From the NCBI GenBank assembly GCA_963716725.1, contig CAVQUB010000008.1, forward strand, positions 359,889 through 423,888: DNA of 64,000 nucleotides, written 5' to 3'. The notes beneath the pieces were generated by a model. That model was not told where the DNA came from. It made no database searches and worked only from the letters and a program-made list of their open reading frames with translations. Every line of letters begins with the position of its first letter. Within the stretch, counting starts at the first letter, position 1. Origin of the DNA: an uncultured delta proteobacterium. Its GTDB lineage: Bacteria; Myxococcota_A; Polyangia; Polyangiales; Polyangiaceae. Position numbers and translations under genes: made by a program. Of this stretch, positions 1 through 64,000 are shown piece by piece.

Positions 1-605
1 TGTCGGTCAGCGCGACGGGCGCGCCGCGCCGCAGGCGCATGCGCATTCGAAACGCCCACGACAGGGTCATGCCCAGGTCCACGACCTCGGCGGGACCAGG
101 AGGAAGCGCCGCATTGACGCTGGGCTCGAGTGCACAGCCCTGCGCTGAGGCATCTCGGGCCAAGAGAAAACGCGTCGGGAACCCACGCTCGACTTGAGCC
201 ATCAATCGCGACCAAACGTGGCCGGGCCAGCCGACGGTGACCGGCGCGACCTCGATCATGCGGTGGAAGCCGTTGAGCACGAAGGCCTGGCAGATTTCCC
301 GATCGGAAAACACGAGCGCGCGTGGCACCGCGTACTCGAGCAGTTCGGCGGACAACGTCGAAGGCTCCGCGCGCTCGGGCAACTGCTCGGGTCGCACCAG
401 CCCGGGGATCGGCCCGTGCGCGGCCTCCCACTCCGTCAGGCGTCGGAGCCCCTCGGAGCGCTCGCAGGCCGGATCTGGCCTGGACGGGAATCGCGCCGGC
501 CCGTTCGAGCTCGTAGAGCAGCTGCGCGCGCGTGAAGTGGAAGCGGCCGCCTTCGGACACGTCATCGACGGCCATGAGCAGCAGGTCGCGGTCGATTCCG
601 TCCAT
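1..605 (-). CDS. Hypothetical protein, runs off the window, with an apparent frameshift near 480
   Basis: ATG at 605 overlaps the asnB stop (TGATG). GC3-rich codons give MDGIDRDLLLMAVDDVS..., then continue in another frame (LTEWEAAHGPIPGLVRPE...) to the window edge. Confidence 0.5.
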   Translation of the reverse strand, partial: MDGIDRDLLLMAVDDVSEGGRFHFTRAQLLYELERAGAIPVQARSGLRALRGAPTPDGVGGRARADPRAGATRAVARARGAFDVVRRTARVRGATRARVFRSGNLPGLRAQRLPPHDRGRAGHRRLARPRLVAIDGSSRAWVPDAFSLGPRCLSAGLCTRAQRQCGASSWSRRGRGPGHDPVVGVSNAHAPAARRARRADR

Positions 606-2362
606 CAGGGGACCTCGCCGTCCACGTACACGCGGTGCCACAACTCCACGGCCAGGAGCATCCACAGGTACTCGCCGCTGCGATCACGGCCGAAGTGCCC
701 GAGCGGCATTTCTTCGGCCAGCAGCGTGTCGATGAACGACTGCTGAAACAACCCCCGCTGCCGCGCCCGTGCGCTGCCCAGAATGTCCCGCGTGTAGCTG
801 GCAAGCGGGGTCTTTCTGAACCAGTGATTGAGCGGCACGCCCATGCCGGCTTTCTTTCGGTAGACGACCGCGTGCGGCAAGAGGTGATCGACCGACTTCT
901 TGAACAAGTACTTCTCGACGTCTTCGTGGCGCTTGAGCCTGGCGGGCACGGTGAACGAGTGCTCGGCCAGACGGCGATCGAAGAGCGGTGACTGCGCTTC
1001 GACGCCGTTCGGGGTCAACATCTTGTCGACTTTGACCAAGATGTTCTGCCCGCCTTTCAGCCGGATGTTCACGTGCATGAGGCGGTTCAGGTAGCTCTCG
1101 ATGCGATCCGTCTCGAGCGTCTCGCTCACGTGCTCGTGAAGCGCCGCGATGCCGCCACTCGCCTCGAGAAACTCGGGCGTGCACAGGTCTTCGAGGTAGT
1201 CGTAGAACTTGTGGTACGAGGCCAAATACGCCTGGGTTCGGTCGAATTCCCCGAGAAATGCGTACCACTCGCCCAAGATCATGAACTTGTTCTTTGGGCC
1301 GCCGAAGAGCGGGTCGCCGCCCTCTCCGTTGAACACGACGCTGCTGTGCTTGGAGGCCTCGCGTGCGAGCAGGTAGTTCGGCACCGTGATGCAATCGCAG
1401 AGCGGATCGTCGAGAGCCCACAGGATGCGCGGCAGCTGATCGATGAACTGCTCGGGGTGGACGTCCATGACCTCGTGCACGAGATCGTGCCGGACGCTCA
1501 CCATCGTCGCGTACAGGAGCTCGTTGGGTTGGCCGAACCCGAAGCTGGCGGAGAGGCACAACGGCGGACGGCCCAGCTCCGCGAGAATCGCCACCACCGC
1601 GCTCGAGTCCACGCCGCCCGAGAGGAACGCCGTGACCGGGCCTTCGGGCGGGAGTCGTCGCCGGACCGCTTCGAACAAGAGCTCGCGAGTCTGCTCGGTC
1701 AGCTCCGCCTCGCTGGCCGAAGAGACACTCTCCACGAGGTCCCAGTAGCGGAGCACGCGCGGCTCACGCTCGCCGGGCTCTAGAACGAGGCGACAGCCGG
1801 GCTCGAGCTCCTGTACGCCTTTGAAGGCGGTGCGCCGGCCGGGGATGAACGAGTAGACCAAGAGCCGACTGAGCGCTCCCGGATCCGCCTCGACGCCGAA
1901 CACCGGGTGCGCGAGAAACGCTTTGATCTCACTCGCAAAGAGCAAGCTGCCCGCGACCTGGGGAGCGAAGTACATCGGCTTTTCGCCGAGCGGATCTCTC
2001 ACCACGTGCAGCGTGCGATCTTCGATCACGCCGAGGCCAAACGCGCCATCGAGTCGGTCGAACGCCTCGGCACCGAATCGCGCCACGAGCTCGGCCACCA
2101 ACTCGGCGTCTGACAGCGGCAGCGAGCCGCCGAGGCTTTCGAGGAGCTCGGCCCGGTTGAACAGCTTGCCGTCGATCACGCAGTGCACCCGGCCGTCGGC
2201 GCTGGTCGCGACTTTCGAGTCGCCCCCCGAGTGCCGCTCCGCCAGCGCCAACCCACCGCGACGGATCACCCGCGAGTGCGGGCCTCGGTGTGCCAGCCGC
2301 GCAGAGAGCTCAGCGATCAGCGACTCTGGTTCGTCGCCGGCATGCCCCGCGATGCCTCCCAC
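605..2362 (-). CDS. asnB: Asparagine synthetase B-like protein (Ntn-GATase plus ATP pyrophosphatase domains) lacking the catalytic N-terminal Cys
   Basis: Motifs LAHRGP, RDPLGEKPMYF, FASEIKA, LSGGVDSS, GEGGDPLFGG, RKKAGMGVP. Begins MGGIAG, not MCGIAG. Confidence 0.9.
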   Translation of the reverse strand: MGGIAGHAGDEPESLIAELSARLAHRGPHSRVIRRGGLALAERHSGGDSKVATSADGRVHCVIDGKLFNRAELLESLGGSLPLSDAELVAELVARFGAEAFDRLDGAFGLGVIEDRTLHVVRDPLGEKPMYFAPQVAGSLLFASEIKAFLAHPVFGVEADPGALSRLLVYSFIPGRRTAFKGVQELEPGCRLVLEPGEREPRVLRYWDLVESVSSASEAELTEQTRELLFEAVRRRLPPEGPVTAFLSGGVDSSAVVAILAELGRPPLCLSASFGFGQPNELLYATMVSVRHDLVHEVMDVHPEQFIDQLPRILWALDDPLCDCITVPNYLLAREASKHSSVVFNGEGGDPLFGGPKNKFMILGEWYAFLGEFDRTQAYLASYHKFYDYLEDLCTPEFLEASGGIAALHEHVSETLETDRIESYLNRLMHVNIRLKGGQNILVKVDKMLTPNGVEAQSPLFDRRLAEHSFTVPARLKRHEDVEKYLFKKSVDHLLPHAVVYRKKAGMGVPLNHWFRKTPLASYTRDILGSARARQRGLFQQSFIDTLLAEEMPLGHFGRDRSGEYLWMLLAVELWHRVYVDGEVP

Positions 2363-2366
2363 GTGC

Positions 2367-3362
2367 TCAGAACCTCCCGGTGACGCCCAGTCTGGCGCCG
2401 CCGGCGGCAGGTGCCACGAACGCTTCCGTCTTGGGCTCCTTTGCGGTGCTGGAGCGACCGAAGAGAAGAATAGCCGCGCCGCTCACCACGCCGATGCCAC
2501 CGACAATCAGGCCCACGTTGGCGATCGTGTCCAAGCGACGACCGCCGTCGATGTCCTGCTCTTTGTCGCGAGGACAGGGTCCTCCAGCGCACTCGTCCTC
2601 GAGGGAATTGAAGCGCTGATCCGCGAGGTACCCGGCCACGCCGAACGTGGCCAAACCGGCCGCACCGATCCCGAGCGCGACGTAAGCGAGGACGGGGGTC
2701 TTGGAGGAGCGCACCTCCGAACTGGCGGCGGGAGACTTTCCCGTCGAGGTCGGGCTCGTGTCCCCCGGGGCCTGGCCGGCAGCTTCGAAGCTGATGGTGA
2801 CGGTCGACAGCGCCCCGCCCTTCAGCTCGAGTGAGGTCTTGAACTCGCTCTCGCCGGGCGCCGTCGCGCGCACTTCGACCTTCCCCGGAGAGAGCGCGAT
2901 GGGCTCACCGATGTCTTTCCTGTCGATCGTCCGCTCGCCGACCTGAACTTCGAGCCCTTTGGGAGGGCTGGCGATGACGATCACGATGCGCGCCACCTGC
3001 GACTCGACCGCTGCACGCTCCGCAGCGGCGGCGCTGCGGGTGTCTGCGTAGCGTTCGTCCTCTTTGCTCTTGGTGTCCGCCTGACGGATCACCGCAGAGA
3101 ACGCCTCGTAGGCTTCCGGGATGCGATTCAGCTTGCGCAGACAGCGAGCCACGTACAGGCGCGCGTTGGGGCTCTCGGTCGCGCGCGCCAGCTTCTCGAA
3201 CCGAGGCAACGCATCGATGCAGCGATCCGCTTGATACAGCTCCTGTGCCGCTTTGAACTCAGCGCGAGACTGCGCCGGGCTCATTTTGGTCTGCGCAGCT
3301 GCCGGCGCGGCCAGCGCGAGTGCGACGAGGAGCGCGATGCCGAAGCGCATGCTCAGCGTCAT
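2367..3362 (-). CDS. Signal peptide, TPR-like and PEGA-like domain membrane protein
   Basis: Signal peptide, TPR-like helices, beta-rich middle, two C-terminal TM segments, ends GVTGRF. Start overlaps the kinase stop; typical myxobacterial kinase partner. Confidence 0.75.
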   Translation of the reverse strand: MTLSMRFGIALLVALALAAPAAAQTKMSPAQSRAEFKAAQELYQADRCIDALPRFEKLARATESPNARLYVARCLRKLNRIPEAYEAFSAVIRQADTKSKEDERYADTRSAAAAERAAVESQVARIVIVIASPPKGLEVQVGERTIDRKDIGEPIALSPGKVEVRATAPGESEFKTSLELKGGALSTVTISFEAAGQAPGDTSPTSTGKSPAASSEVRSSKTPVLAYVALGIGAAGLATFGVAGYLADQRFNSLEDECAGGPCPRDKEQDIDGGRRLDTIANVGLIVGGIGVVSGAAILLFGRSSTAKEPKTEAFVAPAAGGARLGVTGRF

Positions 3363-4945
3363 AGCCGATCCGGCTCGAACTCGCCGCCGGACTTGGGTTT
3401 CGCCGTCGCCGTCGCTGCTGGCTTGGGAGTCTTGCTCGACCCGTGCACCGACGCCTTCCCCGGCTTGGCCGCGGCAGGCGCTGGCTTCGGCGGCGTCTCC
3501 GCTGCAGTGGAGGCTTCCGGCGCGGCGCTGGGGGCGGGTTCGGCTGCGCTCGCCTCCGGGGGCGGGGAGGCGGGCTGGACCGCCGTCGCAGACACCGCGA
3601 TGGGCGCGGGGGATTGTTCGAGGATCGGTCCCGCGGCAGACTTGTCCGCGCCGTCGCGGGGCCCGCGCAGCAGCAACGCCCAAACCAGGACTGACGCGAC
3701 CATCAGCAGGAGGAAGCTCCCGCCCACGACCGCGCCGATACCGATCGCCATGGAACTCCGGCGGGGTGCTGCGGTCGACGTCGCGACTGGCCCGACGGCA
3801 CTCGCTCCGGTACCCGTCGGGATCGGCGAGTGGATCAGCGAGCTCACGCCGCTGGAAACGTCCCGGGCGACGGTGGGCGCCTGGTCGTCTTCGAATTGTC
3901 CCGGCGGCAGCAGCGGCTCGGGCGGCGCGGCAGCCGCGGAGCTCCTCGGCTGCGCGTGAAACGGCGCGCTCTTGAAATCTTGCGGCACGCTGCCAGCTCC
4001 GCCCACCTCTTCAGGGACGATCAGGAGTCCATGCCGGCGCAGGGTCTCTTCGACGAAGCGCCCCACCGCACGCGCGCTCGCGGGATGGATGCCGGCCTGT
4101 TCGGCCGCTGCTTCGAGGGCATCGGCGAACTCTGCGGAGGTGCGAAAGCGGGCGCTGCGTTCGCGCAGTGCGTGCATGCACACGGCGTCGATCGCGGCAG
4201 GGATCTGCGGATCCACCTGAGACGGCGTGGCGCGCGGTCCGGCCATCACGGCAGCCACGAGCGCCCCGTCGCTCGGCGCCTTGAACAGTCGTTGACCGGT
4301 GAGCAGCTCCCAGAGCACGACACCGACGGCGTACACGTCGCTCTGCCGATCCAGCTCTTCCGCACGCAGCTGTTCGGGCGACATGTACGGGACCTTGCCC
4401 TTGACCTGACTGCCGCGCGTGCTCGAGATGCGCGCTTCGGCCCGCGCCACGCCGAAGTCGGTGATGCGGCTCACGCCATCCACGCCGACGAGGACGTTCT
4501 GAGGCGAGACGTCGCGGTGAACCAGACCCACCGACTGCCCGTCCGCGCCGCGCAGCTCGTGGGCGGCATGAAGACCCGAGAGGGTGTCCAAGACGATCCG
4601 CAGCGCGACCTGAATCGGCAAGCGCTTGCCGTCGGCGCGCACCGCCTTGATCAGCACGTTGGCGGCGCTGCCCTCGATGTACTCCATCACGAGGGCGAGC
4701 CCATCTTCGGACTGCTCGATGTCGAGAGTGGCGACGACGTTCGGGTGGCGGATGCCCGCGGCAAGCCGAGCTTCGTCCAAGAACATGGCGACGAAGTCGG
4801 GATCCGACGCGATGTGCGCGTGCATCAGTTTGACGGCCACCAGGCGCTGAAAGCCGCCGGCGCCGACCACCCGCCCGAGATGAACGGAGGCCATCCCGCC
4901 CGACGCGATCGGACGGATCAGCTCGTAGCGGCCAATTCTCTGCAT
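3359..4945 (-). CDS. Hanks-type Ser/Thr protein kinase with TM segment
   Basis: IASGGMASV, VAVK, HRDVSPQN, DFG, GKVPYMSPEQ, DVYAVG; TM helix and Pro/Ala-rich tail. Confidence 0.95.
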   Translation of the reverse strand: MQRIGRYELIRPIASGGMASVHLGRVVGAGGFQRLVAVKLMHAHIASDPDFVAMFLDEARLAAGIRHPNVVATLDIEQSEDGLALVMEYIEGSAANVLIKAVRADGKRLPIQVALRIVLDTLSGLHAAHELRGADGQSVGLVHRDVSPQNVLVGVDGVSRITDFGVARAEARISSTRGSQVKGKVPYMSPEQLRAEELDRQSDVYAVGVVLWELLTGQRLFKAPSDGALVAAVMAGPRATPSQVDPQIPAAIDAVCMHALRERSARFRTSAEFADALEAAAEQAGIHPASARAVGRFVEETLRRHGLLIVPEEVGGAGSVPQDFKSAPFHAQPRSSAAAAPPEPLLPPGQFEDDQAPTVARDVSSGVSSLIHSPIPTGTGASAVGPVATSTAAPRRSSMAIGIGAVVGGSFLLLMVASVLVWALLLRGPRDGADKSAAGPILEQSPAPIAVSATAVQPASPPPEASAAEPAPSAAPEASTAAETPPKPAPAAAKPGKASVHGSSKTPKPAATATAKPKSGGEFEPDRL

Positions 4946-5051
4946 CCTCCGGCGTCCGCCAGCGGAAATCATACACGGCGCTCTCGGGCTCGGCCACGTC
5001 CTGCGAACGGAGCAATGACGCGGCGCGGTGTGCTAGGCTTCAGCGCGCGCG

Positions 5052-5975
5052 ATGCTGCGACGAATGCTCTACGCCGCCTGGATCGCGGGAATATCGGCGG
5101 CCTGCAGTCACGACTGGGACAAGCTGTCACCGGTGGATGGGGTCGCCGCGACCGGGGGCAACTCCGGGGTGGGCGGCACCGGGGGCGGGAGCGGAGGCAC
5201 CGGCGGAAGCGCTGGGTCGGGCGGCGCGGCAGGTAGCGGCGGCGCGGCGGGTGGCGGCGGCGCGGCGGGTAGCGGAGGCACCGGGTCGTGTGCTGACCCG
5301 TCGATGATTCCGGTGCTCGGCCAAAAGCCGAACGGCGGCACGGGGTTCTACTGCGTCGACCGAACGGAGGTCACGGTCACCGCGTACGAGGGCTTCCTCG
5401 CTGATTCGCCCTCCGCCGCAAACCAGCCGCCGGGCTGTGAGTGGAACACCGAGTTCAAGCCGTCGGGCGCCTGGCCGCCGCCGCCGGGGACGGGCGACCG
5501 ACCGGTGACCTTCGTGGACTACTGTGACGCTGTGGCTTTCTGCGGGAAGGGGGGCAAGCGTTTGTGTGGCGGCATCGGCGGCGGCAGCGTCGCGTTCGAC
5601 GCGTTCGCGAAAGCTACTGCCAGCGAGTGGTTCAATGCTTGTAGCCAAGGCGGCAAGCGGGCTTACCCCTATTCCACGAGCTACGATGCCTCGGCCTGCA
5701 ATGGCATCGACTATGGCTCGGGCGGCCCAGTGAAGACGGGCAGCGCCCCCAAATGCGAGGGCGGGTTCGCCGGGCTGCTCGACATGAGCGGGAACGTGTT
5801 CGAGTGGGAGAACTCCTGCGAGGGCGCGGCCGGAGCGACGGACAAGTGCCGGATCCGCGGCGGCGGCTTCAATAGCAATTCGGCGAATCTTCGCTGTGAC
5901 GTGGCAGCCGACGCAGCGCGATCGACCGCAACGGTGACCATCGGGTTTCGCTGTTGTTCCGACGCCGTACCTTGA
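5052..5975 (+). CDS. FGE-sulfatase (SUMF1/EgtB/PvdO family) lipoprotein
   Basis: Lipobox SAAC, Gly-rich linker, TEVTV, DMSGNVFEW, RGG, IGFRCC. TGCTAGGCT extended -10 at 5031-5039. Confidence 0.9.
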   Translation: MLRRMLYAAWIAGISAACSHDWDKLSPVDGVAATGGNSGVGGTGGGSGGTGGSAGSGGAAGSGGAAGGGGAAGSGGTGSCADPSMIPVLGQKPNGGTGFYCVDRTEVTVTAYEGFLADSPSAANQPPGCEWNTEFKPSGAWPPPPGTGDRPVTFVDYCDAVAFCGKGGKRLCGGIGGGSVAFDAFAKATASEWFNACSQGGKRAYPYSTSYDASACNGIDYGSGGPVKTGSAPKCEGGFAGLLDMSGNVFEWENSCEGAAGATDKCRIRGGGFNSNSANLRCDVAADAARSTATVTIGFRCCSDAVP

Positions 5976-6154
5976 GGGGCGCGGCGCGGCGGAGGCTGGC
6001 CAAAACAACGCGGTTGGACCAAGCGAGCCGACAGATACGCCGGCGGCTCCACCGCGTCGTAGTAGGTGACTTTCGTCATCTCTCGTCCGCGCTCCACCGA
6101 GCAGGGTCTCGGTCGATTGCCGGATTCCAGGCGGTCGGAGTATGACCCGCCGCA

Positions 6155-7495
6155 ATGAGCCAGACGCGGGAGGAGTTCTTGCTCGCGGGCCGACGCCAGG
6201 GCGGATGGTCCATGGCGATGAGCGTGGCCGCCACCTGGATCTGGGCGCCGGCGCTGTTCGTGAGCTCGCAGCAAGCCTACGAAAACGGGCTCGCCGGCGT
6301 GTTCTACTTCTGCTTCTGCAACACGATCACGCTGGGCATCTTCGGATGGGTGGCCCAGCGCGCCGACCGCCAGCTGCAACGGCAGGGCTACACCTTTCCC
6401 CAGGTCATTCGCCAGCGCTTCGACAAGAAGACCCACGCCATCTACCTCGTGGTGTTCTTGGCGGTACTGCTCTGCTCTTTCGCGACCCAGCTGTTGGCGG
6501 CCAGCTCCCTGCTCGCGACCTACACGGGCCTGCCGCCGCTGGCGATCTCGGTCACCATCACGGTGCTCGTGCTCTCCTACAGCCTGTATCGCGGTCTCGT
6601 TGCCTCCATCGCCACGGACGTCGTCCAGCTGGCGGTGATCTACGTGGGCGCGCTGGTCGTCGTGCCGCTGGCCATCAGCCGGGCGGGCGGCTTCCATCTG
6701 GTGCAGAGCGGCCTCGGAGGCGTGAGCGGCGAGCACCTCAGCCCGCTGGACGCGAAAGTCTTCCTTGGCTTTGGCGTCTTCGTGTCGATCAATCACTTGT
6801 TTGCTCTGTATGCAGACCAGATGCACTGGCAGCGGGCCTTTGCCATCCGTGCTGGCCAGCAGGCGTCGACCTACCGTCTGGCGATGCTGTGTTTCTTGGT
6901 GGTTCCCGTCGGCCTTTCGCTGCTGGGGTTCTTGGCAGCAGGGCTCGTGCGATCCGGCCAGCTCGTGGTGAAGAACCCGGGACTCGTGGGGAGCGAAGTG
7001 ATCCAGGCACTGTTGCCGGGCTGGGCCATGGCGCTGTTTGCGTTGGTGATCTTGTGCGGACTGATGAGCACGCTGGATTCGATCGTCATGGCCTTGGCCA
7101 GCATCGCCACCGTCGACCTGCTGGGGACGTCCGCGCGCGACGACGGGAGCACCACGGATCTGAAGCGCATCCGCATCGCGATGATCGTGATGAGCTTGCT
7201 CGGCCTCGGCCTTGCCAGCGTCCCCGGCATCACGATCCTGGGCATGTTTCTGTTCTACGGCATGCTGCGGCTCGCCGTGGCCACGCCGACGCTGGCCGTG
7301 ATCTTCGACTCGCGCGTCACGAGTCGGGGCGTCTTCTCGGGCGTTCTTCTGGCGGTGGTCGTCGCCGTGCCGACCTATTTGGTCGGCGTCTCCTGGGACA
7401 GCTTCACGCTCAAACTCGGTGCCACGCTGGTCGCCGTGCTCGCAGGCGGCGGAGTCACGCTCCTGCTCCGTGCGCCAAGTTCCGCGCCGTCGTGA
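6155..7495 (+). CDS. Sodium:solute symporter family protein (urea/DUR3-like)
   Basis: EEFLLAGR, SVAATWIWAPAL, GLVASIATDVVQ, LMSTLDS; about 13 hydrophobic segments. Confidence 0.85.
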   Translation: MSQTREEFLLAGRRQGGWSMAMSVAATWIWAPALFVSSQQAYENGLAGVFYFCFCNTITLGIFGWVAQRADRQLQRQGYTFPQVIRQRFDKKTHAIYLVVFLAVLLCSFATQLLAASSLLATYTGLPPLAISVTITVLVLSYSLYRGLVASIATDVVQLAVIYVGALVVVPLAISRAGGFHLVQSGLGGVSGEHLSPLDAKVFLGFGVFVSINHLFALYADQMHWQRAFAIRAGQQASTYRLAMLCFLVVPVGLSLLGFLAAGLVRSGQLVVKNPGLVGSEVIQALLPGWAMALFALVILCGLMSTLDSIVMALASIATVDLLGTSARDDGSTTDLKRIRIAMIVMSLLGLGLASVPGITILGMFLFYGMLRLAVATPTLAVIFDSRVTSRGVFSGVLLAVVVAVPTYLVGVSWDSFTLKLGATLVAVLAGGGVTLLLRAPSSAPS

Positions 7496-7499
7496 AGCG

Positions 7500-7650
7500 C
7501 CCAGCCCGGGCCGTGTCGCCACGAACACGCGCACCGCCGGGGGAAGACTTGGCACGAGCGCAGAGCCTCGAGCACCCGGCGCAGCGTCGCGACCGAGACC
7601 TCGTCACCGAACTCGATGCGCGCTCCGGCGACCTCGATTGGAACGTGCGC
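7500..7650 (-). mobile_element. IS66 remnant (tnpA 3' end and tnpB 5' end)
   Basis: IEVAGARIEFGDEVSVATLRRVLEAL followed by overlapping MPSLPPAVRVFVATRP, then truncated. Confidence 0.6.
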
Positions 7651-7975
7651 TGCGAGCGACATGGCTCGTGACCGGAGCGAAGTCCGTTGCGGCCATGCGA
7701 AGCAGGATGCCGTGTGCGAGCTCGGTCGCCGAGAGCAGGGCCACGACGAGCACGGCGAGCCCCGCATTGCCGCGGTCGAGGTCGGAGCAGGATGCGCGGT
7801 TCGGGGACGGGCAGCGGTGGCTCGAAGGCCGCGTCTTCGGTCCCACGCCACCGCCACGTGCCGGGCCGCCACCGATGGAACGGCGGTGCACCTTCGTCGG
7901 CGGCGGTCCGGCAGGAGTCCGGCGACGACAATGGTCAATTGTTGGCGCGCTCACTCTGGCGCGGCGTTCAGGCTC

Positions 7976-8449
7976 CTACCGCTTTCTTAGAAGTTGGACG
8001 TCGCTGCCCGGGCTGAGGGTTAGCCAAATCTCGTTGGACGACCGCAGCGTGGCGTGCCGTTGCGAGCTCGCCCCGCTCTGAGTGGTCTGCCCTTGTCCGA
8101 GTTGCTCGTTGGTCGTTTGATTGCTGCACTGCTGCACGTTCAAGACGACGCTGCCCGAACCCATTTGGTAGGTGCCCTCGCACCGATTGCGAAAGGTCGC
8201 GTCTGGAACCGCCTCCATCGTTTCGAGCAAGAACCTCCCCGGCGGCTGCTCCGGTGGCCCCAAGCACATGGCCGCGGTGCGATAGATGTTGGTGGGATCG
8301 GACTCGAAACAACCGCCGAACGCTGCCGATGACTCCGGCGGCCCCGGCCCCGGGCCGCCGCCGCGTCGGTGGGCTGGGCCTGAGCCGCAACCCGCAGTCA
8401 ACACCCCGAGAACCGCGACGCCCACCAACCTATGAATCGTGGCCACCAT
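7976..8449 (-). CDS. Hypothetical lipoprotein
   Basis: Hydrophobic signal and lipobox LTAGC. Confidence 0.55.
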   Translation of the reverse strand: MVATIHRLVGVAVLGVLTAGCGSGPAHRRGGGPGPGPPESSAAFGGCFESDPTNIYRTAAMCLGPPEQPPGRFLLETMEAVPDATFRNRCEGTYQMGSGSVVLNVQQCSNQTTNEQLGQGQTTQSGASSQRHATLRSSNEIWLTLSPGSDVQLLRKR

Positions 8450-9078
8450 TCGCTTCGATGAAGCTACCACGACAGCTGCTGCGAGCCCCGCGTCGCTCGC
8501 GCCTCGGCCCTGCGCCTCAGTCCCCCACCGCCTGCAAGAGAGGTTTGCCGCTACCCGCGGTCACGCCGGGGCCCCGGCGTGACCGCGGAGCTCGCTGAGC
8601 GCGTGATGTCGAAGCGATGCCCCGAGCGCCGGGCGACGGGGGGCACCTCGGACTGATGCTCGGCGGCGGCGGCTCCCGAAGGGCTCAGGTCAGAATGAGT
8701 CGACCGCTGCCACTCCGGCGGTCGACGCGCTCGCGAAGGGCGTGACGACGAGTCTCGAAAAGTCGTCTCTGCAGGCCGCGAGCTTGTGGGCGGTGTTCGA
8801 CACGCTCCAGGCGGTGGTCCCGTGCGTTCCGACGGCGACGAATTACTTCGGCGACGTCCCCATCCCCGCGGCCTGCCAAGTTCACCTCGATGGCAGCGCC
8901 AGAGCCACGCTGCAGTGGGAGCTCGAGAAGCGCTTCCGGGAGTTCGAGTCGCAGCAGTGACGCGGGGCGACTGCGGCGAGACGCGCAGATGTCGCGCTTG
9001 ACCGGCGCGACGCGTGGGCTGGACAATCCGAGGGTGACGAGCGGCGGATTCACTCGGCGCCTGACTCGACCGTTGAGC

Positions 9079-10146
9079 ATGGCGCGCCTTGCCTGGGTCT
9101 CCGGGGCCCTTTCGGATCCATTTCTGTTGGCCAAGCGGTTGCGCTGGGCCGTCGAGCTCCGGGGCGTGAGCCGCTCGTTGTTTCACTTTCGGTCGGCGAC
9201 TGCGCTCCTGCTCGGGCACGAACTCGGGCTCTTCCGCGCGCTTGGGGCGGGAGCACGAACGGAGACCGATCTGGCTTGCGAGCTCGACGTACACCAACGC
9301 TCGATTGAAGCGCTAGGACGAATTCTCGAGAGCCAGGGAGTGCTGGTGCGAAAGGCAGGCGAGCTCCGCCTCTCGCGTTTCGCGCGGGCGTTCATCGCGA
9401 CGGACGAACCGGAGTCGATCGGTCCGATGTTGGACTTGATGGCGGCGCAAGCCGGCGCTTTCCCCGACGTCGTCAGCGGCATGCGCACGGGGAAGGTGCC
9501 GCCGGCCCTCGACATCCTCTCGGAGACCGGTCGCCATCGTGCGTTTCTCGACGCCGTCAACGCGTACCTCTTGCCCGCGATGGGCGATCTCGTGTCCAGG
9601 GTCGAGCTCCCGGACGTGAAGGAATTCATCGTGGGCTCGATGGGCGTGAGCGCGAGCTCCGTGCTTCTCGACCGCTTCCCCCGCTCACGCGTCACCTACG
9701 GGTGTCTCGAACACTTGGTCCGGGAAATTCCCCGCTTGCGCGAGCGCTACGCCGTGCCCGCCCATCGAGTGTCCGGAATGCACGAGCACGGCGGCGATCC
9801 AGAGGCGGATCGCTGGGGAGAACAAGCGTTCGACCTCGTGCTGTTGACCAAGAAGATGATCCTGTCGCCTGAGCAGCGGACCGGCGAGCGTTTCGCGCGC
9901 AAGGCCTTCGAGGTCCTCAGATCTGGGGGCGTTGCCGTGCTCTGGGAGTGCATCCACCCCGACGTCGGTCCGACCTCCAAGGCGCGGGCCATGGAGGCCG
10001 TGCTCGACTTGGTAGCCAGCCCGCAAGGCACGGTGAGCACCGAAGGAAGCGTGCGCGAGTTGCTGCAAGGCGTCGGCTACGCCGAGGTGCGCGTGGTGCC
10101 CTGCCTGGCCGGCGAGACGACCTTCGTCGTCGCCCGCAAGCGGTAG
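9079..10146 (+). CDS. Class I SAM O-methyltransferase-like protein with N-terminal dimerisation wHTH
   Basis: ELGLFRALGAGART..LA..L wHTH, FDLVLL, LRSGGVAVLWE, GYAEVRV..VVARK. Glycine-rich SAM motif is atypical; start uncertain. Confidence 0.7.
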   Translation: MARLAWVSGALSDPFLLAKRLRWAVELRGVSRSLFHFRSATALLLGHELGLFRALGAGARTETDLACELDVHQRSIEALGRILESQGVLVRKAGELRLSRFARAFIATDEPESIGPMLDLMAAQAGAFPDVVSGMRTGKVPPALDILSETGRHRAFLDAVNAYLLPAMGDLVSRVELPDVKEFIVGSMGVSASSVLLDRFPRSRVTYGCLEHLVREIPRLRERYAVPAHRVSGMHEHGGDPEADRWGEQAFDLVLLTKKMILSPEQRTGERFARKAFEVLRSGGVAVLWECIHPDVGPTSKARAMEAVLDLVASPQGTVSTEGSVRELLQGVGYAEVRVVPCLAGETTFVVARKR

Positions 10147-10229
10147 GCGAAGAGGACTTGGGCCCGGGCCCGCGCCGCCCTTTGCGTCCGAATTGACGCT
10201 CGCCCCGCACCGCCGGATGAACGGGCTCG

Positions 10230-12269
10230 GTGCTCTTCGCCCTGAACACGTTCTTCGGCGCATGGCTGCTCTTCGTCGTGCAACCGATGTTTGCGAAGTG
10301 GCTCTTGCCCGTCGTTGGCGGAAGCCCCGCCACCTGGGCGGCGTGCATGGTGTTCTACCAGACGCTGCTTCTCGCCGGGTACGCCTACGCACACCTGCTC
10401 ACGACACGTCTGTCTCGCGGGGCGCAGGTGCGACTGCACGTCGTGCTCGTCGTGGTCGCCGCAGTGGCGCTACTCCGCGAGTCCGCAGCTTCGCCCGAGT
10501 TGGCGCCGGTCGATCCTGCTTTTGCCATCCCGTGGCTCTTGCTGAGAGAGCTGGGGTTTCCGTTCTTCGTTTTGGCCAGCACTGCGCCGCTGCTCCAGCG
10601 CTGGGCGGCTTTCGTGACCGGGCGATCTCCCTATTCGCTCTACGCGCTCTCCAACGCGGGCTCGCTGCTCGGCCTGCTCAGCTATCCGTTCTTACTCGAA
10701 CCGGCTTTCGATTTGTCCGAGCAGCGCGCGGGATTCCGTTGGGCTTTTGCGGCGTTTTGCGGGCTGATGGTTTGGGTCGCACTTCGCCTGCATCAGGCGG
10801 ACGAAGCGCCGCACGAGCCAGAATCGGCAACGTCGCCGAGCGGGCAGCGCACGCCCGAGGCGGCGCAATGGATGGCGTGGGCGTTTGTCCCGAGCGTGCT
10901 CTTGCTGGCTGCCACGAACCACATCACCGTCGACGTCGCGGCGACGCCCTTGCTTTGGGTCGCGCCCCTGGCGCTCTACCTCGTGTCGTTCATCGTCGCC
11001 TTCGGCGCGTGGCGTTCGGCGTGGCGTGGTCCTCTGCTCGTCGTCTGGCTCGTCGCAGCGACGGCCCTCGCGCTGAACTCGTACGCCCAAGCCGCGGCGC
11101 CGCTCTGGCGACAACTCGGCGCGACGCTGCTCGCGCTCTTCGCCGCATGCACTCTCTGCCATGGTGAGCTCGCGCGAACTCGACCGCCGGTTCGGCAGCT
11201 CACTCGCTACTACCTCTACATTGCCTCGGGCGGGGCCCTTGGCGGCGCTTTCGTGAGCTGGGTCGCGCCCGTCGTGTTCAACGACTACTTCGAGTTGGAG
11301 CTCGCAGCGCTGGCGACCTTCGGGCTGTTGCTCTTCGCGTCTCGCCCGAGTCAACCCGACCCGTGGCCGCGCACCCAACGTCTGGGAGTGGTGTTCGGCG
11401 CTGCCATCGGCGTTCCGCTTCTGGTTGCCAACCTGTGGCTGCGGACGCGACTGGAGACGCGGCAAGGCAGGGTTTTCGAGCGAACTCGGAGCTTCTCGGG
11501 GACACTTCGAGTCCTCGATCTGCCGACTGGGCGATTGCTGACCCACGGTCGCATTCAGCACGGTTTCCAGCTCCGAGGTGACGTCGAGCGCCGCCTGCCC
11601 ACGTTGTGCTTCGGACCGGGAACCGCGCTCGCGCGGGTTTTCGAAGCGCACCACCCCGAGCGGCCCCGGAGCATCGGTGTGGTCGGGCTCGGCATCGGCA
11701 CGATCGCGAGTTACGGCCGGCCGGGTGACCAGCTGCGTTTCTACGAGATAGACGACCAGGTGGTGGGCATCGCGCGGCGCGACTTCACCTTTCTGTCCGA
11801 CTCCCAAGGCAGCATCGAGATCGTCATCGGCGACGGCCGGCTCGCGCTGGCGCGGGAGGCGCCTCATGCTTTCGATCTCTTGGTGCTGGATGCGTTCACG
11901 AGCGACGCAGTGCCGGTGCATTTGCTGACCCGCGAAGCCTTCGCCGTCTACGCTGCTCAGCTTGCCCCCGATGGAGTGTTGCTGGCGCACATCTCCAATC
12001 GCTATCTAGCGATCGATCGCGTCGTTCGCGCGAGCGCGAATGCGCTGAATCTGGCCCATGCCATCGTGGAAAACCCGCCGGATCCCGGCCAGCACGTCAC
12101 GCGCGCCGATTGGGCGCTCCTGGCTCGTGATCCGAGCGCCGTGGAGGTGCTCGCCCGCCCGCTGCAAATCAAGCGCCCGACCGGCCCCGACCTGCTCTGG
12201 ACCGACGCTCACGCCAGCGTGTTTTCGGCGATGCGCTCAGCCGCACGCAGACGTTCAACGACGGAGTGA
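10230..12269 (+). CDS. Fused MFS-like/spermidine synthase protein
   Basis: Multi-TM N-terminus (LYALSNAGSLLGL, CHGELAR); VGLGIGT, YEID, GDGR, LDAFTSDAVPVHLLTREA, WTD. Confidence 0.9.
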   Translation: MLFALNTFFGAWLLFVVQPMFAKWLLPVVGGSPATWAACMVFYQTLLLAGYAYAHLLTTRLSRGAQVRLHVVLVVVAAVALLRESAASPELAPVDPAFAIPWLLLRELGFPFFVLASTAPLLQRWAAFVTGRSPYSLYALSNAGSLLGLLSYPFLLEPAFDLSEQRAGFRWAFAAFCGLMVWVALRLHQADEAPHEPESATSPSGQRTPEAAQWMAWAFVPSVLLLAATNHITVDVAATPLLWVAPLALYLVSFIVAFGAWRSAWRGPLLVVWLVAATALALNSYAQAAAPLWRQLGATLLALFAACTLCHGELARTRPPVRQLTRYYLYIASGGALGGAFVSWVAPVVFNDYFELELAALATFGLLLFASRPSQPDPWPRTQRLGVVFGAAIGVPLLVANLWLRTRLETRQGRVFERTRSFSGTLRVLDLPTGRLLTHGRIQHGFQLRGDVERRLPTLCFGPGTALARVFEAHHPERPRSIGVVGLGIGTIASYGRPGDQLRFYEIDDQVVGIARRDFTFLSDSQGSIEIVIGDGRLALAREAPHAFDLLVLDAFTSDAVPVHLLTREAFAVYAAQLAPDGVLLAHISNRYLAIDRVVRASANALNLAHAIVENPPDPGQHVTRADWALLARDPSAVEVLARPLQIKRPTGPDLLWTDAHASVFSAMRSAARRRSTTE

Positions 12270-12271
12270 AT

Positions 12272-12748
12272 TTACGGCGATGGCTTGGCTTTGAAGTCGA
12301 TGGCGCCGTCGGGCAAGAGGTACAGCACGAACGCTTCGCCGTCCGTCACGGTCGGGTAGTGCGCACTCTCGGGGCCATAGACTACCCAGCCCGCACCCTG
12401 CCCGACGAACCGCGCCCCCGGAGTGACCGGCACCACCAAGTCGATCTCGCCCTTGGGATGACGATGGTACGGGCCCTTCACGTCCTTCATGTGCACGACG
12501 TCGACGCTGAAACCGGCCGTGGCGTCCGAAGCCTCGATCACGCGCCCGTAGCGGATCCCGCCGCGCTCGTGCTCACACATCCACCCCGCAAGAGCGCCAT
12601 CGTGGCAAGCCTGCGTCAGAGCGCGAAGGGTGTCGCTCCCGTGTCCGAGCTGCGCCTCGAGCAGGGATCGCAGCTCGGGGTTCAGGGCGTGACCTCGGAT
12701 TGCCTCGGTGACGTGGGCGATCCGGGCGCGAAAGTCGTCGGGCGTCAT
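12272..12748 (-). CDS. DUF4863 family cupin-like protein
   Basis: GIRYGRVI, FSVDVVHM, GPYHRHPKGEIDL, GWVVYGPESAHYPTV, LYLLPDGAI. Confidence 0.85.
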   Translation of the reverse strand: MTPDDFRARIAHVTEAIRGHALNPELRSLLEAQLGHGSDTLRALTQACHDGALAGWMCEHERGGIRYGRVIEASDATAGFSVDVVHMKDVKGPYHRHPKGEIDLVVPVTPGARFVGQGAGWVVYGPESAHYPTVTDGEAFVLYLLPDGAIDFKAKPSP

Positions 12749-12809
12749 CACGGCCGGTGAGCATCGGCGACGAGGCGCCGCCGCCGGAAGAAGGCCAGAG
12801 CCACGAGCA

Positions 12810-13000
12810 TGGTGGACTCGCCGTGGGTGTGCTGCAGCTTGACGTAGTTGCCAAAGCCGCAGCCGCAGCCGCAGGTTCCTGTGGAGCACCTGTCGTCGCA
12901 GCCGTCGTTGACGAACACGACTTTGCCGTCAGCCGCTGCCACGACCGAGCGACTCCCGGCGTCCATTACGGGCCAACTCCCGATGCCGAAGTCGCTTCCC
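12810..13000 (-). pseudogene. M23 peptidase internal fragment
   Basis: DFGI...VVAAADGKVV...GFGNYVKLQH..GEST with no intact start or end. Confidence 0.6.
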
Positions 13001-13059
13001 GGAGCTCGGGAGCTCGATGGGGAATCGATACTTCTGCGCGTGTGCGGCCTCAGGCCGCT

Positions 13060-13560
13060 GATTGCCTCCACCTCCGAGTAAGTCAGTCGCTGCGGCGTGG
13101 TGCGCGGGCAGCTTGGGCGATCGTCGAGAGCGCATGTTTCTTCGGCTCGACACCGAACGTGATAGCGAGCCGCCGAGAGGTGGAGTGCTCGGAGCGCCGC
13201 GAACAGGGGTATGACCTTTCGCGCACGCTCGATCGCGCCGAGCAGGAGTCGATTGCCGTCCGCATCCGGGACGCGACAGGCTTCGAGCTTGAATCCCGAG
13301 ATGCAGAGCAAAGCCAGAACGAGTCGGACAACGGAGATGAGCACCGCGGTCCGGCGCTCGAGCAGAACGATACGAGCCTGGGGCGCGCCCTACGCCCCGC
13401 GATCGATTTCGAACGACACCACGTTCCCCATGCCTTGCCGGATCCAGCTCAGCGCTGTCGAGTGCGGGATCCCGAGCCCCGGGAACAGGTCCGGGTTCCG
13501 GGTGCGCACGATCTGCTGCTTGATTCGGTGGTCGTAAGCGCGGCGGGAGCGGCTGCTCAT
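13060..13560 (-). pseudogene. N-terminal fragment of an integrase-core (rve) transposase
   Basis: MSSRSRRAYDHRIKQQI...GIPHSTALSWI, internal stop, ...CALDDRPSCPRTTPQRLT; recognised from memory of myxobacterial IS transposases. Confidence 0.55.
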
Positions 13561-13772
13561 GTGTCGAGCAGAGCACGCTCGGGCGCGTCAGTATCGGCAC
13601 GCGGAGAGTCGGAGAAAAGCGAGTGATTTTGCCGTCTGACCGTCTACAACGCCGCGGTCGAGGGCAGCGACAGCGGAGCGAAGGCGACGCTGCGCATGTT
13701 CGTGCCGTCGCTTTTGCTCGGCGCGACGTATCATTGATCATCAGGACGCATCCAGAAGGGCCGAGGTAGGAC

Positions 13773-14921
13773 ATGGAGACTTCGAAATATCGCTGGTCGG
13801 CGGCGCTGATCGCCGCGGTCGTGGTGACTTCAGCGAACGTCGCCAGCGCGGCCGAGCCCGGCCTCGAAGGCCGTCCGGACATCGTGTTGCAAGACGGGTT
13901 CGAGAGCGCCAACTGGTTCACCGCTTGGGGCGCCAAGGCCGCGCCGCAAAACACGAGTGTCGTCAGCGACGGCAGTTCCTTCTCCGGGGGCTCGCATCTG
14001 CGAGTTTCGGTCCCGAAGGGCGGCCACTACGGCACGTCGTTTGGTTTCGACTTCGCCAAGCAAGGCCTGCCCGAACCTGAAGAGCTCTACTTCCGCTATG
14101 CGATTCGCCTCGGACCGACCTGGACCACTGATGGCGGCGGCGGTGGCAAGTTGCCTGGTTTCGGCGGCACCTATGGCGTCGCGGGTTGGGGTGGCAAACC
14201 GGTGAACGGGACCAACGGCTGGAGCTCCCGAGGGCTGTTCTCCAAGCCCGTGAGCAACGCGGCGAGCGGCGACACGCGCGTGGGCTTCTACGTGTACCAC
14301 GCGGACATGACCGGCCAGTACGGCAGCAACTGGCATTTCTCCGGCGGGCCACTCGGTGCGGACGGCAACCTGAAGCGCAACGTCTGGACGCAGCTCGAGC
14401 TGTACGTGAAGCTGAACACACCCACCAAGAACGACGGCGTGCTCAAGGCTTGGGCCGACGGCACGCCGGTCTTCGAGAAAGCGGACATTCGCTTTCGCGA
14501 CGTGACGACCTTGAAGGTCGAGCGCGCGTGGTTCGACATCTACTACGGCGGCACCTGGACGGCGCCGGCGGACATGCACCTCGACTTCGACAATGCCGTG
14601 ATCGCCTACAAGTACATCGGGCCGTACTCGAAGACGACGGGCACCGGCGGATCCGGCGGCGGCGGAGGGCAGGCCGGCGGCGGTGGCGCTGCGGGCGCGG
14701 CCACGGGCGGTAGCGCGGGCGCAGCGACCGGTGGCGGCGGTGGAGCCGGCGCGATGGGCGGATCCGCGTCCGGCGGCGCGAGCGGAAGCGGCGCTTCTCC
14801 CAGCGCAGACGACGACGGCGGCTGTGGCTGTCGTGTGGCGCCCATCAGCGGCGCCGGCCCGTGGGCGCTGCTGATGTTTGCGGGGCTCGGACTCTCGTGG
14901 CGGCGCCGCGCGGGGCGTTGA
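13773..14921 (+). CDS. Polysaccharide lyase (PL14-like) with MYXO-CTERM sorting signal
   Basis: Signal peptide, ELYFRY, GGKLPG, FYVYH, YVKLNTP, YYGG; Gly-rich linker, then GGCGC-TM-RRR. Confidence 0.85.
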   Translation: METSKYRWSAALIAAVVVTSANVASAAEPGLEGRPDIVLQDGFESANWFTAWGAKAAPQNTSVVSDGSSFSGGSHLRVSVPKGGHYGTSFGFDFAKQGLPEPEELYFRYAIRLGPTWTTDGGGGGKLPGFGGTYGVAGWGGKPVNGTNGWSSRGLFSKPVSNAASGDTRVGFYVYHADMTGQYGSNWHFSGGPLGADGNLKRNVWTQLELYVKLNTPTKNDGVLKAWADGTPVFEKADIRFRDVTTLKVERAWFDIYYGGTWTAPADMHLDFDNAVIAYKYIGPYSKTTGTGGSGGGGGQAGGGGAAGAATGGSAGAATGGGGGAGAMGGSASGGASGSGASPSADDDGGCGCRVAPISGAGPWALLMFAGLGLSWRRRAGR

Positions 14922-15439
14922 CTCAGCGGGGCCGCTCCCCCGCTATTTCGCAGCGAGCACCGGCGAGAGCGCGTTCGCGATGGAGTCCATGGCGGCGTTG
15001 AAGCCATAGCTCGAGTTTGCGGAGCCCGTCAGGCTCTTGGGACAGATCGACGCGACCACGGCCTGCGCCCCCAGATCTCACCGACGCCGCAGGCGTGATC
15101 GCACCCGCCGCAATGATCCGGATCGATCAGCGGGTCGACGCAGCGCCCGCCGCATCCGGTGGTGCCCGGCCCACACTGCGCCGTGCAGTGTGCACTCTCG
15201 AATTCGGGAAATGTCTCCTCCACGCGGGGTGCGAGGCCATTGCGAACTGCATTCTGATTACGAAGTGCACGACCGACTGTTACACGGAAGCCAAGTGCAA
15301 GGCCGTGATCGACAAGTTTGGTGGGCCGAGCTGGAACGAGCGCCAGAACGCCGACGCCGTCCGGACCTGTCCTTGGGCGAAAGCCTGTTGTGTCTAGCGC
15401 CGCGCAGGTCTCGAGCTCGCCTCATACGCACAGCCCGGC

Positions 15440-15880
15440 CCTGCGTCGGGTTGCGGAGCACGACGAGGTGATCGTGATCCACGACACGACGGAGTTTCGG
15501 TTCTTGGGCGACGAGCGCCAGGGGCTCGGCAGGGTGGGCATGGCAGGCCAAGGGTTCATGGGGCACTTCTCGCTCGCGGTCGTCCCTGGCGAGGAGAGAG
15601 AGCCGCTCGGTGTGCTCGCGGTCGAGCCGTGGACGCGGCGCGGCGATTCCGTATCGAAGCGTGAGACGGATGGGCGGATCACCGGCAAGGAAGCCAGAAC
15701 AGCGCCTGAGCGAGAATCGCTGCGCTGGGCCAGAGGGATTTCCGCTGCAGAAGACGTCGTGGCCCAACGAGCTGCCTTGATTCACGTGATGGACAGCGAG
15801 GCCGACGACTATGCGCTCTTGACGCAACTGATCGGGGATGACCGTCGGTTCGTGGTTCGCATGGCCCGTGATCGCGCGCC
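15440..15880 (+). mobile_element. IS4-family (IS50/Tn5-like) transposase fragment
   Basis: VIHDTTEF, PLGVL..W.R, ESLRW, IHVMDSEAD, RFVVRM; truncated on both sides. Confidence 0.8.
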
Positions 15881-16017
15881 CGCCAGCGTTACGACCCCTC
15901 TGGCAAGCCTTGCCTGCACGACGGGTTGTAAGCGGCCGGCGGCTGGCGGAGGATTCGCCCTCCTCGGTGCCGAGGGATGGGCCATCGCCCGCGGCACCAG
16001 AACGCACGGGCACCATC

Positions 16018-18114
16018 ATGCGAATCGACACGGTCGGGTTAATGCGTACGCTCGCCGTTGCAGCTCTCACTGCCAGCTGCGGCACTCCAGCCGCTACGGT
16101 GAGACCCGCGTCTCTCTTTCCTCCCTCGGGTCCCGCCAGCGGCTCGGCCGTCAGTGCCGCGGCGGTCAAGGGGCTTTGCCCCCTAGCCGCCGTTACCGTG
16201 GGCGACGAACGCATGCGGGTCACGCTCGGGGGCGACGTGCTGTTCGACACCGACAAGTCCGACTTGAAGCCGACGGCGCTGGAAGTCCTCGCTCGCGTGA
16301 AGGCGGGCATCATCGACGCACACCCCGATGCGACCATCATCGTCGAAGGCCACACCGACGACCGCGCCTCGGACGAGCACAACCAGGGCCTGTCGGAGCG
16401 AAGGGCGGCCTCGGTCGCGGCTTGGATCAAGCAGCACGGCACGGCGGAGGGCAGAATCTCCAAGCACGGCTACGGGGAATCCTATCCACGGGTCCCCAAC
16501 GTTTCCGCGGCGAACCGCCAGCTCAACCGTCGCGTGGAGCTGGTGCTGACGTGGGGCCAGGGCAAGGCCGCGGCGACGGCCCGCGCGTGTCCCACCGCCC
16601 AGGCGTGTTGCGAGCTGGCAACGCTCGGTGGAAAGCCCGCGCCCGCGCCGGGATGCATCGGGAAGGAGCCGGGCCAGTCGGGGTGGGGCGCAGGTCTCGG
16701 CGCTCGCGGTCTCGAAGACAGCCAAGGCGTCCTGCGACTCAATCCGTGCATCACGACCCGAAGTGCCGCCGTGTGGATCACCTCCACCGACGAGGGCATG
16801 ATCGCTCGCTTCGACGAGTCCACCGGCAAGCAGCTCTTCCGCGTGCCGACCTACGGGCATTATCCTCAGCGCACCGCCGTAGCGACCGACGGATCGGTTT
16901 GGGTCACCAATCGCGATTCAGGGTCGTACGTTCACATCTCCGGGGACGGCAAGCTGCTGTGCTCGAGCCCGCTGAAGACGTGCCAGACGCGCGCTGCGGC
17001 GGTCGACAGCCAGGGCTTCGCTTGGATCGGTTGCAACGACACGAGCGTGTTGCTTCAGGCTAGCGCGACAGAAACCGACGGCACGGTGGAGGTCAGCGAC
17101 GGCAAGAAGAAGGTCAACGTTCCCAAGTGCAAGCAGACGGGAAGAGTCGAGGTGCCCGACGTGCACCCCTACGGTTTGGCCGCCGATCGTCGGGGAGGCA
17201 TGTGGGTCGGCGTCAGCGGCGGCGGTCCCATCGTCAAGATCGACACCATCAAAAGGCGCGTGCTCCTGAAGGTGGATCCCGCGAAAGATCCGCTGGTGGT
17301 CGGGAAGGGAGAGGAGTGCTGGTCCCCGTACGGGATCACCATCGACCGCGACGGCAACCCCTGGTTCGCGAACCTGGGCTGCGGCAACGTCTTGAAGCTC
17401 GACGGACGCACCGGGCGCGCTCTGGGCGTGTTCACGGGTGGTCCAGAGAAGCTGAAGTCACCCCGTGCGCTCGGGTTCGACCGCGAAGGTCACCTCTGGG
17501 TGGCCGAGAACGGCAGCGTGTTCGTGGACCAACTCGCCAGCGACGGGAAGTTCATGCGACGGGTGGACATCTCCTCGTGCGGTGGTGGCGCCGCGCCGCT
17601 CGGCACCGCCGCGGATAGCCAGGGCAACATGTGGACGGCGATCCAGAGCGCCGGCAAGGTGGTCAAATACACGACGGACGGTCGCGTCCTCGGCTGCTAT
17701 CCCGAGCTACCGACCCCGCCGCTCGACAATGCCTACACCTACTCGGACTTCACCGGCGCGGCGATGGAGACTTCGGGCAGCGACCGGGGCGTGACGCGAC
17801 TGCGCTTCACCCATGGCCAAGCCGTACACTGGAGGCTCGCCTCATGGACCGGCATGACGCCGGCGGGCACGACGCTCTGCGTGCGGGCGCGCACGGCGGC
17901 CTCCGCCGCCCGGCTCGACGCTGCGGCCTGGAGCGAGGTGACCTGTCCCAAGACGGCCACCCGCGGGGTCGTCAACGTGTCACTCGATGGCGCGCGCGGG
18001 CCGACGCGCACGGCGCCCGGCGCCGCGCTCGAGCTCGAGCTGACGCTGAGTTCGACCGAGCCCGGGGCATCCCCGCTGCTTTCCAGCATTTCGGTTGCGG
18101 CAACCGCAAACTGA
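16018..18114 (+). CDS. OmpA-like domain plus beta-propeller (Vgb/NHL-like) lipoprotein
   Basis: Lipobox LTASC; VLFDTDKS, EGHTD, NQGLSERRA, NRRVE; repeated PYG(L/I)xxD.G..W blades; YTYSDFTG. Confidence 0.85.
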   Translation: MRIDTVGLMRTLAVAALTASCGTPAATVRPASLFPPSGPASGSAVSAAAVKGLCPLAAVTVGDERMRVTLGGDVLFDTDKSDLKPTALEVLARVKAGIIDAHPDATIIVEGHTDDRASDEHNQGLSERRAASVAAWIKQHGTAEGRISKHGYGESYPRVPNVSAANRQLNRRVELVLTWGQGKAAATARACPTAQACCELATLGGKPAPAPGCIGKEPGQSGWGAGLGARGLEDSQGVLRLNPCITTRSAAVWITSTDEGMIARFDESTGKQLFRVPTYGHYPQRTAVATDGSVWVTNRDSGSYVHISGDGKLLCSSPLKTCQTRAAAVDSQGFAWIGCNDTSVLLQASATETDGTVEVSDGKKKVNVPKCKQTGRVEVPDVHPYGLAADRRGGMWVGVSGGGPIVKIDTIKRRVLLKVDPAKDPLVVGKGEECWSPYGITIDRDGNPWFANLGCGNVLKLDGRTGRALGVFTGGPEKLKSPRALGFDREGHLWVAENGSVFVDQLASDGKFMRRVDISSCGGGAAPLGTAADSQGNMWTAIQSAGKVVKYTTDGRVLGCYPELPTPPLDNAYTYSDFTGAAMETSGSDRGVTRLRFTHGQAVHWRLASWTGMTPAGTTLCVRARTAASAARLDAAAWSEVTCPKTATRGVVNVSLDGARGPTRTAPGAALELELTLSSTEPGASPLLSSISVAATAN

Positions 18115-18139
18115 CAGCGTATCCAAGTCGAGAACGAGC

Positions 18140-19870
18140 ATGAAGCATCACCCAGAGCAGAAGTCACCGATCTCGCTCACGCCTCTGAAGCGTGTTTCCG
18201 TCATTCCGGCCAGCGTGCTGGCCATCGCGCTATTCGCATTGATGTGTGGGAGCTGCGGCGGCGGGACCCGGACGCCGGCGCGAGGCCCTGGCGCGGGCTC
18301 TGCCGCCGGCAAGACCCAATTCGAAACGCTCAGCGTGAGACTGCTGCGCGCGATGGGGAGCGGCAAGACCGTCGAAGCCGGTCGCATCGAGCGTCCCCTC
18401 GCGCTCTACCGCGAGCAGGCGGTGTCGCTGCTCATTCGTACGCTCAATGCCCAGCCCGAGGAGTCCAACGGGAAGCTGCATCTCGAGCAGCGCTTCGAGA
18501 TCGGTGCCGAACGCGTGGCGCTGCCGGCGCTCGACGTCGACTGCTCCGCACCGGCGACCTGCGTGGCCAAAGAGTGGCTCGAACTCGAGCTCCGCGGGCC
18601 AGGGGGCGCGTCGAGGCGGGTCGAGCGCGTGCTCCGAGTGCGAGCGGGGGACGACGACGTGCTGCCCGGCTATCGGCGCTACACCATCGTGGCGCTCGCG
18701 GGAGCGGTTGCGCGAGACGACGTGCAGCCGCAGATCGCGCAGCGCGTGCCCGCGCTGAAGATCGAGGAGCGCAAGGCGAAGATCGAAGCGCTGCAGGCCG
18801 AGGCCGCCGCCACCACGAAAGAGAAGGTGCCCGCGCTGGTGGCACGCATGGACGATCTGGATGTGGGGGGCCAACTGGCGCAGCTGATGGCCCTCGGGTT
18901 TGCGGCGGAGTCCGACGCGGCGACCGACCGTTTGGGCCAAGCCGCTGGGGTGACGGTCCAGCGCAACACGCCGCGGATCTTGATCGTTGGTGCCGAAGGA
19001 CAGGGGGACGACGCCGGCGTATCGCTCAGTCTGGATCTGCGTTTGGACGAGGTGGACACCGCCGCCGGCGATGACTCGAACGCGGCGCGCGCGTTTCAGC
19101 TGGCGCGCGGTCTCGAGCAGTCCATGCTCGAGGGCAAATACCTCGCGGTCAGCGCGGGGCAGGACCGCGCCGTGAGCACCGCCCTCTTGATGAGCGCAGC
19201 CGCCAAGGCTTCGATCGCGACGATTGCGCTCGCAGCCAGTGACAAGGAGCGGTTCGCGGCCCTGGGGCTTCCGCCCGGATTTGCGTCCGTCGTGCAGCGC
19301 GCGCTCGACGGCGGTCACCATGTGGTGCTGCCGAGCGCAGCCGTGGAGCTTGCCGGGCGGCCGCGCTGGGGATTCTGGGACATCGATCCGGCCACCGGTC
19401 GGACCATCGGCGTGATGGAAGACGGTCAACATCAGGGCATGATGGAGGTCCCGGTCACGACGACTCGGGTGCCCCTCAATTCGTCAATGGGTTTCGTGCT
19501 CGGGCTTCACGCAGGTGCGGTGACCGGACAGTTCGCCCTGTCCGGCCTGATGCTCAAGCACGGCGAGGTGACCCCGGTGCTGATTCAAGAGCTCAAGAAC
19601 ATGCTCGCCAACGTCGGGTGCATGGTGTGCCCGCAGGCAACGGTCGGAACCTCCGTGTCCGTCAATGCGGGCGAGTGCCTGAAGAAGGATCTCGTGTCTT
19701 TCAGCAAGGGCGGAGTCGACTTCTGCGCGGGCTATCAAGACGGCTTCAAATGCGCCGTGAGCCTCCTGCTCGCGTCGCTCGAAGGCACGAACCCCTCGAA
19801 GGCGAAGGTATCGGCGAGCGCGCCGACACTCACCGTCGGCTGCCAGGAAATATCGGTGGGCGGAGGCTGA
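18140..19870 (+). CDS. Hypothetical exported or lipoprotein
   Basis: Long GC3-rich ORF with signal peptide and Cys, 25 bp downstream of the OmpA gene. Confidence 0.7.
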   Translation: MKHHPEQKSPISLTPLKRVSVIPASVLAIALFALMCGSCGGGTRTPARGPGAGSAAGKTQFETLSVRLLRAMGSGKTVEAGRIERPLALYREQAVSLLIRTLNAQPEESNGKLHLEQRFEIGAERVALPALDVDCSAPATCVAKEWLELELRGPGGASRRVERVLRVRAGDDDVLPGYRRYTIVALAGAVARDDVQPQIAQRVPALKIEERKAKIEALQAEAAATTKEKVPALVARMDDLDVGGQLAQLMALGFAAESDAATDRLGQAAGVTVQRNTPRILIVGAEGQGDDAGVSLSLDLRLDEVDTAAGDDSNAARAFQLARGLEQSMLEGKYLAVSAGQDRAVSTALLMSAAAKASIATIALAASDKERFAALGLPPGFASVVQRALDGGHHVVLPSAAVELAGRPRWGFWDIDPATGRTIGVMEDGQHQGMMEVPVTTTRVPLNSSMGFVLGLHAGAVTGQFALSGLMLKHGEVTPVLIQELKNMLANVGCMVCPQATVGTSVSVNAGECLKKDLVSFSKGGVDFCAGYQDGFKCAVSLLLASLEGTNPSKAKVSASAPTLTVGCQEISVGGG

Positions 19871-20093
19871 GCCCACACCAAGGTCCGTTACGTTCCGGAG
19901 CTGCTGCGACACCCAGGTCGAGTCGGGGTTTCGAGTCACCGCGACATGGCCGTAAATGCTGTCGTGGTCTCGGAGCCGAGCCGACGGGGCGAACCTCGGC
20001 TTCTCAGTCGAGGTTGCGCCGCCCACCTGGTCGAGAGTTCGAAAGACACGTAGAGTGCGATGGCGCGCGCGCTGCATCTCCCGGAGCACAACC

Positions 20094-20825
20094 ATGAGCA
20101 GCGCCTACCTCATGGCCCTCGCGGCGAGCGCCCTGGCGGCGGTGGTCACCACCATCGGCATCCTGGTTATCCGGCGTTTCTCCGTGTGGGGCAAAAACAA
20201 CGCGGCACTGTTCGGCAGCTTCGCGGCTGGAGTGCTCATCGCCGTCTCCTTTCTCCATGTGATTCCGAAGGCCTTCTCCATGTGCTCCCGAGCGCCCTAC
20301 TGGCTGCTCGTCGGCTATGGCGCCATGCACCTGACCAGTCGCTTCCTCTCCGGCCGCGTGTGCGATCAGCCCCAGCTCGCCGGGCGTGCCTTTGGCATGA
20401 TCGCGCTGGTGGGCATTGGGTTCCACTCCTTCATCGACGGAGTGCTGTACGCCGTGACCTTTCAGGCTGGGGTGTTCACCGGCACCCTCGCAGCCGTGGG
20501 CATGGTGCTGCACGAGTTGCCCGAGGGCATCGTCACCTACGCGCTGCTGCGCGGCAGCAAGATGCCCGACGGGCGCGCGGTCCGTCTGGCGTTCGTGGCG
20601 GCGGCGCTGACCACGCCGCTGGGCACTCTAGCGTCCTACCCCTTCGTCGGGCAGCTCGAGGGTGAGGCTCTCTGTGCCCTGCTCGCGGCGTCCGCCGGGG
20701 TGCTCGTGTACGTGGGTGCAACCCACCTGTTGCCCTACGCCGAGCACGAGTGCCGGCGGTTCAGCTTGCTGGCGCTTCTGGGCGGCGTGCTCGTGGCCGT
20801 CTTGATTGTGGTCACCGGCCACTGA
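20094..20825 (+). CDS. ZIP family metal transporter
   Basis: FAAGVLI, FHSFIDG, LHELPEGI, AALTTPLG, AGVLVYV. Confidence 0.9.
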   Translation: MSSAYLMALAASALAAVVTTIGILVIRRFSVWGKNNAALFGSFAAGVLIAVSFLHVIPKAFSMCSRAPYWLLVGYGAMHLTSRFLSGRVCDQPQLAGRAFGMIALVGIGFHSFIDGVLYAVTFQAGVFTGTLAAVGMVLHELPEGIVTYALLRGSKMPDGRAVRLAFVAAALTTPLGTLASYPFVGQLEGEALCALLAASAGVLVYVGATHLLPYAEHECRRFSLLALLGGVLVAVLIVVTGH

Positions 20826-21100
20826 CAGTTTCGCTTCACCGTGACGCTCAGCCCGTCCTGGCAGGTGGCGCGGGCCGCCAAGAACGCCCGGCAGAGCTTG
20901 CCGCGGTCCTGCGTTTTCGTGGTGCTATCCCGTTCCCCGGGGCACCAACTCTACGGCCCGCAGTTGGTGCGCGCCGCGAACCCTGCAGCGCAAAGCGCGC
21001 GCCGACTCGACCGTTCTGACGAGCGCCTCCGGCGAACGAGGTTGGTACGACGAATGCACGCGCAGACTCCCAGGAGCACTCTGCCGTTCAGGAGGACAGT

Positions 21101-21463
21101 ATGCGCATCGGCTTCCCACTGCTGAAAGCAGAGGAACACTCGCCGCTTTCGCCGCACTTCGGCAAGGCGAAGTGGGTTGGTACTTACGACACTGAGACGC
21201 GCGCCATGCGGTTCGTGCGCAACACCGGCCTCACCGGGCGCTTCGTCGCCGACGCCTTCGCCCAAGCCGGCTGCACCCACGCTGTGCTCACCCGCATCGG
21301 CGCGCCGGCGTTGGAGCACCTCGCGGCCTACGGTATCCAAGCATTCTGGGGCGACGCGGACGCTTCTGCACTGACGCTCGCCGAGCGTTTGGAACGCGGT
21401 CAGCTGGAGCGAGCCGAGAGCACCGAGCACGCACCCGAACGCGCGCATCGGCGTCAGCACTAG
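21101..21463 (+). CDS. NifB/NifX-family (FeMo-cofactor-binding fold) protein
   Basis: SPHFGKAK, VL...IG..A...L...GI; AGGAGG RBS upstream. Confidence 0.8.
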   Translation: MRIGFPLLKAEEHSPLSPHFGKAKWVGTYDTETRAMRFVRNTGLTGRFVADAFAQAGCTHAVLTRIGAPALEHLAAYGIQAFWGDADASALTLAERLERGQLERAESTEHAPERAHRRQH

Positions 21464-21691
21464 GGAAGCACTGCCCCGGGATTGGGTGTACGGCGCGTGT
21501 CCTGGGGCAATCACTGAAGCGCCCTGCATTCGCGGAGCACTCGAGTGAGCGCACTGAGCAACTCACCGTCGGGGGTTGCATGGTCGAAGAAGCTCGCCAG
21601 CGGTAAGATCACCGATCTCAACCCGGCCCGCCACGCTGTCCCGCTCTGTCTACCCGAAGGCTGACCGAACATCCTGTCGGGGCAGTACGAC

Positions 21692-22123
21692 TCACCCGCA
21701 TGGCGGATGCCCGGCGCCGGTGCACGAGGCGCTCCGCGGGCAGTCTGACAAAAGCAAAACGATGCGTGCGACCGCGGCCCGCTGCTCGGCGGACGCGACG
21801 TCGAGCGCCGTGTCGACCTGTGCCTCGGTCGCGGGACCGTCGAGCCCCAGCCCGACCACGCGGTTGAGCATCGGCGAGTCCGGGGCCTCGGGTGCGAGCG
21901 GCACGACCGCACCCTCGACCTCGACGACGTCCGAGGACGGGACTACTGCCGGTGCCGCATCAGGGTTCGGACGCGCCTCGTCTGGCTCTTCGCGGCCACT
22001 GGGTGAACCAGGAGGCGGGTTCGCGGGTGCACGGTCCCCCGACTGCACCGCCCCGCCGCAGGCGACGAGCCACATGCCCACCAGACCGAGGGGCAAGCGC
22101 GCGGATAAGCACTCCAAGCGCAT
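21692..22123 (-). CDS. Hypothetical lipoprotein, probably truncated
   Basis: Lipobox LVAC followed by a Pro-rich linker. Confidence 0.4.
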   Translation of the reverse strand: MRLECLSARLPLGLVGMWLVACGGAVQSGDRAPANPPPGSPSGREEPDEARPNPDAAPAVVPSSDVVEVEGAVVPLAPEAPDSPMLNRVVGLGLDGPATEAQVDTALDVASAEQRAAVARIVLLLSDCPRSASCTGAGHPPCG

Positions 22124-22846
22124 CTGACCGAAGCGCGGTCCCCGGCGGCAGTCGACTGAATCCAGCTTATGCGAGTTCGTCGGCACCCAACCCTCCAACC
22201 CTGCGTCAGCTCATTCATAGGTTACACCGCTCCCGTTCAACATCAAGATGTGGGGTCCGCGCGCCACGCCCCGGCTGACGCGTTGCAGGCATCCGCCTGA
22301 CACGGGGCTCGTCGGAAGGGTGGCGGACGAACGCGAACGCGTCGTTTATCACAAACTCTCACTCTACTTGGGTACGGGATTCGAGTTCTGATTCGGTGGG
22401 TTCTGCACTGGCGCCGATCGGGCGTGAGCGCCCGTTGCCACGTGAGGGTGAGCGGGAGCGGGTCGACTCTGCGTACCGGCAAGGTCAACGTGCTCGTGGT
22501 GCGGGGCACCCAGCAGCTCGCCTGCGCGTTCGCCGCGAAAGGCGGTCAGGGCAGCGTCCCCGTGGGCTTGCTCAGGAAGCTCTCCGCGGGCACGGGTGGG
22601 TTCAGCGTGAGCACGGGTGACACGGTGGAAGTGAAGGCCGGCGGACGAGTCATCACCCTCCTCGCCGAGGTGACGGGACCGTCGAGCGCCGCCGCGCTGA
22701 AGTGATTCTGATGCCGCGTGGGCGCGGCCGCACGGCGAACGCAGCGAGCAGCCAACCGGACCATCGTCCGCCAGCGCCTCCCCTGCTTCGTCACCGTCGC
22801 CAGCGCCGTGCGCGGGCTCACGGTCAGCGTCTCGCTCTCGTTCTCC

Positions 22847-22883
22847 TGGTGAAAACCCAACTTCGCCGGCAGAATCGTGATCA
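22847..22883. repeat. 37-bp copy of the 3'-terminal region of the rve-type IS at 52308-52344
   Basis: TGGTGAAAACCCAACTTCGCCGGCAGAATCGTGATCA is identical at both places. Confidence 0.8.
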
Positions 22884-22927
22884 TCCGAGGCGCGTTCTCG
22901 GTCGCGAAGCGTGGCGCCTTCTTCGCC

Positions 22928-23218
22928 ACGCTCGGCGCCGCGATGGTGGTGACGTGTCGCGCGCCGTCAGGTCAATCCCAAGGCATTGCTACACCTCGGG
23001 TCGAGCCCGGGGACGACGGACTGCCGGAAGCGGGCCTCCGAACGCCCGATGGGAGCGTCAGCGACGCGACGAGGGCTCCAGATAGCTCCGAGGAAGTGCC
23101 CATCGAGCGCTTGATCGTGGAGGCAGCGGCCTACTTCGGGCGGCGAGTCACCACCACCGGTTGGGTGGTGTCATGCGACGCAGCCATCGTCTGTAAGATG
23201 ATCAAATGCGGGAGCTGC
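22928..23218 (+). repeat. 291-bp diverged duplicate of 47967-48257 (fragment of an exported Cys-containing protein gene)
   Basis: Both encode TLGAAM.VTCRAPSGQSQG...IERLIVEAAAYFGRRVTTTGWVVSC...CKMIKCGSC. Confidence 0.85.
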
Positions 23219-23284
23219 ACTATGTGCACGGGTCGTGCTGTCTTCGTGCCGCCTGGCACCGTCGGGATGCCGCCCTGCGAAGGC

Positions 23285-23605
23285 AACGAGAGCTCGTGGA
23301 AGAACACGAGCGCGAAAGATTTCTCGCAGCAATCGACGAAGGCATCGGCGACGCAGAAGCGGGAAGAGTCGTCGATTCGGCGGTCGTGCTCGAACGGCTG
23401 CGCGCTCGCCAGCGCTCGACGGCATGAAAGTCGTCTTTTCGAGGCGAGCCGATCGGGATGTCGATCGCGTTGACGCGTGGTGGCGGCAGAACCGCCCCTA
23501 TGCCCCTGAGCTCTTCGAGCACGAGCTCGCCGACGCCGTGAGTCGGCTCGAAACCCCCGGTGTGATGCTGGGGACCGAGAGGCGTGGTCGATGGGGAACG
23601 GTGCT
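23285..23605 (+). pseudogene. TA remnant: antitoxin C-terminus and RelE/ParE N-terminus
   Basis: ERERFLAAIDEGIGDAEAGRVVD stop overlaps MKVVFSRRADRDVDRVDAWWRQNRP (ATG at 23424); fused to unrelated sequence on both sides. Similar to the intact pair at 46898-47433. Confidence 0.7.
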
Positions 23606-23858
23606 AGGACGCGCTGGTGCAGACTGCCGGCCGGTCGCTCGGGCCGACGCGCACTCCGGCAGCGTGCAGCTCGACGGCCCGACGGTCAGTGACCGCGCAC
23701 CGGTGCGGGGCAAGCTCGAGCTCCACCTCGCCGGCGGCAGCCTGAGGGGCAGCTTCGAGGCGACCTACTGCCCCCAGTCGGAGACCGAAGCGCGAGGCTG
23801 CGAGTGAAGGCTCGATCGAGCCAAACGCTCCGGTGCATCGCTCGTCGCAAACCACACC

Positions 23859-24794
23859 TCAGCGACAGGGCGCAGGCGCCCACGTGGCGCCCGTGATCGT
23901 CCCCGTGTGAGCGTTGCCCGAAGTGTCGTTGGCAACGGCGCCCGTTCCTTCGTCGAACTTCCAGAATGCTTGTGTGTCCGCATCCGAGACGAGGTGAAGT
24001 GCCGGTGTGAAGTTCGCGACGTACCGCGCCACCTTCGAGAGACGCATCTCGGAGTAGTAGCCGATGACCGGAGGCGACTGGTAATCCCGTGACACATGGC
24101 CGATCTGCACGGGTCCGGCGGCGTTCGCCACGACGGCAGCGCCGATCACTTCAGAGACCTTTGAACCGTCGATATACCCACGGACGGAGGTCGCGTCGTG
24201 AACGAATGCCACGTGAGTCCACTTCCCCGCGCCGAGAGTCGCCGTGCTGACGACGCCCACCGGAAGGCCGACTGAAGTGTGGAGGTAGATGTTGAGGACG
24301 TTGCCTGCCGCGACCCCGAGGTACTTGTCTTCTTGAGCGAAGGTCCATTTGTTGAACAACGTGCCAGCAGCGGGGACGCCACCGTCGGGCGGAGCGTCCT
24401 CGTAAAGCCAGAGTTCCAGCGTCGCAGCGGACCCGAAGTCGAGGCTGGCAGCGCTCGGGACGGTGATCGTGTGACCCGCCGCCCCAAAGTGCAGAGCGGA
24501 AACGCTACAAGCCGCGTCCGCAGCGTCGGCGACACCGGCATCGGCTTCGACGGCCGCGTCCGTGGCGTCGGGCGCTGCGTCGCTCGCGCCGCTGTCGCCC
24601 GTCACGCTGCCGCCGCTGCCGCCGCTGCCGCCCGTCACGCTGCCGCCGCTGCCGCCGCTGCCGCCCGTCACGCTGCCGCCGCTGCCGCCCGTCACGCTGC
24701 CCTTTCCCCCGGATTTCTCGTCATCCGAACCGCAAGCAACTGCGAGCGCGGCGCAATTGAGCACAGAAATCACGACGGCTATCTTGAAAGTCAT
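23859..24794 (-). CDS. LamG/concanavalin A-like domain lipoprotein
   Basis: Lipobox AVAC, GGSGGSVT tandem repeats, TLELW, WTHVAFV, YIDG, EMRLS..ARY, WKFDEG. Confidence 0.85.
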   Translation of the reverse strand: MTFKIAVVISVLNCAALAVACGSDDEKSGGKGSVTGGSGGSVTGGSGGSGGSVTGGSGGSGGSVTGDSGASDAAPDATDAAVEADAGVADAADAACSVSALHFGAAGHTITVPSAASLDFGSAATLELWLYEDAPPDGGVPAAGTLFNKWTFAQEDKYLGVAAGNVLNIYLHTSVGLPVGVVSTATLGAGKWTHVAFVHDATSVRGYIDGSKVSEVIGAAVVANAAGPVQIGHVSRDYQSPPVIGYYSEMRLSKVARYVANFTPALHLVSDADTQAFWKFDEGTGAVANDTSGNAHTGTITGATWAPAPCR

Positions 24795-24843
24795 CGTTAG
24801 CCCCTCGACTTCGAGCATGCACGAACTCTTGACCGGGCGTGTA

Positions 24844-25119
24844 CTAGATTCGCCCGAACTGACAAAACCCACCGCAGCTCGTGCCGGTGTCCTCGCCGGG
24901 TTCGTAGAACACGCCGTAAGGAAACCTTCGAAGGAGCACACGGCGAACGGGGTCATCGACCAACGTGAAGAGAAGTGGATTCTCTCGGACTTGAATGCAG
25001 GCCCGTTCGAACTCGTCGAGAAAGTCGACCCCAAGACCCTCACGCTCGGACTCATAGAACCGAGCCGCCTCCAGGATGTCCGCCTGTGCTTCAGGCGTAA
25101 TGCGGCGCTCACGTCCCAT
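24844..25119 (-). CDS. RelE/ParE toxin, C-terminally truncated (last cassette)
   Basis: PEAQADILEAARFYE...GLGVDF...RRVLLRRFPYGVFY; lacks the VIAV.H tail. Confidence 0.8.
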   Translation of the reverse strand: MGRERRITPEAQADILEAARFYESEREGLGVDFLDEFERACIQVRENPLLFTLVDDPVRRVLLRRFPYGVFYEPGEDTGTSCGGFCQFGRI

Positions 25120-25361
25120 CAGTGTGAGCGACTGAGCAGTTCTTCGATGTCGGCTCGGGCTTCCGACCAGGGACGAGCAGCCTCTGGGTTGGCGCGATGC
25201 GCCGCAAGGCGCTCGCGGACCCGTGAGCGGTGCGCATCAGAAATCGGCAGGCAATCCTGCTCGGCAACAATCCTGTCCCAGAGCGCGGCTACGTAACGAA
25301 GCTTTTCGTCGGGCGTAAGCTCATCGAAGCCGGGCGGCGGGATCGGAACAGCCTGTGCCAC
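25119..25361 (-). CDS. Addiction module antitoxin component
   Basis: PPPGFDELTPDEKL..V..LWD, ERLAAHRANP....W. Promoter TTGCGA-17-TATGCT lies 6 nt upstream of GTG. Confidence 0.85.
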   Translation of the reverse strand: MAQAVPIPPPGFDELTPDEKLRYVAALWDRIVAEQDCLPISDAHRSRVRERLAAHRANPEAARPWSEARADIEELLSRSH

Positions 25362-25431
25362 GCGAGGAGCATAGCTTCCGCGAACGGCGTTCGCAACGCG
25401 TCGCCCAACGAACGCCGCAGCGGCCTTCGTC

Positions 25432-25595
25432 CGGATACGGATTGGCGTTCACCCGCGAACGCCGTGGCTCATCGTAGCAGACGGCGAGAGGCTGCAGAGC
25501 GGGCGCGTGCCGCAGACTGTGAGGGTGACCGCGCCGCGCGACAGACGGTGAAGTCGGCAAGGCAGGCGTTCGGCGGGTGCAACGGCCAGTTAGAC
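25432..25595 (-). repeat. attC site 1 (R' core degenerate)
   Basis: Family arms GGCGTTCACCCGCGAACGCC ... GGCGTTCGGCGGGTGCAACG-N4-GTTAGAC; left core reads CGGATAC. Confidence 0.8.
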
Positions 25596-25802
25596 GCCGC
25601 CCGCTTTCTTTCGAGCCTCGAGCTGCTGACGAAGTGCGTCGTTCACCGCCTCAGCCGTGGGAAAGAGCCTCGCGAGCTCGGGATCGAGCACGACGACATT
25701 GGTGCCGGCCGCGAACCGGCTCGCGTATTTGCCTCGCACGCCCTTCGAAAAGTCGTACTCAGGCAAGGTGCCTTCGCTCTGGTCATCCGGCTTCGTAGTC
25801 AT
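25590..25802 (-). CDS. BrnA-like antitoxin
   Basis: PEYDFSKGVRGKYA...VVLDPELARLFPTAEAVNDALR; stop codon lies in the attC core. Confidence 0.75.
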   Translation of the reverse strand: MTTKPDDQSEGTLPEYDFSKGVRGKYASRFAAGTNVVVLDPELARLFPTAEAVNDALRQQLEARKKAGGV

Positions 25803-26035
25803 GACGCTCTCGACGAGACGCAAGCCTAGCACTGACTCGAAGAATCGTGCGTCGCGACGGCACCACATCGGGATGGGCGACACGCCGACCGATGCGGGGC
25901 ATGCGCGCCAGAGTCGCGATCGTGTCCCGAAATTCCTCGAAGAAGAGGCTTGGCGCCGAATCCCTGTTCACTCGCCACCAGTCGTCGATCGCCTCGACTT
26001 GACGGTCGGCTTCAGGTGCGAACACGAGGCGCCTG
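25783..26035 (-). pseudogene. Chimeric toxin remnant (RelE/ParE N-terminus fused to BrnT-like C-terminus)
   Basis: LVFAPEADRQVEAIDDWWRVNR...PRIG joined to VSARLASRRERHDYE. Confidence 0.65.
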
Positions 26036-26511
26036 GGGCCTCTTACGCCATGCATGGAACCCGCTGCAAGAGACCTCGAGAACGCGGCACAGCATCGTGA
26101 TTGGGTAGAAGGCCTTCTCGGCGAGGATGAACACGAACTTCATGTGCTCTCCTTCGCGAAGAAGGCCGCCGCTTTTTTCAGGATTTCGCGCTCCATTTGC
26201 AGGCGCTTGTTGTCCCGCCGCAGTTGCGCGAGTTCCGCCCGCTCGTCACTCGTGAGCGCACCTGGCGGTCCGTTGCCGGTGTCGATGTCGGCCCGTTTCA
26301 CCCACTCGCGCAAGGCCGTCTCGGTCAGGTCCAGGTCCCCGGCCACCTGCGTGACGGTCCGATCTCCAACCCTGCAGAGGCGTACTGCCTCGGCCTTGAA
26401 CTCGGGGGTGAATGCTCGTCGCTTCCTACGCTGCTTCTTTCGCTTGTCCATGGATCGCTCCGGGCGCATTGTCGCGCCAGTTGGGGTGTCCACGAAACCG
26501 GGGGAAGATCA
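26035..26511 (-). mobile_element. IS3-family element, left part only (IRL, orfA 26140-26451, start of orfB)
   Basis: End TGATCTTCCCCCGGTTTCGTGGACACC; RRAFTPEFKAEAV...EREILKKAAAFFAKE; orfB MKFVFI...LCRVLEVSCSGFHAW, truncated. Confidence 0.9.
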
Positions 26512-26575
26512 GGCGCAGAACGGACGGTGAAACTCGCCATCACCGGCGTTCGTCGGGTGGAACGTCGAGTTAGAC
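26512..26575 (-). repeat. attC site 2, half site interrupted by IS3
   Basis: Only the arm CCGGCGTTCGTCGGGTGGAACG-N4-GTTAGAC remains, abutting the IS3 end. Confidence 0.8.
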
Positions 26576-26593
26576 AGCCCTCGAGCCACTTGT

Positions 26594-26941
26594 TCACTCC
26601 GCAGCCGCGTCTCCTGCCCCGGCGTCGCAGGGGTTGAGGCTGAGGCTGCTGCTGGTGAGCGTGCAACTCCATGTCCCGGTCGGGCAAGAACACGCGTACT
26701 GCCTGAGCCCCGTCACGTACTGCACTCCGGGTTCGCAAAGAAACTGGACCGAAAGCGAGCAAGCGGCGCCGGTCACGCACCCACCGTCCAACAGTTGGTG
26801 GACGATGGTGCCATCCGCGGGACAGCTTGGGTCGGCTGGGTTTGACGCGGCATCACCACCCTTTGGGGTAGCGGAATTGTTGTCCGCGCAGCCGGACAGA
26901 AGCAGCGCGGGAATCGAGAGGCGGTGGATCAGGAAACGCAT
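26594..26941 (-). CDS. Cys-rich lipoprotein (cassette)
   Basis: Lipobox LSGC; lies between attC sites; GGGGAAG RBS. Confidence 0.75.
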   Translation of the reverse strand: MRFLIHRLSIPALLLSGCADNNSATPKGGDAASNPADPSCPADGTIVHQLLDGGCVTGAACSLSVQFLCEPGVQYVTGLRQYACSCPTGTWSCTLTSSSLSLNPCDAGAGDAAAE

Positions 26942-26961
26942 TGAACTTCCCCGGTGGGTCT

Positions 26962-27126
26962 GCCTAACGAATTGGCGTTCACCCGCGAACGCCGGAGATC
27001 ATCGTAGCAGAGCTCGGGGCGCCACAGAGCGGGCGCAGTGCCGCAAACAGTGAGGGCGCCCGCGACGCGGAACGCACGCGTGGGCTAGCGCGACCGGCGT
27101 TCGGCGGGTGGAACGGCCAGTTATGC
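26962..27126 (-). repeat. attC site 3 (165 bp)
   Basis: GCCTAAC ... GTTATGC with complementary arms and two extrahelical bases. Confidence 0.92.
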
Positions 27127-27444
27127 GGTGCTCGGGGCGGCGCGGTCCAACCAGTAGAGGGGGCGGCGTTTCGCGTGAGCGATGGCGAGCACGAAGACCT
27201 GGTCTTGTCGAACCTCGAACGCGAGCGCAAACGGAAAGCGCTCCAGCAGCGCGCGCCGGATCGGGAGCGGGGAGTCCTCCAGTCTGGTCCAAACGGGAAA
27301 TGCGGCTGGGTCTCGCGTCACGCGATCGAGAGCGAGCATGACCTCCGAGACGAACTCGTCCCCCAGGCCGGGGCGCCGCTCGTCGTACCAAATCGCGGAA
27401 AGGCGGAGCTCGGCACGCGCCTCCGGGTGGAGGTCAACCGCCAC
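27121..27444 (-). CDS. RelE/ParE toxin (cassette)
   Basis: HPEARAEL....WYDERRPGLGDEF...RRALLERFPF...VLAIAHAKRRPLYW; stop codon in the attC core. Confidence 0.9.
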   Translation of the reverse strand: MAVDLHPEARAELRLSAIWYDERRPGLGDEFVSEVMLALDRVTRDPAAFPVWTRLEDSPLPIRRALLERFPFALAFEVRQDQVFVLAIAHAKRRPLYWLDRAAPSTA

Positions 27445-27670
27445 GACGCTGTTTCAGCTCCGCGAGAATCTCGGCGCGTGCCCTCTCCAACGGGACCGGA
27501 ACAACCGTCCCATCCGCAAGCTCGCGTGAACGTCGTTGAAGCTCGCCAGCCCATGCGGCCGCCACATCGTCTTCGGGCTCCTCCAGACTGGAGAGCACTT
27601 CCTCGGCAACGCGCGCGCGCTCACTCCGGGGAAGCCGGAGGACCTGCGCCAGGAGCTCCTCAGTGGACAT
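27434..27670 (-). CDS. Addiction module antitoxin component (cassette)
   Basis: LRLPRSERARVAEEVLSSL...AAW..EL.RR; TGCTATCCT 6 nt upstream of ATG. Confidence 0.88.
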   Translation of the reverse strand: MSTEELLAQVLRLPRSERARVAEEVLSSLEEPEDDVAAAWAGELQRRSRELADGTVVPVPLERARAEILAELKQRRGG

Positions 27671-27797
27671 GCCCGGAGGATAGCACCGTGAAAGCTCCGT
27701 GGAAGTCTCGAAGGCGAAGCATGCGGCGCGCGGTCGGCGACCGGCCAAGCTCGGCGGGCGCGGACATGGCGGTCCAGCAGGGCGTCGTCTCGCAGCC

Positions 27798-27962
27798 GTA
27801 TAACGGGAGGGCGTTCACCCGCGAACGCCGAGCGTCAAGTCGTCGGTCGGCAAGGCGCTACAGACGCGGGCGAGTGCCGCATCAGAATGGTCGCCCGCGG
27901 AAGCGGAACGGACGGTGAAACTCGCCATCACCGGCGTTCGGCGGGTGCAACGTGAGTTATAC
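27798..27962 (-). repeat. attC site 4 (165 bp)
   Basis: GTATAAC ... GTTATAC with family arms. Confidence 0.92.
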
Positions 27963-27991
27963 GGCAGCGTGTCGCCGCGCCGCCCGCGGAG

Positions 27992-29053
27992 TCACGCGCC
28001 GGCGCGTCCCTGCATGCCAGACGTCAGACCGGCGCATTCGATGAACTCGACCTCGCCGGAGTTGTTGCCGACGACGAGCAGGACGGGTGCACGAGTTCCT
28101 GCGTGCACTCGATAGCCGGTTTCCAGGACGGACAAGTCGGAGGTCAGCGCGCAACAACTGACGTCGCGGCGAGCACTGCACTCGGCAATGCCCTCGCCAG
28201 TGGCAGCGGAAGCGATTCGGACCGTGCTGTCAGCACCTACGGACGCGAAATAGGTGCCGGATTCGTCGACCGCGAGCGAGTGGACAGCGTCCTGGTGTGC
28301 GTTGACTTCGAACAACAGATTGGCGCTTCCTCGGTCCCATGCCTTGACGACACCCCTCGCGTCTCCGATCACCATCAGTGACCCCGCGCCCGAGACGCCC
28401 ACGCGAAGGGGCGCATCCAGGTCGCTCTCAATGCTGACGTGTGGGGTGGGCTTGGCGGCGCCCCAGATCTCGAGGGCGCCGGTTTCGGTCAACGCCAAAA
28501 CCGTGAGTTCGTCGAGAAAGAGTGCCGCAGCGAACCGCCGCCGAGAGTCGCGGACTTCGACGGGCGGTAGTACGCCCCCGAGGTCAAGCACGCGCAACAC
28601 GTGTCGGTCGAAACTCTGCAGAATCGCGAACGGCTTCTCCGCAACCGCACAGAGGGTGATGGTCCGCATCACCCGCGGGATTGATGCGACGATTCGCGAC
28701 GCCCCTCCAGTGAGGTCCGAAGCGCGCACCGTGCGATCATCGCTGGCCGAGATGAGCTGGCGCCCACCCGATGCGAACAACACTGAGGTGACCGGCCCAC
28801 CGTGCAGCACGAAGGTCGTGTTGGACTCCGCAGATTCAATCTCCCAGACGGAAAGGGAACCGTCCGCGTGTCCCGTCGCCGCTCGCCGAGACTCCGGATC
28901 GAGCGCGATGCACGACACGGCGCTCGCGCACGTGGATCCATCGGACGGTCCGAGGGAGGGCGCAGGACGCGCGGCGGCCATGACGCGAATTCTACTCCGT
29001 CTTGACGGAGCCTTTTGCGCGGTCGAATGAACGAAGCAATCTCGATCGACCAC
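27992..29053 (-). CDS. WD40-repeat protein (cassette)
   Basis: TGHADGSLSVWE, HGGPVTSV, SASDDRTVR, GVVKAWD, AHQDAVHSLA; start uncertain. Confidence 0.8.
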   Translation of the reverse strand: MVDRDCFVHSTAQKAPSRRSRIRVMAAARPAPSLGPSDGSTCASAVSCIALDPESRRAATGHADGSLSVWEIESAESNTTFVLHGGPVTSVLFASGGRQLISASDDRTVRASDLTGGASRIVASIPRVMRTITLCAVAEKPFAILQSFDRHVLRVLDLGGVLPPVEVRDSRRRFAAALFLDELTVLALTETGALEIWGAAKPTPHVSIESDLDAPLRVGVSGAGSLMVIGDARGVVKAWDRGSANLLFEVNAHQDAVHSLAVDESGTYFASVGADSTVRIASAATGEGIAECSARRDVSCCALTSDLSVLETGYRVHAGTRAPVLLVVGNNSGEVEFIECAGLTSGMQGRAGA

Positions 29054-29073
29054 CGTGGGTCACGAGGTTGGCC

Positions 29074-29238
29074 GGATAACGATCCGGCGTTCACCCGCGA
29101 ACGCCGGAGTTCATCGTAGCAGTTGGCAAGGCGCCGCACACGCGGGCGAGTGCCGCATCAGAGTGGTCGCCCGCGGGCGCGGAACGAACCTTCACGCCTG
29201 GAAGACCGGCGGTCGTCGGGTGCAACGACCGGTTATAC
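29074..29238 (-). repeat. attC site 5 (165 bp)
   Basis: GGATAAC ... GTTATAC with family arms. Confidence 0.92.
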
Positions 29239-29255
29239 AGGTCCTTGGACCATCG

Positions 29256-29558
29256 GTGATTCTGGGCACTGAGAGTGCTGTCGTCGCAGCCGAGCGAGAC
29301 GCTGTGATCTCGGAGCTCGCCAGCAGCCCGCCCGGCCTCTGCTCGCCCTTCGTCGGAGGACGGTTCGGCGGGAACGACCTCGAACGTCTTGCCCGCAGCG
29401 CCGCCCTCGTCGCAACTGACATCGCCTCGCGCGCAACGACGGTGCTGGCACGCACGACGCGACCGGACGCGAGAGTGCCCTTCCGCTTCACCCGCGCGCG
29501 AGGCGATGCGTGTTCTCTCGGCGCTGCCCCACCCGATGGAACTCGCCGAGCTGTATAA
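29256..29558 (+). CDS. Small unknown protein, antisense to the array (cassette, copy A)
   Basis: GTG ATT CTG GGC... MILGTESAVVAAERDAVISEL; differences from paralogues are enriched in synonymous changes in this frame. Confidence 0.55.
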   Translation: MILGTESAVVAAERDAVISELASSPPGLCSPFVGGRFGGNDLERLARSAALVATDIASRATTVLARTTRPDARVPFRFTRARGDACSLGAAPPDGTRRAV

Positions 29559-29717
29559 CGATCCGGCGTTCACCCGCGAACGCCGGAGTTCATCGTAGCA
29601 GTTGGCAAGGCGCCGCACACGCGGGCGAGTGCCGCATCAGAGTGGTCGCCCGCGGGCGCGGAACGAACCTTCACGCCTGGAAGACCGGCGGTCGTCGGGT
29701 GCAACGACCGGTTATAC
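29553..29717 (-). repeat. attC site 6 (165 bp, identical to site 5 apart from the core)
   Basis: GTATAAC ... GTTATAC. Confidence 0.92.
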
Positions 29718-29734
29718 AGGTCCTTGGACCATCG

Positions 29735-30028
29735 GTGATTCTGGGCACTGAGAGTGCTGTCGTCGCAGCCGAGCGAGACGCTGTGATCTCGGAGCTCGCC
29801 AGCAGCCCGCCCGGCCTCTGCTCGCCCTTCGTCGGAGGACGGTTCGGCGGGAACGACCTCGAACGGCTCGCACGCAGCGCCGACTTCGTCGCAACCAGCA
29901 TCGCCTCGCGCGCAACGACGGTGCTGGCACGCACGACGCGACCGGACGCGAGAGTGACCTTCCGCTCTACCCGCGCGCGAGGCGATGCGTGTTCTCTCGG
30001 CGCTGCCCCACCCGACGGATCCCGCTGA
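29735..30028 (+). CDS. Small unknown protein, antisense to the array (cassette, copy B)
   Basis: Paralogue of 29256-29558 with synonymous differences. Confidence 0.55.
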   Translation: MILGTESAVVAAERDAVISELASSPPGLCSPFVGGRFGGNDLERLARSADFVATSIASRATTVLARTTRPDARVTFRSTRARGDACSLGAAPPDGSR

Positions 30029-30031
30029 GCC

Positions 30032-30198
30032 GCATAACGAATTGGCGTTCACCCGCGAACGCCGAGCGTCATCCTAGCAGAGCACGGTGGGCCGCAGCGG
30101 CGGGCGAGTGCCGAAGACAGTGTGGTCGCCCGCCGGCGCGGAACGGAGGGTGAAACTCGCCAAGACCGGCGTTCGGCGGGTGCAACGTCCAGTTATGC
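30032..30198 (-). repeat. attC site 7 (167 bp)
   Basis: GCATAAC ... GTTATGC with family arms. Confidence 0.92.
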
Positions 30199-30591
30199 AG
30201 GGGCGGCAGGATCGTGACGGGTGTGCGCGCGAACCCAAGCCTCAAGCTGGTCCCTGGACGCGGTGCCATCGGCAACGGTGAGGATGATCTGCTCGTGATC
30301 ATCGACGTCGGCGTCAAGTGACACGCCGTTGAGCGCGAGGAAGAGCTCCATGGCGGCGTGGCCAATTCGCTTGTTCCCGTCGACAAAGCCGTGGCCGCGG
30401 ACGAGCCCAAAGCAAAGCGTGGCTGCCTTTGCGATGAGATCAGGATACAGGTCGGCACCGTCAAAGGTGGCCCGCGGTTGGGCGACGGCGGTTTCCACCT
30501 GGCCGAGGTCACGGATACCCGAGGTTCCGCCGGAAGTCTGGATCAGGCGATCGTGGAGCCAGATCACCTCGGTCAGCGAGAGGTGCCTCAT
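30193..30591 (-). CDS. doc: Death-on-curing (Doc/Fic) toxin (cassette)
   Basis: GIRDLG..E.AV.QP, LYPD...KAA, HGFVDGNKRIG. Confidence 0.92.
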   Translation of the reverse strand: MRHLSLTEVIWLHDRLIQTSGGTSGIRDLGQVETAVAQPRATFDGADLYPDLIAKAATLCFGLVRGHGFVDGNKRIGHAAMELFLALNGVSLDADVDDHEQIILTVADGTASRDQLEAWVRAHTRHDPAAPA

Positions 30592-30782
30592 CCCAGGCGT
30601 CGATAGAGCTCAGCGTTCTTAAGCAGCAACTGCTCGGCGTGGGAACGGAACTCATCGGATGGAGGAGCGAGCGCCTCTGCGACCGCGGCGAGCGCAAGCT
30701 CCTCTGGCGAAACACCGAGGGTCTTGGCCCGCGCGAGCAACGCTTCGGACTGCGCTTCCGAGAGGTCGATGGCGAGCTTCAC
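30588..30782 (-). CDS. Antitoxin partner of Doc
   Basis: 64 aa, ends KNAELYRRLG, ATGA overlap with doc; TGGTAGACT upstream. Confidence 0.85.
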   Translation of the reverse strand: MKLAIDLSEAQSEALLARAKTLGVSPEELALAAVAEALAPPSDEFRSHAEQLLLKNAELYRRLG

Positions 30783-30852
30783 GGACTGGAGTCTACCAAG
30801 ATCCTGGCGGTAGTCACGAGGCTCGGTGCAGCGGAGGATCGTGTTCCCCTCT

Positions 30853-31016
30853 GTATAACGATCCGGCGTTCACCCGCGAACGCCGAGACCGAAGATATCA
30901 GAGAGCGCGGCGCTGCACACGCGGGCGAGTGCCGCATCAGAGTGGTCGCCCGCGGGCGCGGAACGAACTTCCACGCTTGGAAGACCGGCGGTCGTCGGGT
31001 GCAACGTGTGTTAGCC
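30853..31016 (-). repeat. attC site 8 (164 bp)
   Basis: GTATAAC ... GTTAGCC with family arms. Confidence 0.92.
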
Positions 31017-31313
31017 AGCCCCGCCGGGCGGATTCCAGCTGATCGGCTTTCGCCGCTGGTGAATGACCGCGACGATAGCCGCTAGATCGCCGACGACGAC
31101 GAAATAGACGCTGTAGGGGAACTTGCGGAGCAGAGCGCGCTGAATCGGTTCCACGACAAAGGCAAACTGTGCGGGGTTCTGCCGAATCCGCTCGAAGATG
31201 ACGTCCAGCTCCGCGAACAAGCGCTGCGCGACGGTCGGGTCTCGTTGGTAGTACCAAGATAGCGCTTCGTCGATGTCGAGCAGCGCGCTCGGGCGAACAA
31301 TGAGCGTCGTCAC
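31011..31313 (-). CDS. RelE/ParE toxin (cassette)
   Basis: RPSALLDIDEALSWY...RALLRKFPYSVYF...VAVIHQRRKP..W. Confidence 0.9.
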   Translation of the reverse strand: MTTLIVRPSALLDIDEALSWYYQRDPTVAQRLFAELDVIFERIRQNPAQFAFVVEPIQRALLRKFPYSVYFVVVGDLAAIVAVIHQRRKPISWNPPGGAG

Positions 31314-31315
31314 CG

Positions 31316-31555
31316 TCAGCGACCGGCCGGATACTTCTGCTGAAGTTCGGCGCGCAACTCACCCCAAGCGCGTCCGGCAGTCGGGTCGGCACGATAGGCT
31401 TCGAGTCGTTCGCGGAGAAGCTCGCGATGCCAGTCTGGAATGGGGACGTCCGCTCGCTCGACGATTTGGTCCCACAAAGACTCGACGTATTCGATCTTTT
31501 CGTCGACCGAGAGCGCATCGAACCCTGGAGGTGGGTTGGGGACCGGTTGAGCCAT
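31316..31555 (-). CDS. Addiction module antitoxin component (cassette)
   Basis: Paralogue of 25119-25361; TTGCCG-17-TAGGCT lies 6 nt upstream of ATG. Confidence 0.88.
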   Translation of the reverse strand: MAQPVPNPPPGFDALSVDEKIEYVESLWDQIVERADVPIPDWHRELLRERLEAYRADPTAGRAWGELRAELQQKYPAGR

Positions 31556-31636
31556 TGGCTAAGCCTAACGCTGCGGGGTGCGCGCGGCAATTTGGCTTGG
31601 TGGATGGGCAGCAAGGCACGAGCGGAGCCGCTGTCT

Positions 31637-31801
31637 GCCTAACGAGACCGCGCTCTCCCGCGAGCGCGCAGGAACATCGTAGCAGACGGCAGGGCGCTTT
31701 CCGAGGCCGGCGTGTGCCGCAAACAGTGGGTCGCCGGCCGCCGCGGAACGGACCGTGAAGTCGGCGAGACCGCGCTCGTCGGGAGCAGCAGCGAGTTAGG
31801 C
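31637..31801 (-). repeat. attC site 9 (165 bp, variant with compensatory substitutions)
   Basis: GCCTAAC..CGCGCTCTCCCGCGAGCGCG ... CGCGCTCGTCGGGAGCAGC..GTTAGGC. Confidence 0.9.
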
Positions 31802-32263
31802 AGCTCGCGCCTTGAGCACTGACACGCGGCAGCGCGGGCCAGGCCAGAGCTGAACGCGATAGTGATCGTCGCCGTCGAGGCCGTCATCGGAGAGCGTATG
31901 AAGACCGCCATAGGAGACGCGGACCTGGAGGATGCCCGGCGGGACATCGAAACGCGACGCATCGGGGAAGTAGTCAGTGCAGCCAGCGATGACGACCCTT
32001 CCGGACGGCACCTCGAGCGAGCACTGCGTGACGTGGTCCCACGGGTCAAGGTCGAGCGGAGGTTCGGCAGGGTGAACCTCCACGAGCACAGGAACCTCCA
32101 TGTTGCGAGCGGTTCCAACCCCGATGACGCGCTCGCCGATCGCGAGGAGTCTGTCGTTTGCCTCGTCGGTCCAGGACTCGGAAAGGTCGCCCTTGGCCTC
32201 GGCGTCCTGCAGGTAGAACTGGTGGTAGTCCGTAAAGAGCTCGAACTGGAACGTGGACGCCAC
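31796..32263 (-). CDS. Conserved hypothetical protein (cassette; possibly immunity-protein-like)
   Basis: DYHQFYLQD, WDHVTQCSLEVPSG, DHYRVQLWP; GTG 6 nt after the core site, stop in the attC core. Confidence 0.8.
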   Translation of the reverse strand: MASTFQFELFTDYHQFYLQDAEAKGDLSESWTDEANDRLLAIGERVIGVGTARNMEVPVLVEVHPAEPPLDLDPWDHVTQCSLEVPSGRVVIAGCTDYFPDASRFDVPPGILQVRVSYGGLHTLSDDGLDGDDHYRVQLWPGPRCRVSVLKARAA

Positions 32264-32269
32264 AGGTCT

Positions 32270-32434
32270 GCCTAACGCTCTGGCGTTCACCCGCGAACGC
32301 CGAGACTCAAGGTAGCAGACGGCACGGCGCTGCACACGCGGGCGAGTGCCGCATCAGAGTGGTCGTCCGCGGTTGCGGAACGGACGGTGAAGACCGGAAG
32401 ACCGGCGGTCGGCGGGTGAAACGCCTTGTTATGC
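32270..32434 (-). repeat. attC site 10 (165 bp)
   Basis: GCCTAAC ... GTTATGC with family arms. Confidence 0.92.
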
Positions 32435-32449
32435 CGTGACAGAATCACG

Positions 32450-32698
32450 GTGATTCTCGGGTCGGAGACTTTCGGCGCCGCCCGACGCGTCGACGCCGTG
32501 GTCTTGGATCTTCTCGACATCTGCGACCGCAACTGTCGCTGCTGCTTCTGCGGGCACAGTCGGCAAGACATCGGTGGTCTTGGTGCAGCGCTGTCGTTCA
32601 ACCGCCGGAACTTTTTCCCGCCGCGACGACGCTCGGGGCTCGCCTCGCGCGACCGGATGCGTCGGAGACTTTCGGCGCTGCCCACGGCAAGACCGTGA
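32450..32698 (+). CDS. Small unknown protein, antisense to the array (distant paralogue of copies A and B)
   Basis: MILGSETFGAARRVDAVVLDL aligns without gaps to MILGTESAVVAAERDAVISEL. Confidence 0.45.
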   Translation: MILGSETFGAARRVDAVVLDLLDICDRNCRCCFCGHSRQDIGGLGAALSFNRRNFFPPRRRSGLASRDRMRRRLSALPTARP

Positions 32699-32740
32699 AG
32701 TCTCGCCAGCGCTGCCCGCTGCATAGAGAAATGAACAGCG

Positions 32741-32906
32741 GCATAACGGGAGGGCGTTCACCCGCGAACGCCGGAGAACATCGTAGCAGAGCTCGATGCG
32801 CTGCAGCCGCGGGCGAGTGCCGCATCAGAGTGGTCGCCCGCGGGAGCGGAACGGGCGCTTGCGCAAGGCCTGACCGGCGTTCGGCGGGTGGAACGTCGAG
32901 TTAGGC
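32741..32906 (-). repeat. attC site 11 (166 bp)
   Basis: GCATAAC ... GTTAGGC with family arms. Confidence 0.92.
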
Positions 32907-32921
32907 GGCAACGGTCGGCGT

Positions 32922-33272
32922 TCACGGTTCTGGGTCGAGGCGTCCCAGGGCCTCATCCGTCGCGAGCTCGAGCTCTGTCAGCTCGGTCTCGGTCAGGGCG
33001 CGCACGAACGTGTCCAGCGCCGCCTTCGGGACTGCGCGCATCTGAAACGCGAGCGCGACGGAGTCGGATGCGGGACCGAGCTCCGTGGCTGAGACGAGCG
33101 CCGTCCCGGCGAGTCGAGCACGTTCCATGTTGGTTGTCAGCGGCACGACGAGCACCGACTGCAGCACGCCAGTTAGAGCGTCGCTTTGCCAAACGACCAC
33201 GGGGCGCCGGCCAGTCTGCTCGCGAGGGCGATGGGCTCCAAGATCGGCCCACCAAATCTCGCCCCGTTTCAC
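32922..33272 (-). CDS. mazF: MazF/PemK toxin (cassette)
   Basis: KRGEIWWADL, EQTGRRPVVV, VLVVPLTT, Q.RAV.K; GTGA overlap with the antitoxin stop. Confidence 0.92.
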   Translation of the reverse strand: MKRGEIWWADLGAHRPREQTGRRPVVVWQSDALTGVLQSVLVVPLTTNMERARLAGTALVSATELGPASDSVALAFQMRAVPKAALDTFVRALTETELTELELATDEALGRLDPEP

Positions 33273-33493
33273 CGACGGTCCTCCGCATCGAGCGCGTCCG
33301 CCCAGCCAACCAAACCCGCCGCCGCGAGGGCAGCGTCTTCGCCGCCGGATGCAGCGGCGATTCGCCGGAGATCCCATCGCGCAGGGTCGGGTCGGCGCAC
33401 CAGGATGACCCCCACCCGCTCTCCTGGTTGCAGGGGCAACGGCCGATCGGGCTTCAGCTGGCCGTCTACGTAGCGTGCCTCGACGGGGCGCAT
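33269..33493 (-). CDS. DUF104/AF2212-like antitoxin
   Basis: VEARYVDGQLKP..PLPL..GERV; TGCTATGCT 7 nt upstream of ATG. Confidence 0.8.
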   Translation of the reverse strand: MRPVEARYVDGQLKPDRPLPLQPGERVGVILVRRPDPARWDLRRIAAASGGEDAALAAAGLVGWADALDAEDRR

Positions 33494-33533
33494 GGCGCAG
33501 AGCATAGCACGGCCGGTTGCGAACTAGTGCCCG

Positions 33534-33567
33534 CCGGCGTTCGGCGGGTGCAACGTGAGTTCAGGCG
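33534..33567 (-). repeat. attC site 12, half site only
   Basis: CCGGCGTTCGGCGGGTGCAACGTGAGTTCAGGC; other arm missing, core has a 1-bp insertion. Confidence 0.75.
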
Positions 33568-33584
33568 GCTGGGTCAGGACGCCA

Positions 33585-34112
33585 TTAGTTGTTCCAGCCG
33601 GCGATGCCAGTGAACCGAAATGATCCCACGACGACCTTCGGTTCCGGGTTGCCCGGTTCAGACTTGGCGGGCGCACTGCACGCCCCATACGCCGTGACGT
33701 AGGCGATCGTGGCTGGGCCGCTGTTCTGCTGGACGCGAATGCGTTCCACGGTGGCCGAGCAATCCTCGGCAAACCAACCGGGGACAGCGGAGTCCGTTGC
33801 CGACGGGAGGAGTCGAAGGTGCGCTGGGATCGTGGCGCCGACGCTCGCGGTAGCAAGATCCGGCACTTGGAAGATGAAGCGACGAACAGGGGACCCGGCA
33901 TGCACAGTGAATCCAATCTCGACGATCCCGGGTCCGTACCCCGCGCCGCAGCCGACTGGAGAACCTTCCGCGACGTGCTGAGTCCCGCCGCCGGATAGCG
34001 ACATCTCGAGACTGCACTCCGGGGCTCGATCCTCCTCGGCTGGAGATCCGCACGAGAGCATCATCGCGAACGGCACCGGTACCGCGGAGAGCAGCTTGGT
34101 AAGCGTGTTCAT
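33585..34112 (-). CDS. Hypothetical lipoprotein (first cassette)
   Basis: ATG 5 nt after the GTTAGGC core; signal peptide ending MLSC. Confidence 0.75.
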   Translation of the reverse strand: MNTLTKLLSAVPVPFAMMLSCGSPAEEDRAPECSLEMSLSGGGTQHVAEGSPVGCGAGYGPGIVEIGFTVHAGSPVRRFIFQVPDLATASVGATIPAHLRLLPSATDSAVPGWFAEDCSATVERIRVQQNSGPATIAYVTAYGACSAPAKSEPGNPEPKVVVGSFRFTGIAGWNN

Positions 34113-34117
34113 CGTCC

Positions 34118-34134
34118 GCCTAACGTCCATTCTA
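34118..34134 (-). promoter_or_regulatory. Putative attI core (GTTAGGC) with adjacent -10 hexamer TAGAAT
   Basis: Minus strand TAGAATggacGTTAGGC; the TAG is the intI stop. No attC arms flank this core. Confidence 0.65.
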
Positions 34135-35289
34135 CCTCGGACGCTTCGGCGAAGCACCGGGTCTCGGCTCGGCGCCGTTTCCCATGATCTCCGGCGCTTG
34201 CGCCCGACGTGGCGCGTCCGGGGTCGCGTTATGCGGTTCCGCATAGCCAGATAGGTGGTGCCCGAGGGGGAGGTTGATTGCGAGCTGGTCGAGGGGGCTC
34301 CGAACGCCATGTCCGCCGCGGTTCAGGACGTGCGTGTAGATCATGGTCGTGGTGACGTCCGCGTGGCCGAGCAGCTCTTGGATGGTGCGGATGTCGTAGC
34401 CGGCTTCCAGTAAGTGGGTGGCGAAGGAGTGCCGGAGCGCGTGGCAGCTGACCGGCTTGGTGAGGCCGGCTTCCAGCGCGGCTCGCCGAACCGCGCGTTG
34501 CAGAACTGTTTGGTGAAGGTGGTGGCGTCGGCGCTCGCCGGTGACGCGATCCGTGTAGTGACGTTCTGCGGGGAACACCCACTGCCACGCCCACTCACGC
34601 GGGGCATCCGGATATTTGCGCGCGAGCGCGTAAGGCAGCTCGACGCTGCCCAGGCCGTTGCGCAAGTCGGCGTCGTGCTGGGATCGGACGCCTGCGAGGT
34701 GACGCGTCAGGGGCTCGAGCATCGAGACGGGGAGTGGGGTCACGCGGTCCTTCCTCCCCTTCCCGCAGCGGACCGTGATCTCGTGGCGATGCAAGTCGAT
34801 GTCCTTGACGCGCAAGCTCGCGCACTCCATCAGGCGCAAGCCCCCGCCGTAGACTAGCGATGCCATGAGCCACGTCGTGCCCTGAAGGCGCCCGAGCACG
34901 ACCGCGATCTCGACGTGCGAAAGCACAACCGGGAGGCGAACCGGCCGCTTCGCGCGCACCACGCCGTCGAACAAGTTGAGGTTGTGGCCGAGCACCTCTC
35001 CGTACAAGAAGAGCAGCGCCGCCGCTGCCTGGTTCTGCGTCGACGCGCTGACCTTCCGATGCGTGGCCAGGTACGACAGGAAGCCGGAGACGTGCGTGGC
35101 GTCGAGCTCGGCTGGGTGGCGCCGCTGGTGGAAGAGGATGTAGCGCCGCACCCAACCGCAGTACGCCTTCTCGGTTCGTGGGCTCAGGCCCCGCATTCGC
35201 AGCGCGCTGCGCACCTCGTCGAGCAGGCGTGGCTTCGCCAGTTCCCCAGTGGACACGCACGCACAGAAGCATTCACCGTGCCGGACCAC
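34132..35289 (-). CDS. intI: Integron integrase
   Basis: [34 protein letters not shown], integron-specific insert [46 protein letters not shown]. True start may be about 35256. Confidence 0.97.
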
Positions 35290-35405
35290 GTGAGGCGAAA
35301 TCGTGCAGAGTTCTTAGCTGTGGCCCTGGCGAAAGCAATCTTCGCCACTGGCCACGCGCCGGGATAGGTGCGGCGTCGAGAGGCGATCTCGGCTAGGTTG
35401 CGTGC

Positions 35406-36698
35406 ATGGTGCGCCGGGCACTCATCCTGCGCGCGGGCATGCCGGTGGGCGTGGTTCTGGCGACATGGTCTTGCGGGGAGGAGCGCCGCTCGCCAGCGGC
35501 GCAGTCGCAGGCGGCGTCTGCGCCCGCGCCGGCCGCAGCCACCTCGAGTGCCGCGCCGGTCGGGGCCGCGGCATCGGCGGCTCCGCCGGCTGGGCCGAAG
35601 CCACCTGGTTCGGGCGACGAGTCCGCGATCGTCCAGCTCGGTGCGCGTGACAACCGCTCGTTCGTCGTGCGCGCGAATGGGCGGGTGCTGGTGTGGGGCG
35701 ATCCGGGCCCACTCGGATTTTCCAAGGTCGGCAAGAACCAGCCGACGCCAGTGGAGGTCGAAGAGCTGAAGCGCGTTAGGCGCATCGGGCTCGGCTCCGA
35801 ACACGCATGCTCGCTCGAGACAGATGGTTCAGTCGAGTGCTGGGGACGCAATTTCGCGGGTTCGGTGGGCGACGGAACGATCGAGCCGCGTTCCAAGCCG
35901 ACTGTCGTAGCAGGACTGCCGCGCGTCACCGACTTGGTCGCGGGCGAATCGCAAACCTGGGCGGTGACCGAGGACGGCAGAGTGTACTTCTGGGGCGACA
36001 ACCACCGCGGCGGCTGGAACTCGTTCGGGCCCGTGGTCAGAAAGCCCGCGCGCGTCGAGAAGCTCGAGTCCGTCTCGCAGCTGGCGATCGGCAACCTCAC
36101 CGTCGTCGCGATCCATGCCGACGGGTCGCTCGATTACTTCGGGCGCATGTTCGGCGTGACCTGCCAGGACTTCCACGAGATCGAGTGCGATACGCGGGCG
36201 ATTGCCCAGATCCCGAGTCTCGGCAGCGTGCGCAAGCCCGCGATCGCGGCAGCGTTCTCGGCACATGCTTGCTTCGTGCACACGGCCGGGTCCGTCTCCT
36301 GCATAGGCGAGGGGCACGCGGGTCAGCTCGGTGACGGTCGTTCGGGCCCCGGTTATCGGCAGCCCAAGCCGATCAAGGTCGAGGGCCTCTCGGACATCGT
36401 GGACATAGCGGCCGGCCTGGCGTTTTCTTGTGCGGTCCGCAAAGACGGCAAGCTCTTCTGTTGGGGGGACAACGGCTGGGGACAGCTCGGCACAGGGGAC
36501 AAGAGGCGTCACCCAAGGCCCGTCGAGGTACCCGCGTTGACCGACGTGACGGCAGTCGCGCTCGGGCGCGAGCACGCCTGCGCCTTGCTCCTGGATCAGT
36601 CCGTTCTGTGCTGGGGCAAGTCGCAGAGCGGGCAAGTGGGCGACGGCACGATGGGAATCGGCAAAGCCGTGTTGACCCCGACGCTCGCGAAGCTCTGA
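35406..36698 (+). CDS. RCC1/BLIP-II repeat lipoprotein
   Basis: Repeated HAC...G.V.CWG.N..GQLG; TAGGTT 6 nt upstream of ATG. Confidence 0.9.
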   Translation: MVRRALILRAGMPVGVVLATWSCGEERRSPAAQSQAASAPAPAAATSSAAPVGAAASAAPPAGPKPPGSGDESAIVQLGARDNRSFVVRANGRVLVWGDPGPLGFSKVGKNQPTPVEVEELKRVRRIGLGSEHACSLETDGSVECWGRNFAGSVGDGTIEPRSKPTVVAGLPRVTDLVAGESQTWAVTEDGRVYFWGDNHRGGWNSFGPVVRKPARVEKLESVSQLAIGNLTVVAIHADGSLDYFGRMFGVTCQDFHEIECDTRAIAQIPSLGSVRKPAIAAAFSAHACFVHTAGSVSCIGEGHAGQLGDGRSGPGYRQPKPIKVEGLSDIVDIAAGLAFSCAVRKDGKLFCWGDNGWGQLGTGDKRRHPRPVEVPALTDVTAVALGREHACALLLDQSVLCWGKSQSGQVGDGTMGIGKAVLTPTLAKL

Positions 36699-36735
36699 GC
36701 TCTGATAGCCGCTCAACCCCATCTGCTGTTGACGA

Positions 36736-36757
36736 ACATACCAACCAGTTGGTATGT
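36736..36757. promoter_or_regulatory. Probable TetR operator
   Basis: Perfect inverted repeat ACATACCAAC-CA-GTTGGTATGT between TTGACG (36729) and the tetR start. Confidence 0.85.
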
Positions 36758-36758
36758 G

Positions 36759-37385
36759 ATGCCGGTGCCGGACGCGCAGACCGCGAAAGACAAGCTGCTC
36801 GACGCAGCGCTGTCGTTGATCCGCGAGAAGGGGTTCTCGGCGATGACGGTCGACCAGCTGTGCGCTCGCGCCGGCGTTACCAAGGGCGCGTTCTTCCACT
36901 ACTTCAAGACCAAGGACGAGCTCGGGGTAGCCGCGGCCCACCACTGGTCAACGGTGACTGGGGCGCTGTTCGAGCAGGCTTCCTATCACCGACACGAGGA
37001 CCCGCTGGATCGGGTCGTCGCTTACGTCCAGTTTCGGCGCGAGCTGCTGCGGGGCGACATCCCAGAGTTCACCTGCGTCGTCGGGACGATGGTGCAGGAG
37101 ACCTACGGCCAGCATCCCGAGATCCGCGAGGCCTGCGCCGCGAGCATCTTCGGGCACGCCGGCACCCTCGTCGATGACATCCGGGAAGCGATGTTCAAGC
37201 ACGGCGTCACGGGTGACTGGACCGCCGAGAGCCTCGCGGCCCACACCCAAGCCGTGCTGCAGGGCGCGTTCATCCTCGCGAAGGCCAGGAACGATGTCGG
37301 AGTCGCTATCGAGAGCGTCGACCACCTCCGTCGCTACCTCGAACTGCTGTTTGTCCAACCGAAAACCGAGGAGAAAGAGACATGA
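36759..37385 (+). CDS. TetR/AcrR family regulator
   Basis: LLDAA..LIREKGF..MTVDQLC..AGVTKGAFFHYFKTKDEL. Confidence 0.95.
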   Translation: MPVPDAQTAKDKLLDAALSLIREKGFSAMTVDQLCARAGVTKGAFFHYFKTKDELGVAAAHHWSTVTGALFEQASYHRHEDPLDRVVAYVQFRRELLRGDIPEFTCVVGTMVQETYGQHPEIREACAASIFGHAGTLVDDIREAMFKHGVTGDWTAESLAAHTQAVLQGAFILAKARNDVGVAIESVDHLRRYLELLFVQPKTEEKET

Positions 37386-37783
37386 ATCCCGTTGTTCACT
37401 TCGAGTTGCCATACCAAGACCGCGAGCGAGCCGAGCGGTTCTACGCGACCGTTTTCGGTTGGAAGACACAGTTCCTTGGCCCCTCGATGGGCGACCACGT
37501 GCGCGTGACAACGGCCGAGGTCGACGTACGGCCAGGAGTTCCTGCTGGGGCCCCTGCTGGAGCAATCAACGGCGGCATGTTTCCGAAGAAGCCGGACTGG
37601 CCCATGCAGCACCCATCCATCGTCATCGCGGTGCAAGACATCCAATGCGCGATGCAGGGCGTCAGCGACGCAGGCGGAGAGGTCCTGGGCGAGCCCCACA
37701 TGATCCCCAACTACGGTCGATACGTTTCGTTCGTCGACACCGAGGGAAATCGAAACAGCATGCTGGAGCCGATCACTGAATAG
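37382..37783 (+). CDS. VOC/glyoxalase family protein
   Basis: VVHFEL, FYATVFGW, AINGG, GGEVL, F.DTEGN. Confidence 0.92.
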   Translation: MNPVVHFELPYQDRERAERFYATVFGWKTQFLGPSMGDHVRVTTAEVDVRPGVPAGAPAGAINGGMFPKKPDWPMQHPSIVIAVQDIQCAMQGVSDAGGEVLGEPHMIPNYGRYVSFVDTEGNRNSMLEPITE

Positions 37784-37830
37784 TGTCCGTACGCGACGAG
37801 TGCGAAGCCGCAACTTGAAAGGGAACCGAC

Positions 37831-38274
37831 ATGAGCAACGATGTGATCACGATTGAAAGCTTGGTGGGCGCACCGATTGAAAAGGTATGGCTCTGTTGGA
37901 CAGAGCCGGTTCACATCACGCGGTGGAACTTCGCGTCTGATGATTGGTGCTGCCCGACTGCAGAGAACGATCTGACGCCCGGTGGTCGATACCGAGCGCG
38001 CATGGAAGCCAAGGACGGCAGCTTCGGGTTCGATTTCGAAGCGATCTATGACGAAGTCTCAGATCTCGAGACGCTCGCCTACACCATGACGGATGGACGA
38101 AAAGTGAAGACGGTCTTTGAGGCGCAGAAGGGCTCAACCAAGGTGACGACGACCTTTGATGCGGAGCAGGATAATTCCGCCGATATGCAGCGCCAAGGCT
38201 GGCAATCCATACTCAACAGCTTCAAGGGTTACGTTGAGGCGTACAACGCGAGTGCGGGAGGCGGGTCGAAATGA
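37831..38274 (+). CDS. SRPBCC/AHSA1 family protein
   Basis: KVW..WT.P.HI..WNFASDDW, RMEAKDGSFGFDF, Q..GWQSIL. Confidence 0.92.
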   Translation: MSNDVITIESLVGAPIEKVWLCWTEPVHITRWNFASDDWCCPTAENDLTPGGRYRARMEAKDGSFGFDFEAIYDEVSDLETLAYTMTDGRKVKTVFEAQKGSTKVTTTFDAEQDNSADMQRQGWQSILNSFKGYVEAYNASAGGGSK

Positions 38275-38741
38275 GCGACAAACCCAAGGTTCGTACTTGT
38301 CTGTGGTTCGATGGCAAGGGCGAGGAGGCAGCCAAGTTCTACGTGTCGCTGTTGCCCGACAGCGCCATCGAGACGGTGTCACGCCCCGAGCCCGGCAAAC
38401 CAGCGCTGCTCGTCGAACTGTCGCTGGCCGGAACTCCGTACATGTTTCTCAATGGCGGCCCGCGCTACCAACTCTCAGCTGCGGCGTCGATTGCGGTTCG
38501 CACCTCCGACCAGGCGGAGACGGACCGGCTCTGGAGCGCGCTCATCGCTGAAGGTGGTCAAGAGAGCCAGTGCGCTTGGCTCACCGATCGGTTCGGGGTG
38601 TCGTGGCAGATCATACCCGACGCGCTACCGCGCATGCTCGGTGCCGACGACCGCGAAGCTGGAGGGCGGGCCATGCAGGCGATGCTGCAGATGAAGAAGA
38701 TCGACATTGCTGCGCTCGAAGCGGCATTTCGCGGAGAATGA
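38271..38741 (+). CDS. VOC family protein (PhnB/3-demethylubiquinone-9 3-methyltransferase-like)
   Basis: CLWFDG..EEAA.FY, LNGGP, C.WLTDRFGVSWQI, M.AML.MKKID. Confidence 0.92.
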   Translation: MSDKPKVRTCLWFDGKGEEAAKFYVSLLPDSAIETVSRPEPGKPALLVELSLAGTPYMFLNGGPRYQLSAAASIAVRTSDQAETDRLWSALIAEGGQESQCAWLTDRFGVSWQIIPDALPRMLGADDREAGGRAMQAMLQMKKIDIAALEAAFRGE

Positions 38742-38757
38742 TCGAGGTGCGCCGAAC

Positions 38758-39132
38758 ATGAGCGTGAAAACATCAGACGAGTACTTGGAGGGCGTTGCCT
38801 CCGAACAGCGCGCCGCCCTCGAGACCCTGCGAGGACAGATCAACGCTGCGGCGCCAGGTGCTGAGGAGTGCATCAGCTACGGGCAGCCCGCCTTTCGCAG
38901 GGGTCGCGTCATATGCGGATTCGGCGCGACGAAGAAGCACTGCGCCTTCTACATGTTCAACAACGACAGCTTGGCTTCGTTCGCCAAAGACCTCGAGGGC
39001 TTCGACATCAGCAAGGGCACGATCCGTTTCCAGCCCAGCAAGCCGCTGCCGGCAACCCTCGTGAAGAAGCTCGTGAAAGCTCGACTCGCCGAGTGCGCTG
39101 CCCTCGACGCGGCGAGAAGGAAAGCCCGATGA
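38758..39132 (+). CDS. DUF1801/YdhG-like protein
   Basis: DEYL, APGAEECISYGQPAF, SKGTIRF...PLP..LVKKLVKAR. Confidence 0.9.
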   Translation: MSVKTSDEYLEGVASEQRAALETLRGQINAAAPGAEECISYGQPAFRRGRVICGFGATKKHCAFYMFNNDSLASFAKDLEGFDISKGTIRFQPSKPLPATLVKKLVKARLAECAALDAARRKAR

Positions 39133-39587
39133 GCGTGGTGCACGAGACGTTGGTGTTCGAACGGTGCCTTCGCGCTTCAATGGAGACCGTGTTCGCCGGC
39201 TATGCTGATGTCGGTGTGCGCGCCGCGTGGAGCGCTCCGTCGCCGACCGCCGCCGTCGTCTACTCCTCCGATGACTTTCGTGTTGATGGTTCGGATGTGT
39301 TTCGCTGCGGTAGCGCCACCGATCTTCGCTTTCTTGGTGTGGTTAGGTACCTCGATATCCTGGAGGGACAGCGCATCGTGTACAGCGAGACGATCTCCAT
39401 GTCCGAGGCGAGGCTCGCGGCGTCCCTCGTCACTTGGGACCTCAGCGCGGACGGCTCGGGCACGCGGCTCGTTGTGACCGACCAGATCACCTCTTTCGTC
39501 GGACAGGAGATGATCGACGGCAGTCGCGCTGGAATGATCGGAGCCCTCGACAATCTCGTCGAGCTGCTGGACAAGAAGCGCCGGTGA
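39129..39587 (+). CDS. SRPBCC/AHSA1 family protein
   Basis: HETLVFER, DFRVDG, RYLDI...RIVY, TRL..T.Q, LDNL. Confidence 0.88.
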   Translation: MSVVHETLVFERCLRASMETVFAGYADVGVRAAWSAPSPTAAVVYSSDDFRVDGSDVFRCGSATDLRFLGVVRYLDILEGQRIVYSETISMSEARLAASLVTWDLSADGSGTRLVVTDQITSFVGQEMIDGSRAGMIGALDNLVELLDKKRR

Positions 39588-39589
39588 CA

Positions 39590-39736
39590 ATGCAGCTCCA
39601 ACCCATGATTGTCGTGACCGACGTCGAGGCCGCCTCGAGGTGGCTCAGGGATGTCGTCGGCGTCTCCTCGGGCCGCGGCGGCCACGAGTACGAGCTGTCG
39701 ATGAATGCGTGGCTTCAATCGGCGGGTTCACCATGA
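39590..39736 (+). pseudogene. VOC family N-terminal fragment
   Basis: MQLQPMIVVTDVEAASRW...GG.EYE, then ends early. Confidence 0.55.
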
Positions 39737-40124
39737 CAGAGATCGACACATCGCTTTGAGCGTCGCTAGCTTCGCGCGATCGAAGGAGTTCTACGAAACC
39801 GCGCTCGCGCCACTTGGCATCAAGGTGATCATCGAGCGAGCCGGGAGCGCGGGCTTCGGCCGCGCCTTCCCTCACTTTTGGATTCGAGAAGGCGTGGGGA
39901 CGTTTCAAAGTGCACGCCAGATCGAGGTCATCACGCCCGCTCACGTGGCGTTTCGGGCCGCCGACCGCGACCAGGTTGTCGCGTTTCACCAGGCGGCGCT
40001 TCGAGCCGGCGGGATGGACATCGGCGCTCCTGGACCTCGACCGCAGTACCATCCCGGCTACTACGGCGCCTTCGTCGCCGATCCCGACGGGCACAACATC
40101 GAGGCGGTGGTCCATGGCGAGTGA
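39733..40124 (+). CDS. VOC/glyoxalase protein (1-bp frameshift near the start)
   Basis: MTEID then HIAL.V....SK.FY..AL.PLG in another frame; HVAFRA, GAPGPRPQYHPGYYGAFV.DPDGHNIEAV. Confidence 0.85.
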
Positions 40125-40545
40125 CAATCGAAAGCCGATCGTCTTGTCCCCCGGAGCTGGGCGCAGCTATCCGATGGGGCGGATCCAGGCCGTCTTCAAG
40201 GCCGACGAGGCGGAAACGGGCAACGCGTACTCCGTTTCGGAGTGGTGGCTCGACGCCCACACCACGGGCCCAGGCGCTCACGCGCATCCCGAAGACGATG
40301 TGTTCTTCGTGATCGAGGGAACGATGAGTTTTCTCGTCGACACCAAGTGGGTCGACGCGCCCGCAGGTTCCTTTGTGCTCGTGCCCGGCGGGGTGACGCA
40401 TGACTTCGAGAACCGCAGCAATCAGAGGGCTGGCGTGCTCAACTTCTCGAGTGGCGTGTTCGAAGCCGACATGCCGCGCATTGCCGCTTGGTTCCGCGAT
40501 CATCCAGCCGGGGACACGCCCGCGCTGCCGCGCGGCACCACGTAG
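40114..40545 (+). CDS. Cupin domain protein
   Basis: GPGAHAH..DDVFFVIEG, VPGGVTHDFEN. Confidence 0.9.
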   Translation: MASDNRKPIVLSPGAGRSYPMGRIQAVFKADEAETGNAYSVSEWWLDAHTTGPGAHAHPEDDVFFVIEGTMSFLVDTKWVDAPAGSFVLVPGGVTHDFENRSNQRAGVLNFSSGVFEADMPRIAAWFRDHPAGDTPALPRGTT

Positions 40546-40760
40546 GTGCAGCCGCCGGCGCCGCAGCCGTGTTTGACGCCGGTGGAGGCGTCTTGGCCGA
40601 AGCCTTGTTTCGGAGCGGTCACGCAGATTTTCCTGCCTCCCCTCGCGTCGCTACGCTCCGCGGTCCCCTCCTTACCCGGTGCGCGCGAGCGGTGGCGTCT
40701 GGCCAAGACCACTCACGTCCGTTCCGATGCTCGCGCGCGCGCGGGTGGAGGGGACGCGTT
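40520..40760 (-). repeat. Repeat module: 3' fragment of a Cys-rich gene plus a ~105-bp hairpin (other copies 44411-44610 and 48304-48632)
   Basis: CVTAPKQGFGQ.AS.GVKH.CGAGGCTYVVP occurs three times; hairpin GTCCCCTCC...GGAGGGGAC occurs twice. Confidence 0.85.
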
Positions 40761-41028
40761 GTTCCGGGTTCGACGCCGATGGATGTGGAGCTCTCGGTCC
40801 GCGGGTGGAGTGGCGATCGCCACTGGCGAAAGCGTGTTCGCCACCCCTCCGCATCGTCCGGGTGCGGGTAAGCGCAGGTACGCCGCGTCGGCACCGACAA
40901 CCTCCGCACGCTCTACGCCGCCGCGGAGGAGGGCTTCGCGTCGCTGCGCGCGTACTCGGCCAGCATTTCGGAGCGCCCGGCGCCAATCGGCTCTTGCACC
41001 TGTTTGGCGGCCGAGCCCGACGTGGCGC

Positions 41029-41646
41029 TCATCGTCGGGTGATGCCCCCGGGTGCGAGGTGATCGCAAGGCCGTCGAGCGTGCTCACATCGAAAGCGGGT
41101 CTCCATGGGGAATCGCAGCAAGCAGCTCTGCCAGCCCGGTGCGCGCCTCCTGAATGCCGCGCGACGGTTGTCCTCCTCCCGCAGCCAATTCGACACGAGC
41201 AACCCGTCGACAAACTCGAGCGCGGCTCGGAGTATCGGAGCAAGTTCCGCCAACCCCCAGGCCTTGCTCTTCTCGCCCGCAGCATGCTCGTGGTCGGTAA
41301 CCCGATCCGCGGTGATGTGCGCAAGATACCTGCTGGCGAGGCTCCAAATACGCATCAGCGATGCGTCGTTCACCGCGAACCGTGGAAGGTAGTGCTGCGC
41401 GACCACGAAATTGCTCTTCGGCTTGTGAGGCTGGAGGAACTCGCACACATTCCGGGCGTGCAAAGCGCGCAGTTCGACCGTGGCGTTGCTCAGCGCGAGA
41501 GCGGCCAACTCGGGCGCCGCGATGGCCCGCACGTCTGCACGCAAGGCAGCGAGAGAGAGCGCGCCTACGAGCATTCGGATCTCGTATGCGACGAACTCCA
41601 GCGCACGCACGAGCTCCGCGGGGGTGTGATTCTTCACGTTCGGCAT
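41029..41646 (-). CDS. Hypothetical helical protein, possibly HEPN-like
   Basis: YEIRML...LHARNVCEFL...ASRYLAHIT..R pattern; family assignment from memory only. Confidence 0.55.
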   Translation of the reverse strand: MPNVKNHTPAELVRALEFVAYEIRMLVGALSLAALRADVRAIAAPELAALALSNATVELRALHARNVCEFLQPHKPKSNFVVAQHYLPRFAVNDASLMRIWSLASRYLAHITADRVTDHEHAAGEKSKAWGLAELAPILRAALEFVDGLLVSNWLREEDNRRAAFRRRAPGWQSCLLRFPMETRFRCEHARRPCDHLAPGGITRR

Positions 41647-41650
41647 CGCC

Positions 41651-41986
41651 CTATCGGCTGGTCGCGCGGGCGCCGAGCTTGAGAGTGTACATCGCGATGG
41701 ATTGCTTTCGCCGCGCGTTGTAGCGCCGCCACTGGGCAAAGCCGAGTCGTTTGAGCACCGCCTTGGCATTTGACCAGGCCCGTTCCTCCTCCTCCACGAT
41801 GCGCGATCTCTGCTCCGACCTGAGCACTCCACCGTTTTCGGAACGCAAGGCGTTGACCGCCTCCAGGTACTCCGGAGTCCGATTGCCCTTCTTCGACGAC
41901 AAGTAGTGCCCGTCCTCGTGAGCCAGCGTGAGCAGCTCCTCGAGCGGTTTCGTGACCAGGTCCGACGCGTGGTGGTCGCTAGGCAT
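41651..41986 (-). CDS. HExxH zinc-metallopeptidase-like protein (may extend upstream through a frameshift)
   Basis: LAHEDGH followed by EEERAW. Confidence 0.6.
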
Positions 41987-42390
41987 TGGCTCGCCTGGCG
42001 GATATCGAACAATCGAACGTAGTGCTCTCCGCTTTTGTGCACGTCATGCAGCCCGGCAGCGCCTGGCGAATCGCCAAGGTCTGGCGAATTGGGGCGGAAC
42101 AAGGGCCTGGCAGACAGGGAACGTCCGCCGAGCGAGAGCAGAGCCGGGCCCGGCTCGTCCGTGACGCCGCTATGACGAATCACGAGGGCCCAGTCGAAGA
42201 CGAGTTGCTGGATGCCCGTTGGTCTTCGGGAGTTGGCCGACGCCAGCGCGTTTCCGCGGAACCGACGCCGGGGGCGCATCTGGTTCTGGCCGGCCTGTCT
42301 CCCGTGACGCCGGGAAGGCGTGAGCCGTGGTCAAGAAACGTCAGCCCTCCTCCAGCATCGGCCGCTGCCTCGGTGTATCGTAGCCGCAGG

Positions 42391-43143
42391 ATGTCGGACG
42401 GCAGCAGCATCGAGTGGACGGACGCCACGTGGAACCCCGTGCGGGGCTGCACCAAGGTCTCCCCTGGCTGCAAGCACTGCTACGCCGAGACCTTCGCCGA
42501 GCGGTTCCGTGGCGTCCCTGGTCACCCGTTCGAGCAGGGCTTCGATCTTCGGCTCATCCAGAGTGCTCTCGACCTTCCGCTCAGGTGGAGGGGCAGCCGG
42601 CGTATCTTCGTCAACAGCATGTCGGACCTGTTCCACGAGGACGTACCGACTGACTACATCCGGCGGGTTTTCGATGTGATCCGTCGTGCCCAGCAGCACC
42701 AGTTCCAGATCCTCACGAAGAGGTCGGAACGCCTTGTCGATGTCTGCTCCGAGATCAACCTCCCGCCGAACGCCTGGCTCGGGGTCAGCGTGGAGAACCA
42801 GAAGTACACGACCCGCATCGCCGACCTTGGGAAGGTGAAGGCTTCGGTTCGCTTCCTGAGTATCGAGCCATTGCTTGGCCCCATCGAGAACTTGCGGCTC
42901 TCGGGCATCCACTGGGTAATCGTCGGCGGAGAGAGCGGCCACCACGCCCGCCCAATGGACTCAGCATGGGTGCGGTCGATCCGAGACCAGTGCGCTCGGG
43001 CTGACGTACCATTCTTCTTCAAGCAGTGGGGCGGCGTCCGGAAGAAGCTGACCGGACGGGAACTTGATGGGCGGACGTGGGACGAGATGCCGGCGGCCCG
43101 CCCGATCTCGACACGGCGACTGCTGGGCATGGTGGCAACTTGA
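42391..43143 (+). CDS. DUF5131 / phage Gp37Gp68 family protein
   Basis: [68 protein letters not shown]. Confidence 0.95.
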
Positions 43144-43155
43144 GGGGGACGTGGC

Positions 43156-44292
43156 ATGGCCGCACCGAAGACTACGACCTGGTCGCTTGAGCCGCACACG
43201 AAGGCCAAGCACGAGATCCTGAAGCGGTACCTCCATGCGTGGACCGCCATCCTCGGGTCCGGCAAGTTTCCGCTGATCCTCTACGTTGACGGCTTCTCCG
43301 GCCCGGGGCGGTACGCCAACGGAGAGGACGGCTCGCCCGCAATCGCTCTGCGGGCCGCTCTGGCGCACAGCCAACGGATCAAGAGCAAGGTCCGCTTCCA
43401 GTTCATCGAGGAGAACGCCGAGCGAGCGGCCATGCTGGAGCAAGTGATCAGCGAGATCGACCGGCCGGACAGCTTCGCAGTCCGGATCACCAATGGGACG
43501 TTCGAGGCCGGGATGAAAGAGATCCTGGGCTGGTGCAAGGCGAACAGGCAATCCCTTCCGCCCACGTTTGCGTTCGTCGATCCATTCGGCTGGACCGGAG
43601 CCCCCTTCGCTCTGGTCCAGGAAATCCTCTCCCACCCAAGTTGCGAGGTCATGATCAACTTCATGTACGAAGAGACCAACCGGTTCCTCAGCCACCGCGA
43701 CCAGGACGAGAACTTCGATCAACTCTTCGGGACGGACGACTGGAAGCCCCTGGTGCAGATCAAGAAGGCCACGGAGCGTCGCCAGGCGATCCATGCGCTC
43801 TACCAGAAGCAACTCCAATCGGTGGCGAAGTTCGTGCGCTCCTTCGAGATGCGGAACGAGAAAGACGCCACGGACTACTTTCTGTTCTTCGCAACCAACA
43901 ACGCAACGGGGCACAAAAAGATGAAGGAGGCGATGTGGACCGTCGATCAGTCCGGCGAGTTCACCTTCTCGGACGCGACGAATCCCGGTCAGGCGCTCCT
44001 CTTCGGCAAGCCAAATCTTGCCGCTCTCCGAGCCGAGATCGTCCGGAAGTTCGCCGGAATCACGACGACGGTCGGAGCGGTCGAGCGCTTCGTGCTGGAG
44101 GAGACGGCATTCAGGGAGACCCACCACAAGGGCGTGCTCAAGGAGCTGGAGCTGGCGTCACCGCCAGGGCTCATCGTCGTGAATCCACCCAGCACGAGGA
44201 AGAAGGGAACGTTCGCGAATCCGGCGTTGCAACTGCGGTTCGCGCCATCATCGCCCGTCGTGAGCGACCAAGACGGGCACCACATTGGCTAG
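43156..44292 (+). CDS. tcmP: Three-Cys-motif partner protein (SAM-methyltransferase-like)
   Basis: HTKAKHEIL..YL.AW, YVDGFSGPG.Y, GSP, FVDPFG, EVMINF, YFLFFAT, MKEAMW. Confidence 0.9.
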   Translation: MAAPKTTTWSLEPHTKAKHEILKRYLHAWTAILGSGKFPLILYVDGFSGPGRYANGEDGSPAIALRAALAHSQRIKSKVRFQFIEENAERAAMLEQVISEIDRPDSFAVRITNGTFEAGMKEILGWCKANRQSLPPTFAFVDPFGWTGAPFALVQEILSHPSCEVMINFMYEETNRFLSHRDQDENFDQLFGTDDWKPLVQIKKATERRQAIHALYQKQLQSVAKFVRSFEMRNEKDATDYFLFFATNNATGHKKMKEAMWTVDQSGEFTFSDATNPGQALLFGKPNLAALRAEIVRKFAGITTTVGAVERFVLEETAFRETHHKGVLKELELASPPGLIVVNPPSTRKKGTFANPALQLRFAPSSPVVSDQDGHHIG

Positions 44293-44739
44293 GGCCGTGA
44301 CACGCGGCGTTGTCATTTCCCCCGCGTGTTCTCCGCCAGTCTTCGTCCGAGTTCTGTTGCTTTGGCGGCGCGAATCATCGCCTGGCTCCGTGCGGAGTTC
44401 TTCTCGCGCCTCACTCCGCGCACCCCATCCCGAGCGGGCCCGCCGTGAGCAAGTACTTCGGTGACGGACACGACCTCACGCACACGGGCAAGCTGCAACC
44501 CGCGCTGCCGCGCGGCACCACGTAGGTGCAGCCGCCGGCGCCGCAGGCGTGCTTGACGCCGGCGGAGGCGTCTTGGCCGAAGCCTTGTTTCGGAGCGGTC
44601 ACGCAGAAGCCGAAGATGTTCACCTTGCCGGCAGGGCATCCGCTGTTCTGCGCGACGGGGCAGGTGTTGAAGTGACGCGGGCGGAGAATTCCCAGAACTT
44701 TACCGGGGTCGCGCCCGAGCCGCTCGGCGAGTCCCCCGC

Positions 44740-45603
44740 TCAGTCCGCCGGCACCGGATCTGCGCAGCAGCGGATGCCGACGTAGTCGTCCCAGGCGCCC
44801 CCGGACATCGTCGTGTCCGACTGGCACCGCGCGTCCTCGAGCGGCGAGACCACACTGCCTCCACGCAGCCGGCAGGTGCCGCTGCCAGGGACCGCGGTGT
44901 TGCAGGAGTCCTCCCACTCTGCCACGTTGCCGCTCAGGTCGAGCAAGCCGGTGAAGCCGCCTTCGCACGCGCTGTTCCAACCGACGTAGTTCGCCTTCTT
45001 GGCGGTCGGGTGCTCCGCCGTAAAGCACCTCATGCTTTCGAAGGTATTGCCGTAGGGGTACGTGCGCTCGCCGCCGCGGCTGCACGCGAAGTACCACTCG
45101 CTCTCGCCGGGAGCGGCGAACTTGCTGAACTTCGCGGCGCCTCCGCCGGGGCGTCCGCACAGCCGCTGACCCGCCCACTGGCAATACGCCCGAGCATCGC
45201 ACCAGTCCACGTTCACCCGTGGGCGCAGCGAGCGGGGCGTCTTGGAGGCCCACGGGATTTCGTAGTGGGTGTTCGAGGCACAGCCCGCCGGCTGACCGGC
45301 GATGGAGGGATTCTCGTCCAGGAAGTCGGCGTAGTCGTGCTCGGTCACCTCGGTCGAGCCGACGCAGAACCAGCCCGCCGGTGACTCGACGGCGACCAGC
45401 TCCGGCCCCGGGCCGTCCGGGCAGAAGACCGCGAGCCCACCCGAGCCGCCGACGCCGCCCTGTCCGCCGCTCGCACCGGCCGCGCCGCCGTCCGGCGCGC
45501 CGCCCGCGCCCCCTGCCACCACGATGGTCTCTGTCCTGCCAGAACAGGCGGCTCCAAACAGCCCGAACGGCAGCAGCCAAGCATAGCGCCACATGTCACC
45601 CAC
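44740..45603 (-). CDS. FGE-sulfatase family lipoprotein
   Basis: Lipobox GAAC, TEVT, VDWCDA..YC, DLSGNVAEW, GIRCC. Confidence 0.9.
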   Translation of the reverse strand: MGDMWRYAWLLPFGLFGAACSGRTETIVVAGGAGGAPDGGAAGASGGQGGVGGSGGLAVFCPDGPGPELVAVESPAGWFCVGSTEVTEHDYADFLDENPSIAGQPAGCASNTHYEIPWASKTPRSLRPRVNVDWCDARAYCQWAGQRLCGRPGGGAAKFSKFAAPGESEWYFACSRGGERTYPYGNTFESMRCFTAEHPTAKKANYVGWNSACEGGFTGLLDLSGNVAEWEDSCNTAVPGSGTCRLRGGSVVSPLEDARCQSDTTMSGGAWDDYVGIRCCADPVPAD

Positions 45604-46477
45604 CTCCGCTCAGGTAGGCGTCTCGGTGTTTCAGCGCCCAGGCTCTGGCCTCGTCGCACTCGAACTTGATCGTCGGAGCGAGCTTCCCGACGGTGTCGCA
45701 CATCAGCATCTTCTCCGTGGAACACTCGGACTTTGGCCGGTGGCTCATGGACAGCACGTGCCCAAGCTCGTGCGAGAGGACCAGGTCCCTGTTCACCACG
45801 TCGAGGTTCTCCAGACCCACCACCAGGAATCCCGCGTCAGAACAGCCCGAGTCCTCGGGGTCGCAGGCGACGTCCACGACAGGCGTCGGCTGGTTGCACG
45901 CGGTGGGCTGTACCGTCCAGTTGAAGATGACCCGCGGGAGGTCGCTGCGCACGCCAGGCAGCGCGTTTGCGAGCGCATCCAGGGAATACAGGCGGGGGCG
46001 GATCTCGTAGGCGGAGTCGCAGAGCAGCTTCTCGGCGCGTCCATCGAGTCGCTTCAGCTCGAAGCGCTCTTTTTCGACGCGCAGCTCGTTGAAAGACACG
46101 AGACGGAATTGGATGTTGCACTCGTTGAAGATGTCGTCGGGCAGTGTGAAGGGGTCGGCCCACCTGCGCCCCTTGAACTGGGTTGTGCGGTGCGCCCACT
46201 GGCCCTGCACTTGTTTCAGGAGCCCGCCGCTGGTGACCCGCTGCCGTTTGGCTCGCCAACGGTCATCCCACAGCAAGTCCTGCCGGGGCGTGCCGAACGT
46301 CGCCTTCATCACTGCCTCGAGGCTGGCGGCGCCGTACTTGGGCAACACCAAGATCGCCTGGATTGGGACCACGATCACGTCCGGGTGGAGTTGAAGACGG
46401 GTCGCATTCGACGCGAGCGTGGCCTTCCAGTCCGCGCGGAGCTTCGACGCGGTGACCGTCGAGATCAGCGCTCGCAT
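45596..46477 (-). CDS. Metzincin-like zinc peptidase domain protein
   Basis: HELGHVLSMSH followed by a Met-turn-like LMC. Confidence 0.6.
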   Translation of the reverse strand: MRALISTVTASKLRADWKATLASNATRLQLHPDVIVVPIQAILVLPKYGAASLEAVMKATFGTPRQDLLWDDRWRAKRQRVTSGGLLKQVQGQWAHRTTQFKGRRWADPFTLPDDIFNECNIQFRLVSFNELRVEKERFELKRLDGRAEKLLCDSAYEIRPRLYSLDALANALPGVRSDLPRVIFNWTVQPTACNQPTPVVDVACDPEDSGCSDAGFLVVGLENLDVVNRDLVLSHELGHVLSMSHRPKSECSTEKMLMCDTVGKLAPTIKFECDEARAWALKHRDAYLSGGG

Positions 46478-46897
46478 TCTGACCTCCCAGTTGGAATGCT
46501 ACGCGCATGTGAGCGCTTCATCAGGCGAGGGCGCGTGGTCGGCGTCTTGAATGCCTTCGCGCTGGGCCCGAGTCGTGAGACCCCGCAGTGCGCAACCTGC
46601 GCAACCTGCACTTCCGGCACCCGCACGCGGCGTCCAGGTGCCGCCTGCCGCGTTCACCTCGAGCGGCAAGCTGATGGTGACCGGTGTCTTCACAACAACG
46701 GGTCGGACTGGGTGCCGCCGACCATGGCGCTCACTCCGACCAGTCGGTCGGGGCATCTGGATTCGAACAACTTTCACGCCCGGCGATGACGCCGAAAACC
46801 GGGAATAGAGTGGAAACCGCTGCGGGTGCCTGACTGTGTCGAATCTACCGATTGCATCGGTAGCGACCTGGGGCGCGGGCGGCTACACTTGACCCCG

Positions 46898-47143
46898 ATG
46901 CAGCCCCTGAAGGCCAAGGTCCACAACGGCCGACTCGTTCTGGACGCGCCCACCGATTTGCCCGAGGGCGAGGTTGTCGATCTCGTTCCCGTTGACGAGG
47001 TGCTGGCCAGGGGCGGGGACTATCTGGACGAAGAAGAGCGGCGGCAGCTTCACGAGTCCCTTCGAAAGGGCATCGAGCAAATGAAGGCTGGCCAGCTCAT
47101 CGACGCCGACGCGGCGATCGCCGAGCTTCGTGCCCATCGATGA
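46898..47143 (+). CDS. Antitoxin
   Basis: LKAKVHNGRLVLD.PTDLPEG..V; overlaps the toxin start; TACACT upstream. Confidence 0.8.
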   Translation: MQPLKAKVHNGRLVLDAPTDLPEGEVVDLVPVDEVLARGGDYLDEEERRQLHESLRKGIEQMKAGQLIDADAAIAELRAHR

Positions 47144-47433
47144 GGCTAAGGCTCACGCCCAGAGCGCTTGCCGAGGCCAAGCGGAAGAAGACCTGGTGGC
47201 TGCGGAACCGGCCGGCCGTACCGGACCTCTTCGAGCAGGAGCTGATCGCGACGTTCGATTCGATCATCGCAATGCCGACCATCGGCGCCGACTACCGCGC
47301 TGACTTCGATGTCCAAGTCCGCAGAGTGCTCATGCCGAAGACTCGGAACCACGTCTACTTCACGGTCAGAGGCGAGGAAGTGGTGATTCTGTCTGTTTGG
47401 GGCGCGCAGCGGGCTCGGGGCCCCAAAGTCTAG
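47140..47433 (+). CDS. RelE/ParE toxin
   Basis: LTPRA.....WW..NRP....F..EL, VRRVLM....HVYF, ILSVWG..R..GP. Confidence 0.88.
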   Translation: MRLRLTPRALAEAKRKKTWWLRNRPAVPDLFEQELIATFDSIIAMPTIGADYRADFDVQVRRVLMPKTRNHVYFTVRGEEVVILSVWGAQRARGPKV

Positions 47434-48848
47434 CGCAGCACGCAGCCTGCCATCGACCGGGCGACGGGCAGTATCTTGGAAACCGCTCGAGGGTGCGAGG
47501 AGAGTGCTGCGTTGTTCGAAGCTTGGCCGTTGGCTCGGCGGATTGTGGGGATTTGAACCACCCGCTCCGGGAACCGCGACATCAACGATTGCGCGGAGCT
47601 GCGGTTACAGCAACCCGACGAGGGAACCGCGGGAGACGACGAGACGCGACGCTGGCAACAGCTTGGAACCGCCGAGACGAAAGGTCGGTGCTGCTGCTCA
47701 GCGTGCCGCCCGCTACCTCTCAGCGGGCGGGCTTACTCGGAAACTTCTCGTGCTGCGTCCGCGAGCTCCGCGAAGGCCGCTGGTCGCCGCGAGCGGAAGT
47801 ACTCCAGGACGCAACTGCGCACGAACGGTCGTACCCGCCACGCTGCCCCGAGCGACGTACTACCGGAGTCGCCGGCCAGTACTCGAAGGAGCGCGCCGGC
47901 CGCGCGGAGGACTGCCCCAGCATTCGAGGTGCTTTCTCGACCGCTACGCGCAGCGTCTGCTTGGCTACGCTCGGCGCCGCGATGGCGGTGACGTGTCGTG
48001 CGCCCTCAGGTCAATCCCAAGGCGTTGCGACGCCTCGGGTCGAGCCCAGCAACCTCGGACTGCCGGAAGCGGGCGCCCGAGCGTCCGATGGGGGCGTCAA
48101 TGACGCGACGATCGCTCCAGCGAGCCCCGAGGAGGTGCCCATCGAGCGCTTGATCGTGGAGGCAGCGGCCTACTTCGGGCGGCGAGTCACCACCACCGGT
48201 TGGGTGGTGTCATGCGCCGCAGCCATCATCTGTAAGATGATCAAATGCGGGAGCTGCGGCGGCGAAGTGAGCCGTTGTTCCGTCTGGACCGCCGACTCGC
48301 GCCTCACTCCGAGCAGCCGAGCCCGAGCGGTCCCGCCGTGAGCAAGTACTTCGGGCTAGGGCACGACTTCACGCACACCGGCAAGCTGCAACCCGCGCTG
48401 CCCTTCGGCACCACGTAGGTGCAGCCGCCGGCGCCGCAGCCGTGTTTGACGCCGGTCGAGGCGACTTGGCCGAAGCCTTGTTTCGGAGCGGTCACGCAGA
48501 TTTTCCTGCCTCCCCTCGCGTCGCTCCACTCCGCGGTCCCCTCCTTACCCGGCGCGCGCGAGCGGTGGCGTCCGGCCAAGACCACTCACGTCCGTGCCGA
48601 TGGTCGCGCGCGCGCGGGTGGAGGGGACGCGTCGCTCCGCGCTGGGTGCGCGCTCGCCACCTGTGGGCAAGGCTCGCTCCGCACTTGGGGGCGCTCGCTT
48701 CGATGGCAGCTCGTGAGATTCCGGAGTGGCGATCGACGCGCTTCGTGACACCCGGAGGGGTGCCACTGGCGAAAATCGCCTTCGCCACCCCGGCCTGTAG
48801 CGAAATCGCCGTAATCGCACGAGCACTCGGTGCTCGCCTGGTACCAAC

Positions 48849-49010
48849 GACGACCACCCCTCCGGCCCTCCGGGTGTTCCGAAGCCGCTCCTGGGAAGTC
48901 CCCGACGGGCTCTGGTGCGGCTCGCGGCCACGAGCCCCTGCAGGCGGAGCTGTTCGACGACCACCCCTCCGGGTGTTCCGAAGCGGCTCCTGGGAAGTCC
49001 CCGGAGGGGG
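48849..49010. repeat. Two REP/MITE-like direct repeats
   Basis: CCCTCCGGGTGTTCCGAAGC(C/G)GCTCCTGGGAAGTCCCC at about 48866 and 48965; the second has inverted ends CCCCTCCGGG/CCCGGAGGGG. Confidence 0.75.
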
Positions 49011-49259
49011 ACGCGCACTGAAGCGCGCTCGACGAGGCCGACCCGCGCCCGCCTGCACCTTCCTTGCACACTCCGCCGTCGTTGGGTTCGGGCGGAGCCC
49101 CCCCCCATACCCTCCGACGCGCCCTGCGACCACCTCCCGCGCCGAAATCTCTCCTCGGCGCCGCTGCCCGCTGCCGCCCACATCCTCCAGGCCACCGCCG
49201 ACGCGGGCTTGTAACACCTACGCGCATTGACCGATGGCGCCGCGGTACGGCTGTCTGCT

Positions 49260-49865
49260 CTAGCTCGGGCAGCAGATGTAGGGAGGCGAGCCCTCACACC
49301 CCGACGGCACGGAACCGCCTTGAGGACACGAGTACCCGGCCGGCGGCTTGTTTATCGATTTGCAGACCGCATCGTAACCGGAGTAGCGGACGCACGAACC
49401 CTCCGGGCAGCAAGTCATGAGGTTGCCGACAGCCACGCACCCGGAACTAACGGTGCCGCCACCGTATTTCATCGGCTGCCCCGGACTAAAACAGTGATAC
49501 CCGTATAGCGGGCAGGCCGTTTGCCCCGACATGGCTGCGCAGTCCCCGACCTGGCAGTTGTCGCTTTGCCCCGTCGGCGCGGGCCCAACGGCCGTGCACT
49601 GAGTCCCACCGCCGACGCCGCTCGCGCCTCCAGTAGCCGATGCCCCACCAGAGCCGCCTGAAGTTCCCCCACCTGACGATGTGCCGCCGCCAGACGTGCT
49701 TGTACCGCCAACACCGCCGGACGCACCGCCGCTGCCGCCGGAGCCCCCAACAGCGCCGCCACCGCCGCCACCGCTGCCGCTGCCATCGCCGCCACCGCCA
49801 TCGCTCGCGCTGCAACCTAGGGCCAGCGTTCCAAGCACGACCACGACGGTCAAGTTACGGCGCAT
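49260..49865 (-). CDS. Gly/Cys-rich lipoprotein
   Basis: Lipobox ALGC, Gly-Ser linker, Cys-rich C-terminus. Confidence 0.75.
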   Translation of the reverse strand: MRRNLTVVVVLGTLALGCSASDGGGGDGSGSGGGGGGAVGGSGGSGGASGGVGGTSTSGGGTSSGGGTSGGSGGASATGGASGVGGGTQCTAVGPAPTGQSDNCQVGDCAAMSGQTACPLYGYHCFSPGQPMKYGGGTVSSGCVAVGNLMTCCPEGSCVRYSGYDAVCKSINKPPAGYSCPQGGSVPSGCEGSPPYICCPS

Positions 49866-49882
49866 CGTTCCGCTTTTCATTT

Positions 49883-50110
49883 CTACGCTCCCTGTGTGGA
49901 AGACGAAGGTACGTTCGGAGCGATTTCTTCCCAGCCGTACGTCGGGTCCGGCAGGAAAGTGAGTCCTCCACCCCAGCGTTGATTCTTCGCGTCTCCGGCC
50001 CAAACCGAAACGAGCCAACCACCAGGCACTTTGGCACGGTACGTAAAGCCCTTCGGTAGCGATTGATGGTGCCAGTCGTCGTCCACGACGTTCCATTCAA
50101 GCTTGGCCAT
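49883..50110 (-). CDS. Small conserved hypothetical protein
   Basis: TYRAKVPGGWLV...GGGLTFLPDP...W motif. Confidence 0.6.
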   Translation of the reverse strand: MAKLEWNVVDDDWHHQSLPKGFTYRAKVPGGWLVSVWAGDAKNQRWGGGLTFLPDPTYGWEEIAPNVPSSSTQGA

Positions 50111-50316
50111 TGCGACGACCGTAGGCTCGACGCCACAGAGCGTCAATTGTGGCCGCGCCGTCGGTTCCTCGTGTCCTTCCGGCAAGCGCTCCTTCTTCCA
50201 ATTCAGGTCATACATCACGAAGGGTTCTTCATCCGACGCCCGAGACAGAAAGGGCAAAATCCCGCTTGGTGGGCCAGACGCTCGACGACTTGGGTGTCGC
50301 GGCGTAGCATTCGCGA

Positions 50317-51537
50317 ATGCTTCGCGGGACGTTGGCGCTGGCGGTCTTGGGGTTGTTCGCGGCGTGCAGCAGCAGCACGACGAATGAAGCTGCAGGCGGC
50401 GGGTCCTCCACGGGTGGGTCCTCCACGGGCGGGTCCTCCACGGGTGGGTCCTCCACGGGTGGGTCCTCCACGGGTGGGTCCGCGGGGACCGGCGGCGCAA
50501 CTGGTGGAAGCGGGGGTGGAGACCCCTGCGCCGACGGCAAGAAGAACGGCGCGGAGATCGCCGTCGATTGTGGCGGCGGCTGCCCGGGCTGCAAGGACGG
50601 CACGGCGTGCAGCTCTGGTAGTGACTGCTCGAACGGGTTCTGCGTGGATGGTCTGTGCTGCAACTCGGAGTGCACTGGAACTTGTCAGTCGTGCAAGGAC
50701 ACGAGCACCCCCGGCACTTGTGGTCCAGTCGCTGCGGGGCAGGACCCGGGGACCGAGTGTACCGGCGCCGACAACTGCGACGGTGCGGGAAAGTGCGGCT
50801 GCTCCAACGGGATCAAGGACGGCGCGGAGACCGGCGCCGACTGCGGCGGGCCTTGTGGGGCGTGCGGTGGCAACTGCAGCGACAGCATCAAGAACAATGG
50901 CGAGTCGGACGTCGATTGCGGCGGACCCAATTGTGGGAAATGTGGAGTGGGGAAGACTTGCGGCGGCGGGCCAGACTGCGTCACCACCGTGTGTTACGCC
51001 GGAACGTGCTGTCAGCCTCAATCGCCGTGTGGCGGCAAGAACTGCGGAAACCTCGCCAACAACTGTGGGCAACAGGTCTCCTGTGGCCCCGCCTGTAGCG
51101 GCGCCACCCCCGTGTGCGCTGCAAACACCTGCGTGCAGTGCGCGAGCGGCGCGATCAAGACCTGCGGCAACTGTGGGACCTCGACCTGCTCCGCGGCTGG
51201 CGTTTGGGGGGGATGTTTGGGAGAGGGGTGCGCGCCGGGCAGCGTCACGTGGGGCAATCCCTGTGGCAACTGCGGCACGGAGAAGTCCGTCTGCACCGTA
51301 CAGTGCAAGCCTGGCGCTGCGACTTGCGAGAACCAGGGTGTCTGCGCGCCGGGCTCCAAGAAGGCCAAGTGCTGCTGTTCGGGCAGTTCCACGACCGGGT
51401 GCGAGCTGGACGTCTGCAAAACCGACTGCCAATGGTTGCCGCCTACGGGTTGCTACGCCGGGAGCAATTGTACGGGCGAGCAGGTCTGCAAAGACGCTTG
51501 TACAGGTCAGGGCGACACCTGCAACAACACATGCTGA
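50317..51537 (+). CDS. Cys-rich repeat lipoprotein
   Basis: Lipobox FAAC, (GGSST)x5, three KNG.E..VDCGG.C-type repeats, CVDG.CC; TAGCAT 6 nt upstream of ATG. Confidence 0.85.
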   Translation: MLRGTLALAVLGLFAACSSSTTNEAAGGGSSTGGSSTGGSSTGGSSTGGSSTGGSAGTGGATGGSGGGDPCADGKKNGAEIAVDCGGGCPGCKDGTACSSGSDCSNGFCVDGLCCNSECTGTCQSCKDTSTPGTCGPVAAGQDPGTECTGADNCDGAGKCGCSNGIKDGAETGADCGGPCGACGGNCSDSIKNNGESDVDCGGPNCGKCGVGKTCGGGPDCVTTVCYAGTCCQPQSPCGGKNCGNLANNCGQQVSCGPACSGATPVCAANTCVQCASGAIKTCGNCGTSTCSAAGVWGGCLGEGCAPGSVTWGNPCGNCGTEKSVCTVQCKPGAATCENQGVCAPGSKKAKCCCSGSSTTGCELDVCKTDCQWLPPTGCYAGSNCTGEQVCKDACTGQGDTCNNTC

Positions 51538-51603
51538 GCGGGAGTTGCCCTCAAAGCATGCCGCGCACAGTCGGTGGGTTCTACCGGCTACGCGAACGTG
51601 CGC

Positions 51604-51900
51604 GTAGGAAGAACGGTATCCGGAGCACGGACCCCGTTCTTCCGACCGGTCGCGTAAGTCGGCAGAGTCGGGGGCATGACAGCAACGGAAACGAAATGGG
51701 TTGAGCGGGTTCGGCAGTGGAGGGCGAGCGGCAAGCGGGCGGAGGAGTTCGCCTCGGGGCTGCCGTACAAGGCCTCGACGCTGAAGTGGTGGGCGACGGA
51801 GCTGCGGCGCCGAGCCGAAGGTCGCTCCCGAGCGAGCCGGCCCCGAGCTGGCGCGACGACGATCCGTATGGCGCGGGTCGTTGCGCGTCCGGGCGCGCGC
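51604..51900 (+). mobile_element. IS66 left-end remnant with tnpA fragment (ATG at 51676)
   Basis: KWVERVRQWRASG...EFA......STLKWW...L; upstream inverted repeat GTAGGAAGAACGG/CCGTTCTTCCGAC. Confidence 0.65.
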
Positions 51901-52301
51901 TCGCGCGAGCATCCGCGGACATGGGAGCGATCGATCTGCTCGCCGGTCTGACGGGTGGAGTCCGCGCGGCGCAATGCCGCCGGCGAAGCGCTTCGCATTT
52001 TCGTGCGAGCGGGTGTGCCGAGGTGGGAGAGGCGCGGCGTCGGGACCTGAGCGCTTGCGCGAAACACGCACAATCAGCGCGCGCGGAGGAAATGGGCGAG
52101 CGGCTGCCGAACATCGCCGTCGTCACTCCGGGGCCGCGCCGAGGTACTGAACGATGCACGAGTCCTCCTGGCCGTCCAGAACTCACGCTCTCGTACTGTT
52201 CCACAACCGGATCCCTCGGTCACGCCGCGTCTCGGGGGTAGTAGCGGAGCGTTCCGCCAAGCCTCTCGCGGCACCTGACTGGTCCGGCCGCGCTGGCGGG
52301 T

Positions 52302-52880
52302 TGTGGGTGGTGAAAACCCAACTTCGCCGGCAGAATCGTGATCACGCTGCGAGTCTCGTGTATCGGTGGTGCAATCCGCCGACCCTCGGAAGCTCGACGA
52401 CGCGACCTACCGAGCGAGGCTCGACGGGACGCGACTCCGGGCAGTCGTTGGCGAGGCCCTGGTGCGTCCGATCCGCGTGGTAGTAGCTGAGAAATTCATG
52501 GAGCGTCCGTCGCAGGTGGGCCTCGTTCCAGATGATCACGTGGTCGAGACAGTCGCGACGAGCCGTCCCGATCCAGCGCTCGCAGTATGGATTTTGCCAC
52601 GGCGAGCGGTAGGCCGTGAGCACTTCCTCGATTCCGAGATCGCCGATGCGCTTTCGCAGGAACGCGCCGTAAATGCTGTCGCACCCCTTCGGGTATCCCT
52701 CGCCAGGGACTTCCCAGGGTCGTCGCGAAGCGCGTCGGTCTCGGATGAGAAACCTGGGGGCCGTGTCGAATGGAAAGGCCTGGACCACCTGCTGCGCAGT
52801 CCACTGCGCCGACGGGCTCGAGGTGACGTTGAAGTACACGACGCGCCTGCGCTCGTGCGAAACGATGACGAGCACGTACA
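52302..52880 (-). mobile_element. Integrase-core (rve) transposase, C-terminal half with element end
   Basis: NVT..P...WTAQQ, RFLIRD, SPWQNPYCERWIGT.RRDCLDH, YH..RTHQ.L, GGLHHRY. Confidence 0.9.
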
Positions 52881-52884
52881 GAAT

Positions 52885-53203
52885 GCCGATTGACTACTCC
52901 AGCACCTGGTACATGTCGCGAGTCGGGGGCTACCAGACCATCACCACAGGCGCGCTCGCTCCCGGTGCCACGCACACGACGCTCGCGTCGTCGCAGCAGG
53001 AGCCCGCCGGTGTTGCCGTGGACGCCACACACGTCTACTGGGCCTCGCGCCAGGCAGGAGCGATTCGCCGCGTGAAGATCTCCGGCGGTGCGGTCGAGGA
53101 ACTCGCGTCTGGGCAGTCCGACCCGATGTTCGTCGCGCTGGACACCGCCGCCGTGTACTGGACGGACCAGGGCGCGGGGACGGCAATGAAAGTGGCGAAG
53201 TGA
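52885..53203 (+). pseudogene. C-terminal fragment of a beta-propeller repeat protein
   Basis: GVAVDATHVYW and VALDTAAVYWT repeats; 5' end abuts the IS fragment. Confidence 0.65.
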
Positions 53204-53211
53204 TACGGCAC

Positions 53212-53613
53212 CTATTTGAAGCTTGGTGAGCCGCAATTCCGGCAACGCGATCCATCAAGTGCGGTGATCTCGCCGCAGTGTCTGCACCTAATTACCATGG
53301 TCTGCCGTTCGATGACCCGGCTTTGGACAACGACCGTGCTGCGCACGTCGAACTCGGGTCCGCGCAAGCGTACCGCCCTGAGCGGAACCATGTTCGTTTG
53401 GCCGTTCGGGAAGGCGACGACAACTCCGCGCGCATCCCAGGTCGAGACGACTGGGGGATAGCTGCGCCCGTCGGTCCAAACGACGTTCACTGGCATCCCA
53501 CGACGAAGGGCAGACGAAGGCGACGGATTGGCTCCGCTGTGCGCGACTGGCGCGAGCTCGGCGTTCGCGGGCTCGAGCACGCGAACAGAGCCCACGGGCT
53601 GGATCTCGTGCAT
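53212..53613 (-). CDS. Small protein with C-terminal zinc ribbon
   Basis: CRHCG...CRNCG; SH3/Tudor-like V.WTDGRSYP. Confidence 0.5.
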   Translation of the reverse strand: MHEIQPVGSVRVLEPANAELAPVAHSGANPSPSSALRRGMPVNVVWTDGRSYPPVVSTWDARGVVVAFPNGQTNMVPLRAVRLRGPEFDVRSTVVVQSRVIERQTMVIRCRHCGEITALDGSRCRNCGSPSFK

Positions 53614-53657
53614 CGTGGTGTTGGGTCATCGTTTCAAACTGCGGCCACGCCGGCGCC

Positions 53658-54197
53658 GTGGCCGGGCTGCTCGCCCGAGGTCGGGCGGTCGCGCGGGAAG
53701 CGGCGCGACCCAGGCCAGTGCTGATCGGCCTGGCGGTCGATGCGTTCCGATCACGCGAGGAGCTCCTGGTCGAGAACGCGCTGCTCCGCCAGCAGCTCAT
53801 CGTGGCCGCACGCGCCGTCACGCGCCCGAAGTTCCGAGGGTACGAGCGTGGACTCATCGTATTCTTCGCCGCTTTCGCACGTCACTGGGCGAACGCGCTC
53901 TTGCTCGTGCGACCCGAAACGATCACGCGCTGGCACCGTCACGGGTTTCGGCTCTTCTGGCGCTGGAAGTCGCTGCGTCGCAGGTCAACGGAGCCCCGCG
54001 TGAAGCCGGAGACCATCGAGCTCATTCGGGCGATGGCACGCGACAACCGGCTCTGGGGCGCGGAGCGCATCCGCGGAGAGCTCTTGAAACTCGGCATCCA
54101 CGTCGCCAAGCGAACGGTGCAGAAGTACATGCGGTCTGCGCGACCGCGCACACCGTCGGGCCCGTCGGTTCCGCGAGCGCCCACCCTCACGCCGTGA
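53658..54197 (+). mobile_element. Integrase-core transposase, N-terminal half
   Basis: ENALLRQQL, VRPETITRWHR.GFR.FW..KS, MARDN.LWGAERIRGELLKLGI.V..RTV.KYM. Confidence 0.9.
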
Positions 54198-54339
54198 ACG
54201 TGAACGTCTCGCCGTCGAGGCCGACCTGGATGGTGGTGCCTTCGGGCTGCCTCTCGACTGACCGGGTCGGTCGGGGCGGGCGAGCCGCCGACCTCGACTC
54301 CAAGGAGCGCCCCCGCGCCCATGGTCGCCGACCGCCACC

Positions 54340-56186
54340 TGACTTCGCCACTTCGCCACCTCGCGAGGGGCAAATGCAGCGGGTTTTTGCCCTCATCCCG
54401 CTGGCACGCCGCTCGCTGATGCGTCCGTGACATGGGCCACCCCGCGCACGCGCTGTCGACATGCCCGAGCGGTCGCGTCCCCGTCACCGGCCGGAGAGCA
54501 CCGTGCTCTATCAGACGGTCCGTGGCGCACTGGCCGACGTTTCTCGAGCACGCCGAGGAGCACGGCGGCTTGCCGCGCTTCGTGGTCAAGGAGTTCGAGG
54601 AGTACCTTCGCTGCGGTCGGCTGGAGCGGGGCTGTCTGCGTCTGGTGTGCCGCCGACTGCGGGTACTCCGAGCTGGTCGCGTTCAGCTGCAAGAAGAGGG
54701 GATTCTGCCCCTCTTGCCTCGGTCGTCGGATGGCGGACACCGCCGTCCACTTGGAGCAAAGCGTCCTGCCGCGCGTGCCCATCCGTCACTGGATTTGCTC
54801 GCTGCCGTGGGGCCTGCGCGCCTTGCTCGGCTACGACCGCAAGCTCTGCGCCGAGGTCGTGAGCGCGTTCATGGCTGAGGTGGACCGCTCGCTGCGCTGG
54901 CGAGCGAAGCGTGAGCTCGGCCTCGGCAGCATGGCGGTCGCCCACACGGGCGCGGTGGTGGCCGTACAGCGCGCGGACAGCGCCCTCCGGCTCAACGTCC
55001 ACTTCCACGCGCTCGTGCTCGACGGCGTGTACGTGCATCAGGACGACGACCCGAGCGCTCCGCTCGAGTTCCGCGAGCTCGTCACGCCATCGCACGCCGA
55101 CATCGCGGAGGTCGCGTCACGCACGGCGACACGCATCGAGAAGATCCTGCGCGCGCACGGACGGAGCCTCGACCCCGAGCTCGACGACGGCTCACCACCC
55201 GACCTCGCCCTCGACGAGCCCGGCCTCGCTGCCTGCTACGCCGCTGCGGCCCGGGGCATCTCGGTCAGCGGAGACCGCGCCGGCCAGCCGCCGCTCCGAC
55301 TCATCGCGTCGCCGGAGCCACCCGCGCGCCCTCGCGCCGTCGACGCGACCGACCAGCCCATCGTCGACGCGACCGACCAGCCCATCGCCGAGGTCCGCGG
55401 CATCAACATCCACGCCGTGCAGGTCGTGGACGGCCGGGATCGCCGGAGAGTGGAGCGGCTCTGCAAGTACATTACACGCCCTCCCGTCGCGCAGGACCGC
55501 CTCGAGCGCCGCGCGGACGGCAAGCTCGAGCTCGGCTTCAAGCGGGCGTGGCGGGACGGCACGCGCGCGCTCGTGTTCGAGCCCGCGGACATCATCCCGC
55601 GTCTGGTCGCCGCGGTGCCGCCGCCACGATTCCATTTGCTCCGCTACTTCGGCGTCTTGTCGAGCCACTCTTCGCGGCGCCGGTCGTCGTACCGACGCCC
55701 ACGCGCGACGCGACCGCGAACAAGCCCCCCCGCGCGCGGCGATCAGCTCGAGCTGCTCGGCGAGCGGGACGACGCGCCGGCGCCGCGCAACCGCTGGGCG
55801 TGGCTGCTCGCGCATGTCTTCGCCGCCGACGTCGAGACCTGCCCGCGCTGCTCGGGTCCGATGCGCTGGGCCGAGCTCGCCAAGACGCGCGCGGAGAGCA
55901 CCCGCTTGCTCGCGGAGCATGGCCTCGGGCCGCGAGCGCCACCGGTCGAGCACGCAAGGTGCGCGTGCCCGAGCAGTTGATGTTGGGGTTCGGGGAGGGG
56001 TGAGGCGTCGGTGAGCGCCTCGCCGAGGGCGGAGCTGTGTCCTGCGCCGGGCGCGACGCGGAGAAGCTCTGCCGAACGGCGCCTTTCGGCCGCCCCGCGA
56101 GGGTTCGTGGGCAGCACTCGACCCGACCATCGACGCCGCGTACCCTTCGACTCGGTGGAATTTGGCAGTTCGATTGCCTTACGCGC
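54340..56186 (+). mobile_element. IS91-family element, copy 1 (transposase about 54432-56003, frameshifted)
   Basis: HRPESTVLY, YLRCG, AFSCKKRGFCPSC, HUH motif NVHFHAL..DG, LCKYITRPP, RYFGVL; 3' end ...GTTCGATTGCCTTACGCGC. Confidence 0.92.
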
Positions 56187-56241
56187 CCTTACGCGCCACC
56201 GATCGGTTCGGGGTGTCGTGGCAGATCATACCCGAGCGCTA

Positions 56242-57374
56242 CCGCTCAAGCTCCGGCCGAGCTCGACACGCCATCGCACGCCGACATCGCGGAGGTCGCG
56301 TCACGCACGGCGACACGCATCGAGAAGATCCTGCGCGCGCACGGACGGAGCCTCGACCCCGAGCTCGACGACGGCTCACCACCCGACCTCGCCCTCGACG
56401 AGCCCGGCCTCGCTGCCTGCTACGCCGCTGCGGCCCGGGGCATCTCGGTCAGCGGAGACCGCGCCGGCCAGCCGCCGCTCCGACTCATCGCGTCGCCGGA
56501 GCCACCCGCGCGCCCTCGCGCCGTCGACGCGACCGACCAGCCCATCGTCGACGCGACCGACCAGCCCATCGCCGAGGTCCGCGGCATCAACATCCACGCC
56601 GTGCAGGTCGTGGACGGCCGGGATCGCCGGAGAGTGGAGCGGCTCTGCAAGTACATTACACGCCCTCCCGTCGCGCAGGACCGCCTCGAGCGCCGCGCGG
56701 ACGGCAAGCTCGAGCTCGGCTTCAAGCGGGCGTGGCGGGACGGCACGCGCGCGCTCGTGTTCGAGCCCGCGGACATCATCCCGCGTCTGGTCGCCGCGGT
56801 GCCGCCGCCACGATTCCATTTGCTCCGCTACTTCGGCGTCTTGTCGAGCCACTCTTCGCGGCGCCGGCGCGTCGTCCCGACGCCCACGCGCGACGCGACC
56901 GCGAACAAGCCCCCTCCCGCGCGCGGCGATCAGCTCGAGCTGCTCGGCGAGCGGGACGACGCGCCGGCGCCGCGCAACCGCTGGGCGTGGCTGCTCGCGC
57001 ATGTCTTCGCCGCCGACGTCGAGACCTGCCCGCGCTGCTCGGGTCCGATGCGCTGGGCCGAGCTCGCCAAGACGCGCGCGGAGAGCACCCGCTTGCTCGC
57101 GGAGCATGGCCTCGGGCCGCGAGCGCCACCGGTCGAGCACGCGAAGGTGCGCGTGCCCGAGCAGTTGATGTTGGGGTTCGGGGAGGGGTGAGGCGTCGGT
57201 GAGCGCCTCGCCGAGGGCGGAGCTGTGTCCTGCGCCGGGCGCGACGCGGAGAAGCTCTGCCGAACGGCGCCTTTCGGCCGCCCCGCAGGGGTTCGTGGGC
57301 AGCACTCGACCCGACCATCGACGCCGCGTACCCTTCGACTCGGTGGAATTTGGCAGTTCGATTGCCTTACGCGC
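56242..57374 (+). mobile_element. IS91-family element, copy 2 (3' half)
   Basis: Near-identical to about 55060-56186, same 3' end. Confidence 0.9.
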
Positions 57375-57699
57375 TGCCCGACGCGGCGAACTGGAAGGTC
57401 GGTGTCGTGCAGAGCATCGGCTACAAGCCGGTCTTCAGCGACACCTGCTCGGCGCTCGAGCTCTCGGGCACGGTTTTCATCGACGTCGACATGACACGTG
57501 GCATGAACGCGACGGCCGCGTTCACGCCCGGTGACGCTGGCATCAAGAAGATCCTGCGCGCGCACGGACGGAGGCTCGACCCCGAGCTCGACGCGGCTCA
57601 GCACCGCACGCCCGCGCCGCAGCGCGGCTCGGTGCCTGCTACGCCGCTGCGACCGGGGCGTGTACGCAGCGGCACAGAAAACTGGTGGTTGGTCACTCC

Positions 57700-60600
57700 G
57701 CCGCGCACCGGCACTTCAAAGAAGAATTCCGCGTGCTCTCCGGCTTGCTCCACCCGAACTTGGTCCGGGTCTATGAGCTGGGCGAGGACGCGGGAGGTCT
57801 CTACTTCACCATGGAGGCCGTCGAAGGAGTTTCTCTCGACGAGTGGGTTCGGGTTCGGGACTCGCTGACGGCACTGCGGCATGTTTTGCCACAAATCCTG
57901 GATGCGCTGGCCTTCATCGATGCCCACGGCGTCGTGCATCGCGACCTGAAGCCACACAACGTGCTGGTCGATCACGACGGAATCGCAAAGCTGGTCGACT
58001 TCGGCGTGCTCGGGCGCATGCAGGCTGGTGCCGCCGAGCGAGAGCGCGCCATTGTCGTTGGCACGCCGGGCTATGTGCCACCCGAACAGATCCGCGGAGA
58101 GCCGCCGAACCGGCCAACGATCTGTACGCGCTTGGGTGTATGCTGTTCGAGTTGATCGCTTGCCGCCCGGTGTTCGAGGGCACCCGCGCGGAGCAGTTGG
58201 AAGCGCATGGGAATTGCCTGCCACCTCGACTGTCCGAAGTGTTCCCGCCCGCGCCGCCGCTCTTCGATCAAGTGTGTCGCGAGCTCCTGGACAAGCTGGC
58301 CCACCGGCGCCCGACGGCCGCAGAGCTTCGGCGGCGACTCGAGGGGACGTTGGCGGCGCCCCAGGACGGACGCCTGCCGCGGCCACGCTCGCTGCGCGAG
58401 CTCGTCGGCCGGGACTCCCTGCTGGAGAGCTTACGTGAGTGCTGGCGCGAGAATCCTGGCTGCTCGTGCTCTACGGTCCGAATGGCGTCGGCAAGAGTGC
58501 GCTCGCGGAGCACTTGGCCGTGGACCTGGAGCGAGATGGACACTTGGTGCTTCGAAGTCGGCCGCGCCCCACCGAGCGCGTGGCCTACAACGCCATCGAT
58601 GGCGCGGTGGATGATCTGGCTCGCGTGCTCTCGCGGCGAGACAGCGTTGCGGACAGACGTCGTGGCGGCCGTCGGAACCGCGCGCCGAAATCTCCCAGCT
58701 CTGACGACCAGCGGGTTCCCCGCGAATGAGCGCGACAAAGAGCTCGTTCGTTTGCGGCTGTTCGGGAAGAGAGCAGCGCCAGTGCGTGCGGTGGTGTTCG
58801 ACGCATTACACCGCCTCATGCAGGACGCCGCGGGCACCGGCGGGCGCGTGACGCTGGTGATCGACGACTTCCAGTGGGCGGACAGCGATTCGCTCTTGCT
58901 GCTGTCACATCTCGGAGCGGCCACTGACGGTCGTACCACCGTGATCGCCACGCTGCGGGATGACCTGGGCGAAACTGCGACCGATGGCTGGCTGAAGAAA
59001 CAAAAGCGAAGTACCCGCACCCGTGTTCCGCCGCTCGAGGCCGAGTCGGTCTCGGAGATCGTCGAGCGCACCGCGCGCTCTGCCGGTCACATCCCCTCAC
59101 GACAGGAGGTCAGCGAGGCCGCGTCGCGCTGCGATGGTCGGCCGATGCTGGCAGAGGTCGCCGGTCACGCGCTGGCACTCACTGGGCAGCCGAATCTACA
59201 CGGGCTGATCGCGCGACGCACGGACATCGAGCGGAAGGTCTTGGCGTTGCTGGTGGCTGCTGACGACTGGACGACACTTCCAGCGATTGCGAGCGTCATG
59301 GGCGAGCCGCTCGGTGTTGTGGACCAAGCAGTCGCCGCAATGGCAGACGACGGGTTCGTGCGACGCGGTGGCCACGCGCGGATCGACAGTGAGGTCGACA
59401 TCTATCACGACTTGGTTCGGCGAACTGCGCTCGAGGTGCTGGAAAAGAGTCTGCCGTGGTGTCACCACGCCTGGGCCGAGTACTGGCTCGGCATCCGCAC
59501 AGCCCCGCCCGAGCGCTGCGTTCGACACCTGCTCGGCGCTGGGCGGACCGTCGAGGCAGCGCGCCTGGCCGAACCCGCGGCAAAGGCAGCGGCGAAGCGT
59601 GGGGCCTACGCTCTCGCGGCGGAAATGTACGCCATCGCGCTGCTGGACTCGGTGCGGGAAAGAGGGCCGCTGCTTCGGGCGCGCGCTGAGGCGTTGGAGA
59701 GAGTCGGAGCCTACGTGCAGGCCGCGGAGACGTGGGCCGAATACGCTGCCTTGGCACCGGTCGGGGAGCGCGCCGACCTCGCGTTGTCCGAGGCGCACGC
59801 CCTCATTGCTGGCAACGAGGTCGCACGCGGCCTCGAGCGCCTCGACCGTGCCCTCGCGCAGAGCGGCGATTAAAACACGCAGGCACGCGGTCCGGGCGCG
59901 CTGCTCACCGCGGCAACATTCCTGCTTGGCCCTTCCGGGCGCCACGCGCGTCGCGCGCTCGGTTATCTTGCCCCCAGGGCCCGCGGCCGCCGCGTGGGTC
60001 GCACGTCGCCGCAACGTGACGTGAAGCTCGGCATTTTGCTCTCGTTCATTCGATCCCCCAAACGGGATCAGGTACCTGTTGCGAGCATGCGACGGGTACG
60101 CGCGGGCGCGGGCACGACAAGAGGAGGCACAGTGCCACTACATGTTCGTCGCGCTGGCCCTGATTGGCAGTCGGCATGAGCGTGTGCGGCTCGCCGACGC
60201 ATACGAAGCCCGCGCCCAGCAGTTGGCTGGCGCGGAGCCGAGCCAAGAGAATCGCGCAATGGCTGGGTTCGTTGCGGGGCTGCGCGCGCTCCGGCGGGGT
60301 GACTGGGCGAGGTCGCGCGACGTGCTGCAGCAGGCTTCCACAGATTTCGACCGCGTCGGCGCTAGCAGCGAACGTTTGATGGCAACTTCGTGGGGGACGA
60401 TGGCCGATGCCTATCGTCAGGATCTGCCCGCGATGCGCCGGCACCTCGTCTGGTTCCGCAAGAACCTGAAGGAGCTCGACAGCGCGCTCGTCGCTGCGCA
60501 CGTCGAGCTCTTAGCTCTCCTACGTTTCATATCTGGAGGGGAACTTCGACGAAGCTCGGGAGCAGGTCGACGGAATCGTTCGCATGTACGCTGGAGATCA

Positions 60601-61128
60601 TTCGAATGTGCAGCGTAGCGGCGCGCTGCTCTATCGACCTACCTCCCCGATCTGTACGCCGATCGCGGCGATGGTCCCAGGCGGGAGTTCGCCATCGCCA
60701 TGCAGCAAGTCGCCGCGTGTCGGTTCTTTGCCACCACGTACGCCGGACCGTTCGCGATGATCGGCGCCCACCTGGAAGCTGGCGCATTGCGTCGCGGTTC
60801 GCTCGGCGCCCAACCGCGGCGTGCCGAGTGGTTTGCGCGACGCATCGACAACTGCCCGCCGTTGGTCGCAGGCTCATCCGATCGTGCGCGAGCCTATGTC
60901 GCCGACGCTGCATCACGGCCGGAGCTCGCCCTCCGCCTGCTCGAGCGGGCCGAGTCGGTGGCGCAGCGATTCGGTCGGCAGGTCGATGCCGCGATAGCTT
61001 CCTATCCAGCTCGGATTGCGGCTCGGCGGAGACCACGGCCGGTCGCTCTGCGAGGGCGCGCGTGACTTGGTTTGCTCGATGGGTGCCGGCCAGCAGCTAC
61101 TGGAAGAGGATCCGGGCTTGCGCTGACT
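57700..61128 (+). pseudogene. Ser/Thr kinase-AAA ATPase-TPR gene, 5'-truncated, multiple frameshifts
   Basis: HPNLV, HRDLKPHN, DFG, GTPGY; Walker A GPNGVGKS; IDDFQWAD; pieces lie in different frames. Confidence 0.85.
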
Positions 61129-61161
61129 GCGCACGTCCGCGGGTTGCCGGATGCGCCAGTG

Positions 61162-61834
61162 TCAGTAGCTCGCCGGATGGTCGACGTCGGCGCCGTTTGC
61201 ATTGCGAGCTGACCCGCTCAGTCTGCGGGCTGCTCGAGGAGGGCCGCGACCGATGGCGCGCGCCCAGCCGTCCAAGCTAGCCAGCGTGGAGCCCAAGCGT
61301 TCCGGGCCATGCTCCAGATGATCGAGCCGCTGACGAAGCAGTTCGAGTCCCCGCCGCAAGCGGCTGCGCGCGGTTCCTTCGGGGACGGATAGCACGACGG
61401 CCAACTCCGGGCCCGTGAGTCCCTCCGAGTAGAAAAGCTCGAGCGCGACCTGCAGCTCGATCGGGATGGAGCGTAGCGCTTCGAGGAGGTGGCGCTCCTC
61501 CGCGACCCGCGTGATCAACGCGCTTGGAGAGGGGTCCAGATCGAGGACGCTGGAGAGCGACGACTTCAGCTCGACGCGCGAGCGACTGCGCCAGTGCGCC
61601 ATCAGCTCGTGGTGTGCGATGGCAAACAAGAAGGTCCGGAACGAGGATTCCTGTCGAAAGCGTTCGAGTGCCTCGAGCAGCGCCAGGAACGTGCGCTGCA
61701 CCGAGATCAGCGGCGTCCGACGGGGCCTTGTTCGCGAAGAAACGATGGACCGCGTCGAAATGGCGCTCGAACAGCTCGTTCCCGGCATCCAAATCCCCGC
61801 CCTCCCAACGACGCAGCAGCTCGAAGTCAGTCAA
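61162..61834 (-). CDS. ECF sigma-70 factor (frameshifted)
   Basis: DFELLRRW...LFERHF..V.RFF, then QRTFL...SFRTFLFAIA, L..IP...Q..LEL.Y.EG, VPEGT.RSRLRR. Confidence 0.85.
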
Positions 61835-62218
61835 CCGGACCCGAGCATAGCATCCAGGGCACGCGCACAGGAAACCGACCTGCCCATAGCAATCGTCGTT
61901 CGCGCAGCTCCAAGCTGGCAGGACAGTCGTGTCGTGTCACGACTCGAAGCGCAGCGACACCACGAAAGCGGGGCCGACGAGTTTCCGCGACTCGGGCACC
62001 TGCCTCGAGTGATCGCGGCCAGCTGGGACCGAAACCAACCCCCAGCGCCTCCGCGCGCGCGGGCCGCCCCGCGGCCCGGACGCGGGTGTCCCCCAAGACA
62101 GCCCCGTCCGCTTTCGTCTACGTCCAGGTTCTCACGCCTTCCCCGGGACGCCGCACAGGCACGACGTCTTCTGCGTCGGCTTCCGCTGCTCGACGTGCCG
62201 TCTCGTCAGCAGCGCGGG

Positions 62219-62615
62219 TCAGCTTGGCGCGCCTCTACCGATCCGGGCAACGCTGAATCCCGCGGGCCGCGCCAGGCCGTCCGCCGTGGGACGGCCGCAG
62301 CCCGAGCAGCCTTGGCAGTGCGCCGGCAGCTCGGAGGTCGAGGGCGGACCACCGTAGCGCGCGAGCCCCATCGCGCGGAGCCGCGTCGCCTCGTCGGCCG
62401 GGAGTTCGCGCACCTGCCCGAGCTGCCGCGCGCTCAAGAGGACCTTTGCGGTGTGCTCCATGGTCTCGAGCTTGCAGAAAGCGTCCAGTAAATCTCGGCC
62501 GACGCAGACGGCGCCGTGGCGATCGATCATTACCGCGTCGTGGGTCTTCATCGCATCACCGACCAAGTCGGCCAGCGCGTTCGTGCCCGTCCGCTCGTAA
62601 GCCAGCGTGGGGATG
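62219..62615 (-). pseudogene. Class II aldolase/adducin family, C-terminal fragment
   Basis: IPT..Y.RTGT..LAD.V, DAV....HGAV..G.DL..AF..LETMEH.AK; 5' part replaced by IS91 copy 3. Confidence 0.75.
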
Positions 62616-62619
62616 CTGC

Positions 62620-64000
62620 CTGCCGTGGGGCCTGCGCGCCTTGCTCGGCTACGACCGCAAGCTCTGCGCCGAGGTCGTGAGCGCGTTCATGGCTGAGGTG
62701 GACCGCTCGCTGCGCTGGCGAGCGAAGCGTGAGCTCGGCCTCGGCAGCATGGCGGTCGCCCACACGGGCGCGGTGGTGGCCGTACAGCGCGCGGACAGCG
62801 CCCTCCGGCTCAACGTCCACTTCCACGCGCTCGTGCTCGACGGCGTGTACGTGCATCAGGACGACGACCCGAGCGCTCCGCTCGAGTTCCGCGAGCTCGA
62901 CACGCCATCGCACGCCGACATCGCGGAGGTCGCGTCACGCACGGCGACACGCATCGAGAAGATCCTGCGCGCGCACGGACGGAGCCTCGACCCCGAGCTC
63001 GACGACGGCTCACCACCCGACCTCGCCCTCGACGAGCCCGGCCTCGCTGCCTGCTACGCCGCTGCGGCCCGGGGCATCTCGGTCAGCGGAGACCGCGCCG
63101 GCCAGCCGCCGCTCCGACTCATCGCGTCGCCGGAGCCACCCGCGCGCCCTCGCGCCGTCGACGCGACCGACCAGCCCATCGTCGACGCGACCGACCAGCC
63201 CATCGCCGAGGTCCGCGGCATCAACATCCACGCCGTGCAGGTCGTGGACGGCCGGGATCGCCGGAGAGTGGAGCGGCTCTGCAAGTACATTACACGCCCT
63301 CCCGTCGCGCAGGACCGCCTCGAGCGCCGCGCGGACGGCAAGCTCGAGCTCGGCTTCAAGCGGGCGTGGCGGGACGGCACGCGCGCGCTCGTGTTCGAGC
63401 CCGCGGACATCATCCCGCGTCTGGTCGCCGCGGTGCCGCCGCCACGATTCCATTTGCTCCGCTACTTCGGCGTCTTGTCGAGCCACTCTTCGCGGCGCCG
63501 GCGCGTCGTCCCGACGCCCACGCGCGACGCGACCGCGAACAAGCCCCCTCCCGCGCGCGGCGATCAGCTCGAGCTGCTCGGCGAGCGGGACGACGCGCCG
63601 GCGCCGCGCAACCGCTGGGCGTGGCTGCTCGCGCATGTCTTCGCCGCCGACGTCGAGACCTGCCCGCGCTGCTCGGGTCCGATGCGCTGGGCCGAGCTCG
63701 CCAAGACGCGCGCGGAGAGCACCCGCTTGCTCGCGGAGCATGGCCTCGGGCCGCGAGCGCCACCGGTCGAGCACGCGAAGGTGCGCGTGCCCGAGCAGTT
63801 GATGTTGGGGTTCGGGGAGGGGTGAGGCGTCGGTGAGCGCCTCGCCGAGGGCGGAGCTGTGTCCTGCGCCGGGCGCGACGCGGAGAAGCTCTGCCGAACG
63901 GCGCCTTTCGGCCGCCCCGCAGGGGTTCGTGGGCAGCACTCGACCCGACCATCGACGCCGCGTACCCTTCGACTCGGTGGAATTTGGCAGTTCGATTGCC
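62620..64000 (+). mobile_element. IS91-family element, copy 3 (5'-truncated)
   Basis: Near-identical to 54802-56178; transposase stop at 63825. Confidence 0.92.

Follow-up and report, generated by a model that had tools for sequence, protein, structure and literature searches.

A candidate outward-facing extended −10 promoter inside attC sites of a Polyangiaceae integron array

In the standard integron model cassettes are promoterless, and distal ones are a mostly silent reserve until they are moved beside the platform promoter, Pc. We asked whether the recombination site attC can itself carry a promoter for the next cassette, as a first-pass annotation had proposed for an integron of an uncultured delta proteobacterium (Polyangiaceae; assembly GCA_963716725.1, contig CAVQUB010000008.1). 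The whole stretch of 64,000 nucleotides that was analysed is called the window below.

The array and the box in its attC sites

The window contains ten full-length attC sites, confirmed where they had been annotated, each of ~165 nt and with a mean identity of 81% (Table 1). Read 5' to 3' along the top strand, an attC opens with the inverse core site R'' (RYYYAAC) and closes with R' (GTTRRRY), at whose G|TT IntI recombines. All ten window sites start with ...TAAC and nine end with GTTA(G/T)RY. The stem calculated by RNAalifold has 27 R/L-box pairs with an imperfect L''/L' palindrome and two extra bases in the top-strand 5' arm; the compensatory pairs 21/159 and 25/156 of the alignment are altered on both sides in attC 31637. 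The features by which attC sites are recognised (core sites, imperfect palindrome, adjacent integrase and co-oriented short cassettes) are thus all present. Because the extrahelical extra bases of the L box fall in the 3' half of the plus strand, plus is the bottom strand; the cassette (top) strand is minus, which also carries the ORFs and intI.

The intI product scores 443.8 bits against TIGR02249 (integrase_gron; cut-off 265) in a profile search, and matches Phage_integrase and a SAM-like N domain in Pfam. The platform is non-standard, with intI upstream of the array and the cassettes on the intI strand. G002 shares this layout, and arrays of up to ~60 kb lie behind a single intI. Pc was not located at the platform of the window, and transcription of intI could read into the array, as the two are co-oriented. 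The attC sites are spaced by 471-1530 nt and separate short cassettes of one or two genes in a single orientation, whose minus-strand ORFs (ORF list, Pfam) include ParE/antitoxin pairs, Doc, MazF, a WD40 protein and small unknowns; the G+C content of the DNA here is 68%. Metagenome contigs show attC copies joined to other neighbours, with joints or loose ends at the attC borders, although relatives may be the source.

Nine of the ten attC sites have TGnTAnnnT on the cassette strand at a fixed position, exactly 39 nt from R' (pattern start to first base of the heptamer). The pattern is ANNNTANCA on the plus strand (TGNTANNNT on minus) and starts at the lower of the two box coordinates in Table 1. 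The hexamers are TACGAT in six sites and TAGGAT, TATCTT and TACCTT in one each, and the box faces R' and the next cassette, about 60-80 nt ahead of the next ORF. Position, hexamers and orientation all agree with the first-pass annotation. The tenth site has CGACGACTT in place of the box. Over the window the motif total is not above chance (17 copies versus 12.07 ± 3.30 expected; 9 of 100 shuffles reach 17). It is the placement of the box, with nine matches in one repeat column, that is non-random.

Table 1. Coordinates of integron features, counted from the first nucleotide of the window
Feature	Coordinates	Strand	Details
intI, integron integrase, 385 aa	34132..35289	minus	TIGR02249 and Pfam; array lies downstream, co-oriented ('reverse' integron layout)
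Predicted promoter TGCTATGCT	33501..33509	minus	7 nt, then ATG 33493; MazF-type toxin cassette
attC	32741..32906	minus	box TGCTACGAT at 32788-32780
attC	32270..32434	minus	box TGCTACCTT at 32317-32309
attC, compensatory L-box changes (GCGCTC/GAGCGC)	31637..31801	minus	box TGCTACGAT at 31684-31676
attC	30853..31016	minus	box TGATATCTT at 30900-30892
Predicted promoter TGGTAGACT	30790..30798	minus	7 nt, then GTG 30782; Doc/Fic toxin gene downstream
attC	30032..30198	minus	box TGCTAGGAT at 30079-30071
attC within 479-bp tandem cassette duplication (repeat family D5, 99% identical)	29553..29717	minus	box TGCTACGAT at 29600-29592
attC	29074..29238	minus	box TGCTACGAT at 29121-29113
attC, second allele class, without -10-like hexamer	27798..27962	minus	CGACGACTT at 27845-27837
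Predicted leaderless promoter TGCTATCCT in toxin-antitoxin cassette	27677..27685	minus	6 nt, then ATG 27670; Pfam Unstab_antitox and ParE
attC	26962..27125	minus	box TGCTACGAT at 27009-27001
Last full attC, degenerate R' (GTATCCG)	25432..25594	minus	box TGCTACGAT at 25479-25471

The same motif at gene starts

TGnTAnnnT is the extended −10 element of sigma-70 promoters, with TG at −15/−14, T at −12, A at −11 and T at −7. It is found in nine of the ten window sites, in 164 of 272 attC sites of the genus (absent in 108) and in 17 of 17 full sites of a second attC family. In canonical sigma-70 promoters the −10 hexamer is preceded, 16-18 nt upstream, by a TTGACA-like hexamer; a −35/−10 promoter scan of 25300-33700 returned 0 promoter-like sites and no −35 box.

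The claim that the motif also precedes ordinary genes proved correct. All eight window copies outside attC (5031, 8461, 25823, 27677, 30790, 33501, 36735 and 61844) lie 6-20 nt upstream of an ORF start, and the downstream ORFs have 64-307 codons. The copy at 33501 lies directly behind a half attC (33507-33563, repeat family D6). Genome-wide, 189 of 959 TGnTAnnnT sites are followed, 6-9 nt past the hexamer, by ATG or GTG and an ORF of 70 or more codons, over a background of ~2-13 per offset; three control patterns give no peak. A crude classifier places 116 copies of the motif inside genes, fewer than the 193-510 counted there for near-identical spacing variants. Hexamers of the attC boxes recur among 187 leaderless promoters (TACGAT, TAAGAT and TAGGAT, four each), and in this set no −35 signal accompanies the promoters with TG either. 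The reading of TGnTAnnnT as the organism's own putative promoter signature holds up against these counts.

Of 241 cassettes, only 37 have their own leaderless promoter on the top strand. The suggestion that a cassette with its own promoter compensates for a missing box is not borne out, with no trend between cassettes behind CG-class (15/84) and TA-class attC (21/149).

Conservation of the box and its possible explanations

We compared 272 unique full-length attC sites from six genomes of the genus. Parsimony changes number 6 at C121, 15 at T122, 3 at G123, 10 at T125, 16 at A126 and 3 at T130, versus 54, 43, 24 and 25 at the four n positions and 33-48 at each of the six columns past the hexamer, in tree counts that, like the Fisher test used, take no account of recombination or shared descent among the repeats. 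Read this way, the five defining positions of the box appear to evolve much more slowly than spacer and adjoining positions, and this conclusion holds up. The box is dispensable for attC, since 108 of the 272 sites are without it, and a uniform alternative, TGACGACTT, occupies the box column in 95 sites (about a third). The claim that each recombination site carries the promoter was therefore too strong, and the 'decayed copy' at 27837 is not decay: CGACGACTT is a close variant of the TGACGACTT allele.

The class with TA retains TG in 164 of 166 sites and the final T in 166 of 166, and outside the motif it is the more diverged one (mean pairwise identity 75%, versus 86% in the other class). 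Loss of TG affects 2/166 TA sites and 13/95 hexamer-less sites. The class without TA still keeps TG in 82/95 and the final T in 94/95, so the conservation of these positions is in part not driven by a −10 function. Many other interior columns, for example 53-64, 69-75 and 88-101, are equally invariant, and some constraint or descent unrelated to the −10 box must also be acting. The motif had been described as lacking a pairing partner, and this stands: it is unpaired in the RNAalifold structure, mutual information over the 272 sites detects only local linkage, and in nine bottom-strand DNA folds it is paired inconsistently or not at all.

The second attC family (G006) is ~190 nt long and has an interior unrelated to that of the first. 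The hexamers of its 17 motifs are of at least nine kinds. The distance between motif and 3' end is 55-58 nt, versus 47 nt in the first family, so that the motif floats relative to the L' box; the gap from hexamer to L' arm is about 13 nt versus 6 nt. In attC sites of other lineages TAnnnT occurs at chance frequency (16 top versus 9 bottom of 62; 4 versus 4 of 23).

The conserved C-TG-n-(TA)-nnn-T could serve recombination instead, through contacts of a host factor, contacts of IntI outside the L box, or a part in folding or strand choice of the single-stranded site, its −10 likeness being coincidental and causing at most weak incidental transcription. Such a role would fit the sharing of C121, TG and the final T by both allele classes, even without the hexamer, and the equal invariance of the other interior columns; the attC interior is known to affect the orientation of insertion, according to the consulted part of one paper (PMC5027507). 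We nevertheless regard it as unlikely. The motif is unpaired and without covarying partner, the different gaps to the L' arm in the two families make a fixed protein geometry less likely, the exact TGnTAnnnT recurs throughout a family with an otherwise unlike interior, and loss of TG is more frequent among hexamer-less sites. Slightly less likely still is that the box has no function and came along with a repeat family that is young and expanding, its persistence reflecting shared ancestry and gene conversion between attC copies. Near-identical, species-specific attC repeats are described as typical of sedentary chromosomal integrons (PMC8876359, consulted in part), and the average identity among the window sites, the tolerance for another sequence shown by the alternative allele and the lack of enrichment in other lineages are in keeping with this. 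Descent alone, however, predicts neither five slow consensus positions among spacers and flanks that change 2-15 times faster, nor 99-100% retention in the older, more diverse class, nor complete retention with diverse hexamers in the family with the unrelated interior.

It is very improbable that the conserved T-G behind the hexamer belongs to an ATG or TTG that starts a seven-codon mini-ORF with a TGA stop in the L' arm, the translation of which would unfold the attC hairpin of read-through mRNA and so aid ribosomes on their way to the next cassette. Such a codon occupies columns 129-131 in 224 of 272 sites, and 180 sites encode a seven-residue peptide up to an in-frame TGA, and short ORFs within attC that relieve stem-loop barriers are mentioned in the literature (PMC8876359, in the sections consulted). 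Yet a Shine-Dalgarno-like word is found within 15 nt upstream in 0/272 sites, G is present at column 131 in only 123 of 166 TA-class sites, most second-family sites have no start codon at the corresponding place, and neither TG nor TA would be explained.

A possible promoter role and its relation to known systems

The promoter interpretation thus emerges with partial and indirect support: use at gene starts, slow positions, the absent pairing partner, recurrence in the second family and geometry speak for it, while universality and the compensation trend do not. The missing −35 box, the chance frequencies in other lineages and a terminator-like L' hairpin at one site also weigh against it. We estimate a probability of roughly 0.55 that the box is a real outward promoter in attC.

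We hypothesize that most attC sites are bifunctional, joining R/L boxes recombined by IntI to a self-contained extended −10 promoter without a −35 box. The box lies 6 nt ahead of the L' arm, on the cassette strand and in an interior stretch that is unpaired, and the housekeeping sigma factor would bind it as at the organism's many leaderless genes. Transcription would start ~7 nt past the box, at the foot of the L' arm, and the transcript would cross L' and R' and enter the next cassette. For attC 26962 this would place the start near 26994, at the base of the L' arm hairpin, with the next ORF beginning at 26941. What the sequence shows is the box, its placement, how it is conserved, that it lacks a pairing partner and that the genome uses it in promoter-like fashion elsewhere; that RNA polymerase binds it, where transcription begins and what follows for the next cassette are inferred. 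The 5' leader would comprise ~27 nt of attC and another ~30-50 nt. Such a leader differs from the usual leaderless or short-leader setting of the motif, which counts against a promoter.

The full attC stem-loop is reported to be an obstacle to ribosomes on read-through transcripts. A transcript from the box would start past the 5' arm and contain the 3' arm only, so that the full stem-loop could not form. Each cassette would supply a promoter to its downstream neighbour and, in the excised circle, to its own gene. With a promoter at each junction, expression would be largely independent of the distance to the platform, and where the TGACGACTT allele lacks the box, cassette order would decide which genes are on. 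More tentatively, and at somewhat less than even odds, attC would in this genus be a portable promoter combined with a recombination site, the two alleles an on/off polymorphism reshuffled with the cassettes, and the transcripts free of the full stem-loop; as every incoming cassette would bring a promoter for its downstream neighbour, arrays of tens of kb would be expressed throughout and not be silent stores. If the box is active, distal cassettes in this lineage may not be silent but expressed wherever they are placed, large arrays in the lineage would have a different balance of costs and benefits, and both transcription and recombination would have shaped the evolution of attC sequences. 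The idea lends itself to a direct test, as nature offers two alleles that are unlike at the box, and the organism's leaderless promoters can serve as internal positive controls.

Promoters within arrays are already known from Vibrio sp. DAT722, gene-less cassettes, TA cassettes and group IIC-attC introns; the comparisons that follow refer to the portions of the cited papers that we consulted. In DAT722 (cassettes 20/21) a sigma-70-type promoter overlaps attC and drives the next cassette, as proposed for the window; its −35 box recurs in several attC sites, and the authors argue that intra-array promoters widely express large arrays (Michael and Labbate, 2010; PMC2945992). There, however, the next cassette supplies a −10 box that no other cassette has, which makes the promoter a composite found once, whereas here the whole extended −10 element is inside attC. 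The DAT722 junction is a single occurrence with transcript data; the box described here is a sequence pattern that recurs at the frequencies given above for window and genus.

Gene-less cassettes of Vibrionaceae and Treponema carry internal promoters that, like the proposed box, feed downstream cassettes, and Treponema integrons share the co-orientation of intI and cassettes (Blanco et al., 2024, PMC11014356; Tansirichaiya et al., bioRxiv 10.1101/427781). Some starts mapped there by 5'RACE fall inside attC (cassette F2), scattered, and were judged possibly spurious because the DNA is AT-rich. In those cassettes the promoter belongs to an ORF-less cassette body, in contrast to one conserved box in a fixed attC column of G+C-rich DNA. 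Group IIC-attC introns are also lodged in attC and have an outward promoter for downstream cassettes (Leon and Roy, 2010; PMC3001079), which is part of the inserted mobile intron and not, as here, of the attC sequence itself. Pc, the single platform promoter, likewise transcribes promoterless cassettes, with expression that declines with distance (PMC8876359; V. cholerae Pc, PMC3948777); the proposed boxes would number one per cassette junction. The partly consulted literature on intra-array promoters yielded no account of a complete promoter that is conserved within the attC repeat itself; if real, the box would be an added variety of the known intra-array promoters.

A single RNA run, available as contigs, contains attC-family pieces only from relatives, and DNA is possibly present in it. 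In one attC the L' hairpin followed by AATTCGTTAT was flagged as terminator-like.

Architecture of the integron

The window lies on contig C8 of a 7.9-Mb draft genome (G000) with 68% G+C. The integrase gene, intI, scores 443.8 bits against TIGR02249 (cut-off 265), and Pfam agrees. Downstream of it, and likewise on the minus strand, are ten full-length attC sites, each 163-167 nt long; two half sites were found as well (see table). The sites have R''/R' core sites and a long L-box stem, whose minus-strand 5' arm carries two additional bases; this marks the minus strand as the top (cassette) strand. The site at 31637 carries compensatory changes in this stem. Each L-box arm (for example 26975-26994 and 27097-27118) is a small palindrome, GGCGTTC-6 nt-GAACGCC, so that each arm can fold alone as an alternative to the long stem.

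Integrase gene and attC sites in the window
Feature	Position	Strand
intI	34132-35289	minus
full attC	25432-25594	minus
full attC	26962-27125	minus
full attC	27798-27962	minus
full attC	29074-29238	minus
full attC	29553-29717	minus
full attC	30032-30198	minus
full attC	30853-31016	minus
full attC	31637-31801	minus
full attC	32270-32434	minus
full attC	32741-32906	minus
half attC	26495-26565	
half attC (R''-L'' arm only)	33507-33563	

By Pfam, the cassettes encode four ParE/antitoxin pairs, one Doc toxin unit, one MazF unit and one WD40 protein; the remaining products are small and have no Pfam matches, and Rfam gave zero family matches across the window. One ParE/antitoxin pair is broken by an IS fragment. 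At 26054-26565 an IS3-type transposase orfA (HTH_Tnp_1, 26140-26493) and the start of a truncated orfB, abutting the first half site, appear to have cut a ParE-type cassette (25783-26055). A whole cassette with its attC site is duplicated in tandem at 29072-30029 (period 479 bp, 300 nt at 99% identity). The second half site runs straight into the leaderless promoter that serves the MazF-type cassette. A stretch of 570 nt separates this half site from the intI stop and gave no Pfam match; attI and the platform promoter, Pc, were not located. Past the last cassette, a long minus-strand ORF contains a dense periodic repeat of 9 and 15 nt (GCC GCT GCC..., 24572-24727).

The co-orientation of intI and cassettes is the layout named 'reverse' or unusual integrons in a preprint (bioRxiv 10.1101/427781). 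Outside the window's own genome, the closest IntI relatives (67-69% identity) are from MAGs labelled Candidatus Eisenbacteria and Gemmatimonadetes. Among IntI relatives in MAGs of many phyla (loci L007-L086), matches to the attC model used for other lineages, R1, nearly always lie downstream of intI on the same strand, and the layout therefore seems to be a trait of the whole IntI clade. In a sister genome, two large arrays stand next to integrase genes (G003:C12:272211-273154 and G003:C8:737966-738902) that are split or have an in-frame TGA, which suggests that both enzymes may be inactive.

An extended -10-like box in attC sites and at gene starts

Nine of the ten full-length sites in the window carry TGnTAnnnT, the extended -10 signature, on the minus strand. 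The hexamer (TAnnnT) starts exactly 39 nt, in plus coordinates, from the R' heptamer, and the hexamers are those read in the first-pass annotation; the tenth site has CGACGACTT at this position. With 17 copies in the window (12.07 +/- 3.30 by chance), the motif is not in excess, and it is its placement, not its count, that is non-random. Nine copies occupy one repeat column. Each of the eight others is followed after 6-20 nt by the start of an ORF, 64-307 codons long, in line with the earlier remark that the same motif precedes ordinary genes here.

The genome of the window holds 959 TGnTAnnnT sites. An ORF of 70 codons or more, rich in G+C at third positions, opens with ATG or GTG 6, 7, 8 and 9 nt past the hexamer in 47, 45, 45 and 52 cases, compared with about 2-13 at most other offsets, while three control patterns of similar composition gave just the 3-nt coding periodicity genome-wide, without a 6-9 nt peak. 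This peak is the geometry predicted for leaderless mRNAs transcribed from an extended -10 promoter. A -35 signal is absent from 187 leaderless promoters with the motif; their hexamer middle positions are G+C-rich, and the attC hexamers TACGAT, TAAGAT and TAGGAT occur 4 times each. We infer that the box alone is probably close to sufficient for promoter recognition in this genome. Intragenic copies number 116, versus 193-510 for near-identical spacing variants, as assigned by a crude coding-state classifier. Simple genome-wide counts give weak evidence of depletion: TG-to-TA spacing controls (826-952) are similar in number to the motif, and the sole commoner variants are TAnnT and TAnnnnT. The leaderless design is widespread, with a start codon and long ORF at 6-9 nt from 189 of the 959 sites and from many TAnnnT sites without TG.

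A scan of the attC array for a -35 box or another promoter type found none. Over 25400-33600, contigs of the single RNA run found (X20, 5% of words), set beside three DNA runs, gave only pieces of attC-family repeats and a relative's Doc cassette. Sequencing runs in which this genus occurs include biofilter and groundwater samples.

Few cassettes carry leaderless promoters of their own. Among 241 cassettes that lie between two sites of the ~165-nt type found in the window (family 1), 37 have a top-strand TAnnnT 6-9 nt ahead of a start codon that opens an ORF of 40 codons or more; 17 of the 37 also have TG. In the window these are mostly toxin-antitoxin units. In a further genome, G002, an array spanning ~669.6 to 727.7 kb follows just one intI, which is co-oriented with it. 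Most cassettes thus depend on transcription from outside, over lengths too great for a lone platform promoter to be expected to serve (review PMC8876359). The ParE/antitoxin cassette 31011-31555 is self-promoted without TG, through a TAGGCT 6 nt before its ATG (31556-31575), inside a second GTTAGGC-like word.

Variation of the box within and beyond the genus

A covariance model built from the ten window sites was searched against six other genomes of the genus and 30 other genera of the family; family-1 sites are present in all six and, weakly, in five of the 30. With nhmmer, 20 stretches and the window's genome yielded 277 full-length sites, or 272 without duplicates. The motif is present in 164 of these 272 (19/25 in the window's genome) and 95 carry a uniform TGACGACTT-type allele, so the proposal of a box at each recombination site goes too far. 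By Fitch parsimony on a tree computed from columns outside the motif region, C121, T122 and G123 changed 6, 15 and 3 times, T125 and A126 10 and 16 times, and T130 3 times. The four n positions (124, 127, 128 and 129) changed 54, 43, 24 and 25 times, the six columns past the hexamer (131-136) 33-48 times, and the three columns ahead of C121 (118-120) 26-39 times. The predicted conservation among relatives was thus found in part: TG, TA and the final T evolve slowly, without complementary covariation, but about a third of the sites carry the alternative allele.

Allele classes of family-1 attC sites, defined solely by columns 125-126
Property	TA class	CG class
Number of sites	166	95
Typical sequence	TGnTAnnnT	TGACGACTT
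TG kept	164	82
Final T kept	166	94
Hexamer middle positions	all four bases	nearly invariant
Mean pairwise identity outside motif	75%	86%

Loss of TG is commoner among CG-class sites (Fisher p = 6e-5, shared descent ignored). Even sites lacking the hexamer mostly retain TG and the final T, and many other interior columns are equally invariant; another constraint, or recent expansion, contributes. TTGACG of the alternative allele was rejected as a -35 box, since there is no -10 hexamer at 17 nt from it. It had also been suggested that a site lacking the box is compensated by a self-promoted cassette, which the counts do not bear out: own promoters occur in 15/84 cassettes behind CG-class and 21/149 behind TA-class sites.

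Base pairing does not account for the motif, for which the first-pass annotation, too, had seen no clear pairing partner on the opposite arm. RNAalifold (10 and 25 sites) leaves it unpaired, nine bottom-strand DNA folds leave it unpaired or pair it inconsistently, and mutual information over the 272 sites gives local linkage only, with zero complementary covariation with columns elsewhere. A GCAG/CTGC mini-hairpin was rejected, since its 5' side (columns 106-109) varies, CTG is invariant and the two show zero covariation.

A second family of ~190-nt sites forms an array in G006, a genome of the same genus (73% complete, with no IntI at E <= 1e-30). In their interior these sites are unrelated to family 1, and they differ from it in the L' arm. 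With orientation checked by the ORFs filling the cassettes, all 17 full-length sites carry top-strand TGnTAnnnT, separated by 55-58 nt from the site's 3' end versus 47 nt in family 1, with at least nine kinds of hexamer, including TATCTT, TATTCT, TATTGT, TACCAT, TATCAT, TATCGT, TATCCT, TATTAT and TACTGT. Across families, then, the box is kept although all that surrounds it differs, as does its spacing from the L' arm. The L-box arms of family 2 are likewise palindromic, with another sequence (GCTGC-CTTC-GCAGC).

In other lineages, the interiors of 62 sites found with R1 have TAnnnT on 16 top and 9 bottom strands, about chance density. Three Eisenbacteria-labelled loci have it in 4/23 on either strand, with single TAGAAT and TAGGAT boxes and no pattern. 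The feature, if real, is a trait of this genus.

A candidate outward promoter and its alternatives

We put at roughly 0.55 the probability that most attC sites of this genus carry a real extended -10 promoter facing the next cassette. The primary sigma factor would bind the box in double-stranded attC DNA, and transcription would start about 7 nt past the hexamer, where the L' arm has its foot (columns 137-139). The RNA would carry L', R' and then the next cassette; without the 5' arm, the full attC stem-loop could not form. Such a stem-loop on read-through mRNA is reported to impede ribosomes (review PMC8876359). In family 1 the L' arm forms a 7-bp hairpin of its own, a detail not shared by family 2, and it would come first in the RNA, right at the 5' end. 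Stem-loops at the 5' terminus can stabilise bacterial mRNAs. In an excised circle, following the standard integron model, the same box would face the cassette's own gene.

The use of the motif at gene starts, its slow columns, the missing pairing partner and family 2 favour the promoter. Against it count the alternative allele, the lack of compensation, the retention of TG and T without the hexamer, the other lineages and the predicted leader, which is long and opens with the GC-rich L' hairpin (flagged, together with AATTCGTTAT, as terminator-like at one site). The motif could instead be conserved for another sequence-specific role in recombination, which we consider unlikely, as a fixed contact is hard to reconcile with a box kept at another distance from the L' arm. 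Conservation through descent only is a still less probable account, because family 2, with its unrelated interior, keeps the box in every full-length site; this family is the strongest argument against both. Columns 129-152 (for example 27002-26979, minus strand) also form a 7-codon mini-ORF, from ATG or TTG to a TGA inside the L' arm, with a start codon in 224/272 sites, a 7-residue peptide encoded in 180/272 and a Shine-Dalgarno-like word upstream in 0/272; that it explains the conserved T-G is very improbable.

In the portions of full text available outside subscription journals, we found no conserved, self-contained promoter inside an attC repeat. Promoters inside cassette arrays are already known, and related cases have been described. 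Group IIC-attC introns supply outward promoters (PMC3001079), and Blanco et al. report some 5' ends inside an attC site, judged possibly spurious (PMC11014356). The closest precedent is the junction of cassettes 20 and 21 in Vibrio sp. DAT722, where, unlike the self-contained box considered here, the -35 box lies in attC and recurs in other sites, whereas only cassette 21 has the -10 box (PMC2945992).
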